Below, piece after piece: positions 1-64,000 of a stretch of 64,000 bases of DNA; the stretch's first letter is position 1; every line of letters begins with the position of its first letter. Origin of the DNA: Mobula hypostoma (Eukaryota); contig NC_086108.1 in NCBI RefSeq assembly GCF_963921235.1, positions 68,140,001 through 68,204,000 of the forward strand, in the 5' to 3' direction. The notes under the pieces were generated by a model. That model did no database searches, was not told the origin of the DNA, and saw only the letters and a list, made by a program, of their open reading frames with translations. A program made the position numbers and the translations under genes.

Positions 1-221
1 CTGCAAGTAAAATCACTTTCAAAGCAACGATCTGAAAAAAAAAATCCATGACTTTGACTCCCTGAAATATTGGAAGTTGATGATGATGATGATGATCTGG
101 ATTAGTGATAAACCAGAACTAAGACTATTATCATTGTATGAAAACTTTCATGATAACACACAGATCCCCACGAGTGAGAAAAGGAGTGCAATGAAGATAA
201 TTAACTGAAAGTTATTAAAGC

Positions 222-260
222 TGGGCATGTGGCCAAGTGGTTAAGGCATTCATCTAGTTA
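222..260 (+). mobile_element. 5' head of a tRNA-derived SINE (left half, split by the CR1 at 261-2536)
   Basis: GGCATGTGGCCAAGTGGTTAAGGCATTCATCTAGT contains a box-A-like TGGCCAAGTGG and matches the head of the intact SINE at 37996-38304. The sequence resumes at about 2537. Confidence 0.8.
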
Positions 261-2536
261 GAAACCATAGAAACAATAGAAACTACAGCACAGAAACAGG
301 CCTTTTGGCCCTTCTTGGCTGTGCCGAACCATTTTCTGCCTAGTCCCACTGACCTGCACACGGACCATGTCCCTCCATACACCTCCCATCCATGTATCTG
401 TCCAATTTATTCTTAAATGTTAAAAAAGAACCCACATTTACCACCTCGTCTGGCAGCTCATTCCATACTCCCACCACTCTCTGTGTGAAGAAGCCCCCCC
501 TGATGTTCCCTTTAAACTTTTCCCCCCTCACCCTTAACCCATGTCCTCTGGTTTTTTTCTCCCCTTGCCTCAGTGGAAAAAGCCTGCTTGCATTCACTCT
601 ATCTATACCCATCATAATTTTATATACCTCTATCAAATCTTCCCTCATTCTTCTACGCTCCAGGGAATAAAGTCCCAACCTATTCAACCTTTCTCTGTAA
701 CTGAGTTTCTCAAGTCCCGGCAACATCCTTGTAAACCTCTTCTGCACTCTTTCAACCTTATTTATATCCTTCCTGTAATTTGGTGACCAAAACTGAACAC
801 AATACTCCAGATTTGGCCTCACCAGTGCCTTATACAACCTCATCATAACATTCCAGCTCTTATACTCAATACTTTGATTAATAAAGGCCAATTTACCAAA
901 AGCTCTCTTTACGACCCTATCTACCTGTGATGCCACTTTTAGGGAATTTTGTATCTGTATTCCCAGATCCCTCTGTTCTACTGCACTCCTCAGTGCCTTA
1001 CCATTAACCCTGTATGTTCTACGATGGTTTGTCCTTCCAACGTGCAATACCTCACACTTGTCAGTATTAAACTCCATCTGCCATTTTTTAGCCCATTTTC
1101 CAGCTGGTCCAAGTCTCTCTGCAGGCTCTGAAAACCTTCCTCACCGTCTACTACACCTCCAATCTTTGTATCATCAGCAAACTTGCTGATCCAATTTACC
1201 ACATTATCATCCAGATCATTGATATAGATGACAAATAACAATGGACCCAGCACTGATCCCTGTGGCACACCACTAGTCACAGGCCTCCACTCAGAGAAGC
1301 AATTCTCTACCACCACTCTCTGGCTTCTTCCATCGAGCCAATGTCTAATCCAATTTACCACCTCTCCATGTATACCTAGCGACTGAATTTTCCTAACTAA
1401 CCTCCCATGCGGGACCTTGTCAAAGGCCTTACTGAAGTCCATGTAGACAATATCCACTGCCTTCCCTTCATCCACTTTCCTGGTAACCTCCTCGAAAAAC
1501 TCCAATAGATTGGTCAAACATGACCTACCACGCATAAAGCTATGTTGACTCTCCCAGGTAAGTCCCAGTCTATCCAAATGCTTGTAGATTCTGTCTCTTA
1601 GTACTCCTTCCAATAACTTACCTACTACCGACGTTAAACTTACTGGCCTATAATTTCCAGGATTACTTTTCGATCCTTTTTTAAACAACGGAACAACATG
1701 AGCCACTCTCCAATCCTCCGGCACCTCACCTGTAGACAGCGACATTTTAAATATTTCAGCCAGGGCCCCTGCAATTTCAACACTAGTCTCCTTCAAGGTC
1801 TGAGGGAACACCCTGTCAGGTCCCGGGGATTTATCCACTTTAATTTTCCTCAAGACAGCAAGGACCTCCTCCTTTTCGATCTGTACAGTTTCCATGATCT
1901 CACTACTTGTTTCCCTTAATTCCATAGACTTCATGCCAGTTTCCTTAGTAAACGCAGAAGCAAAAAACCTATTTAAGATCTCCCCCATTTCCTTTGGTTC
2001 CGCACATAGCCGACCACTCTGATCTTCAAGAGGACCAATTTTATCCCTTACAATCCTTTTGCTCTTAATATACCTGTAAAAGCTCTTTGGATTATCCTTC
2101 ACTTTGACTGCCAAGGCAACCTCATGTCTTCTTTTTGCCCTCCTGATTTCTTTCTTAAGTATTTTCTTGCACTTCTTATACTCCTCAAGCACCTTATTTA
2201 CTCCCTGCTTCCTATACACGTCATACAACTCATTCTTCTTCTTTATCAGAGTTGCAATATCCCTTGAGAACCAAGGTTCCTTATTCCTATTCACCTTGCC
2301 TTTAATCCTGACAGGAACATACAAATTCTGCACTCTCAAAATTTTTGCTTTGAAGGCTTCCCACCTACCGATCACATCCATGCCAGAGAACAACCTGTCC
2401 CAATCCAAGTTTTTTAGATCCTTTCTCATTTCTTCAAATTTGGCCTTCTTCCAGTTAAGAACCTCAACCCTAGGACCAGATCTATCCTTGTCCATGATCA
2501 AGTTGAAACTAATGGTGTTATGATCACTGGAACCAA
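261..2536 (-). mobile_element. CR1-clade LINE, young family, 5'-truncated ORF2 (RT) with one frameshift
   Basis: ORFs 990..2501 and 340..1077 contain KSPGPD, NYRPVSLTS, YMDFSKAFDKVPH, GVPQGSVLGP, KFADD and LEYCVQFWSP. There is a 1-nt frameshift near 1085-1100. The tandem 3' tail reads (GAAACCATA)n on +. AGTTA (256-260 and 2537-2541) is a candidate TSD. Confidence 0.95.
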
Positions 2537-2728
2537 AGTTACCTCAAGGTTGCTAGTTCGAGCCTCAGCTGTGGTAGTGTGTTTGTGTCCTTGAGCAAGA
2601 CACTTAATCACACATTGCTCTAGTCTGTGCGAGGTGTGGCACCCCACATAGACTTCCAACATGTGCCTTGTAAGGCATGAAAATGCCCAACACAGGCCTC
2701 CCATGGTCTGAGTCAACGTTCCCTCCCC
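2537..2728 (+). mobile_element. tRNA-derived SINE, right half (box B, core and C-rich tail)
   Basis: Box-B-like AGTTCGAGCC followed by GTGTCCTTGAGCAAG, shared with the 37996 SINE. The 3' tail is shared with 27114-27221. Confidence 0.8.
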
Positions 2729-2780
2729 TATGAAAGCTCACCTTCCACCGGAAAGGAAAACAAAAATTATTAAACAAGAA

Positions 2781-2988
2781 ACATACATCAAAGTTGCTGG
2801 TGAACGCAGCAGGCCAAGCAGCATCTATAGGAAGAGGCGCAGTCGACGTTTCAGGCCGAGACCCTTCGGGTCTTGGCCTGAAACGTCGACTGCGCCTCTT
2901 CCTATAGATGCTGCTTGGCCTGCTGCGTTCACCAGCAACTTTGATGTATGTTGCTTGAATTTCCAGCATCTGCAGAATTCCTGTTGTT
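2781..2988. mobile_element. Penelope terminal-repeat-derived inverted-repeat insertion
   Basis: Near-perfect inverted arms of about 85 bp around CCC-TTC-GGG, matching the Penelope end at 15193-15285. A 15-bp TSD ATTATTAAACAAGAA lies at 2766-2780 and 2989-3003. Confidence 0.9.
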
Positions 2989-3449
2989 ATTATTAAACAA
3001 GAAGTGCATTTGCTGCATTGATTTGCTATCAAGAATTAAATTTTCAATCAGATATCATAACTACCAACTGGGATTAATGAAAATTTCATCACTCTCCAAT
3101 TGAAACAGAATAATCAGCAGTTTGAAATCACCTTCAGTGGATATGCCCATATTTAGACTCCATAAACATGTTTTATGCCAGTCTCGTTCATGTTCTCCTT
3201 GCTATTACTATCTTATTACAAAAATTATCTGTATTTGAAATTTCAGCACAAGAATTGGAAGAGCACAATCCTTCAGACTGGTACTGTTGACAAATAGGAA
3301 AGGATAATTAGTGTCTGCCTCCTTTTCACCAGATATGCTGAGCATAGTTTTATGATGATAAACATAACGTTTAAATTGCATATTTTTTAAATTTGTCTTC
3401 TTGTATCACAAGGTAACATAAGAAGACAAATAAAAAGCAGTATAGAAAC

Positions 3450-3760
3450 ACTCACATGTATAAAATCTGTATCTGCTGGACAGCTGAATGCAAAGAGTCT
3501 GGGTGGGCCTAAAGGATGTTCACATCAGCAGGCTCATGAAGAGTCCTGACAACTGCAAGACCATCAGCTCGTTAACATCTATAATGCTTTACAGGAAAGC
3601 TGCAATATAATGCATACTGACCAAAGGACTTCAAAGGTCTTATAAAAGGCTGTTGCTTCAAGATCATGTAAAAGGCAAGCAGCTGAAGCAAAGCATGACT
3701 AAAGGACTTTCTATCCTTCCTGACTGACTACTTGTGGTCAGCTGAAAAACTCCTCATCCT
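3450..3760 (+). mobile_element. Highly decayed RTE-like LINE 3' relic (tentative)
   Basis: The translation KSVSAGQLNAKSLGGPKG resembles the RTE C-terminal LYGQL..R..GGP motif. Many stops. Confidence 0.35.
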
Positions 3761-3804
3761 TGTCAGTGTCGATAAGTCATCTTCCACTTCATCTCTTTGC
3801 GTCT

Positions 3805-5320
3805 TTTAAAGAGCATTAAACTGGACAAGTCCCCAGGGCCAAATGAGATAGACCCCAGGTTATTGAGAGAGGCAAGTGAAGAGATTGCTGGGGCCTTGTC
3901 CAATATCTTTGTGTCCTCTAGCCACAGGCAAGGTCCCGAAGGACTGGTGAGCAGCTAATGTTGTTCTATTATTCAAGAAGGGAGCCAGGGATAATCCTGA
4001 CAACTATAGACCAGTAAATCTGATGCCAGTGGGAGGGAAGGTACTAGGGAGAATTCATTGGGATAGGATTTATGAGCATATGGAAAATCATGGCCTAATT
4101 AGGAGGAGCCAGTATGTCCTTGTGCAGGTCAAGCCACGCTTTACTAACTTGATTGAGTTCTTGACAAGATGATGAGGTGATGAGGGTGATTGATGAAGGT
4201 AGAGCTGTGGATATCCTCTACATGGATTTTAGTAAGGCATTTGAAAATATCCCTCATGGGCGGCACATGCAGAAGATTAAGGTGCATGGTGAATTGTTGT
4301 TTGGATTCAAAACTGGCTTGTCCATTGAAGGCAGAAGGTAGTGGTCAAAAGGACTTATTCTAGCTGGAGGTATGCAATTAGTGGTGTTCCACAAGAACCT
4401 CTACTGGGACCTCTGCTGTATATAATTGACCTGGATGCAAATGTAGGTGGGCGGTGGGTTAGTAAGTTTGCAGATGATACAGAGATCGGTAGTGTAGTGG
4501 ATAGCATAGATGACTGGCAAAGAATGCAGACAGATATACATCAATTATAGATATGGGCAAAGAAATGATAGATGGAGTTTAACCCATTCAAATATGAAGT
4601 ATTGCACCTTGGTAGGTTGAATTTAAAGAGACAGTACACTGCTAAGGGCGAGACCCTTAATGGTGTTGAGGAGCAGTATTGGAGTCCATGTTCATAGCTC
4701 CCCGAAATTGCCTACACAGGTTGATCGGGTGGTTAAGAAGGCATATGGCATGATTGCCTTTATTACTTGAGGCATTGAGTTTTATATCAGAAAGTTATGT
4801 TGCAGCTTTATGGAAATGTAGGATGCATGTTGAGGCTTTGGAGAGAGTGGGGAAGATGTTAACTAGGATGCTGCCTTGATAAGAGGGCTTGTGTTATTGC
4901 TAGAGGTTAAACAAACTTGGGCTGTTTTCTCTGGAGCAGCAGAAGCTGAGGGGAGATCTATCAGAGGTTCATAAGATTATGCGAGGCGTAGATAGAGTAG
5001 ACAGGCAATATCTTTTTCCTAGGGTTGAAATGTCTAATACCAGAAGGAATGCATTTAAGATGAGGGTTCAAAAGAGGTGTGAGAGACAAGATTTTTACAG
5101 AGAGAGTGGAGGATGCCTAGAATGCACTGCCTGGGGTAGTGGTAGGAGCAGATGCATTGGGGACTTTTAAGAGATGTTTAGATAGGTACATGAATGAAAG
5201 CAAAATGGAAGGATGTGGATACTGTGTAGGCAAAGGGGAATGGTTTAGTTGGCCATTTGATCACTAATTTAATAGGTTCAGCACAACATTGTGGGCTGAA
5301 GGGCCTGTTCCTGTGCTGCA
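3805..5320 (+). mobile_element. Older CR1 LINE ORF2 3' half, decayed
   Basis: Remnants of DKSPGP, NYRPV, YMDFSKAF, SGVPQ and SKFADDT, followed by a CR1-type 3' UTR (GGGCTGAAGGGCCTGTTCCTGTGCTG). Confidence 0.9.
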
Positions 5321-5429
5321 GTGGAAAGAAAGAAAATGTAAATATAAGAGGTACTGCAATGGCAGTAAAGATGCACCTTTGACCAATGAATGTGCCATCT
5401 ATCTAATGGATTTGTATAGTTTGTTGTTC

Positions 5430-6120
5430 ATCAGTCACTGAAAGTAAGCATGCAGGTACAGCAGGCAGTGAAGAAAGCTAATGGCATGCTGGCCTTCATA
5501 ACAAGGGGAATTGAGTATAGGAGCAAAGAGGTCCTTCTGCAGTTATACAGGCCCTGGTGAGACCACACCTGGAATATTGTGTACAGTTTTGGTCTCCAAA
5601 TTTGAGGAAGGACATTCTAGCTATTGAGGGAGTGCAGCATAGGTTCACGAGGTTAATTCCCGGGATGGCGGGACTGTCATATGTTGAAAGACTGGAGCGA
5701 CTGGGGTTGTGTACACTGGAATTTGGAAGGGTGAGAGGCTGATTGAAACATCTAAGATTATTAAGGGATTGGACACGCTAGAGGCAGGAAACATGTTCCG
5801 ATGTTGGGGGAGTGCAGAACCAGAGGCCACAGTTTAAGAATAAGGGGTAGACAATTTAGAACGGAGTTGAGGAGAAACTTTTTCACACAGAGGGTTGTGG
5901 TTCTGTGGAATGCTCTGCCTCAGAAGGCAGTGGAGGCCAATTCTCTGGATTCTTTCAAAAAAGGGTTAGATAGAACTCTTAAAAACAGCGGAGTCAAGGG
6001 ATATGGGGAGAAGGCAGGAAAAGGGTGCTGATTGTGGATGGTCAGCCATGATCACAGTGAATGGTGGTGCTGACTCGAAAGGCTGAATGGCCTACTCCTG
6101 CACCTATTGTCTATTGTTTA
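5430..6120 (+). mobile_element. CR1 LINE 3' fragment (second family)
   Basis: RPHLEYCVQFWSP and TRGHSLRI..FFTQRVV motifs, with a (CTATTGT) tail. Confidence 0.9.
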
Positions 6121-6184
6121 TTATATCTCAGTGATTGTACTTGTGAGGCACCATTAGACCTAGAGGTTACCCTGATTCTACATA

Positions 6185-8650
6185 ATAAGACCAGAACTAG
6201 ATATAGGAACAGAATTAGGCCATTTGGCCCATCAAGTCTACTCCACCATTTCATCATGGCTGATCCATTTCCCCTCAAGCACTAACCTCAGCCTTCCTCT
6301 CCCCACCTCGAATCCCTTCATGCCCTGACAAATCAAGAATCTATAAAACTCTGCCTTAACATAAAGACTTGGCCTCCACAGCTGCCTGTTGCAAAGAATT
6401 CCACAGATTCATTACTCTCTGGCTAAAGAAATTCCTCCTCATCTCCATTCTAAAAGGACATCCCTCAGTTCTGAGGCTGTGTCCTCTAGTTTCAGATTTC
6501 CCACCATTGGAAACATCCTCTACACATCCACTCTATCAAGGCAATTCACCATTTGATAGGTTTCAATTAGGTCAGAATCAACGGCATTTGTCGTGAAATT
6601 TGTGTAATATAGCGGCAGCAGTACAATGCAATACAAGATAATATAGGGGAAAAACTATCATTCACACCTCATTATTCTGCATTCCAGTAAATATAGGACT
6701 AGAGCCTTCAAAACCTCTTCATATGACAAGCTGTTCAATATTCAAAGTTCAAAGTAAAATTCATTATCAGAGAACATACATGTCACTGCATACAACCCTG
6801 AGATTCTTTTTCCGCAGGCATACTTAGCAAATCTATCCTACAGTAACTACCGTAAAGAGAATCAATGGACAACAAACTGCAAATACAAATATAAATAAAC
6901 ATCGATAAATAACAAATATGAAATAACAAGATAAAGAGTCCTTAAAATGAGACATTGGTTGTGGGAATACCAGAAGTCAAATGAGTGTAGTTATCCCCTT
7001 TTGTTCATGGCTGAGGGGTAGTAACTGTTCTTGCACCTGGTGGTGCAAGTCCTGAGGCATTTCTACCTCCCTGAAATCCTGGAATCCTGGAATTATTTTC
7101 ATGAATCTCCTTTGAACTCTCTCCAGTTTCAGCACATACTTTTGAAGGTAAGGGCCCAAAGCTGCTCACAGTACTCTAAAGGAGACCTCACCAGTGCTTT
7201 ATAAAATCTCAACATTACATCCTTGCTTTTATATTCTAGTCCTCTTAAAATATATGCTAACATCACTTTTGCCTTCCGCACCACAGACACAACATGCAAA
7301 TTAACCTTTAGGAAATCCTGCACAGGGACTCCCAAGTCCATTTGCACCTCAGAGTTTTGTATTTTCTACTTAGAAAAAGTCAACCCTTTCGTTTCTTCTA
7401 CCAAAGTACATGACCATACACTTCTCAACATTGTATTCCATCTGCCACTTCTTTGTCTATTCTCCTAACCTATGTGTCCTTCTGTAGCCTCTCTACTTCC
7501 TCAAAACCACCCACCCCTCCACCTATCTTCATTTCATCCACAAACATTGCAACAAAGCCATCAATTCCACCATCCAAATCATTGACATATAGCGTAAAAA
7601 TAATCAGTTCCAACACAGGTCTCTGTAGAACACTACTAGACACCAGCAGCCAACCAGAAAAGGCTCCCTTTATTCCCACTCTTTGCCCCTGCCAATCAGC
7701 CACTGCTAGAATCTTTCCTTTAATACCATGGGCTTGTGGTTGTTAAGCAGCCTCAGTTGTGGCACCTTTTCAAAGACCTTCCAAAAATCCAAATACAGAC
7801 ATCAACCAGTTCTTTCTTGTCTAACCTGCTTGTTATTTCTTCAAAGAATCCCACCAGATTTGTCAGTCATGATTTTCCCTTAAGGAAACCATGCTGACTA
7901 TGGCCTATTTTATTATGTGCCTCCAAGTACCCCAAAACCACAACCCTAACGATCAACTCCAACATTCTCCCAACCACTGAGGTCAGAGTAACTGGCCTAT
8001 AGTTTCCTTTCTTCTGCCTCTGTCCCCTCTTGAAGAGTGGAGAGACATTTCCAATTTCCCAGTCTTGCGGAACCATACCAGAATCTAGTGATTCTTGAAA
8101 GATCCATGATCTTTTCAGAGACCTCTTTCAGAACCCCGGAGTGTACACCATCTGGTCCAGGTGATTTATTTACCTTCAGAACTTTCAGTTTCCCAAGTAA
8201 CTTCATACACTTCATGACCTCTGACACCTGAAACTTCCACCCTACTGCTAGCATCTTCCACACTGAAGACTAATGCAAAATACTTATTCAGTTTGACCAC
8301 CATTTTCTTGTTCCCCTTTATGACCTCTCCAGCAGTATTTTCCAGCAGTCCAATATCTACTCTCACCTCTCTTTTACACTTTATGTATCTGAAGAGTGTT
8401 TAGGTATCCTCTTCAATATTACTGGCTAGCTAACTTTTGTATTCCATCTTTACCTTCTTAATGATATTTTAAGTTGCCTTCTGTTGGTTTTTAAAAACTT
8501 CCCAATCCTTTAAATTCCCACTAATTTTTGCTTTATTATATACCCTTTCTTTGGCTTTTATATTGGCTTTGACTTCTCTTGTTAGCCACGGTTGTGTCAT
8601 CTTGCCTTTAGAACACTTCCTCCTCTTTGAGACGTAGATATCCTGCACCT
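6185..8650 (-). mobile_element. Decayed CR1 LINE, interrupted by short inserts
   Basis: Minus-strand fragments KSPGPDG, NYRPVTLTSVVG and LEYCEQLWA. The 3' UTR lies at 6185-6350. Confidence 0.85.
6741..7070 (-). mobile_element. Rex1/Babar-type LINE 3' end inserted in the CR1
   Basis: The minus strand has CACCACCAGGTGCAAGAACAGTTACTACCCCTCAGCCA (TTR.KNSYYPSA) and a TTTGAA-type tail. Confidence 0.65.
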
Positions 8651-8651
8651 T

Positions 8652-9225
8652 AGAAACATAGAAAACCTACAGCACAATACAGGCCCTTCGGCCCACAAAG
8701 TTGTGCCGAACATGTCCCTACCTTAGGGCTTACCTATAGCCCTTGTTTTTCTAAGCTCCATGTACCTATCCAAAAGTCTCTTAAAAGACCCTATCATATT
8801 TGCCTCCACCACTGTTGCCGGCAGCCCATTCCACGTACTCACCACTCTCTGCATAAAAACCTTACCCCTGATATCTCCTTTGTACCTACTCCCCAGCACC
8901 TTAAACCTGTGTACTCCTGCGGCAACCACTTCAGCCCTGGGAAAAAGCCGCTGACTATCCACACGATCAATGGCTCTCATCATCTTATACACCTCTGTCA
9001 GGTCATCTCTCATCCTCCATCACTCCAAGGAGAAAAGGCTGAGTTCACTCAACCTGTTTTCATAAGGCATGCTCCCCAATCCAGGCAACATCCTTGTAAA
9101 TCTTTGCACCCTTTCTATGGCTTCCACATCTTTCCTGTAGTGAGGCGACCAGAACTGAGCACAGTACTCCAAGTGGGGTCTGACCAGGGTCCTATATAGC
9201 TGCAACATTACCACTTGGTTCCTCA
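8652..9225 (-). mobile_element. CR1 LINE 3' fragment
   Basis: ORFs 9020..9214 (RPHLEYCAQFWSP) and 8723..9013. The tail reads TAGAAACATAGAAA on +. Confidence 0.9.
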
Positions 9226-9574
9226 GATGAGGAATGAATAAATAAGAACAGAGGGAGAGTAACTTTCAAGATACTTTACCTCACCCAAGACTGAGGCGTA
9301 AAAGCCATTTTACAGACTGGTACGCTCAAAAAAGAATGGCCGCTCCTGTGTTGCTTGTATTTTCCCTTTATAATGAATCCCTTTCCGTGAATAGTTGCTC
9401 CTCAGATCAGGGAAAATGCTGCCTTTAAAATCTCGATCACCCTCCTGATTAAAAGGAAACTCCTATTACGCAGCCCTGATGTTGATTGTCTGGGAATAGG
9501 TAAACAACATTCTCATTCTCCTTAGCCTTTACCAAAGAGAATTGACTTGATATGTTTATGAGGAAAGTGATATA

Positions 9575-10143
9575 CATCAGTGGCCACTTTATTAGGGACC
9601 TCTTCTGTCTAATAGAGTGGTCACTTTGGGTATGCTTGTGGTCCTGTTCTGCTGTAGCCTATCCATTCCAAGGTTTGACATGCTGTGAGTTCTGAAACAC
9701 TCCTCTGTGCTCCACTGTTGAAATAGGTGGATATCTGAGTTAATCTGCCTTCCTCACAGCTTGAACCAGTTTGGCTATTCTCCTCTGACCTCTCTCATTA
9801 GCAAGGCATTTTCACCTTCAGAACTGCCTCTCACTGGATTTTTTGTTTCTTTTGTTTTTTTGCTCCATTCTTTGTAACTCTAGACACACTTGTGTGAAAA
9901 TCCAAAGGGGTCAACAGTTTCTGAGATACTCAAACCACCCCATCTGGGACCATTGATCATTCCACGGTGAAGGTCACAGGTCACTTTTTTCCCCATTCTT
10001 ATATTTGGTCTGAACAACAAATGAACCTCTTGATCATGTCTGCATGCTTTTATGCATTGAGTTGCTGCCACATGATTGTCTGATAATATATTTGCATTAA
10101 TGAGCAGCCGTACAGGTGTACCTAATAAAGTGGCCACTGGGTG
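9575..10143. mobile_element. Non-autonomous Tc1/mariner-type MITE
   Basis: TIRs CATCAGTGGCCACTTTATTAGG and CCTAATAAAGTGGCCACTGGGTG, with TA on both flanks (9573-9574 and 10144-10145). Confidence 0.85.
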
Positions 10144-10177
10144 TATATGGTTCTCTCTCAATACAATTGTAGTCTTT

Positions 10178-11520
10178 TAATTATTCAAAATTGTTTAATG
10201 TCATTTCCAGTACATAAGTGTAAAGGAGAACAGAACACTTGTTACTCCGGATCAGATGAAGTACCAGAAAAGCACACATATTAGATAAAGAATATAATTA
10301 TTAAAAAAACACAATAAATATAAATAAATTCCTTGGTGTCCACACTTCCAAGGATCTCAACTGGTCCCTGAACTCCTCCATCCTGATCAAAAAGGCACAA
10401 CAGCGCCTTTATTTCCTGCTGAGCATCAAGAAAGTTCACTTCTGTCCCAGGATACTGATGGACTTTTACCACTGTATCATTGAGAGCATACTCACCAACT
10501 GCATCTCAGTGTGGTATGGCGATTGTCTCGTATCGGACCGCAAAGCACTCCAGCAGGTGGTGAAAACTGCCCAGCAGATTATCAGCACCCAATTGCCCTC
10601 CATTAAGAACATCTACCATAAACGCTGCTTTATCAAGGATGCATCTCACCCTAACCATGGACTTTTTACTCTCCTCCCATCCGGTAGGTACTACAGGAGC
10701 CTCTGCTCCCGCACCAGCAGGCACAGGAAGAGCTTCTTCCCTGAGGCTGTGACCCTGCTGAACCTCACATCACAGCATCTAAGCAGTATTGCACTCATAT
10801 TGTACTGTCTCAGTACTTTTATATTTGTGTGCTGTAGCACTTACTTTTTATTCGCAGTTATTTTGTAAATAACACTACTCTTTGCATTTCTGGTTAGATG
10901 CTAACTGCATTTCATTGGCTTTGTATCTGTACTCGGCACAATGACAAAAATGCTGAATCTAATCTAATCTAAATATAGATACATAAGGCAGTTTATATAC
11001 ATAGATTGATCGTATGTATACCCATAAAGTGATGCTTACTGCTTGCGGATTGGAACTGTTTCTGAGCCTGGTGGATGCTAAATAGACATTTCTCTGATCT
11101 GTGTGGGATAAACAGTCCATGAGCAGGATAGGTGGGATCTTTCATGATATTTCTAGCCATTTTCTGGCATCTTTCTGTGTATATGTCCTTAACGTCAGGT
11201 AGGCTTCTGCCAGTGATAGGTTGGGCAGTATTTGCTACCCATTGTAGAGCTTTCCTGTCTGGCACATTGCAGTGATGCAGCATGTTAGGATGCTCTCTAC
11301 TGTGGATCTGTAGAAGGCATGAGTAGAGACGTTAGTGAGCTTTCTTGATGTGTAAAATGTACTCTAGGACCATGAGAAGTTGAGTGAGATATGTACTCCC
11401 AAAAATTTGAAACTGCTCACAATTTCCACTGATAGAGAGCTGGGTGTGAGTGGTGCAAGTTCTTCTTTGTCTTGTTGACCTTGAGGAAAAGGTTATTTGC
11501 CTGGCACCAGGCCTCGATTA
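10178..11520 (-). mobile_element. Rex1/Babar-type LINE 3' fragment, split by the opposite-strand copy at 10330-10970
   Basis: ORF 10993..11283 reads DRKALQWVANTAQPITGRSLP..KDPTYPAHGLF. The A-rich 3' UTR complement is at 10178-10328. Confidence 0.75.
10330..10970 (+). mobile_element. Rex1/Babar-type LINE 3' fragment
   Basis: KKAQQRLYFL, FYHCIIESILTNCISVWYG and HPNHGLFTLLPSGRYYRS motifs, with an (AATCT)n tail. Confidence 0.85.
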
Positions 11521-13738
11521 TGCCTTAAACTTCACATGATTAATTAGATGAAGAAATTTTTTTCTCAGTTACAGAGTTCTTTTGCTTGCTTGTGATTATG
11601 CTTTCCTGTCAGCTATCTCAATTTTTTGCCCTGCTTGTAACAATAAGGTCTCTCTCAGATTGCCTCATTCATCGGGCCCTGTGATGACCATTGGGTCTTG
11701 GATTACAAAGAACTTTTGTTTGGGCATGGCTTTTACAGGGCAAGTGTGATACATGATCTGAATTGCAAAAAGACAACGAATAAAGATTTTCCTTTTTTAT
11801 GTTAATAATAACCAATACTGACTTTTCAATCACAAAAAATAATATGTCTCTAATAAGGAAGGTAATACCAGTCCACTCATATGTTACCTACACTGAAAGG
11901 AAACAAAACCTGTTTTGCACTGCACTTTTTCTCACAAGCCTTTTCTAACCTAATTTTAATGTAAACAGATTCCAACAGTGTGATTTATCCACAGGAGCAG
12001 ATGGTTCCTGATACTTCCATTTGACTAAGATACGGTGGTGATGTGATATATTTCATTAAGGCCAATATTAATCAACTTACCTTAATTGATAGAATCATGT
12101 ATGGTAAGTGCTAAAACTATGGGTGGCAAAAAAATGAGTCAATAGGGATTTGACAAACACGCATTTCTAAATTAGTAGATGCCCTGTCAGTTGATGCCCT
12201 GTTTGCAATTTGGAAGAAAACAGATTTGCTTTAATTAAACAATATGCAAGCTACACTGCAGCTTAGGAATCAAGTCATGTATTCAGTCAAACCAGCTTCA
12301 GTTCTGCAAAATTAACGGCAGTTTTAAATGGTACAATAAAGTAAGTATATGCAGATACATACAAGTGAAATTGCATAAACATTGATATTCTATATCAGCA
12401 CTGAGGACTCTTTCCTCTTTGAATTACAAATTTTAAAAATATAGTGAATCAATATTCCATTAGTTATCTAATGTTTTATAAAGCTGCTTTTGCTTATCAT
12501 AAACATATAAATTATTAAATTAATTATATTCAAGCTTCCGATTAACCCCTTAAGTTTCTATTATAGGCATTTTAAACTATATTTCTCACAAAGTTGACAT
12601 TATTAATCATACATTACAATCCAAAATTTCACCAAGCTAAGTTATAAAGATACAAACAAAGCACTGGATTTCACCACGAGGAGAATATGCCAAGAAACTA
12701 GTTTTCTTAGTACTGGTGTACTTTCTGCAAAAAATAATTCCTTGCATGACAACCAGCACAAATTCCCCTGCTGTTGCATTGTGAACTTAAATCACAATTA
12801 TTAGTTTGTTATGCAAAGAGACCAGAAGACATAGGAGCAGAATTAGGCCATTCAGCCCCTCGAGTCTGCTCTGCCATTCCATCATCATCATGGCTGATCT
12901 CACATCCCACTCAACCCCATACACCTGCCTTCTTGTCATATCCTTTGATGCCCTGACCGATCAGGAAACTATCAACTTTCACCTTAACTATACGCATGGA
13001 TGTGGCCTCCGTGGACTCGATAGTCTGATGGGCCTGTTCTGTGCCATAGTGTTCTGTGACTCTAACTTTCCATCCTAGCCAACACTCTGATGAGTCTTGT
13101 CTGCATTCTTTTCAATGCAATCACATCCTACCTATAGCGTGGTAACTAGAAATACACACATTATTTGACCTGTGACTTGCTCCTTTACTCTACGTTCCAG
13201 CCAATGTGGTTGAGCACCATGGATGACTTCTTTACCCCATCTACCTGTGTTGCCACCTCAGAGGTCTTTGGATGTACACCGAAGTTCTTTTGTACCTCAG
13301 TAATCCTCAATAGTCGTAACTTTATTTGACCAACCCCACCTCCAGAGTGATGTATCTTACGCTAATCAGGAATTATCTCTATTGTCCATTGCTCTGCTAG
13401 AGCAATCTTCTCCCTTGCCTCTCATAGCAGCCTGGGATACATCTTAACAATTTCTTAGAGTTTATACCTGCTAAAGTATTTAATAAGTGCTTCTTTTCAA
13501 ATTTAATATGCTCTGGAATTTCACAATTCAAACTGGAAACTCCAACAATAATTTCTTTCACCTCAATAAAAAATAGTCATTCAAAATATTGACCATTGTC
13601 CCTTTGGTGAACGGGCAACATCTTGCAATTCTTTTGTTTTAAGTACACCACGTACATAGGATGATTTGACATTATTTCTTAATCTTACCTGTCGGAAAAA
13701 TTTTATGTCACTTTCTTGCCTTCCTAATTTCTTTTAAG

Positions 13739-13742
<4 letters not shown>

Positions 13743-13769
<27 letters not shown>
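13743..13769. repeat. (TC)n microsatellite
   Basis: Direct observation. Confidence 0.95.
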
Positions 13770-14939
13770 ACCTCTTTCTAGAAATTTTTACTGCAATAAC
13801 AGCATTATAAAAATGGTCATTTAACTTGGTAATTTATTAACTTATTTGGAAAATATATTATGATAAATGTGAGATTACTGGTTAAATTTTAAAGCATTGT
13901 CCTGCTCTTTCTGCATTACTACAGGTCAATCTGAATTTTAAAAATGTGACTGCAAAGACATCATCAAATACAATGTAATTACTAATAGTGGGAGGGTAAT
14001 GAAAGGGTAAATCAAGAAAATTCCAACCTACAAGTTAGACAGGTGGAGAAGTATATCACTCCTAAATATATTTCTCATCTATTTATTCCAAATTAGTTTT
14101 TGAAACTGTATTTCAAGCTCCACTGATTTTGAGGTTCAGTGACTTGGTAGTCATTAAATTTTCACAAATAATCTTCCGCTGTATTATTCTTTTGGTATCA
14201 TATTTTAAATTTCCAGAAAGAAGCAATTATGTTGTCACAGAGGTATACTTTGACATACTGAGAATTAATCAGAAAGATTTCATTTGAATGCCAAAATATG
14301 ATGTTTTCTATTTTTGCCTGAATAGAAGACTCGGATTCATCCCCCTGCGGCCATGACAAGAATGTAGGAAGATGGATTTATCCTTATACATCCATTGTTG
14401 TAAGAATGCTTGAACAGATGAAATATTGCTATTTTAAAATGTTCATTATGTTATTATCTATCTTAGGATGTCTGGCCAATGTCCTGATTCTCTAATTAGG
14501 TATTCAAAGTCAGTAATACTTCTCCTGTCCATCCACTATAACCCCATTTGATTTACTTACAAGCATCATGCAAAATACCGAATGCTATATGATCTCTCCT
14601 GAAATAGAGGGCACGCCAAAAGATATTTCATAGTTTGTCTCTCACCGCAGTGGCAAATTTCAAACATTGTAACATAGCCCCATCACATCACATCAGTTCT
14701 TGAACCGTGTGAGATTAGAGACAGGTTTGTACATCTAAGATGGTCTGTTTCTTCTCTGCCATCACAGGGAACTGCTCAGTCACACTGACAACCATGTCAA
14801 CTCTCAGTTAAGTTCAGTAAATCATGTCTTCCATAGCTTTTCATGATTGATTAAAACAGCGATGCCGCTATATACATTGTAATGAAGAAGTTCTTTTATA
14901 ACTTCAGTCATTTTTCTAGAACCATATAATTATTGAGAG

Positions 14940-15033
14940 CAACACACACAAAAGGCTGGAGGAACTCAGCAGGCATGGCAGCATCTATGGAAAAGAGTAC
15001 AGTCGACGTTTTGGACCAAGACCCTTCAGCAGT
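14940..15033 (-). mobile_element. Solitary Penelope terminal-repeat fragment with a degenerate hammerhead motif
   Basis: The minus strand reads CTGCTGAAGGGTCTTGGTCCAAAACGTCGACTG, homologous to 15256-15291. Confidence 0.75.
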
Positions 15034-15255
15034 GTATCAAGTTGTATTTTTCAATGCCCTTTATTTGTCATCTATAAGCTAGAAAATATACTTGCAATGG
15101 AGAAATGTGGGGTGAACATGACGGTTCTAATACTGTATTAATGAACTCCATTTTTTCTGTAAGCTTTCCAAGGACTTTATTTCAGAAAACAAGCAACACA
15201 CATCAAAGTTGCTGGTGAACGCAGCAGGCCAAGCAGCATCTATAGGAAGAGGCGC

Positions 15256-15291
15256 AGTCGACGTTTCAGGCCGAGACCCTTCGTCAGGACT
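15256..15291 (-). ncRNA. Minimal type I hammerhead ribozyme motif in the Penelope terminal repeat
   Basis: The minus strand reads AGUC-CUGACGA-AGGGUCUCGGCCU-GAAA-C-GUC-GACU: CUGANGA and GAAA cores, stem II AGG/CCU, stem I AGUC/GACU, a GUC triplet, and palindromic ACGU in place of stem III. Confidence 0.75.
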
Positions 15292-15586
15292 AACTGAAGG
15301 AGGAGTGAGTAAGGGATTTGAAAGCTGGAGGGGGAGGGGGAGATGCAAAATGATAGGAGAAGACAGGAGGGGGAGGGATAAAGCCGAGAGCTGGACAGGT
15401 GATAGGCAAAAGGGGATATGAGAGGATCATGGGACAGGAGGTCCGGGAAGAAAGACGGGGGGGAGGGGTGACCCAGAGGATGGGCAAGAGGTATATTCAG
15501 AGGGACAGAGGGAGAAAAAGGAGAGTGAGAGAAAGAATGTGTGCATAAAAATGAGTAACAGATGGGGTACGAGGGGGAGGTGGGGC

Positions 15587-16663
15587 CTAGCGGAAATTAG
15601 AGAAGTCAATGTTCATGCCATCAGGTTGGAGGCTACCCAGACGGAATATAAGGTGTTGTTCCTCCAACCTGAGTGTGGCTTCATCTTTACAGTAGAGGAG
15701 GCCGTGGATAGACATGTCAGAATGGGAATGGGATGTGGAATTAAAATGTGTGGCCAATGGGAGATCCTGCTTTCTCTGGCGGACAGAGCGTAGATGTTCA
15801 GCAAAGCGGTCTCCCAGTTTGCGTCGGGTCTCACCAATATATAAAAGGCCACATCGGGAGCACCGGACACAGTATATCACCCCAGTCGACTCACAGGTGA
15901 AGTGATGCCTCACCTGGAAGGACTGTTTGGGGCCCTGAATGGTGGTGAGGGAGGAAGTGTAAGGGCATGTGTAGCACTTGTTCCGCTTACATGGATAAGT
16001 GCCAGGAGGGAGATCAGTGGGGAGGGATGGGGGGGACGAATGGACAAGGGAGTTGGGTAGGGAGCGATCCCTGCGGAATGCAGAGAGAGGAGGGGAGGGA
16101 AAGATGTGCTTAGTGGTGGGATCCCGTTGGAGGTGGCGGAAGTTACGGAGAATAATATGTTGGACCCGGAGGCTGGTGGGGTGGTAGGTGAGGACCAGGG
16201 GAACCCTATTCCTAGTGGGGTGGTGGGTGGATGGAGTGAGAGCAGATGTACGTGAAATGGGGGAGATGCGTTTAAGAGCAGAGTTGATAGTGGAGGAAGG
16301 GAAGCCCCTTTCTTTAAAAAATGAAGACATCTCCCTCGTCCTAGAATGAAAAGCCTCATCCTGAGAGCAGATGCGGCGGAGACGGAGGAATTGCGAGAAG
16401 GGGATGGCGTTTTTGCAAGAGACAGGGTGAGAAGAGGAATAGTCCAGATAGCTGTGAGAGTCAGTAGGCTTATAGTAGACATCAGTGGATAAGCTGTCTC
16501 CAGAGACAGAGACAGAAAGATCTAGAAAGGGGAGGGAGGTGTCGGAAATGGACCATGTAAACTTGAGGGCAGGGTGAAAGTTGGAGGCAAAGTTAATAAA
16601 GTCAACGAGTTCTGCATGCGTGCAGGAAGCAGCACCAATGCAGTCGTCGATGTCGCGAAGGAA
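15587..16663 (-). pseudogene. Penelope RT (C-terminal part) and GIY-YIG endonuclease reading frame
   Basis: The frame is open from FLRDIDDCIG..LPFLDL..VYYKPTDSHSYL into ORF 15587..16330, which has GVIYCVRCSRCGLLYIGETRRKLGDRFAEH and QPDGMN. Confidence 0.9.
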
Positions 16664-17404
16664 ATTTCAGAAATAGTTTTACTTCTCATGCTCCCAGTAA
16701 GGCTCTGGAAAAAATAAAGATCTTCCTGAATTATGCCAGGACTAACTCAATGTAAAATCGACTAAGCCAGCAGCCACTCTGCTTCACATTTAGGTTTATA
16801 TTCAAATCACAATTGTGCAGATAGAAGTGGCTGGCCTGAGATTTGTCAATAATACTGTCAGATCATCACAGTATAAACTTTACAGCCCTGGCTCTAATCT
16901 CAAAGGGGCACTCTCAATCAAACAGGTAATTTCCTAGAGCTTTATTTCATTGACAGAACTTACGTTACAGATGTTTCTTAATTGTACATATGATTGTTTT
17001 GTGTTCTATCGCTGAGCAGCAGTGAACCATCTGATTGGCCTTTTAGAGTTCTCTTTTGGGAACCAGTTGACCCGATCAGAATTTCTGATCTGACTATTGT
17101 TCACGATCGCACTTAATTAAAAAAAGCGAAAAGAAATAATTAATTTTAGAAGTCTTCTCTTCAAATCATTTGCATGCATAATTTTTTTGCTGGATGTCCT
17201 TACAATGCCACAACCAGATCCAAAATGAGTTTAAAATGACCATTTTATTTGCTGTGTTTGTATATCTCACAAAAAAAGCTTCTTTTGAAAATACCCAATG
17301 GCTCAAGGTATGTATTGAATTGATTTTTAAAATAATGCTATTGATTAGGTTGGTGACTGTAAAGATAGAACGCCTGACAGGGAGCTTCCTGAATAAAATG
17401 AAAA

Positions 17405-17600
17405 TCAAACAATGTGCTTGCTGGATATCTAAAATATAAACAGAAAATATTGGAAACACTCAACAGATTTTGAACTCAGCATACTCAGAAAGAGAAATAG
17501 AGTTACTATTTCAAAGGGTCTTTAACCTAAAATGTGAATTCTGTTTCTCTGACCACAGCTGCTGCCAGGCCTGCTGAGTAATACAGCATTTTTTGCTTTT
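17405..17600. mobile_element. Ancient Penelope terminal-repeat-derived inverted insertion
   Basis: Degenerate similarity to 2781-2988 and 51331-51522 (GGAAACACTCAACAG / CTGCTGAGTAATACAGCATTTT; AAAGGGTC..CCTAAAATGTGAA). Confidence 0.5.
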
Positions 17601-17855
17601 ATTAAACATAAAATTAAATATTGATGAGCTATTGAAGCTGATTTGTTCTGGTTGCACAAACTTTATCAATATTTGGGTGGATCATTACACCATACGTTAA
17701 AAGCTGGATCATACATTTTTAAAAATATGTACAAAATATCCAGGACAGGATACAAGATATATACACTCCCATCAGAGAAGTCTTAGTGGCAAATATATTT
17801 GGGAGCCACCTTAGTAGGTATCTTCAGTACAAAATTAAGTGCCCACTGAGTATAT

Positions 17856-20585
17856 CGAGGCAGAGGAATGAAAGGTGTGGGGGAGTAGAATTGCCTGTTA
17901 GGGAAAATATTACAGCAGTGCTCTGGCAGGACAGATTAGAGGGCTTGTCTACTGAGTCCTTATGGGTGGAGCTGAGAAACAGGAAAGGTATGGCCACATT
18001 AGTGGGATTGTATTACAGACCACCCAATAGTCAACGAGACTTGGCAGAGCAAATCTGCAGAGAGATAGCAGGCAACTGCAGGAAACATAAAGTTGTGGTG
18101 GTAGGGGATTTTAATTTTCCATACATTGATTGGGACTCCCATACTGTTAGGGGTCTAGATGGTTTAGAGTTTGTAAAATGTTTTCAGGAAAGTTTTCTAA
18201 ATCAATATATAGAGGGACCAACTAGAGAGGATGCAATATTGGATCTCCTGTTAGGTAACGAATTAGGGCAAGTGACAGAAGTCTGTGTAAGGGAGCACTT
18301 TGGTTCCAGTAATCATAACACCATTAGTTTCAATTTGATCATGGACAAGGATAGATCTGGTCCTAGGGTTGAGGTTCTGAACTGGAAGAAGGCCAAATTT
18401 GAAGAAATGAGAAAGGATGTAAAAAGCGTGGATTGGGACAGGTTGTTCTCTGGCAAAGATGTGATTGGTAGGTGGGAAGCCTTCAAAGGGGAAATTTTGA
18501 GAGTGCAGAGTTTGTATGTTCCTGTCAGGATTAAAGGCAAATTGAATAGGAATAAGGAACCTTGGTTCTCAAGGGATATTGCAACTCTGATAAAGAAGAA
18601 GAGGGAGTTGTATGAAATGTATAGGAAACAGAGGGTAAATCAGGTGCTTGAGGAGTATAAGAAGTGCAAGAAAATACTTAAGAAAGAAATCAGGAGGGCT
18701 AAAAGAAGACATGAGGTTGCCTTGGCAGTCAAAGTGAAGGATAATCCAAAGAGTTTTTACAAGTATATTAAGAGCAAAAGGATTGTAAGGGATAAAATTG
18801 GTCCTCTTGAAGATCAGAGTGGTCGGCTTTGTGCGGAACCAAAGGAAATGGGGGAGATCTTAAATAGGTTTTTTGCGTCTGTATTTACTAAGGAAGCTGG
18901 CATGAAATCTATGGAATTGAGGGAATCAAGTAGTGAGACCATGGAAACTGTACAGATTGAAAAGGAGGAGGTTCTTGCTGTCTTGAGGAAAATTAAAGTG
19001 GATAAATCCCCGGGACCTGACAGAGTGTTCCCTCAGACCTTGAAGGAGACTCGTGTTGAAATTGCGGGAGCCCTGGCAGAAATATTTAAAATGTCGCTGT
19101 CTACGGGTGAAGTGCTGGAGGATTGGAGACTGGCTCATGTTGTTCTGTTGTTTAAAAAAGGATCGAAAAGTAATCCGTGAAATTATAGGCCGGTGAGTTT
19201 AACGTCAGTAGTAGGTAAGTTATTGGAGGGAGTACTAAGAGACAGAATCTACAAGCATTTGGATAGACAGGGGCTTATTAGGGAGAGTCAACATGGCTTT
19301 GTGCGTGGTAGGTCATGTTTGACCAATCTGTTGGAGTTTTTCGAGGAGGTTACCAGGAAAGTGGATGAAGGGAAGGCAGTGGATATTGTCGCATGGACTT
19401 CAGTAAGGCCTTTGACAAGGTCCCACATGGGAGGTTAGTTAGGAAAATTCAGTCGCTAGGTATACATGGAGAGGTGGTAAATTGGATTGGACATTGGCTC
19501 GATGGAAGAAGCCAGAGAGTGGTGGTAGACAATTGCTTCTCTGAGTGGAGGCCTGTGACTAGTGGTGTGCCACAGGGATCAGTGCTGGGTCCATTGTTAT
19601 TTGTCATCTATATCAATGATCTGGATGATAATGTGGTAAATTGGATCAGCAAGTTTGCTGATGATGCAAAGATTGGAGGTGTAGTAGACAGTGAGGAAGG
19701 TTTTCAGAGCCTGCAGAGGGACTTGGACCAGCTGGAAAAATGGGCTGAAAAATGGCAGATGAAGTTTAATACTGACAAGTGTGAGGTATTGTACGTTGGA
19801 AGGACAAACCAACGTAGAACATACAGGGTTAATGGTAAGGCACTGAGGAGTGCAGTGAAACAGAGGGATCCGGGAATACAGATACAAAATTCCCTAAAAG
19901 TGTCGTCACAGGTAGATAGGGTCGTAAAGAGAGCTTTTGGTACATTGGCCTTTATTAATCGAAGTATTGAGTATAAGAGCTGGAATGTTATGATAAGGTT
20001 GTATAAGGCATTGGTGAGGCCGAATCTGGAGTATTGTGTTCAGTTTTGGTCACCAAATTACAGGAAGGATATATATAAGGTTGAAAGAGTGCAGAGAAGG
20101 TTTACAAGGATGTTGCCAGGACTTGAAAAACTCAGTTACAGAGAAAGGTTGAATAGGTTAGGACTTTATTCCCTGGAGCGTAGAAGAATGAGGGGAGATT
20201 TGATAGAGGTATATAAAATTATGATGGGTATATATAGAGTGAATGCAAGCAGGCTTTTTCCACTGAGGCAAGGGGAGAAAAAAACCAGAGGACATGGGTT
20301 AAGGGTGAGGGGGGAAAAGTTTAAAGGGAACATTAGGGGGGGCTTCTTCACACAGAGAGTGGTGGGAGTATGGAATGAGCTGCCAGACGAAGTGGTAAAT
20401 GTGGGTTCTTCTTTAACATTTAAGAATAAATTGGACAGATACATGGATGGGAGGTGTATGGAGCGATATGGTCCGTGTGCAGGTCAGTGGGACTAGGCAG
20501 AAAATGGTTCGGCACAGCCAAGAAGGGCCAAAGGGCCTGTTTCTGTGCTGTAGTTTCTATGGTTCTATGGTTCTAGGGTTCTATG
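17856..20585 (+). mobile_element. CR1 LINE, young family, ORF2 from within the endonuclease domain to the 3' end
   Basis: ORFs 17786..19180 (YRPP, VGDFNFP, ILDL), 19193..19438 and 19393..20496. There is a stop at 19178-19180 (GGA>TGA) and a frameshift near 19390. The tail is (TTCTATGG)n. Confidence 0.95.
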
Positions 20586-21537
20586 TTCATTGTCTTCTGC
20601 TGCTGTAACCCATCTATTTCAAGGTTTGACATGTTGTGCATTCAGAGATGGTCTTTTGCACACCACTGTTGTAATGCATGGTTATTTGAGTTACTGTTAC
20701 CTTCTTGTCAGCTTGAACTAGTCTGGCCATTCTCATCTGACCTCTCTCATTAATGGGTCTATTTTGCTCACAAAACTACTGTTCACTGGATTTTTTTTTC
20801 TGTTTCTTTATAAACTCTAGAGATTGTTATACATATATGCATGAAAATTCCAGGAGATCAGCAATTCCTGAGATATTCAAATAACCCCATCAGACACGTA
20901 AGGTCTTAAGGTAGATAAGTCACCTGGACCAGGTGGACTACATCCCAGAGTCTGCAGAGAGGTTGCTGAAGAGTTAACAGATGCATCGGTCATGATCTTT
21001 CATGAATCACTTGATTCTGGCATGGTTCCAGAGGACTGGAAGATTGCAAATGTCGCTCCACTCTTTAAGAAGGGAGGAAGGCAAAAGAAAGGAAATGATA
21101 CTCCAGTTAGCCGAACATCAGTGGTTGGGAAAGTGTTGGAGTCTATTATTAAAGATAAGGTTTCGTGGTACTTGGAGACTGATGATAAAATAAATCAAAG
21201 TCAGCATGGTTTCTGTAAAGGGAAATCATGCTTGACAAATTTGTTCGAGTTCTTCGAGGAAGTAACAAGTAAGGTGCACAGAGGAGAGGAAGTGGATGTC
21301 ATTTACTTGGATTTTCAGAAGGGTGTTTGATAAGGTGCCACACATGAGGGTGTTGAATAAGATAAAATCCTATAGCGTTACAGGAAAGATACTGGCATGG
21401 ATTGCGGAATGGCTGACAGGCAGGAGGCAGCAAGTGGAAATAAAGGAGGCCTTTTTTGGTTGGCTGCCAGTGAATATTGGTGTTCCTCAGGGGTTAGTAT
21501 TAGGACCACTACTTTTCACATTGTTTGTCAATGATTT

Positions 21538-22371
21538 CAAAGGCTCAAAGGTCGAATTCAATGTCAGAGAAATGTATACAATATACATCCTGAAAAGCTT
21601 TTGCTTCGCAACCATCCACGAAAACAGAGGAGTGCCCCAAAGAATGAATGACAGTTAAATGTTAGAACCCCAAGGTCCCCCCCCAGTTCCCCTCCCTCCC
21701 GCATGTAAGCGGCAGCAAGCAACAATCCCCCCTCCCCCCACCGGCAAAGAAAAGCATCGGCACCCGCCACGGAGCACTCAAGCGTGAACAAAGCAATAGC
21801 AAAGACACAGACTTGCGGTTACCCCAAAGACTTCACGTTTCACCCGGAATACAACATACCACAGGCTCTCTCTCTCCCTAATAAGGGAGAAGGAGGTGTC
21901 TCCATTTTTCCCAGCGAGCGGGGAGACATTACAAACAACTCACTGGTTTACAATGTTAAAAGTCCGTTACGTTGCTTTTATCGAGCTCTGTGCCCAAAGA
22001 TCTCAAAGATCCCGGGTCTCCAGGCACAGAGACATAGATATTTCAACTCCCCCAACAACACACGGGTCTCCTGCCGTGACACCGACCCTCGATCCACCTG
22101 TCTCCAGAGCCTGAGATCCTAGGCTTCCAAACCTGAGCCAGACTCTTAGGCCAAGCCCTTAGTGTGCCAAACAACAATGGCTGGTTATGAAACCCTGAGA
22201 GCAGGTCCCATTCCCACAAAGAACTGAAGACAGCTTGTAACTCCAGGTCATGGTCTTCAAAAGGACCCTGAAATGGAAAAATAAAAATATTAAAGATGGA
22301 AACAGAGCTGTTTCCAAAGATGCAGGCAAAGGAGTCACTGTTTAGCGCCATCATTACCCCGTTCCGCCTCC
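21538..22371 (-). mobile_element. Unclassified non-coding insertion of about 830 bp (probable non-autonomous retroposon)
   Basis: It interrupts the CR1 RT at VND|L|DNEIDG. One end has a tandem TCAAAGG repeat, which would be a 3' tail on the minus strand. No recognisable ORF. Confidence 0.6.
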
Positions 22372-22537
22372 AGATAATGAAATTGATGGCTTTGTGGCAA
22401 AGTTTATGGATCATACGAGATAGGTGGAGGGGTAGGTAGTGCTGAGGAAGCAATGTGATTGCAGCAGGACTTAGACAAATTAGGAGAATGGGCAAAAAAA
22501 GTGGCAGATGGAATACAGTGTTAGGAAACGTGCAATA

Positions 22538-24026
22538 CAGGTGTCCCCCGCTTTTCGAATGTTCGCTTTACGAAACCTCACTGTTATGAAAGACCTACAT
22601 TAGTACCCTGTTTTCGCTAACAGAAGGTGTTTTCACTGTTACGAAAAAAGCAGTGCGCGAAAAAAAATCAGCGTGCGATAAAAGGCAGTGCGCGCCATGA
22701 GCAGCCGCTCTCCCCCGGATTCAGAACTGCATTCTAGCCAGCATTGCTTAAACACGTGCCTGTGAGCAGCCATTAGCAAGATGAGTTCTAAGGTTTCGGA
22801 AAAGCCTGAAAGAGCTCGTAAGGGTGTTACACTTAGCATAAAACTAGACATAATTAAGCGTTCTGATCATGGTGAATGAAGTAAGGACTAAGTGAGTCTG
22901 GCTTGTGGAAGCTGACGAAGATGATGTTGAAGAGGTTTTGGCATCCCATGACCAAGAACTGATAGATGAAGAGCTGTTGCAATTGGAAGAGGAAAGGATA
23001 ACAATCGAAACCGAATGAGTAATGATAAAGTACGACTTTAATTTTGAAAGCATCTGTGTTTAGGGGATATTTGCAGGATGGTTTGAGTGCTTACAAAGAA
23101 CTGAATGATAGAGAAACGCGCGAGGCTCAGCAGTTAAGCAAGCCTTCCACATCAGCCACAGCAGACAACGAACCTTGACCTTCGACATTAAGGCGGGCAG
23201 TCATAGGAGAAGATGAGCTGCCTGCTCTAATGAAAACAGACGATGATGAGATGACACCCCAGTGTCCCACCACCCCAACCCCCAGGCCGCGGACAGATAC
23301 CGATTCGCGGAGAATGCAGCAGTAGCAGGGAGACACACAGCACATTTTTAAGAAAAAAGCCGAAATAAACATGCTAATTAATTACGTGCCAGGCAGCACC
23401 TAATTAATTAGCTTGTTTATTTCAGCTTTTTTCTTAAAGGTGTGCTGTGTGCCTCCCGCCTACCGTTGGACCTCAGCATGCTTCGCGGATCGGTATCGGT
23501 TCTCTGCCCGGAGGGTGGGGGCCACTGCACCACTCAAACTCCGATGACTCAGCCTAACACACCATCATCAGTGTGCTTGACACTGTCCCAATTCCAGTAA
23601 GTGATACTACACTGTACATATATTATTTCTACTTTATATTGGCTGTGTATTTTTAAGTGTTATTTGGTATGATTTAGCAGCTTCATAGCTTAAAGGTTAC
23701 TGGAGAGCGCTTGCGCCGTGTTTTTGCCGATGGCACTTGAGTGAGATTTTCGCTATGGAGAACAGTTCAGGCGATGATTGTGGAAAAGTATTTCTACTTC
23801 ATATAATCTGTGTATTTATTAGATCATTCCTGCTTTTACTATATGTTGCTGTTATTTTAGGTTTTATGTGTTATTTGGCATGATTTGGTAGGTTATTTTT
23901 GGGTCTGCGAATGCTCACAAAATTTTCCCATATAAATAAATGGTAATTGCTTCTTCGCTTTACGACATTCTGGCTTATGAACGGTTTCATAGGATTGCTT
24001 TACCTTCAGATGGCGGGGGAAACCTA
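22538..24026 (+). mobile_element. Internally deleted Tigger/pogo DNA transposon
   Basis: TIRs CAGGTGTCCCCCGC and GCGGGGGAAACCTA, with TA at 22536-22537 and 24027-24028. The ATG at 22781 gives MSSKVSEKPERARKGVTLSIKLDIIKR (CENP-B-type HTH start), joined to a C-terminal EDDVEEVLASHDQELIDEELLQLEEER. The DDE core is absent. Confidence 0.9.
23260..23527. repeat. Long imperfect palindrome inside the Tigger element
   Basis: The arm GGGAGACACACAGCACAT..AAGAAAAAAGCCGAAATAAACATGCTAATTAATTACGTGC is mirrored by its near reverse complement. Outer pairs are GATACCGATTCGCG/CGCGGATCGGTATC and CAGTG/CACTG. Confidence 0.85.
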
Positions 24027-26436
24027 TAATGCATTTTGGTAAAAGGAACAATAGTGCAGGCAATTATATTAAGGGGGAGAAAATTCAAACATCAGAAGTG
24101 CAGAGGGACTTGGGAGTCCTCGTGCAAGATTCCCAGAAGATTAATCTACAGGTTGAGTCTGTGGTCAAGAAGGCAAATGCAATGTTGGCATTTATTTCAA
24201 GGAAATAGTACATAAAAGCAAGGAGATAATGTTGAGGCTTTATAAGACACTGGTCAGGCCGCACTTGGAGTATTGTCAACAGTTCTGGGCCCCATATCTC
24301 AGAAAGGATGTGTTGTCATTGGAGAGACTCCAGAGGAGGTTCATGAGAATGATTCCAGGAATAAAAAGGCTAACATATGAGAAGAGTTTGGTAGCCTTGG
24401 GCCTGAATTCACTGGAATTTAGAAGAATGTGGGGGGATCTCATTGAAACCTACCAAATGTTGAAAGGACTAAATAAGGTGGATGTGGAGGGGATGTTTCC
24501 TCTAATGGGGGTACCCAGAACTAGAGGGCACAGCCTCAAAGTTGAGTGCCGACCTTTTAGAACAGAGGTAAGGAGGAATTTCTTTTAGCCAGAAAGTAGT
24601 GAGTCTGTGGGGTGCTCTGCCACAGACTGCGGTGGAGGCCAAGTCCGTGTGTATATTTAAACCAGAAGTTGATAGTTTCCTGATAGGTCACGGCATCACA
24701 AGTTATGGCGAGAAGGCAGGTGTATGGGATTGAGTGGGATCCGGGCCCTGCCATGATGGAATGGCAGAGCAAACACGATGGGCTGAATGAGCTAATTCTG
24801 TTCCTATGATTTATGGTCTTATGGACACCAACAACCATTCCATGGTGAAAGTAACCTAGATCACATTTTGCCCTTTTCTAATGTTTGGTATGAACAACAA
24901 CTGAACATCTTGACCATACCTGCATGCATGTATGCATTGAGTTGCTGATACATAATTGACTGATTAGGTATCTGCATTGACAATTAGGTGTACAGGTGTA
25001 CCTAATAGGGTGGCCTCTGCCTGAATATTGCATGAGGGCTCTGCTGCCAACTGAAATATTCATTATGATAATGTTTCTGCATTCTGATTGTCTTATGATA
25101 CTAGATTAAGATTGACCATGAACAATACCAATAACAACAACTGAAATATAAGTAGGACTATTCCTATTAATTCCACATTAAATATTAGATGTTACCACTG
25201 ATTACCATAACCACACTACCCATTAAATCGACTCCCCAGCTCCAGATTTCTGCTCCCACCGGTCAATCTTCACCTACTTTATGATTGATGAACAGCTTTT
25301 TGGCTGAATATGATCCAGCACACCTGTCATATTTTAATATTCAAAACAGACAATTTTGTATGGCAAGCTTCCTTTTTCATCAGCTCTTCACTATAACTGG
25401 CTTTGTGTCCAAAATTAGACACTAAACCACTTTAGATCAATCTTTCATGCACATAGCATGCTTGTAAGGCTAAAATTACACAAAAATTTGCAATACCTTC
25501 ATCTTATCATCAAATACAAAAGAAAATAACCGTGGCGCGCTATTTCTTCACTCTCACTGAGAAAATATCCAATGTCATGGCTAAGCATACAAGAACTATG
25601 GATTTTTTCTCTTAAACTGATATTTTAGTTATTTATAATCTATTTGTTGTGTCTGTAGGCTCTTGTATGTAGCTGTTCACTGAGACAAGAAACATAATCA
25701 GCGAGTCAGCAATCAGCTGATATTGGTGAGTTGTACAACTGCATACAAAAAGTCAGAACATGCTATACAAATTACTCACATTCATATGTAATTTACTGCT
25801 TCCCTTCAAAGTAACAAATTCTCATAAAAACCTATATAAATAATTACATCCACAGCTGATGAAATACTGTATATAATTATACAATTAACCAACTAATTAG
25901 GGCATGCATACCAGTTTTAAAAATTAACTAAACAGAAATTTTCTTATTTTCAAGTAGACTTGACAATAAATTCAATGCAACAAGCTAAGCATAACACTTC
26001 CAAGCATTCCATAATCCTTTAAATCATTTGTCCAAATAAGACTTACAAATTACTAACTTCACATCCCATCCCACAATTGTTCCCTTAACTATTTATAAAC
26101 ATTAATTACATGGTATAACATACTAAATATCAATAGAAGCACTCAGTACAGACTAATAGTACTAGTCAGCAACTATAGCAGTTACAATTACACAGTTTTC
26201 AGTATATTATAAAGCACCACAAACACAATAATAACATTTTCAAACTAACATTGGATTATTTCCAACACTTGCACAGCAGCCAGATTGTTCTCAGCTCCTT
26301 TTAGTGTACTTGCCAAATGTTATAGAGCAGGCATTATTATTTCCAGGGATAAGGTAACATCTTAGGATACACTTAAACTTTCAATATCCTCCACATCACA
26401 AACATTCAGCTCTTTCTGAGTTCGGTTCTCCCACTT

Positions 26437-26645
26437 AGTCATAGTCATAGTCATAGTCATAGTCATAGTATACTTTATTGATCCTGGGGGAAATTGGTTT
26501 TCGTTACAGTTGCACAATAAATAATTAAATAGTAATAAAACCATAAATAATTAAATAGTAATATGTAAATTACGCCAGGAAATAGGTCCAGGACCAGCCT
26601 ATTGGCTCAGGGTGTCTGACCCTCCAAGGCAGGAGTTGTAAAGTT
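26437..26645 (-). mobile_element. Rex1/Babar-type LINE 3' end with an (ATGACT)n tail
   Basis: (AGTCAT)5 on +, followed by the reverse complement of CCCCCAGGATCAATAAAGTA, which parallels the Rex tail at 33550-33585. Confidence 0.65.
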
Positions 26646-26854
26646 TATCAGATTATTAGGAGTTGTAAACTTAATGAGATTTACAGGAATAATGAAAACA
26701 GAAGTCTGAGAGTTGCCATTTTTTCTCAAGCCTGTGTTCTCTTCCACTACAATACACACCATTCGACATAATTCAAATGGCTTCTCTACATTACCCCATG
26801 TACACCTTACCTTTCACATTGTTAGTGAATTCTTCTAATGATGATGCTGTCCCC

Positions 26855-27345
26855 ATAGAGTCACAGAGCAATACTGCATCTTCGGCCCAATCAGTTCATG
26901 CTAACTGTGGTGCAACCCCTCCCCCCAGCTAGTCCCAATTTCCTGTGTTTAGCCCATATCCCTCCAAGCTCTGTCCCTCCATGTATCCAAGTGCTTCTTA
27001 AATGATACCATTATACCTTCCTCAACTACTTCTTCTGGCAGCATATTTCATATACTCAGTATTCTGTGTGAAGATGCCTCTTGGGTCCCTTTTAAACCTT
27101 TCCCCTCTACCCTGTGCGAGGAGTGGCACCCCAAACAGACTTCCAATCTACGCCTTGTAGGGCATAAAAATGCCCAACGCAGGCCTCTCATGGTCTGAGT
27201 CGACATTCCCGCCCCTCCCCTCCCTCTACCCTAAACTGATGTCCCATAGTTTTGCCAACGCTAGGGAAAAGACCATTACCGTCCACCTTGTCTATACTTC
27301 TCGTAATTTCAGACATTTCTATAAGGCCATCCTTCATTCTTCTAC
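26855..27345 (-). mobile_element. Old CR1 3' end interrupted by a SINE
   Basis: CR1 3' UTR complement (CATAGAGTCACAGAG..TTCGGCCCAA) plus ORF2 C-terminal remnants. Confidence 0.7.
27114..27221 (+). mobile_element. 5'-truncated SINE (same tail as 2625-2728)
   Basis: Aligns to 2626-2728. An 11-bp TSD CCCTCTACCCT lies at 27103-27113 and 27222-27232. Confidence 0.85.
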
Positions 27346-28154
27346 AATAACACTTTCTAAATGACCTAATATTCCTCAACCTGGATTGTCCTTCATTTTG
27401 TGACATTTTTAAATTCTGAATTTCTGGCTCAGTTGATGCTGCACTCCATAATTTTGCCTTCAATTCCATGTGGCCTCTGCAAACACCTCCACAAAAAATG
27501 GCCACTATAATATGATATTTGTTTCACCTGCTACTCTGTTAAAAATTAAATTATTGCTGAAACACACCTGAACAATTTCATAAAATACTCTTCATATCCC
27601 TCAGTGCCCTAATTGGTTTATTTATTATTATTATTACTAAAACACATTTGTGGGTATATCACCTTTCCAGCCACCAACTCATGATATCCATGTAACTCCT
27701 GACTCTGTCATTTGATCTTTTTGCAATCTCTTTGACACACTGCTACTACATGTAATGGACCAACCTTTTGGCTGTCTCAAGCCCTCCTAAAATTGGTCTA
27801 TCTGAACAGAGCCAAAACATCTCAAAGCAAAAGTAACTGCAAGGTGCCTTCAATGACTGATGCTACAATTCTCCGAAATACAGAGTTCCTCTATCCAGGA
27901 AATCAGACTAGTCAATATTTAGGACTGATGGTCGTAGAGTCATAGAATACTACAGCACTTAAGCCCTTTGTCCCATTTAGTCCAAGGCAAACTATTATTT
28001 TGCCTAATCCTTTCTGGCACTCAACGTCAGTAAGACAAAAGAGCTGATTGTGGACTTCAGGAAGGGTAGAACGAAGGAACACATACCAATCCTCATAGAG
28101 GGATCAGAAGTGGAGAGAGTGAGCAGCTTCAAGTTCCTGGGTGTCAAGATCTCT

Positions 28155-31066
28155 TTCTTTTCTTTTTAAATCTTTTTATTAATTTTCCAAAATTGTAAAC
28201 AGAATAACAATATTGATACAGAGAGGAGAGATTGGAATAATCTTATTGTTGATAAGCATGTACAAAAAAGTTTTCAAATAATACAGGTATAATAGACTTC
28301 CAAACTCTTAATATAATTAATCATAGAGAAAAAAGAAAGAAAAAGAAAAAAATATACAAAGAAAACCCCCCCCCAAAAAAACAAAAAGAAATGAAACTAA
28401 ATACTAAACCCCAAAAAAAAGCAAACGGAACAAAACAAGGCTAGACCAATATCTTAAATCGAACACGTTCAGTAATGTCATCAACTCCGCTCCTCTATTC
28501 ATATATTTTAAGTTAATAAGAAGGATTCCGAAAGGTCAAATTACATCATATTGAAATGTTGAATAAATGGTTTCCAATTCTCTTCAAGTTTAACCGAAGG
28601 ATCAAAAATGTCACTTCTGATTTTTTCTAAATTTAAACATAATATAGTTTGGGAAAACCATTGAAATGTGGTAGGAGGATTGGTTCAATAAAATGGATCT
28701 CCTGGCCATTAAAGTAACAAATGCGATCATCTGACAGGCTGAAGAGGACAAAAATCTATGTTCTATCATTGGCAAACCAAAGATTGCCATAATAGGATGG
28801 GGTTGTAAATCAAAACGCAAAACTGTTGATGGCACCCCTGTAGCCATTCCCCTGAATAATAAGTTTACCGTCCTGGATACTGTTGGTGGGGACGACCGAC
28901 CAGGTGTGAGCCACGGTGGCAGGGCCTCCGGCACTGAGTCTGACCCTGTGGTGCAGAAGGGTGGGACGGAGAAGAGGAGAGCTGTCGGCATTGGAGACTC
29001 TATACTCAGGGGAGCAGACAGGAGATTTTGTGGACGTGAGAAGGACACCTGCATGGTTTGTTGCCTCCCGGGTGCCAGGGTCCGGGATGTCTCTGACGGA
29101 GTGCATGACATCCTGGTACGAGAGGGAAAGCAACCAGAAGTCGTGATACATGTTGGGACCAACGACACAGGCAGGAAGAGGGATGAGGTCCTGAAGTGTG
29201 AGTTTCGGGAACTAGGCAGAAGGCTGAAGAACAGGACCTCAAGGGTGGCGTTCTCAGGATTACTGCCAGTGCTACGTGATAGTGATGGTAAGAATTGGAG
29301 GAGATGACAGTTGAAAGCGTGGCTGAGGAGTTGGTGCAGGTAGCAGGGTTTTAGATTTTTGGATCATTGGGATCTCTTCCGGGGAAGGTGGGACCTGTAC
29401 GGATTGGATGGGTTGCACCTGAACTCGAGGGGGAACAATATCCTTGCAGGTAGGTTTGCTAGCATGGATCGAGAGGGTTTAAACTAATTTGCAAGGGGGA
29501 TGGGACCCAGAGCAATAGAGCAGTGAAAGAAGTGCAGGGAGTAAAGCTAGAGAGAGGCTTTGAGGAAAGAGAAGCAGAATAAACGGTGTAAAGACAGTAA
29601 GGTAGAAGGGCTGAAATGTGTGTACCTCAATGCAAGAAGCATCAGGAACAAAGGTGATGAACTGACAGCTTGGATACATACATGGAATTATGATGTAGTG
29701 GCCATTACAGAGACTTGGCTGGCACCAGGACAGGAATGGATTCTCAATATTCCTGGATTTCAGTGCTTTAAAAGGGATAGAGAGGACAGAAAAAGGGGAG
29801 GAGGGGTGGCATTACTGGTCAGGGATACTATTACAGCTACAGAAAGGGTGGGTAATGTAATAGGATCCTCTTTTGACTCAATATGGGTGGAAGTCAGGAA
29901 CAGGAAGGGAGCAGTTACTCTATTGGGGGTATTCTATAGGCCCCCTGGTAGCAGCAGAGATGCAGAGGAGCAGATTGGGAGGCAGATTTTGGAAAGGTGC
30001 AAAAATAACAGGGTTGTTATCATGGGTGACTTTAACTTCCCTAATATTGATTGGCACCTGATTAGTTCCAAGGGTTTAGATGGGGCAGAGTTTGTTAAGT
30101 GTGTCCAGGATTCCTGTCACAGTATGTGGACAGGCCGACTAGGGGGAATGCCATACTAGATCTAGTACTAGGTAATGAACTGGGTCAGGTCACAGATCTC
30201 TCAGTGGGTGAGCATCTGGGGGACAGTGACCACCGCTCCCTGGCCTTTAACATTATCATGGAAAAGGATAGAATCAGAGAGGACAGGAAAATTTTTAGTT
30301 GGGGAAGGACAAATATTAATTGCCCAATAATAGAACCTTAGATTAGGCAATGGTAAACCACCATCTTTCTTGGACTTCTGTAAATATTTTTTACTTAACC
30401 TGGGATTTTTGTTCTGCCATATATAAGAGGAAATTCTAGAATTGATAGTATCAAAAAAAGATTTAGGAATAAAAATTGGTATCACTTGAAATAGATATAA
30501 AAATTTAGGTAAAATAATCATTTTAATAGCAGTAATTCGACCAATCAGTGATAGAGACAATGAGGACCATTTAGTAATCAGTTGTTTTACTTGACTAATT
30601 AACGGTAAGAGGTTGAGCTTGAATAAATCCTTATGCCTCTTAGCAATTTTAACTCCCAAATAAGTAAAATAGTTGGTAATCACTCTGAATGGTGAACATC
30701 TATAAATGGGAGCCTGCATATTTAATGGAAAAAGTTCACTCTTACCTAGATTCAATTTATAACCAGAAAAAATACTAAACTGAACAAGCAGAGTTAACAC
30801 TGCCGGAATGGATTTCCCCGGGTTAGAAATATATAATAGTAGATCACCTGCATATAGTGATAATTTATGTGTCTCATTTCCACAGGTAATACCAAATATA
30901 TTAGGGGAGTCACGAATAGCAATAGCTAGCGGTTCCAAGGCAATGTCAAATAGTAGTGGACTAAGAGGGCAACCCTGCCTAGTACCACGGAATAAAAATA
31001 CCGAAGCCAATCGAGTAAGATATATCAATTTAATCCAAGATACAAATATCGGACTAAAATTAAATT
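28155..31066 (-). mobile_element. L1-clade LINE ORF2 fragment (pieces 28155-28830 and 30315-31066)
   Basis: RGTRQGCPLSPLLFDIALEPLA, LYAGDLL (YADD decayed), GYKLNLGKSE and GGLPLPNL motifs. AATAAA and the A-rich tail complement are at 28155-28180. Confidence 0.9.
28831..30314 (+). mobile_element. CR1 internal fragment: ORF1 SGNH/GDSL esterase domain plus ORF2 endonuclease
   Basis: Esterase blocks IGDSILRG, CCLPGARV, IHVGTND and DGLHLN. APE endonuclease motifs YLNARSIRNK, AITETW, GGGVALLV, YRPP, MGDFNFP and DSDH. Confidence 0.92.
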
Positions 31067-32414
31067 TCTCTGAGGATCTAACCTGGTCCCAACATATCGA
31101 TGTAGTTATAAAGAAGGCAAGACAACGCCTGTACTTTACTAGGAGTTTGAAGAGATTTGGCATGTCAACAAATACACTCAAAAACTTCTATAGTTGTACC
31201 ATGGAGAGCATTCTGACATCACTATCCAGTATGGAGGGGCTACTGCACAGGACCGAAAGAAGCTGCAGAAAGTTATAAATCTAATCATCTTCAAGGAGCG
31301 GTGTCTCAGAAAGGCAGCATCCATTATTAAGGACCTCCAGCACCCAGGGCATGCCCTTTTCTCACTGATACCATCAGGTAAGAGGTGCAGAAGCCTGAAG
31401 GCACACACTCTGATCGAGGAACAGCTTCTTCCCCTCTGCCATCCAATTCCTAAATGGACATGAAGTTTGGACACTTTTTTTAATATACAGTATTTCTGTT
31501 TTTGCATGTTTTTTAATCTATTAAATATACATAATTGATTTACTTGTTTATTTATTGTTACTATTATTTTTATTTTATTTATTACTTTTTTCTCTCTGCT
31601 AGATTATGTATTGCATTGAACTGCTGCTGCTAAGTTAACAAATTTCACGTCACATCCCAGTGATAATAAACCTGATTCTGATTCTCAATTGATAAGTCTG
31701 TTCTTCATGCTCAGTTGTTAAACTCCTCTTCAAACATTCGCCAAGGTCTATTCAACATAGATCCAACTCTCCAAGTCCAGCATGTGGATGATAATACAAT
31801 GGACTACTCTATAGCCCGAGTCCAAGTAAATCACCTTCAGGGCTACATGGTCTACTGAAATCTTCAATAACCTCCACTTTCAACTCACTTTGAGTTTGGT
31901 TCAGCCACTTAATAAAATAGTGAACGCAGGCATCTGGTAGATACCATTCTTTCTCACGGCTAATTACTGCACTGGACTAACCTGCACAGACTCTCAAATT
32001 TACATCCAAATGACTGGCAGCATTCTCACTTTCAGCTCTCAAATGACATACCAGTTTCTGTCTGAATTCATTTGCAGTACTCTTATGACTCAGCCATGAA
32101 GCGAAAGAATATGCTCCCAATACCATTTGTTGATGATAATTGCTTAATGATTGTGCAATGTGTGCAAAACCTTTGCCTATTTTTCAATGCCACCTCCATT
32201 CATGGTGGTTTGTTTTTCATGCTTGTTCTGTGTGTCACATAGCTTTACTTGAATTCTCTCATTTGTCAATTTTCACAACATGTGATTGCCCAAAACCTTG
32301 TCTACAAATTCCATCTTTTTATCACTGTTGTATCCAACCTTATTTCTGCCAACCTTCTCTTCTAATCCTTGGAAGCATAAACAGTTAAACGAAAAATCTC
32401 TGAAGGCTCTGACT

Positions 32415-33945
32415 TACAAAGCCGTTTCAAATTCCCGATTTTCCCAATCTACCTGCATACTGAAATCCCCCATGACCATTGTAACATTGCCCTTTTTACA
32501 TGCCCTTTCTACCTCCTGTTGTAATTTGTACCCCACATCTTAGCTACTGCTCAGAGGCCTGTATACAACTGCCATCAGGGTCTTATTATCCTTGCATTTT
32601 CTTAACTCTACCCACATGCCACTCCTTTTTAAGAATTTGATTTCATTTTTTTTAACAAACAAAGCTATCCCAATCTCTCTGCTTACCTGACCTAACCATA
32701 TGATTTGTATCCTTGGATGCGAAACTCCCAGCTGCAATCTCCTTTCAACCATAACTCACTGATGTCCATAACATAATAGCTGCCAATTTCTAACCACACT
32801 ACACGATCATCTACCTTATTTCATGTACTGTATGCATTCAAATATAACAGCCTCAATCCTGTGTTCACCACCCTACGTTTCAATTTTGTCTCCATGTTGC
32901 CTGAAGTTAAATTCTTGTCTCTTTCTAAACTTCCTGTCTTATTCTTTATTCTGGAGACTTCAGTAACCTCTCCTGCAATCTCCTTCCCTTTTACTTTATC
33001 CATACTTTTTGAAGCTGTACAGGAAGGGCCAGATTCAGCTCTACTTCCTGAGGAGACTGAGGTCCTTTGGAGTCTGCAGGCTTCTCCTTCACATATTCTA
33101 CCAGTCTGTTGTCACCAGTACAATCTTCTATGCAGTGGTGTGCTAGGGCAATGCCGTCAACATGGGTGATGCCAACAGGCTCAATAAACAGATTGGAAAG
33201 GCTGGCTCTGTTATAGGAATTGGACACACTGGAGGCTGTAGTAGAACAAAGGACCCTACAGAAAATCCTGGTAATTCTGGACAATGTTTCTCATGCTCTG
33301 CATGCCACCTTTGGTGAATAGAGGAGCACTTTTATTAACAGACCAAGACAACTGCCCTGCTCCAAAGAGCACCATATGAGGTCCTTCTTACCCTCAGCCA
33401 TTAGGTTCTATAATGAGTCAACCCGTAGCCAGGGAAGTGATGACCCTGCCCTGTTAGACTGTTTGAGGTAATTTATCTTTTTATTCTTTCTTACTTCTGT
33501 TCTAATATCTGTATATCTGTGCACTTATAATGCTACTGCGACACGGTAATTTCCTTTGGGATCAATAAAGTATCTATCTATCAATCTCTAAACCACCTCT
33601 CTACTGTTTAATTTAAAGGCCTATTTACAGCCATAGTTATGTGATTTGCTGGGACCCTGGTCTAAGCATGGTTCTGGTCAAGTCCGTCCCATTGGACTGT
33701 TCCCTTATTCCTCAATACCGGAGCCAACGTCCGATGAACTCAAACCCACTTCTCCCACATCAATCTTTGAGACTCATATTTAGCTTTCTGATCTTATTAA
33801 CCCGGAGCCAATTTGCACGTAGCTCAGGTAATAATCCAAAGATTATTAATTGATTAACTTCTTAGTTCTGCATTTTAACTTAGTCCCTTGCTACTCAATT
33901 TCCCTCAGGAGAACCTCTTTCCTTCTTCCTCCTATGTCTCCCCTA
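32415..33945 (-). mobile_element. Decayed CR1 ORF1/ORF2-junction fragment, interrupted
   Basis: Minus-strand LRLLYLNAYS, WVELRKCK..VYRP and MGDF remnants. Confidence 0.7.
33010..33585 (+). mobile_element. Rex1/Babar-type LINE 3' fragment
   Basis: KGQ..LYFLRRLRSFGVCRLLLHIFYQSVVTSTIFYAVVC; ends GGGATCAATAAAG(TATC)n. Confidence 0.85.
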
Positions 33946-34539
33946 GCCTCATAAATTTTCATAGTGCTTTTTTATGTAAATTTACTATATTGTGCAATTA
34001 TTGACTGTAGATGAGATAATTACCTCAAAAAGATTATTTATGATAAATAATGTGCTATCTTTCCATCCAAAACCAATAAAAATAAATTGTTTAAGTACTT
34101 TTAAGCTCTAATTTCTTTTGATAGTTTCAGTGGTTGAAACATTCATGCTTCTCTAACTTTAATTCTTTCCAGTTTTGAGTACACTGCTTTGATAAATATT
34201 CACAATAATCATGATGATCATCTTTTCCAATATAGAAAATTTTATATTTATTTGGTTCATTATAAAGACTTCTTTACATTAAAAAATCCTCCAAAGTATG
34301 AGAAAGGATACCCACTTCTAAAAATATTACTTTTATTTGGTGCCAAATAAATGATTCAGTAATGTATGAACTTAGACGATAATAAATTTAGGCTAGTGGA
34401 ATTGTACCATCCTACAAAGTTCCAAATACTGATGTGTATTGAAAAGAGGAAAGAAATGACTCATAATTTTTCATTTTACAAAGATAAGTTTAAAATTGTT
34501 ATCTCCGCTCCACTCAGCAGTTGGTCCATATTTTAGGAT

Positions 34540-34862
34540 GACATGGAACATAATCATTTTGGCTCATAGTCCACACCAGTTCATCAGTCCTAATCCACCA
34601 CTAACACTTCCCGTAATCTATTCGCCCAAATTCCAATCAACTTCTCCCAGATTCCATCACTAACCTACACATTAGTGGCAATTTTCAGTAACCAATTAAT
34701 TTCCCTAACTACTAATCTTTCAGATTTAGGGAGAAACCAGAGCACCCTGAGGAAACACATGAAGTCACAGGGAGAGAATACATAAAGTTCATGCAGATAA
34801 CACGGGAGATCAGGATTGTCTCTTTATTGCAGAGGTTGTGAGGCAGAAACTCCACAAGCTGA
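34540..34862 (-). mobile_element. Old V-SINE/HE1-like SINE
   Basis: The + strand GGGAGAAACCAGAGCACCCTGAGGAAACACATGAAGTCACAGGGAGA resembles the reverse complement of the V-SINE central domain. A CR1-like tail lies towards 34540. Confidence 0.6.
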
Positions 34863-35939
34863 AGTATTATCTAATTTTCCTTGGAGTAATTAAATCACAT
34901 TTAATAAATAATTTTGCTGATGAACTAACTGAGTAAAATGCAAGATTATTTCAAAATGTGTTTTTTTTAACCTGTGGCAAGCTTCACAAAATTAGTTACA
35001 CTTCTTAAAGAAGTAGAGGCGCGTACAATTATAGTGTTTGCAATTCATTTTAGTGGGTACATGGATGGATAGAGTGAAATGAGCTAAACACAGACAAATG
35101 GGACCAGTTCAGGAATACATTTCAGTTGGCATAGATACATTGGGCCAGATTGTCTGAGTGCATATGATATTATTTTAGGATTCTTCAATTTGTGCTCATG
35201 TTTAATACTCCCAATTGCCCTTGCAGAACAAAATAAGGAACAGTAGAATTCTGTTGCAGTGTTCCAAAAGAAATTTGTCACAATGTATATCTGAAGCAGA
35301 AATATGTGCAACATTGGAACTATACAATTGGAATTTATTTTCATGAAATCACCTAAGAGAAAGTTCCATTTAGTGCATATCAAATGCAACAAGCAATTAT
35401 CCTTCAACTTTCACCAGTCATAGCTAGTACATTTAGCCATCAATGGGATTGCCAATCTAGATTGAAAAATTAATCAATTTGTTTTTCTTTTATATTAAAT
35501 CATGTTAATATTTTAAATAGTTAGCTAAGTATAAATGTGTTCATGCAAAAATAAATAATGTTAATATTTTAATAATTTGGAGCTATTTCAACTCCTTTAA
35601 AAATATATCTAAGGCAGTAAATTGGCAGAGACTCTATCAAGCAAGATAGATTATGGGTGATCTCTCTCAGATTTGGCTCCCCCTTGAAATTTATCAGAAT
35701 TCTATATCTACTACATGGTGATAAAGAACTTATGATGGATCCAATCCTAACACAAACTGGGGTCACACAAAGCTAAGTCATTGCATCAATCCTTTTCTCA
35801 ATCTTCCTCGTGCAATACTACATTTTATCTCCAACAACCTGCCTACTGCAGTACCATTAATCAACAGGTTAAGCAGGAATGTGTTTAAACAGACTACGTG
35901 GTGGGACAGTTCAGTAACAGTGAAAGACTTTCAAAGAGA

Positions 35940-36790
35940 TTTTTCATAGTGCTCAACAAACATAGTATATTCTGGTTAAAAGCAAGGACAATAAGGGTGT
36001 GGCGAGTCAGTCTTGGATAAATAACTAAGGAAATAAAATAAGGCATCAAACTAAAAGCTCATGCATACAAAGTAGTCATGAGTAGTGAGAATTTGGAAGA
36101 TTGGGAAAACTTTAAAAAGCAACAAAGATCCACTAAGCAAGCAATAAAGAAAGTGAAAACAGATTATGAAAGTAAACTAAAGCAAAATATTAAACTAGAT
36201 AATAAATAAAAAATTATAAGACTATAAGACATAGGAGCTGAATTAGGTCATTTGGCCCATCCAGTCTGCTCCGCCATCCAATCATGGCTGATCATTTTTT
36301 ACCCTCCTCAGCTCCACTCCCCACCTTCTCCCCATAACCTTTGATGCCATATCCAATCAAGAACCTATCAAGCTCACCCAAAGACCTGGCCTCCATAGCT
36401 GCATGTGATTGTACGTGAATTGCAACTAGAACAAGAACGCAAATGGAATCTTGGCATTCATTGCTAAGGGAGTGGCTAAGGGATTTAAGAGTAGGGGGGT
36501 TATGCCGCAACTGTACAGGGTATGGATGGGGTTGTGCCTGGAGTGCTGTGGAGTTCTGGTCTCTTTTTTAAAGAAAGGTATACTAGCTTTGGAGGCAGTC
36601 AGAAGAGGATCACCAGGCTGATTCTGGGTTGAAGAGGTTAGTCTATGAGAAGAGATTGAGTCACCTGGGGGAATGAATAAAAGGGGGATCTTAATGAAAA
36701 ATATAAAATTATGAAAGTGATAGGATAGAAGCAGAAAAGTTGTTTCCACCAGTACGTGAGACTAGAACTAGGGGACATAGCCACAAGGTT
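35940..36790. mobile_element. Cluster of decayed CR1 fragments (both strands)
   Basis: ORF2-like remnants on + at 35940-36215 and 36428-36790, and a minus-strand 3' UTR at 36218-36425. Confidence 0.7.
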
Positions 36791-36794
36791 CAGA

Positions 36795-37810
36795 ATGAAA
36801 TAGTGTTCATGGGTTCATTGTCGATTCAGAAATCTGATGGCAAAAGGAAAGAAACTTCCTGAAATGTTGAGTGTGTGTCTTTAAGCTCTTGTACCTCCTC
36901 CTTGATGGTAGCAATGAGAAGACAGTATGTGCTGGGTGATGCAGATCTCTAATGATGGATGCCACCTTTTTGTGGCATTACCAGAATGATGGGTAGGCTA
37001 GTAGCCACAATGGAGCTGGCTGAGTTTACAACATCCTGCAGCTTTTTCTGATCCTGTGCCCCTGCATGTCAGACAGTGATACAACCAGTTAGAATGCCCT
37101 CCATGGTACATCCACAGAAATTTGTGAGTGTCTTTGGTGATATACTAATTCTCCTCAAATTCCAAATGAAATATTGCTGCTCTCATGCTGTCTTTGTAAT
37201 TTCATCAATACGTTTGGCCCAGGATAAATCTTCAGAGATGTTGACACACAAAAACCTGAAACTATTTACCCTTTTCACTATTGATCCCTCGATGGGGGCT
37301 GGTGTATTTTCCCTCTACTTATCCTTCCTGAAGCCGATAATCAATACCTTGGTCTTACTGACGATGAATGCAAGGTTGGTGCTCCGACACTAATGAACCG
37401 GCTGATCTACCTTGCTTCTATATACTTCCTCTTCGCCACCTGAAATTCGGCCAACAATAGTTGTGTCATCGGCAAAGTTATAGATGGTGTTTGAGCTGTA
37501 CTGTAGTGGGCTATGCATGCAGTTGAGATACGCCACTGTTGATTGTCGGCGAGGAGGAGTTGTTATTTCCAATCTGCACAGACTGTTGTTTCTCAGTGGG
37601 GATGTCAAGGATCCAGTTGCAGAAGGGGAGTCCAGATACTCAAGTTTTGGAGCTTGTTGATTAGAATCTAGGGTATGGTTGTGTTGAATACTGAGCTGTG
37701 GTCAATAAACTGCAGCTGCACATAGATATTACTACTGTCCGGGTGATCCAAAGCTGAGTGGAGAGCCAGTGAAATTGCAATTGTAGTGTTATTGTTGTGA
37801 CAGGCAATCT
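36795..37810 (-). mobile_element. Rex1/Babar-type LINE RT fragment
   Basis: Minus-strand SSNTIYNFADDTTIVGRIS, KTKVLIIGFRK and downstream Rex C-terminal remnants. Confidence 0.8.
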
Positions 37811-37995
37811 GATTTCACAGGCACTGAAAGTGAACAGGCTTTCACTACCAAGCTGCAGTCACAGGGAGGCCTTGCACAGAACCTAAAGAGCTAGCAATGT
37901 GAGTTGGAATGCTACTAATATGAGGAACACAACGTTCATATTATTTTATAGTTAATGCTTTCTTTTACATTATGTTCAGAGAATAATGTTAATTA

Positions 37996-38304
37996 TTATG
38001 TGTTGGCGCATGGCCAAGTGGTTATGGCGTTCATCTAGTGACCTGAAGGTCGCTAGTTCAAGCCTTGGCTAAGGCAGTGTATTGTGTCCTTGAGCAAGGC
38101 ACTTAACCATACATTGCTCTGCGACGACACTGGTGCCAAGCTGTATGGGTCCTAATGCCCTTCCCTTGGACAACATCGGTGGCATGGAGAGGGGAGACTT
38201 GCAGCATGGGCAACTGCTGGTCTTCCATACAACCTTGCCCAGGCCTGGGCCCTGGAAACCTTCCAAGGCGCAAATCCATGGTCTCACGAGACTAACGGAT
38301 GCCT
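37996..38304 (+). mobile_element. Full-length tRNA-derived SINE
   Basis: Box A TGGCCAAGTGG (38011-38021) and box B AGTTCAAGCC (about 38055-38064). A 13-bp TSD ATAATGTTAATTA lies at 37983-37995 and 38305-38317. Confidence 0.9.
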
Positions 38305-38935
38305 ATAATGTTAATTAAACACTTTTTGCAGTCATTCCATCTTAACCATTTCAAAGAATTCTCCAGATGATATGACAAGAGAGTCTTCAGAAAAATTGAA
38401 CAAAATAGTGTGATGGACTTTGTCTAAATAACTTCCATCTTTCATTTGATGTAGAAGTGTATGAGATCAGGCAATCCTGGAGGTGATTATTCTGATCAAT
38501 GTGTGCTGCTGCTGGAAGAAATTTGGAATTATCATTCAACAATATCATAATTTGAGCCAATGGATTGTCTTTTTACACTTCTTTATTTTGTGGACAGTTT
38601 CCTAGTTACCTTCAGAGAAAGTTTATTCTGCAGAACCTCCTCCAGGATCTATACAGTCAATGAGGCTTTGCTGGATTTTTAATGAAATTTATTTCTAGAT
38701 ACTTGTACATGAATTGATGGTAAGGTAGCAAGCAATCGTGATTACAGATAGTCAATCCTTAAAAATTTTTGTATTTTTCTATACTTGTATACCTTTCTAT
38801 ACTTCCATACAATATACACCTCACCTCCAATAAATTTTCTGTAATAATGGAACTAATCTTTAGAACTAAAGGGAAATATTTACTATCTCCAGACCAAGAC
38901 CATCCTTGCTTTGACCTTGGGTGGGAGGGAGGGTG

Positions 38936-39340
38936 TGAAAGAGGCTTGTATACCGTTTACAGTGCCTTAAAACCAGTTGCTTTGGGCAGATGAGGCTCAT
39001 TAGCCATGGTTGGTAGCTCATCTAGGAGAAGGAAAACTCTGATCTGAAACCCCAGCTGCCCTGCGGCTACACCCACTCATGGGAAAGGCTTCGGGAGTAA
39101 ACCCCGAGGGAAAAGTCCAGAGCTGGAGTCCCTAAGGCAGTCTTATGTTGAGTTCAACCCTGACTGGCAACTCCTGCGATGCTGCTGGTGCCAAACAGTA
39201 TCAGTCTCTGCCGTTCCTTTGGGTTCATCAGATGCATGGAGAGAGGAAGCTTGCTCTCCATATCATACTGCCTTGTCTTCTGTATCTAGACGGCTAGGAC
39301 GCACCATCCATGGTCGACCCTGACCGACGGAGGCCTCATA
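38936..39340 (+). mobile_element. SINE-like non-autonomous retroposon with a non-tRNA head
   Basis: The 3' half (CTGCGATGCTGCTGGTGCCAAAC..CATGGAGAGAGG..ATCCATGGTC..GACGGAGGCCT) is homologous to the tail of the 37996 SINE. The head contains CTAGGAGAAGGAAAACTCTG, reminiscent of RTE 5' UTRs. Confidence 0.65.
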
Positions 39341-39714
39341 CAGTTTATATCTATAGCTATTTCATTGCCCATGAGACTTCTCAATCGTGAAAGAAATGAT
39401 ACATCTGACTGCGGTAACCACAGAGATCTCCTTGCTGCCTCAATTGGGAAAGTCATTGCTCTTCCTCAACTGCCTCCTTCCAGTATTTCCTGAATCACAT
39501 GCACAATATGTTAACCTTAAAGGCACAGTGGCAATAATAGCCTTTGATCTCATCAATCAAAAGGGAAGGGGGAACCCCATCCTCAAAAATACTATCCACA
39601 AAAAGTTTTAACATCTTATGTTTACTGAAAGATGACATGCAAGCTAAAATAGTGACTGATGGGGCTACAACTGAATCAATGTGAGGGGTGGTGCCAAGTA
39701 AGAAATATAATAAC

Positions 39715-40499
39715 TGTCATGATCCCTTCTGGCAATCCCCCACCTTACTATTTACCTCAGGAATTGGGCCTCAGTCCCCTTGTTTAATTTCCAATCATTC
39801 CCAGGTTCCATTAACTACACACATCTGCTTTCCATCAGAAAATGCAGGATAAACACCATGTGATCACAACAAGGAGCTGCCAGTTCGTTGGTCAACTCCG
39901 GTTGCCAACTTTCTCACTCCCAAATAAGGGATAAAACTAGCAGTCAAATACGGGACACTTGTGTTTACCCTGAGAAAGACAACCATGACTATGAAGCCTT
40001 GCGCGGGCACATGCATGTACGTGCTGATTTTTTTCTATAACTCGGTTTTGGCTAAATCTTCCCGAATCTGTTAACTGAAATTACACTGTACATAACGTTG
40101 TTTCTACTTTATATAGGCTGTGAATTTATCATATCATTCCTGCTTTTACTAAATGTTAGTGTTATTTTAGGTTTTACGTGGTATTTGGTAAGATCTGGTA
40201 GGTTATTTTTTGGGTCTGGGAACGCTCAAAAATTTTTCCCATATAAATTAATGGTAATTGCTTCTTAGCTTTACGCCATTTCGGCTTACGAACGGTTTCA
40301 TAGGAACGCTCTACCTTAGCGGGGGAAATACGGGACAAGGTCAGTCCTGTATGGGACAAACCAATTTAGCCTAATATACGGGATGTCCCAGCTAATACAG
40401 GACAGTTGGAAACCCTAGCTACGGCAATAACGCTTCCCTACTCTGCCCGCACGCCCGTGTTCTGCACTTGGGTTTGTCCACTGCCATGCTCGTGTAACA
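39715..40499 (+). repeat. 5' LTR (contains a hAT MITE and lacks about 120 bp present in the 3' LTR)
   Basis: 39715-39899 and 40421-40499 align with the 3' LTR. I count about 13 mismatches in the first 185 bp by eye. Confidence 0.95.
39900..40417. mobile_element. hAT (Blackjack-like) MITE with a truncated left end
   Basis: Ends GGTTGCCAACT and AGTTGGAAACCCTA, with subterminal GGGAC/GTCCC motifs. Collinear with 41362-41890. Confidence 0.85.
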
Positions 40500-41228
40500 G
40501 AATGAACTGGCCAGAATGAACCCAGCGGATACGGATACCGTATAACAGGCCCTCGCCAGCCAGGGCTACCTACTGGGCACCCACGACCAACTACTTAGGG
40601 AGGTCACAGAAAACCTTCCGACGCTCTCCACAAATGTACGCAAGGTCAGTGAGCAGGTGGACCAAGTTTCCGCTTCCCTTTCTTAGTCCCCTCCAAGAAC
40701 CCTGACTACCCAAACCGCACCGCTCGGGATGGCGTCGCCCCTGGGATCAGTAACTCAGACCCCTCGAGAGCCATGTGTACCCGAGCCCGAATCCTATGCT
40801 GGGTACCTAGGGAGGTGCTGGGCTTTGAGCTACAGCCACGTACCTAACCTTCAGATAAATCCAAGATTGCGTACATCATGGGGCTGTTACGAGGGGATGC
40901 CTTGGCTTGGGCAACTGCGATATGGGATAACCGATCAGAGGTTTGTTCCTCCGCCCCCTCCTTTGTTGCTGAAAAGAGGAAGGTCTTCAAGCAACCCATT
41001 CATGGTAAGGACGTCACTAAACGCTTGATGACTCTTTGTCAGGGTTCACGAAGCGTAGCAAGGTATTCCAACGAGTTCCGGACCTTAGCCGCAGACAGTG
41101 GAATGACGAGGCCCTACGGGAGGTGTTTCGACAGGGTCTCTCGAACAACATAAAGGATAAACTGGCAACAAGGGATGACCCGGACTGTCTGGACTCTCTG
41201 ATCTCGTTAGCCACTAGATTAGATAATC

Positions 41229-42001
41229 AAGGGGTCCCCAAACTTTTTTGCACCGCAGACCAGTTTAATATTGATAATATTCTTGTGGACCAGCTGAAAG
41301 GGTGGGGGGTGGGGGTGTTCAAGTAGGGGTAAACTCACCTCAACACGTCTTTTACAGTTAGGGTTGCCAACTTTCTCACTTGCAAATAAGGGACAAAAGT
41401 AGCAATCAAATATGACACACTTGTGTTTACCCCGATAAAGACTACCATGACCATGAAGCCTTGCGCGGGCACCTGATTGCGCATATGTGACGTGCGCATG
41501 CGCGTACGTGCCGATTTTTTTCCCCCACACATCGGTTTTGCCTTAATCTTCCCAACTACACTGTACATACATTATTTCTACTTTATATAGGCTGTGAACT
41601 TATCATATCATTCCTGCTTTTACTATATGTTACTGTTATTTTAGGTTTTATGTGTTATTTGGTATGATTTGGTAGGTTATTTTTTTGGGTCTGGGAATGC
41701 GCAAAAATTTTTCCCATATAAATTAATGGTACTTGCTTCCTCGCTTTACGCCATTTCGGCACGAAAGGTTTCATAGGAACGCTCTACCTTAGCGGGGGAA
41801 ATATGGGACAAGGGCAGTCCCATATGGGACAAACCAATTTAGCCCAATATACGGGATGTCCCGGCAAATACGGGACAGTTGGCAACCCTATGTTCAAGTT
41901 CAATAGTGCATGACAGGGAATGAGGAAAGGTGCAGCTGACTCATATCGTTTCCTCGCAGACCGGTAGCACATGCTTTGCGGCCGGTGGTTGAGGACCACT
42001 G
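41229..42001. mobile_element. hAT (Charlie-like) MITE inserted in gag
   Basis: Ends AAGGGGTCCCCAAAC and GTTGAGGACCACTG. An 8-bp TSD AGATAATC with central TA lies at 41221-41228 and 42002-42009. Confidence 0.9.
41324..41890. mobile_element. hAT (Blackjack-like) MITE nested in the Charlie-like MITE
   Basis: An 8-bp TSD TGTTCAAG lies at 41316-41323 and 41891-41898. The right end is AGTTGGCAACCCTA. Two left-end motifs occur: TAGGGGTAAACT (41324) and TAGGGTTGCCAACT (41359). Confidence 0.88.
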
Positions 42002-42240
42002 AGATAATCGACTTCAAGAGCGGCTGAGAGAAAGAACCAGTCGCCCCACTCCTCAGGGAAGCCCACGGTCCACCTTATCAGTCTCAGCCAGCCTCCCTTC
42101 CCCACCACCCTGGGGGAGGAACCGATGCAGTTGGGACGGAACCGTCCCTCCCCGGCCGAACGACTTGGGAGGTGGAGAGCTGGGGATTGTTACTATTGTG
42201 GCCAGCCAGGACATTTCCGGGATACCTGCTCTCAGCGGCC

Positions 42241-45200
42241 AAAAGGGAGGGCTCACCAGTGAAAAGGGGGTCCCTGGTGAGCTGGACAATTCTCCCTTCA
42301 GCCCCCCAGACTCGGACGCAGATCCCGGCTACCGTGAATTACCAATGACAGTCCCTGTCCCTATCCAGTTTGGTGGATTCCGGTGCTGAGGGCAGTCTGC
42401 TGGACGAAGACATAGACTCCCAGGCTGGAATACCTCGCGAGACGCTAACTGCTCCCCTGGAGGCCCGGGCTCTGGAGAGAAAACTGCTGGCTCGGGTGAC
42501 CCTGACCTTGATCCTATCCGGCATTGGGAGGAGGTCCGATTCAGTCTCATTCATTCACCTCAAGCCCCGGTAGTTCTAGGGTATCCATGGCTGACCCACC
42601 ACAATCCCCACACCGACTGGTCTACCAGGAGGATAGCCAAATGGAGCCCATCTTGCCATGCCAGCTGTCTGTGGTCAGCCCCATCTCCCAGGGAAGCTAC
42701 CGCGACCCTGCCTGTCCCGGAACCCCTCGATTTGTCCTGAGTCCCCACAGAATACCATGACCTGGGACAGGTATTCAGTAAACAACGGGACCTTTCCCTG
42801 CCTCCGCACCACCCATATGATTGTGCCATTGACCTTCTCCCCGGGGCCTCGCTACTCACCAGTCACCCTTTTAACCTATCCCAACCGAAGAGAGAGATCG
42901 GAGAAGTACATTAGTGAGTCCCCCGCAGTGGGCATTATCAGATCGTCATCCTCCCCGGTTTCCTCTTTGTAGAAAAGAAGGATGGGTCACTTCGTCCTTG
43001 TATTGATTACAGAGGCCCAAGCAGTATAACAGTTAAGAGTAAGTACCCTCTATCCCTCATTAGTTCAGCTTTTGAACCACTGCATGGAGCCACCATCTTC
43101 TCAAAGCTGGACCTTCGTAATGCCTACCATCCAGTCAGGGTGAGGGAGGGGGACGAGTGGAAGACGGCCTTTAATACACCTCTGAGCCACTTCCAATATT
43201 TGGTCACGCCGTTTGGCCTCACCAATGCTCCCGCCATTTTTCAAGCCCTAACCAACGACGTACTAAGGGATTTTATTAATCGGTTCACATTTGTTTACCT
43301 CAATGATATCCTGATATTTTCTAGCACCCCTCAAGAACACGTTCACCATGCCCGTCAAATCCTCCAGAGACTGTGGGAAAACCAGTTACTTGTGAAGGCG
43401 GAGAAATGTGGGTTCCACGTTCCTTCGGTCAGCTTCTTGAGTTATATCAGTGACAGCAGACCCCAAGAAGATCCGGGCAGTGGAAGAATGGCCTAGGCCC
43501 ACAACCCGCAAACAACTTCAACAGTTCCTGGGGTTTGCAAACTTCTACCACCGATTTATCAGAGTACAGTCGAGTGGCGGCCCCCCCTTACCTGGCTTAC
43601 CTCACCTGCTACCCCTTTCTGTTGAGACTCTGAAGCTGACTCGGCATTCACCAACCTGAAGAGGCGTTTCACAACTGCTCCCATCCTGGTCCATCCGGAC
43701 CCAGCCCATCAATTCATTGTTGAGGTGGACGCATCTGACTCCGGAATAGGAGCAGTCCTGTCCCAACAATCAAGCTTGGACGAAAAGCTTCACCCTGCGC
43801 CTTCTATTCTCGCTGACCGTCCCCCGCCGAGTGGAATTACGACGTGGGGAATCGGGAACTCCTGGCAGTCAAACTAGCATTGGAAGAATGGAGGCACTGG
43901 CTGGAGGGGGCAGAACAACTGTTTGTGGTGTGGACTGATCATAAAAACCTGGGGTATATTCAGACCGCCAAATGTTTGAACTCTCGCCAAGCCCATTGGC
44001 CATTATTTTTTGGATGGTTCAAGTTTTCTCTCACATACCGTCCAGGGTCCAAGAACTGGAAGCCAGACACGCTTTCCCGCCAATACGACTCCAAGGAGGA
44101 CACTTCCAGCCCAGGGACTATCCTCCCACCATCCTGCGTGGTTGCCACCCTCACTTGGAAGATCGAGTCTAAAGTAAATGAAGCCCAACAGGATGACCCC
44201 AACCCCGGCAATGGACCCGGCGATCGCCTGCATGTGCCCGTTTCCGTCAGGTCTCAGGTTCTCCAATGGGAGCACACATCTCCATTCGCCTGCCACGCCA
44301 GGAGTGATTGGACTCTAGCGCTCCTGAAAAAACACTTTTGGTGGCCGTCCATGGAGGCGGATACCCATTCCTATGCCTCGGCATGTTCAATCTGTGCCCT
44401 GGGAAAAGCCTCTCATCGGCCACCTGCGGGTTTACTTCGTCCTCTACCTGTCCCTGGTCGTCCCTGGTCACACATTGCCCTCAACTTTATCACCGGTCTA
44501 CCCCCTTCACAGGGAAACACCACCGTACTCACTGTAGTAGACCGGTTCTCCAAGGCAGGCAACTTCATAGCCCGCCCTAAACTCCGTTCATCTCAAGAAA
44601 CTGCAGATCTTCTCATCCGCCACGTCTTCTGCCTCCACGGAATCCCCACAGACATTGTCTCCGATCGAAGTCTTCAGTTTGTCTCACAGGTATGGAAGGC
44701 CTTCTGTCAAGCCTTAGGTGCATCGGTCAGCCGGTCATCCGGCTTCCACCCCCAGATGAACGGGCAGACGGAGTGGGTCAACCAAGACCTGGAGGCGACG
44801 CTACGTTGTGTACTGGCAAACAACCCATCGACCTGGAGTGACCACCTCCTGTGGGTTGAGTACGCCCACAACTCTCTGGTGAGCTCTGCCATTGGAAGGT
44901 CTCCATTCGAGTGCTCCCTGAGGTACCAACCCCCGCTGTTCCCCGCGCAAGAATAGGAGATTGCAGTACCATTGGTTCAGGACCATATCGATCGGTGCCT
45001 TAAGGTTCGGGAGGAGACATGCACGGTCCTTCTCGGATCAGCAAATCGCAATAAAAAGACGGCCAACCGACACCGGAGTCTGGCACCTGAGTACCAACCG
45101 GGGCAGATGGTGTGGCTTTCATCCAAGGACATCCTGCTCAAGCACGAGCAGAGGAAACTCACCCCTCGCTTCCTAGGACCATTCAAGGTCGAAAGTGTTA

Positions 45201-45543
45201 TCAATCCCGCAGAAGTCCGCCTAAAAATGCCAAGATCTATGCGCATCCACCCAACTTTTCATGTTTCCCAGTTAAGCCAGTTTCCATTTGCCCCTTGTGT
45301 CCCCCGGCTGAGACTCCCCCACCTGCCCGTATCATCGACAACCATCCAGCATACACCGTCCGACAACTACTGGATGTGCGCCGTCGGGGCAGGGGTTTCC
45401 AATACCTGGTAGACTGGGAAGGGTACGGTCCAGAACAGCATTCCTGGGTCCCCCGCTCCTTCATCCTAGACCCTTCCCTCATCCAAGACTTTCATCGGGA
45501 CCATCCAGACAGTCCTGGAGGATCGCCTGGAGGCTCCCGTTGA
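42241..45543 (+). pseudogene. Gypsy pol (protease, RT, RNase H, integrase, chromodomain) with multiple stops and frameshifts
   Basis: [120 protein letters not shown]. Confidence 0.95.
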
Positions 45544-45550
45544 GGGGTAC

Positions 45551-45939
45551 TGTCATGGTCCCTTCTGGCAATCACCCACCTTACTATTTACCTCAGGAAT
45601 TGAGCCTCAATCCCCTTGTTTAATTTCCAATCATTCCCAGGTTCCACTAACTACACACACCTGCCTTCCATCAGAAAATACAGGATAAAGACCCTGTGAT
45701 CACAACAAAGAGCTGCCAGTTTGTTGGTCGACTCCAGTGTGAGTAACCTTGTTTCATGGTTCTCAGGACTGTTAGTTCTAAGTCTAGCATCGCTCCTGGA
45801 TTCTCTCCAAACCCAAGACTTCGGGTAAAGACTCTCCTGGAAACCCATTCCATGCTCACAACGGCAATAACGCCTCCTGATTCTTCCCCCGCGCCCGTGT
45901 TCTGCACTTGGGTTCGTCCACTGCCACGCTCGTGTAACA
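45551..45939 (+). repeat. 3' LTR (389 bp, intact)
   Basis: TGTCATGG...CGTGTAACA, a direct repeat of the 5' LTR. Confidence 0.95.
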
Positions 45940-46636
45940 ATAACCCAATATACCACACTCGATCTTTCTCACTCTAAGGTTTCACCTCACCTCCAACAAA
46001 CTTTTTATAAAAATGGAACTAATCTTCAGAACTAAAGAAAAGTACTTACTCCAGAACATCCTTGTTCTGACCTTGTGTGAGTGGGAGGGTGGAAATGGAG
46101 TTGCATTCCTGCTTCTGCTGCATGTGTTGTTCTGCTGAACCTTGTGGGTATGCTCTGTTAGAACCAGAAGTCATGACACTTGTGGGCTGCTCCCAGAACA
46201 TCCTTACATCTGTTGATTGTTGACACAAATAATGGATTTCACTGTATGTTGCGATGTACATGTGATAAATAAATCTAAATCTGAACCCAAAACTCAGAAG
46301 TCAAACTGCAGTATACAGATGGCACTCTGATACTGAGCTCCAAGATACCAATGTCATGGATTCATGTGTCCAGCAATGAAAGAGGCCATTGAGGCCCACC
46401 GCGTCCATGACAACTCATCCTTATTAAACCCATTGATCAGCATTTGGCCTATAACCTGTCCCGGGGCAATTGAGATGCTCATCTAAACATTTCTTAAATA
46501 CTATCTGCAACTCTGCTTCCACCATTATCTCAGTGTTCCTGGTACTCATCATTTTCTGTGTTGAAAAGGCCCTACTCAGAGCCTCTCTAAATCTTTCTCC
46601 TCTATTTTTACTTACCTCTGATATGGGGGTAAGTAT

Positions 46637-48755
46637 CATAGAACCATAGAAACTACAGCACAGAAACAGGCCCTTTGGCCCTTCTTGGCTGTGCCGAACC
46701 ATTTTCTGCCTAGTCCCACTGACCTGCACATGGACCATATCCCTCCATACATCTCCCATCCATGTATCTGTCCAATTTATTCTTAAATGTTAAAAAAGAA
46801 CCCGCATTTACCACCTCGTCTGGCAGCTCATTCCATATTCCCACCACTCTCTGTGTGAAGAAGCCCCCCCTAATGTTCCCTTTAAACTTTTCCCCCCTCA
46901 CCCTTAACCCATGTCCTCTGGTTTTTTTCTCCCCTTGCCTCAGTGGAAAAGGCCTGCTTGCATTCACTCTATCTATACCCATCATAATTTTATATACCTC
47001 TATCAAATCTCCCCTCATTCTTCTACGCTCCAGGGAATAAAGTCCTAACCTATTCAACCTTCCTCTGTAACTGAGTTTCTTAAGTCCCGGCAACATCCTT
47101 GTAAACCTTCTCTGCACTCTTTCAACCTTATTTATATCCTTCCTGTAATTTGGTGACCAAAACTAAACACAATACTCCAGATTCGGCCTCACCAATGCCT
47201 TATACAACCTCATCATAACATTCCAGCTCTTATACTCAAAACTTCGATTAATAAAGGCCAATGTACCAAAAGCTCTCTTTACGACGCTATCTACCTGTGA
47301 CGACACTTTTAGGGAATTTTGTATCTGTATTCCCAGATCCCTTTGTTCCACTGCACTCCTCAGTGCCTTACCATTAACCCTGTATGTTCTACGTTGGTTT
47401 GTCCTTCCAACGTGCAATACCTCACACTTGTCAGTATTAAACTCCATCTGCCATTTTTCAGCCCATTTTTCCAGCTGGTCCAAGTCCCTCTGCAGGCTCT
47501 GAAAACTTTCCTCACTGTCTACTACACCTCCAATCTTTGTATCATCAGCAAACTTGCTGATCCAATTTACCACATTATCATCCAGATCATTGATATAGAT
47601 GACAAATAACGATGGACCCAGCACTGATCCCTGTGGCACACCACTAGTCACAGGCCTCCACTCAGAGAAGCAATTCTCTACCACCACTCTCTGGCTTCTT
47701 CCATCGAGCCAATGTCCAATCCAATTTACCACCTCTCCATGTATACCTAGCAACTGAATTTTCCTAACTAACCTCCCATGCGGGACCTTGTCAAAGGCCT
47801 TACTGAAGTCCATGTAGACAATATCCACTGCCTTCCCTTCATCCACTTTCCTGGTAACCTCCTCGAAAAACTCCAACAGATTGGTCAAACATGACCTACC
47901 ACGCACAAAGCTATGTTGACTCTCCCTAATAAGCCCCTGTCTATCCAAATGCTTGTAGATTCTGTCTCTTAGTACTCCCTCCAATAACTTACCTACTACT
48001 GACGTTAAACTCACCGGCCTATAATTTCCCGGATTACTTTTCGATCCTTTTTTAAACAACGGAACAACATGAGCCACTCTCCAATCCTCCGGCACTTCAC
48101 CCATAGACAGCGACATTTTAAATATTTCTGCCAGGGCCCCCGCAATTTCAACACTAGTCTCCTTCAAGGTCCGAGGGAACACCCTGTCAGGTCCCAGGGA
48201 TTTATCCACTTTAATTTTCCTCAAGACAGCAAGCACCTCCTCCTTTTCAATCTGTACAGTTTCCATGATCTCACTACTTGATTCCCTCAATTCTGTAGAT
48301 TTCATGCCAGCTTCCTTAGTAAATACAGACGCAAAAAACCTATTTAAGATCTCCCCCATTTCCTTTGGTTCCGCACAAAGCCAACCACTCTGATCTTCAA
48401 GAGGACCAATTTTATCCCTTACAATCCTTTTGCTCTTAATATACTTGTAAAAGCTCTTTGGATTATCCTTCACTTTGACTGCCAAGGCAACCTCAAGTCT
48501 TCTTTTTGCCCTCCTGATTTCTTTCTTAAGTATTTTCTTGCACTTCTTATACTCCTCAAGCACCTGATTTACCCCCTGTTTCCTATACATTTCATAGAAC
48601 TCCCTCTTCTTCTTTATCAGAGTTGCAATATCTCTTGAGAACCAAGGTTCCTTGTTCCTATTCAATTTGCCTTTAATCCTGACAGGAACATACAAACTCT
48701 GCACTCTCAAAATTTCCCCTTTGAAGGTTTCCCACCTACCAATCACATCTTTGCC
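46637..48755 (-). mobile_element. CR1 LINE, young family, 5'-truncated, with a single premature stop
   Basis: ORF 47163..48782 has the full RT motifs. A CAG>TAG change at 47163-47165 is followed by ORF 46710..47117 in the same frame. The 3' end matches the copies at 261 and 20585. Confidence 0.95.
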
Positions 48756-48889
48756 TGTGCTATAACCCTTATAGTGCCTCAATCATGTCCCCTCTCAACA
48801 TGCTCTACTCCAGTGTGAACAGTTCCAGCCTCCCTTTATAACTGAAACAGTCCGTCCCAGGTAACATCTTGGTGAATCTCCTACCTTGT

Positions 48890-49690
48890 GAATTCATTTA
48901 CTGATACATGTGAGAAAATCAGCTTTACATTTAATAACCATACGACAACACACCCACACTGCACCACACTGCCTGTTGACAATGAAACCATAAAAATCAT
49001 GAACCAATTCTCATGACTCAGAAGTCATCTCTCTTTGAAATCAGGCTACGATAATGAAATTTATCACAGCTTTCAATACAGCAGCATGTCCCTTGGTCAA
49101 TTGACAAGAAGAGTATTTGAAGTTCAAGACTTCAGACCTGGCACAAAACCCATGGTCTATCAGACAGCCCATCTCTATCGTTCTGATGCTGGACTATTTG
49201 CAGCAGACATCTTATCTCCAGAAAAATACCACCAAGCTATCTCCATAAGATCTTCCAAACTCCCTGAAAGGATATTCAAACTGGCATCTGCACTATCTTC
49301 CAAGGCAACCTCTACAGATTTAAGACTATTGTTACTTTCAGATGGCTATGTTGGGTTGATCATACCATTGACAAGGCTAACGCTGGAGTCCTGAAATGGT
49401 ATGCTCTAAACTCTGTCATGGTAGAAAATTATATTACATTATAAGACAGTACACTGATGTGTATAAGATTTCCTTAAAGAAGTGCAATATCTCGACTGGG
49501 AGCTGAGAACTTTGACCACACACAATGGAGAAAAAAATATGGAGATAGTATTGAGAACCTTGAGGCCTTGCATTGGGAGCACACTGCATTAGTGGTGGGA
49601 GGAAGTGCACTATCTCACAAGCTACCTGCCCAGTCTGTTGTCTACTTCCTACCCAATTGTGGGGTGCTTGTAGTTCCCAAATAAGAGTGG
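48890..49690 (+). mobile_element. Decayed RTE-clade LINE 3' part
   Basis: DNEIYHSFQYSSMSLGQLTRRVFEVQDFRPGTKPMVYQ resembles the RTE post-RT D.EI..R...AS.AFG.L..RV......TK..VY motif. Confidence 0.7.
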
Positions 49691-51330
49691 AAGGGAGTCA
49701 TTCTGAGCCACAGAAGGGAAAAAAAAATAAATGAAGTTATTATTATTAAGGAAGGGATGCTAAGTCACTTTATGTTGAATGCAGAGTCTTCCTGCTGTCT
49801 TCTCATTTAAAGGTTAGGTAGTCATTTTGATCACATGTAAGAGAACAGGATTGTACTAGCTAATGATGAGGCCAAAATTCGTTAAGTACATGGAAGACAA
49901 GACTTCAAATATACTAAATGGTGTTAAATAAACCAGAGTTATTATCCATTCATTGAAATAGTAATTATCATCCTTTTGGGCGTCCTATTTAGTATTGCTC
50001 TGACTTTGATCAGTATGGCAACATTATTTTGGCAAGGTCATAGATTAGTGCAGAATCTCCTGATCCCTTCTAAAAACAGATTTTTCTCAACTCAGGGTTG
50101 CAACCAAGCAGCAGAGCAACAGATTGACAATTCTGTCATGATTTAACTGAGAGTTACAAACTTAAATCCTTCTTGCTTAGATCAGTACTGAGAAAGGCAA
50201 GTGGTTATGTGATAGCCTAGTTACAGGCACTGAGATATTAATCACAGAACTTCTCTCTAAAGATTCTTAATGAAACCAGTTGATTGTACTTAATGATTCC
50301 TCTCTGCATATTCACAAGCATAGATTCAGATAATTTTTCCCTTTTGCTTTCATAAATATAGAATTATTGAGACCATTTACCTAAGGCAGAAAACACTGTT
50401 CGAGATGAGAAAGTGAAACCTTTTCTGAGCTTTATAACTGTCCCAGAACTGCATGAAAAATTCTCTGTTATGGATTCATAGAAACACATAGCACAGAAAT
50501 CTGCCCTTATGTCCCACCTTGTCCTTGCCAACCGTGATGCCTATCCAGCCAATCCCATTCATCCACTTCCCTCTACTCTGTCCCTGTCATAGAACATGTC
50601 CAAATGCATTTTAAATTCTGTAATAATCCTGCCTCTATTATCTCATCTAACATTGTTCCCAATATTCACCACACTCTGTGTGAAAAATATATCCATCAGA
50701 TTTCCTTTAGAATTCTCCCTTCTCACTTCAAACTCACGCCTCCTACCCTGCAAAAAAAGATTCTACTTATCCTATCTATGCCCCCTGGAATTTTGTAATC
50801 CTCCATAAAGGCAGCACTCATCCTCCTTATTTCCAGTAAGAATGAATGCAATCTATCCAATCTCTCCTTAGAACTGCAGCCCTCCATTCCAGGCAACATC
50901 CTGTTGAATTTCATCAGCACTCTCACTACTACTACCACTAAATTTCTGTTGCAAGACCAGAACTATATAATCTAACAATATTTTGTTCAACTGCAACATG
51001 ACATCTCAACTCTTATACTGAATACCTTGGTCTATGAGGACAAATATATCAAATGTCTTTAAGCACCCTAAACATACATTGCCACTTTTATGGCTGTTAC
51101 GGCTGGTACCACAATGTCTCTGTACATCAATGCTCCTAAGGTTCCTGCCATTTAATCTATTTGTCCTGCCAGAATCTGAAATCCCAACATGCATTATCTC
51201 ATACTTGCCTGGATTAAATTCCACCTGCTACTGCTCTAGCCAACTTTACAGATGATCAATAGCACACTGTATCATCTATCTGGACTCCCTTTGGCTCAGC
51301 TGCTTGAAGAAAAAAACACAGCTTCTCCAA

Positions 51331-51522
51331 GAAACACACACTAAATGCAGGAGGAACTCAGCAGGCCAGGTAACATCTATGGAAAAGAGTAAACAGTCAA
51401 TGTTTCAGGCTGAGACTGTTTGCTCTTTTCCATAGATGCTGCCTGGCCTGCTGAATTGCACCACCATTTTGTGTGTTTTGCATTGGATTTCCAGCATCTG
51501 CAGATTTTCTTGCGTTTGTGCT
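51331..51522. mobile_element. Penelope terminal-repeat-derived inverted-repeat insertion (older subfamily)
   Basis: Inverted arms CAGCAGGCCAGGTAACATCTATGGAAAAGAG and CTCTTTTCCATAGATGCTGCCTGGCCTGCTG. A 13-bp TSD ACAGC(T/C)TCTCCAA lies at 51318-51330 and 51523-51535. Confidence 0.85.
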
Positions 51523-51614
51523 ACAGCCTCTCCAATACCTCCTGCTAAGAGAAACATTCATCGCAGGCAACATCCTGGTAAACTTCCTCTGCACCCAATC
51601 CAATGCAGTCATGT

Positions 51615-53298
51615 CATAAGAACATAATAAGAGCATAAGAACATAAGAAATAGGAGCAGGAGTAGGCGATCCAGCCCATTGAGCCTGCCCCACCATTCAA
51701 TAAGATCATAGCTGACCTGTCCGTAAACTCAGCTCCAACTACCTGCCTTTTCCCCATAACCCTTAATTCTCTTGCTAGGTAAAAACCTATCTAACTGTAT
51801 CTTAAGTATATTTAGTGAATAAGCCTCAACTGCTTCCCTGGGCAGAGAATTCCACAGATTCACCACTCTCTGGGAAAAACAGATTCTCCTCATCTCCATC
51901 CTAAATCTTCTCCCCTGAATCTTGAGGCAATGTCCCCTAGTTCTAGTCTCACCTACCAATGGAAACAACTTTCCTACTTCTATCTTATCTATCCCTTTCA
52001 AAATTTTATATGTTTCTATAAGATCCCCTCTCATTCTTCTGAATTCCAGAGAGTATAGTCCCAGGCGACTCAATCTCTCCTCGTAGGTTAACCCCCTCAT
52101 TCCTGGAATCAACCTGGTGAACCTCCTCTACACTGCCTCCAAAGCCAGTATATCCTGCCTCAAGTATGGAGACCAGAACTGCACACAGTACTCCAGGTGT
52201 GGCCTCACCAGTAACCTGTATAGTTGCAGCATGACCTCCCTGCTCTTGAATTCAATCCCTTTAGCCATGAACGCCAACATTCCGTTTGCCTTCTTAATAA
52301 CCTGTTGTACCTGCAAGCCAACTTTTTGTGATTCATGAACAAGCACTCCCAAGTCCCTCTGCACAACAGCATGCTGCAGTCTTTCACCATTTAAATAATA
52401 ATCTGCTCTTCTATTATTCCTTCCAAAGTGGATGATCTTGCATTTACCAATGTTGTATTCCATCTGTCAGACCTTGGCCCACTTACTTAACCTATCTATA
52501 TCCCTCTGCAGACTCTCCATATCCTCTGCACAATTTGCTTTTTCCACTCAATTTAGTGTCATCAGCAAATTTTCCTACGTTACACTCAGTTCCCTCTTCC
52601 AAATCGTCAATGCAAATGGTAAACAGCTGCGGGGCCAGCACCGACCCTGCGGCACCCCACTCACCACCGACTGCTAACCGGAGAAACAACCATTTATGTC
52701 AACTCTCTACCTTCTATTGGTTAACCAATCCACTATCCATGCCAATACACTTCCTCCGACTCTATGCATCCATATCTTATTTATAAGTCTCTCATGTGGC
52801 ACCTTATTGAATGCCTTTTGGAAATCCAAGTATACGACATCCACCTGTTCCCTTCTATTCACTGCACTCATTATGTCCTCAAAGATCTCCAGTAAGTTTG
52901 TCAAACAGGACCTGCCCTTTCTGAATCCATGCTGCGTCTGTCTAATGGAACCACTTTCTAAATGTTTCGCTATTTCTTCCTTAATGACAGCTTCAAGCAT
53001 TTTCCCGACTACAGATGTTAAGCTAACTGGCCTATAGTTACCCGTCTTTTGCCTACATCCTTTTTTTAAAAAGTGGCTTGACATTTGCTGTCTTCCAATC
53101 CGCCGGGATCTGCCCAGAGTCTACAGAGTTTTGATAAATGATTACCAACACATCTACTATAACCTCCGCCAATTCCTTCAGCACCCTGGAATGCATCCCA
53201 TCAGGACCAGGGGACTTATATACCTTCAGGCCCTCTAGTTTGCTCATCACTATCTCTTTAGTGACTGTGATTTTATCTAGGTCCTCACCTCCCATTTC
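51615..53298 (-). mobile_element. CR1 LINE ORF2 3' half, frameshifted
   Basis: ORFs 53053..53295, 52707..53084, 52492..52689 (KFADD), 52128..52463 and 51729..52112. The tail reads (CATAAGAA)n on +. Confidence 0.92.
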
Positions 53299-53864
53299 GC
53301 CCTTCTTAGAGTGTTGTGATCAGAACAGTACACTACATTCCAGCTGTGGTTTGAACAATGTTTTTTTATAATGTTGTAATTCACATGACTCAGGACTAAA
53401 ATCCATCTGCTACTTCACTAACTAATTTATAAGTTAATAAATTTATTCTGTAGCCTAAGACTATCCTCCTCACCATCAATCTATCCTATTTTCATGTCAC
53501 CTACAAATTTACTAACCATAGCATCTATGTTTACATATAAACCATTAATATATTTAACAAACAGCATGGGTTCCAATCTGTAACCAACACTGCCGGTTAC
53601 AGGTTTCCAATCACAAACGCAATCCTCCACTATCATCCTCCATCCACTACCAATGAGAGTGCATTCTCTGCCGCTGCCTTCTCCACAACTATGTTTTCAT
53701 CATACTTCCCCTGTTGGTACTTTTTACTCTCCTCCTCTCACAGACTATAGTTCGAGCAGGCAGTGTTTTTTCGCAAAAGAGAATGTTTGACAGAACATTA
53801 TCAATAGCACAGCATGAAATTATTTTATGTACTCAGTTACAGCAGTATTTGTTCTTTTAACCAA

Positions 53865-54463
53865 TGTAATGCCCTGGTTCACATGGTTCATATTGTTTCT
53901 CTGTTATGCTCTTCTGTTCTCTGTGTAAGCTGCTTGTTTTGGGTTACTGTTGAAGATAAGATAGAGGAGAAATGTGCGCCATCCGATGGGGATGAACGGA
54001 TTCAGGGGAGGTTTCTCTGGTGACGGTCACTAAGGTTGGGCTTGGGCTTTTGAGAGGGGAGAAGAGAGAAGATGCCGGAGAGAAGAAGTCAAAGGAGTCG
54101 ATCCAGAGTGGGGCCATGATTCGATGAAGCCCGGGGAGATCGAAGGAGGATCGGCAAAGGGGAAACCGTGCACTTCAACTTATGCACATTAGAGTGTTTC
54201 ATTTAAAATGAGCCCTTTTCTTTTTTTTTTGCTTATTCTTTACTAACCCTTTTAGTCAAATTAAGAATTATAAAGCTAAATCTTTTAATTGTATGTGGTG
54301 TACTGTCCGTTATTTTGTGGTACCTACCTGTAACAGGGTAACAAATCACACAGTTTCCACACAAACAGTGTGATTGGGGGGCTTGCCCTTCAATCTCCAC
54401 GTTTGGCGGGGCCGGAAGGTGTCTTCCCTAGACTTACGCAGCCGACGGAACCGGAGTGTTACA
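53865..54463. mobile_element. Probable solo LTR (599 bp)
   Basis: TGTAA...TTACA ends with an imperfect 16-bp terminal inverted repeat (TGTAATGCCCTGGTTC versus the reverse complement of GAACCGGAGTGTTACA). The 4-bp flanks are CCAA and CCGA. Confidence 0.7.
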
Positions 54464-54645
54464 CCGATGTTACATCTACCGCAGCAATGGTATCATATTA
54501 AATCTGTTCTACTGTTGTAATGCAAGAAATATTTAAGGTTTAACTTAAAGGGAGCCAACAATCTCAAAGTGTTTTAAAATCTACCATTTTTTTTGTGTTC
54601 CGATACTCTTGTATAAAATAGTTTGCACATTTTTAATATGCTTAC

Positions 54646-54857
54646 CCCACTTAGACCAAGCAAATCACTTTTGAAGTAATCCATTTTTCTCCTTCCTAGG
54701 TTATCTAGATAACGTTGCAACTGAGGGTAGGTAGAAAGGAAGCAGTAAGCAAATCGGTACACCCCGTTATCCCAGCAAAACGGCAAATAACATAACATAG
54801 TTTTTCCGCTGATCCAGGCAGAGGTAGTAATAGACATTTTTTGAAGGAAGTCTTTGC
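54646..54857 (-). pseudogene. AGBL4: Internal exon of AGBL4 (cytosolic carboxypeptidase 6, CCP6) with a frameshift and premature stop
   Basis: Acceptor TTATCATTTCCAG|G and donor GGG|GTAAGC. Frame A reads (W)QRLPSKNVYYYLCLDQRKNYVMLFA and frame B continues FCWDNGVYRFAYCFLSTYPQLQRYLDNLGRRKMDYFKSDLLGLSG. Together they match the human AGBL4 segment as I recall it: WQRLPPKNVYYYRCPDHRKNYVMSFAFCFDREEDIYQFAYCYPYTYTRFQHYLDSLQKRNMDYFFREQLGQSV. Confidence 0.88.
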
Positions 54858-55312
54858 CTGGAAATGATAATAGAACAAAAGAATTAGATAAATTTATCAC
54901 TCAGTTGTTCCTTTAATTTACAATTGAACAAAAGCCTACAATACAGTTTTAAGGTCATCTGCTTCTGTTTTGTACTTTGTATTTAAGAGGTACTGTTGCA
55001 GACAGATGAAAATATAAGAGTTGGAGTAAGCAAACTTTTATAACTCATTATCCTGAACACAACAGCAGTTAAATTGCATGATACTGTATATTCTAATGAT
55101 CAGTACAGCAGCAACTTTCAATGATGGCACAATAATGAATACAGCATTTTAATACAGTAAAAATATCACATGACATTACAGAGATGTAATGAAAAGAAGG
55201 ATATTGAGTAAAGCAGGACATACAAAACTAGAAAAAAAATTTGTATTTTAAAGGTCAAAGCAAAAAAGAAATTTGAAAACTCGGGAAGAGTTTAAGAACA
55301 GAATTCTAAAGA

Positions 55313-56105
55313 AGAAGAAAAAGGATATCTTTATTGTGGAGCAATGAAACACAGTTTAGCAGCTCAACGTTTTGCAGCACGACAAGAATATATACATAAA
55401 ATAAACTCTAAAACCTCAGGAGTGCCGTCCAAAATTAATAATATATGGATGGGGGGGTAGGACTATTGCACACCTGCCATTCCTGGAAGTGTGATGCATT
55501 TAGCTGCCGCCGTCTTAGGAGGGAGGCAGGAGAAGGGAAGGGGGTGTTATACATTTCACTGCTTGTGGGTAGAAGCTGTTAAGGAGTCTCTTTGTTTTCG
55601 TCCTTAATGCTCTGTATCTCTTCCCAGAAGGTAGAGGGGAAAACAGGTGATGTCCAGGATGAGTGGGATCCTTTGAAATACAAGTAGCCTTCTTTTGAAG
55701 TCTGCCAGTATAAATGTCTCTGAGGGAGGGTAATGTTGTGCCAATAACCCACTCTGCTACCCTCACCACCCTCTGCAAGTCCTTACTGTTCTGTGCAGCT
55801 GGCAAACCACACTGCACAGCAATACGTCAGGAGGCTCTCTATAGTTGTCCGATAGAAGTTGATCAGCAGGTGATAAGGGAGGAGAGCGTGCTTTAGCTTC
55901 CTTAGGAAGTAGCACCTCTGTTGAGCCTTCCCCACCTGATAAGAGATATGGACAGTCCAGGTGAGGTCAGCCGAGATGTGGACGCCGAGGAACTTGAAAC
56001 TCTCTTCTCTCTCCACCTCTTTCCCGTATATGTGCAGAGCAGAGTGCTCGACGCACTTTGATTTCCTGAAGTCTACTATCAGCTCCTTGGGGTGGCTGGT
56101 GGCAC
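55313..56105 (-). mobile_element. Rex1/Babar-type LINE 3' fragment
   Basis: KELIVDFRK, ESFKFLGVHISADLTW, KAQQRCYFLRKLK and KDPTHPGHHLFSPLPSGKRYRA motifs. Confidence 0.9.
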
Positions 56106-56168
56106 GATCGTCAACATTAGGAAAAAAGAGTGGGATCAAAACGAGACAGAATGAAAAGGAGAAGTGTA

Positions 56169-56321
56169 GTTAAAAGGAGGAGTTAGACCTGATGAAGGGT
56201 CTCGGCCTGAACCGTCGACTGTACCTCTTCCTATCGATGCTGCCTGGCCTGCTGCGTTCACCAGCAACTTTGATGTGCGTTGCTTGAATTTCCAGCATCT
56301 TCAGAATTCCTCGTGTTTGCG
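56169..56321 (+). mobile_element. Solitary Penelope terminal repeat with a near-intact hammerhead motif
   Basis: CTGATGA-AGGGTCTCGGCCT-GAAC-CGTCGACT (GAAA>GAAC). A 12-bp TSD AGGAGAAGTGTA lies at 56157-56168 and 56322-56333. Confidence 0.85.
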
Positions 56322-56722
56322 AGGAGAAGTGTACTGTAGGGTTAGCATTTTGTCATATGGAAATAAAGAGGGTCAAGTCCATGAAGGTAATTGAAGAAAA
56401 GATTGAGAATTTTAAATGTGAGTTATGAAGAAGTAGGTAAGCCAACACCACAAACCACTGGGCAGCAGATCTTTATATGAACTAAAGTGTAAAGTAGAGG
56501 TTGAACAGACTGCCAATCTAAATACAAAAAATACACTCTGCAGTTAATAAGGAAATTAATGAAGTTTTCAGTAGCAATGAGCTGAGGCGGGATAGGGATG
56601 GATAATATTACAGATTTGGCCAATGGTGGTCTTTGTGATGAAGATTATATAAAATTAGCTCTGCTGGAGATCATGTGAGAAGATTAGGCTGTGAATCGTT
56701 TTATTTAAAATGAGACAAGTAA

Positions 56723-56862
56723 GGCATAAAACACAACTGATTCTGCAGATGCTGAAATTCCAGAGTAACACGCAGGACTCTGATGAAGGGTCCTGGAACA
56801 TCAACTCTTTATTCCTTTCCATAGATGCTGCCTGACATGCTGAGTTCCTCCAGCATTTTGTG
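56723..56862. mobile_element. Penelope terminal-repeat-derived bipartite insertion
   Basis: CTGCAGATGCTGAAATTCCAGAG in one orientation is followed by CTGATGAAGGGTCC..ATAGATGCTGCCTGAC in the other. A 12-bp TSD TGAGACAAGTAA lies at 56711-56722 and 56863-56874. Confidence 0.8.
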
Positions 56863-56924
56863 TGAGACAAGTAAAGGTGAGGGATTGAAGGATAGTATCA
56901 GGGTGAATGTATAGAGTTTGTGTT

Positions 56925-57297
56925 GGGTCACATGATACTGAACAGGTATCAGGAAATTGGAAACGCATGGCAAAAGTGATGGGTTAGATAATCAGAGTCT
57001 GTTTCCAAGGGCAGAAATGTCAAATACTAGAGGGTATAGTTCTCAGACGAGAGAGGGTAAGTTTAAGTAAGATATGATGCAAGTTTTTTTTTAACAAGGA
57101 GTTTGAAAAGTGATTGGATGGGCCTGCCAGGCTGGTGCTAGAAGCAGTCATGATATCGGTGTTTAAGAAGGGATGAAGGGAGTGGAGGAATATGGATCGT
57201 GTGCAGGTAAATGGGATTTGTTTCATTTGGTATCATGGTCGGCACAGATATCGTGAGCCAAAGGACCTCTTCCTGTGCTGTATCACTCCATGGTCTA
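56925..57297 (+). mobile_element. Old CR1 3' end
   Basis: LFPRAEMSNTRG remnant and a CR1 3' UTR (GGCACAGATATCGTGAGCCAAAGGACCTCTTCCTGTGCTGTA). Confidence 0.7.
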
Positions 57298-59208
57298 AGC
57301 CCACCATTTTATTAAAAAACGTGTTAAGTTTCCTTTGAGTCAGAGAAGCTTATTTCTTCCCTTTGCAACCACCCAGGAGACCTAGAGCCACAACTGGCAA
57401 TTAGGCTTTCAGGGTGTGATACCTGTTTCTGGAGAACTGGGTATGAAGGAGCAAATGTTGCTTAAATCTGGAGGATAAATTTCCACTGGTTCTTGGATTC
57501 CTTGACTGAGACTGAGGATGGAGAATAAAGTTTATTTTGGTATCTCATTGTTCTCTTCAGCAAAGTGTATTGCGAATCTACTTTTTATTATGGTAATTTC
57601 AATTGTGCTATTGTAACTAACAGTTTCTAATTTCTACAACAGCACAAATGTATTTATTAGCCAAATATATTTTCTATGTGCCTGACAAGTGCAATTTATA
57701 TATCACAATAAAATAAGATTTGGATCCTAACAAGCAAAGTAATACAGTTCTTAAAAATCCCAGTTGTCTAGGTATCCATATAGTTGATTTCTAGACTAAC
57801 CTTTTTTGTCATTTATATTCCATTGTTAGCATTTTTAATCTAAAGAATGCAATTGCTATTATTAATTTGATATTATTACAAAAATTAAAATTAAACCCAC
57901 CTACTTTGGACATTATAACTAGGAAGCATTGCCTATTTTACCTCCTGTTTATGTATGAGATAAGTATTCCTACCTACAGGCAGTTGAACAAGAATATTAA
58001 TGAAGTACATTGCTGGATAATAAAAATGTCAGAATACAGACCGAACACGTTCCATAAAAATGAAATATCTCCCATATCTATAATGTTGTTCCAGCTTCAA
58101 GCATGTAGGTCATCATGTGAAAGCTCACTGTTACAGATAGGAACGGGGATATTTTCAACAGAATTAAATTAAAGCTTCTGTTTGATATACTTTTCTAATG
58201 ATGATCCAATGAATTCAAACTCCATTTCATGGTTATTTGCTGTTATTGCCAGACATTTTAAACAGCCATGATAGTTTTTTAACTGATATTTGAAGATCTA
58301 GCAGTCTTGGCTTCAATACTACGAGTCAAGGTACATTCATTATGCTAAAATACTGCATATATTATTGTTGGCTTTAATGGCATAAACTTGGACATCAACA
58401 TTTGTCCTCCCAGATAGAACGCATGCTCATCCAATTCAAGCAATTATGTCTGGCCCAACCTGGTCACTCTAAACTTTCAAGCATTAATCACCATGGCTTC
58501 ACATAACTGCGACGTAACTTATACACCTTTGTATTCCAGTTCTCAAGATAAAAGGCTACATGCACTACCTTTCTAATTACTTTCCTTTAATTATCTTAAC
58601 GATCAATGTAACAGACCTATATATCTCTCTAGACCACTGCTATCATTTAGAAAGTATACAGTTCCAAACATTAAATTACAAACAAAAACAGATAAGGGAA
58701 AACAGTGGTAATTGGATTTCAATGTTGGCAATTGTAAGAATCCCTACTGATGACCGAAAGAGAATGTGTATAGAAATGTTGAATTTGCTTCCAAGTTACA
58801 AACATAACCACTGACAGTTATTAACAAAATCCAGCCACTGTCTTTTTAACGACGCATGGAAAATGAATTGTTTTTACCATATTGGACAAGAAATGCATGA
58901 GATAAATTATCTGAAACGTCTACTCTGTGGTACCTTTAAGTTATCCTGTTGAACAGAAGCTAGCTATGGTTATGTTCTCTACCATGGTCAGAGCAGTGAA
59001 CTTGGCTGCAAGACCACTTAAGTTTTTTTTCCAAATCTTCATGAATAAATGAAGTGAAGTCTTTCAAGATAAAGCACATATAGTAACATTTGAAAATGTC
59101 CTTATAAGGTTGATAAAAACTGTAGTAAATGTAGTAATTAGATGAATGGCCTGTCTTTTGGTGCTGGTGTATGGACCCTATAAAGATGAAGCCTCAGCTG
59201 CTATACTT

Positions 59209-62200
59209 AGAATCATTGTCATAGAGCACTATAGCAAAGAAACAGGCCTTTTTTTATTAATTTTTTTAATGTTTCTACATTGGAACAAAAAAAACCACCA
59301 ACAAAAAGGAAATTTATACAGTGCAAAACCAACGTGTCTGATGTACAATTCATAACAGTAAAGAAAAAGCACCCAAAATAAAATCATATAAAGTTAGTTT
59401 CCACCCCACCCTCCCACTACGCACTCCAAGCCAACCATTACGATATTAAAAAAAAGTTAATCAGAGATTTTGTCACCACAGAGCTGTGAATATAAAAAAA
59501 GTTTATTGCCTACTACCTAAACTATAATATATTTCACATCATAAAAAAAACCATAAAAGTTAACCAGAAAAGAAAGCTGGATGTAAGGGACTAAATCACT
59601 GAAAGAAAAAGGAAGATAAAGCTTTAACCTAAAGGGGAGTTATGAAAATAATCAAGAAAAGGTCCCCACACCTTGCGGAACTTTATATCCAAATTAAGAA
59701 GTGAATAAAGAATCTTTTCAAGATCTAAGCAGGACATTATGTCTCTAAGCCATTGAGCATGAGTGGGTGGGGCTAAGAAGAACTAAACGTCTAGCCAATA
59801 GAGAGGCAAAAGACAACATTTGCCATTTAGTCAGACTCAAACGCGTGTCAACTTCACCCAAAATGCCAAAAAGAGCAATCAAAGGGTTAGGTTCTAAGTG
59901 GCAATTAAGGATATGGGATAAAGTTAAAAAGACATCTCTCCGAAATACATGTGGATAAGAGAAACCTTGCCCACTATACACTTGTCACAAAAGGGACTAA
60001 TATCAGAATAGAACTGTGATAATTTGGCTTTAGACATATGAGCCCTAGGTACAACCTTGAACTGCAAAAGGCAGTGGCGAGCATATAAAGACTTTGAGTT
60101 AACTGACTTAAGAACTGAATCCCAATCCTTGTCAGACAGAGAAATATTTAAATCATGCTCCCAGGCAGTTCTAATTTTATCAAAGGGGGCATGCCTCAAG
60201 GTTGCTAACTTATCACAAATGGTAGATATTAAACTTTTACCCAATGGGTTTATACAAAGAAACAAGTCCACAATATTTTTTCCAGGCATCTCAGGAAAAT
60301 TTGGTATTAAAGGGTTAATAAAATGTCTAATTTGAAGATATCTAAAGAAATGAGTATTAGGTAGGTTAAACTTTGCAGGCAGTTGTTCAAAAGTTGCAAA
60401 ACAATTGTCTATGAAAAGATCTTCAAAACGCCTGATGCCCTTTCTGTACCAAGCATGAAATGTTAAGTCTTGCATAGAAGGTCGGAAAAGATGATTATGA
60501 AAGATAGGACTAGAGATGGAGAAACCATAAAGACCCTAATGTTTTCTGAACTGAGCCCATATTCTCAGAGTATGTCTAATGAGAGGATTAACAATTAGTT
60601 TAGGCAAATGACAAGGAAGTGCGGAAATGGAGACATCCTTAAGGGAGTTCAACTCCAATGCCACCCAGTTTGGGCAGTCAGACTGATCATGAAAGAAAGA
60701 CCAAAAAGTAAGGCAACAAATTACTGGGCAACAAATATTGGTTGCCCAGTAATAAAAACAAAAATTTGGCAAGGCCATACCACCTTCCCTTTTAGGTTTT
60801 TGAAGGTGAACTTTATTAAGTCTGGGACGTTTGCCCTTCCATAGATGGGACGAAATAATAGAATCTAACAAATCAAAAAAAGCTTTAGAAATAAAAATTG
60901 GTAAAGATTGGAATAAGCATAAAAATTTAGGAAGGATATACATTTTAACAACATTAATTCGACCTCCCAGAGACATGGACAGAGGTAACCAGTGTGCCAA
61001 ACCCTGTTTTGTATGATTTAAAAGATTAGTAAAATTTTCTCGAAAAAGATGCTTTAAGTTCCTTGTTTCAGTAATACCGAGGTAAGTGAATTGATTAAGT
61101 ACTACTTTAAAAGGGAGGTTATGAAATTCTAATATTTGTGCTTCTCTGTTATTGGGAAGAGTTCGCTCTTGTGTAAATTAAGTTTGTATCCGGCAAGCTG
61201 GCTAAATTTATTAAGCAGTGCCAACATTGGGAGTAAGGAGATAGTCGGATTTGATATAAAAAGTAAAAGATTATCGACATAAAGAGAAACTTTATGCTCA
61301 ACACCCCCCCCCTTCCAAATCCCCATCAGATCAGCGCAGCTATGAAATGCAATCGCCAATGGCTGTATGGCCAGATCGAAAAGTAAGGGGCTTAAAGGGC
61401 CCCCTTGCCAGGTGCCAAATTTAAGGTTAAAAGGTCGGGATTGCTGACAGTTGGTCAAAACAGAGGCAGTGGGACATGAACATAGCAATTTAATCCATGT
61501 AATAAAACTTTGTCCAAAGTCAAATTTTTCTAAAACTGCAAAAAGATAATTCCACTCCACACGATCAAACGCTTTTTCCGCGTCAAGAGAGATGACACAT
61601 TCAGGAGTCCCAATTGAAGGTGAATACAAGATATTAAATAGATGCTGTATATTAAAAAAAGGGGAGATGATTTTTAATAAAACCAGTTTGATCTTCAGAA
61701 ATAATTGAGGGTACAATGTTCTCTAATCTACGAGACAAAATTTTAGCCAAAACTTTAACATCAACTTTTAACAAAGAAATTGTCCTATACGAGGAACACT
61801 CTGTTGGGTCTTGGCCTTTTTTCGCTAAAAGAATGATACTTGCCTCATTAAATGACCATGCTGGCAATTGACCATGTTTAAATGAATCGGATAAAACTAA
61901 GGTTAATTGAGGCAAAAGCAGTGAGGAAAATGATTTATAGACTTCTGCAGAGAACCCATCAGGTCCAGGAGATTTAACAGACTGCAGTGCAGAAGTGGCT
62001 AAATATATTTCCTCCAATGATAATGGCTCATTGAGTTTTGCTTTGAGATCAGGAGAAAGCGAAGGAATATTTAAACTATTTAAGAAATACTCACCAGAAA
62101 TGCTATCATTTAAAGATTCAGAGGAATATAGTCGAGAATAATAATTCTTGGATGTATCATTAATTTCAGAATGATTCAAAGTAATGTTCCCATTTCCCAT

Positions 62201-63470
62201 TCGAATTTTAGTAATTTGTTGTTTAGCTTTAGAGCGTCTTAGTTGATTGACTAAAAATTTACCAGATTTATCACCATGAATATAAAACCCGCTCTTACTT
62301 TCGAGAAGTTGGCATTCAATTGGATGAGTGCAAATAAGGTCAAACTTAGTTTGAAGTTCCACTCGCTTCTTGTACAGTTCCGGATTTTTGGTCTGAGCAT
62401 ATAGTTGGTCGGTTGCTTTTATTTGACTGACCAGATCTAATTGCACTGTATAGGTCTTTCTTTTTAAATTCACAGTATATGAAATTATTTGACCCCTTAG
62501 ATACGCTTTCATGGCATCCCAGACAACCTGAGTTAAGGTTTCAGATGACATGTTAATATCTAAAAAAAGTTATTTGGTCCTTCGTAAATTTTATAAAATC
62601 ATTATCTGACAACAGGGTCAGATTAAAATGCCAGTGTTTATACATTTGAGGGAGACAAGGAAAAAATATGGACAGGGTAACTGGGGCATGATCTGAAATC
62701 AATATACTCTGATAATCACAAGTGCAGACAGATGGAATCAGCAGATTATCGATTAAAAAATAATCGATTCTAGTAAAAGTATGATGGATATGAAAAAAAA
62801 TCTCTCTCACTTGGATGAAGAAAACGCCAAACATCAGAGATACCATAATTAGAAAGGAAAGACTGAATAGGCCTTTTGGCCCATCAAGTCCATGCTGATT
62901 ATTAATCTGCCCAGAACCAATGCACCTGCAACATAGCCCTCCATACCCCTCCCATCAATATACTTAGCCAAACTTCTCTTAAGTTTCGAAATGGAACCCA
63001 CATCCACCACTTACTCTGACAGCTTGTCCCACACTCTCACCACTCTCTGAGTGAAGAAGTTCCCCCTCATGTTCCCCTTAAATATTTTAATAGTCATCCT
63101 TAACCCATGACTTATAGTTCTAGTTTCACCCTATGCCAGTGGAAAAAGCCTGCTTGCACTTACCCAATCTACACCACACCTAATGTACAGCTCTATCAAA
63201 TCTCTACTCATTCACCTGTGCTCTAGGAAATAAAGTCCTAGCCTGTTCAACATTTCCCTAGAAGAAAGTCATAGCCTGTTCAATATTTCCCTAGAAGTTA
63301 GGTCCTCAGGTCCCAACTTGTAAAGTCTCTTTCAATCTTATTGATAACTTCTCTGTACGTAGGTGACCCAGAACTGGACAGAATACTCCAAATTAAACCT
63401 TATGCAAAAACCGCAAACATCTTACACAAACTTCCACATAACATCCCAGTTCCTGTACTCAATACTTCTA
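59209..63470 (-). mobile_element. Old CR1 3' end split by an L1 (pieces 59209-59252 and 62869-63470)
   Basis: GAAACAGGCCTTTT|...|AGGCCTTTTGGCCCATCAAGTCC restores the CR1 3' UTR complement. Confidence 0.8.
59253..62868 (-). mobile_element. L1-clade LINE, 5'-truncated within the endonuclease domain, multiply frameshifted
   Basis: TRIDYFL..ISDHAPV, KSPGPDGF, YRTISLL, ISEDQTGFI, ISLDAEKAFDRVEW, QGGPLSPLLF, GGMALPNF and a C-terminal Cys motif (CDKC..LIHM). AATAAA and the poly(A) complement are at about 59250. A 9-bp TSD AGGCCTTTT lies at 59244-59252 and 62869-62877. Confidence 0.95.
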
Positions 63471-64000
63471 TACAATAGAAAGTTCTAAAATAGAAAATAG
63501 ACGCCAATTTGGAAAGCTATTAACTAATTATGGTTATTTTTAATCGCATAATTTTTCAAGGCAATTGGATATTCAGATAAAAGCTTCCAAAGCATGAGGG
63601 GTGGCAGTTTCACAGTCAGAATCAGGTTAATTATTACTGACAGATGTCGTAAAATGTGTTGTTTTGCAGCAGCAGTCCCCCTTAAATGTGTGTCTTGAGG
63701 AGTGGTTCCTTCAATTGTGAATTGGCTTCCCATCTGATCCTAAAATGGAGCATTAAAACAGATGAGCATTTTGGTCCAGGGTTGTATTTAGAAGTTCACA
63801 AAGGATTGTGATCTTCAATTGTAAGATTAATGCAATGGTACAGGTGAACTTCATCAAATGCTGCCATGTCTGGAAAGCTGTAATACACTAATGTAAACTC
63901 CAGTGGAATATCAGGCTGGAACTCAGCACTATGGCTATAAGGCCATAAGATCATAAGACAGAGGAGCAGAATCAGGCCATCTGGCCCATCAAGTCTGCAG

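Follow-up and report, generated by a model that had tools for sequence, protein, structure and literature searches.

An exon of AGBL4/CCP6 in a ray genome is a remnant of an old unitary pseudogene common to several species

The window, a 64-kb stretch of ray DNA (positions 1 to 64,000), lies inside a pseudogene of AGBL4 on the minus strand of contig C50, and the other exons of this gene are located on the same contig outside the window. AGBL4 encodes CCP6, which shortens the glutamate chains carried by tubulin. The window contains one fossil coding exon of this gene, which is present as a single copy in the genome according to a DNA search. It is termed exon 5 here; this and the other exon numbers follow the human numbering. 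The features of this exon and the lesions of the other exons are summarized in Table 1.

Table 1. Features of the AGBL4 exon in the window, and lesions of the other AGBL4 exons on contig C50
Feature	Position	Strand	Remarks
Fossil coding exon of AGBL4/CCP6 (exon 5)	window 54646..54857	-	212 nt vs 217 nt expected
Pyrimidine-rich tract and AG acceptor (...TTTCCAG, then exon)	window 54858..54877	-	canonical still
GT donor (exon, then GTAAGC)	window 54636..54645	-	canonical still
Frame A, 25 codons	window 54782..54856	-	aligns to CCP6 residues 124-148 (shark numbering)
Frameshift zone, net -5 nt	window 54765..54781	-	from alignment to CCP6
Premature TAA of frame A	window 54767..54769	-	upstream of the entire M14 catalytic domain
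Frame B, remainder of exon in shifted frame	window 54646..54780	-	aligns to CCP6 residues ~149-195
Exon 2	C50 68338.9k	-	-1 and -14 nt, compensating
Exon 3	C50 68333.2k	-	TAA and frameshift
Exon 7	C50 67963.9k	-	-1 nt; zinc-motif lead-in ITARVHPGE to IRVHDHPGE
Exon 8	C50 67875.2k	-	TAG, TAG, TGA
Exon 9	C50 67845.1k	-	TGA; DLNRH to DLNQH
Exon 10	C50 67834.0k (67834010-67833865)	-	-7 nt
Exon 11	C50 67807.4k and 67806.1k	-	two TGA; -13, -1, -1 nt; inserted 1.2-kb repeat
Exon 12	C50 67743.1k	-	small frameshift and -15 nt

Translation of exon 5 from 54856 (frame A) gives QRLPSKNVYYYLCLDQRKNYVMLFA, followed by VLLG and the stop codon at 54769-54767, and translation from 54780 (frame B) gives FCWDNGVYRFAYCFLSTYPQLQRYLDNLGRRKMDYFKSDLLGLS. 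The best alignment of the frameshift zone places a gain of 1 nt at ~54781 and a loss of 6 nt at ~54774, and no homopolymer in this zone is longer than 4. The counterpart segment of skate CCP6 consists of 72 codons and one split base, 217 nt in all, indicating that the ray exon has suffered a net loss of 5 nt. The M14 domain (Pfam PF00246) of CCP6 begins at approximately residue 173. An earlier sequence-only reading of this region had described a 212-nt exon with canonical splice sites, a switch of frame near 54775-54781 with a TAA at 54767-54769, a deficit of 5 nt relative to 217 nt in human, and the alterations RCPDH to LCLDQ, SFAF to LFA and YPYTY to FLSTY. The AG and GT dinucleotides are indeed found, on the minus strand, which that reading had left unstated; the translations of both frames agree with the switch and the stop; the length of the skate segment is the same as that given for human; and the three alterations hold against an alignment of 21 sequences. 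Several of the substitutions are recent, because S to L is not found in related species B and C, and P to L, Y to F and P to L are not found in species C.

A weak tblastn match 130 nt upstream of exon 5 (54981-55107), with a score of 70 against a noise level of ~54, does not have a clear exon form and is left as either a chance match or an old partial duplicate. The region 54400-54465 is the edge of a high-copy repeat, which is present in all four sequencing runs compared. Open frames at 42918-45409 (plus strand) resemble a gypsy-type pol, and most of the other long open reading frames in the window look like fragments of LINEs.

When exon 5 is read through with an X at the break, the resultant sequence matches elephant-shark CCP6 (65% over 99% of the query, E 1e-21), which is the one match among 13 candidates. 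The best match is therefore CCP6 and not another CCP paralogue, a possibility that the sequence-only reading had raised against itself. The 46-residue frame B piece alone has no match in the protein collection, Pfam or PDB, and the 70-residue read-through has none in PDB or Pfam. The identity of shark CCP6 to the exons on C50 is 49-85%, as compared to 32-57% to the paralogue loci.

A frameshift-aware scan of 664 kb of C50 recovers nine AGBL4 exons in order on the minus strand, spanning ~596 kb. Their scores are 68-312, as compared to 41-54 for the plus-strand noise. The plus-strand control has a single higher peak (90), which stems from an inverted, partial duplicate of exon 10. This duplicate (C50 67835909-67835985, plus strand) covers the 3' half of the exon, is old, lies 2 kb from it and retains the residues deleted in the main copy. 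Exon 4 and the 40-nt exon 6 do not rise above plus-strand noise in the 664-kb scan, and exon 1 is not located. In total, seven stops and eight net frameshifts are detected in eight of the nine recognisable exons, and no continuous frame runs through the N-domain and the M14 domain. Most exons keep canonical splice sites; a processed pseudogene is excluded, because introns are present and exons with splice sites are spread over this long interval. The bases of the intron that precede exon 2 (C50 68338916-68338891) give a translation nearly identical to the N-terminus of a partial sawfish protein (7/8), suggesting that the annotation of the partial protein extends into intronic sequence and that sawfish and this ray have diverged little at neutral sites.

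The active-site region is also altered. In the motifs of this region, HxxE and H are the zinc ligands, Asn-Arg is a binding pair, and Glu is catalytic. HPGE and DIHAH persist, yet they lie behind stops and in different frames, and the Asn-Arg pair is changed from NR to NQ. The valine equivalent to Val251 of CCP5 is replaced by Asp in the alignment of the ray copy. Replacement of this CCP5 valine by Gly (V251G) is reported as inactivating (PMC10210458).

The pseudogene is flanked by SPATA6 downstream (C50 67.67-67.68 Mb, minus strand) and by an ELAV-family gene, identified to the family only, upstream (C50 68.40-68.48 Mb, plus strand). The order and strand of SPATA6 are as in human. AGBL4 is described as adjoining ELAVL4 in human and stickleback (PMC10685534, PMC10516590). 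The ray copy of AGBL4 thus occupies the ancestral position between SPATA6 and the ELAV gene. BEND5, which the sequence-only reading had proposed as a marker of synteny, is unusable as such, because it has no match in the 664 kb of the AGBL4 locus. A BEND5-like gene with 52% identity in the BEN domain is located on C1 (242.070-242.078 Mb), far from AGBL4, and medaka is likewise reported to have no BEND5 at this locus (PMC10516590).

Five other CCP loci are found on C1, C45, C52, C59 and C2. Their frames are open in the matched exons, and the sampled exons of SPATA6 are also open; these loci and SPATA6 are sampled in matching exons only, not as whole genes. The C2 locus resembles CCP5 in the solved structure, and the names of the other four (C1, C45, C52, C59) are assumed. 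Two inverted fragments of the 3' part of AGBL4, 99.5% identical to each other, are present on C12 at 192.479 Mb (plus strand) and 192.813 Mb (minus strand). They are intron-less, bear stops and cross the exon 10/11 and 11/12 junctions, and are hence partial processed copies. According to these copies, AGBL4 was once expressed in the germ line.

A segment of a glutamylase, which we take to be TTLL6/13-like, is located on C91 (61.91-61.95 Mb) and is present in at least nine further places, which are 89-98% alike and contain introns: one each on C124, C166, C50 (0.28-0.30 Mb), C76 and C70, and four on C40. The comparison of DNA covers these places; C40 has a fifth match (at 42.10 Mb), and C96 a related exon. 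The copies have KFNLR or KFTLR in place of KFDLR, and CFAT in place of RFAT, and may therefore be impaired.

Databases contain intact CCP6 proteins of eight shark genera, sawfish, two skates and elephant shark. The proteins of Pristis (XP_051866643.1), Amblyraja (XP_032883707.1) and Chiloscyllium (XP_043555159.1), which contain PF18027 and PF00246, serve as intact comparators. The ray copy resembles intact CCP6 in that the sequence is orthologous (~80% of the aligned residues are identical to those of sawfish), the exons are collinear, the residues are of the batoid type and the position is syntenic. It differs from intact CCP6 in that it has no open reading frame, two exons are not found, one exon is split by a repeat and the neighbourhood of the active site is altered. 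At seven sites sawfish and skates differ from all six sharks, and the ray copy has the batoid residue at six of them; at the seventh it has Gln, and related species B and C have the batoid His. In a tree of 13 rows and 311 columns the ray copy groups with the batoids with support of 96/93; within the batoids, the tree leaves Pristis, the skates and this ray without a resolved order. The ray copy does not have the skate states at residues 130 and 219. The pseudogene sequence is therefore of batoid identity. Its branch in this tree has a length of 0.20, as compared to 0-0.012 in intact elasmobranchs.

The lesions in related species were analysed using low-depth Logan contigs (depth 2.6-7.3), with one run per species, for exons 5 and 8 only. 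The contig of organism A (run X3) covers 54626-54968 without a difference; because it may derive from the sample used for the assembly, it does not count as independent. In organism B, a contig extends across the whole of exon 5 without an indel relative to the window. The contig of organism C bridges the switch of frame (54705-54895) without a gap, and contains an extra 2-nt insertion near the 3' end of exon 5. Thus, the exon 5 frameshift is common to both relatives tested (B and C), and since these contigs cross the switch without an indel, the 5-nt deficit is not an assembly error. In exon 8, for which contigs of B, C and D cover the whole span, the first stop (TAG) is kept in all three relatives. 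The third stop (TGA) is kept in C and D, and B has acquired a deletion of 2 nt next to this position. The second stop (TAG) is common to B only; C and D have CAG at this position, at which intact genes encode Arg. Lesions common to several species are unlikely to be errors. The preference of the sequence-only reading for a unitary pseudogene over an assembly error is thus borne out by the contigs of B and C. Its proposal of a lineage-specific loss stands as far as the loss is concerned; the loss is old and common to at least four species, rather than confined to this one. Two runs guessed to be RNA (X10 and X13) contain no contig over exon 5 or exon 8, which has no bearing on expression.

Among the 290 sites that are invariant in nine elasmobranchs, 55 (~19%) are changed in the ray copy. 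In a simulation, a change of 19-20% of these sites corresponds to ~0.10 substitutions per site since the loss. The flanks differ at 13/689 sites between A and B, 24/676 between A and C, and 7/264 between A and D, and the exons differ at 19/327 between A and C. Halving the A-C divergences gives 0.018-0.029 per lineage. Comparison of this value with ~0.10 per site since the loss indicates that the loss is older than the A-C split, probably by roughly three to five times, as a relative age. Of 22 distinct exon differences among the species, a small sample that omits three beside the indel of organism C, 16 are nonsynonymous and 6 are synonymous; this proportion (73%) is compared with 72-80% expected under neutrality, and the exon differences among these rays thus appear neutral-like. 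Intact skates differ from sawfish at 5-6 of 313 residues. The identity of CCP6 is 93-100% among intact elasmobranch copies and 73-79% to bony-vertebrate copies; the former range indicates that selection was strong until the loss.

These results suggest, with a probability of roughly 95%, that the exon is part of a dead AGBL4 gene, the sole intron-bearing copy found, and that its loss is old, is common to several species and is likely covered by other CCPs. That assembly or base-calling errors make an intact AGBL4 look broken is practically negligible as an explanation. Long-read assemblies produce indels, which speaks for such errors; however, the exon 5 frameshift and the exon 8 stops recur in other species, whose contigs were assembled separately, seven of the lesions are not indels but point stops, and the sampled exons of the neighbour and the paralogues are open. 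It is very improbable that the C50 copy is a dead duplicate of an intact AGBL4 that has moved elsewhere or is unassembled. The assembly may be incomplete, and the two processed fragments on C12 show that AGBL4 was copied in the past, but these copies are partial and stop-bearing. The C50 copy itself sits in the ancestral SPATA6/ELAV interval, so that the case considered in the sequence-only reading, an intact gene at the syntenic locus with a duplicate here, does not agree with the locus. Searches of the assembly with two proteins, shark and chimaera CCP6, detect only one intron-bearing high-identity locus, that on C50, and no intact second copy, within the limits of assembly completeness. The DNA runs of A, B, C and D, compared at 80% likeness, contain no other class of contig over exon 5 or exon 8.

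Two further explanations concern the cause or the consequence of the loss, and both are unlikely. One, which is compatible with the preferred explanation, is that the protein is lost and part of the locus, notably exon 10, is constrained by a non-coding function in the ELAVL4 neighbourhood, either as an enhancer or as an RNA. Exon 10, in which the third zinc ligand lies, has decayed less than the other exons, with changes at 3/45 invariant sites as compared to 52/245 (21%) elsewhere (Fisher p 0.02, uncorrected); however, heterogeneity across eight exons is not significant (p 0.13), and a 7-nt deletion lies within this exon. The canonical splice sites still present in most exons are consistent with such a constraint, as is an enhancer reported in a nearby intron of fish Elavl4 (PMC10516590). 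The other is that the loss was adaptive, because selection in these rays favoured longer glutamate chains on tubulin or on other substrates of CCP6. The strong earlier selection on CCP6 and the amplification of the glutamylase segment in the same genome agree with this explanation. However, a fossil pseudogene cannot tell adaptive from neutral loss, and the amplified copies, which are candidates known as segments, have altered residues in conserved motifs.

If AGBL4 is a dead gene in these rays, as we prefer, one inactivating mutation would have been fixed in an ancestral ray, followed by relaxed selection and drift of the locus. Translation of any remaining transcript would terminate at a stop in exon 3 or exon 5 and would not reach the zinc-carboxypeptidase domain. 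The loss would be buffered by CCP1-4, which shorten chains, and by CCP5, which removes branches and whose role in cilia overlaps that of CCP6. By analogy with work on mice, fish and cells, this redundancy is the likely reason why the loss was tolerated. CCP1-4 and CCP6 are all described as trimming elongated glutamate chains (PMC13137484), and the functions of CCP5 and CCP6 are described as overlapping in cilia (PMC10210458). Ccp6-null mice are reported to breed, with a megakaryocyte defect and larger litters (PMC5871780), and zebrafish ccp6 morphants are reported not to have the ciliopathy spectrum (PMC4055263). Zebrafish, for which only Ccp1, 2, 5 and 6 are reported (PMC4055263), resembles the ray as a vertebrate lineage with fewer than six CCPs, but it keeps CCP6 and has no CCP3 and CCP4, whereas the ray has five other CCP loci and has lost CCP6.

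We conclude that the ray copy is a genuine unitary pseudogene, that it is old and present in several species, and that the tubulin-code enzyme concerned is strongly conserved. Other unitary pseudogenes include those of GULO and UOX in primates. The ray copy resembles such genes in that it is dead at the ancestral locus, no intact copy is found, lesions are common to several species and the decay is neutral, and it differs from them in that the gene encodes an enzyme of the tubulin code. The sws opsins lost in cartilaginous fishes represent a comparable unitary loss, as reported (PMC12361510). Mechanistically the case is ordinary, in that a partly redundant paralogue has decayed. A single loss of CCP6 may have occurred near the base of a large group of rays, possibly all Myliobatiformes, which would then be the first vertebrate lineage described without CCP6; we propose this tentatively, at somewhat less than even odds. 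As a hint only, none of the 15 members listed for the protein cluster (size 23) is a stingray. A loss of AGBL4 is not reported for any lineage in the literature surveyed, a scope that mostly excludes subscription papers, and annotations may flag the locus. In the ray literature surveyed the term AGBL4 is absent; neither AGBL nor CCP6 is mentioned in the accessible part of a preprint on manta genomes, and the term AGBL is absent from 12 of the 14 supplements of a river-stingray paper. Papers on bats and TGF-beta that name AGBL4 do so for reasons other than a loss.

CCP6 is reported to be linked to centrosomes, cilia, sperm, megakaryocytes, embryos and antiviral responses (PMC9867282, PMC5871780). 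The stops common to several rays are clean markers for ray phylogeny. A lineage that has long been without CCP6 tests which roles of this enzyme are essential and which are covered by its paralogues. If the loss is clade-wide, these rays would have been natural knockouts for tens of millions of years with respect to the roles proposed for CCP6 in cilia, sperm and the control of cGAS.
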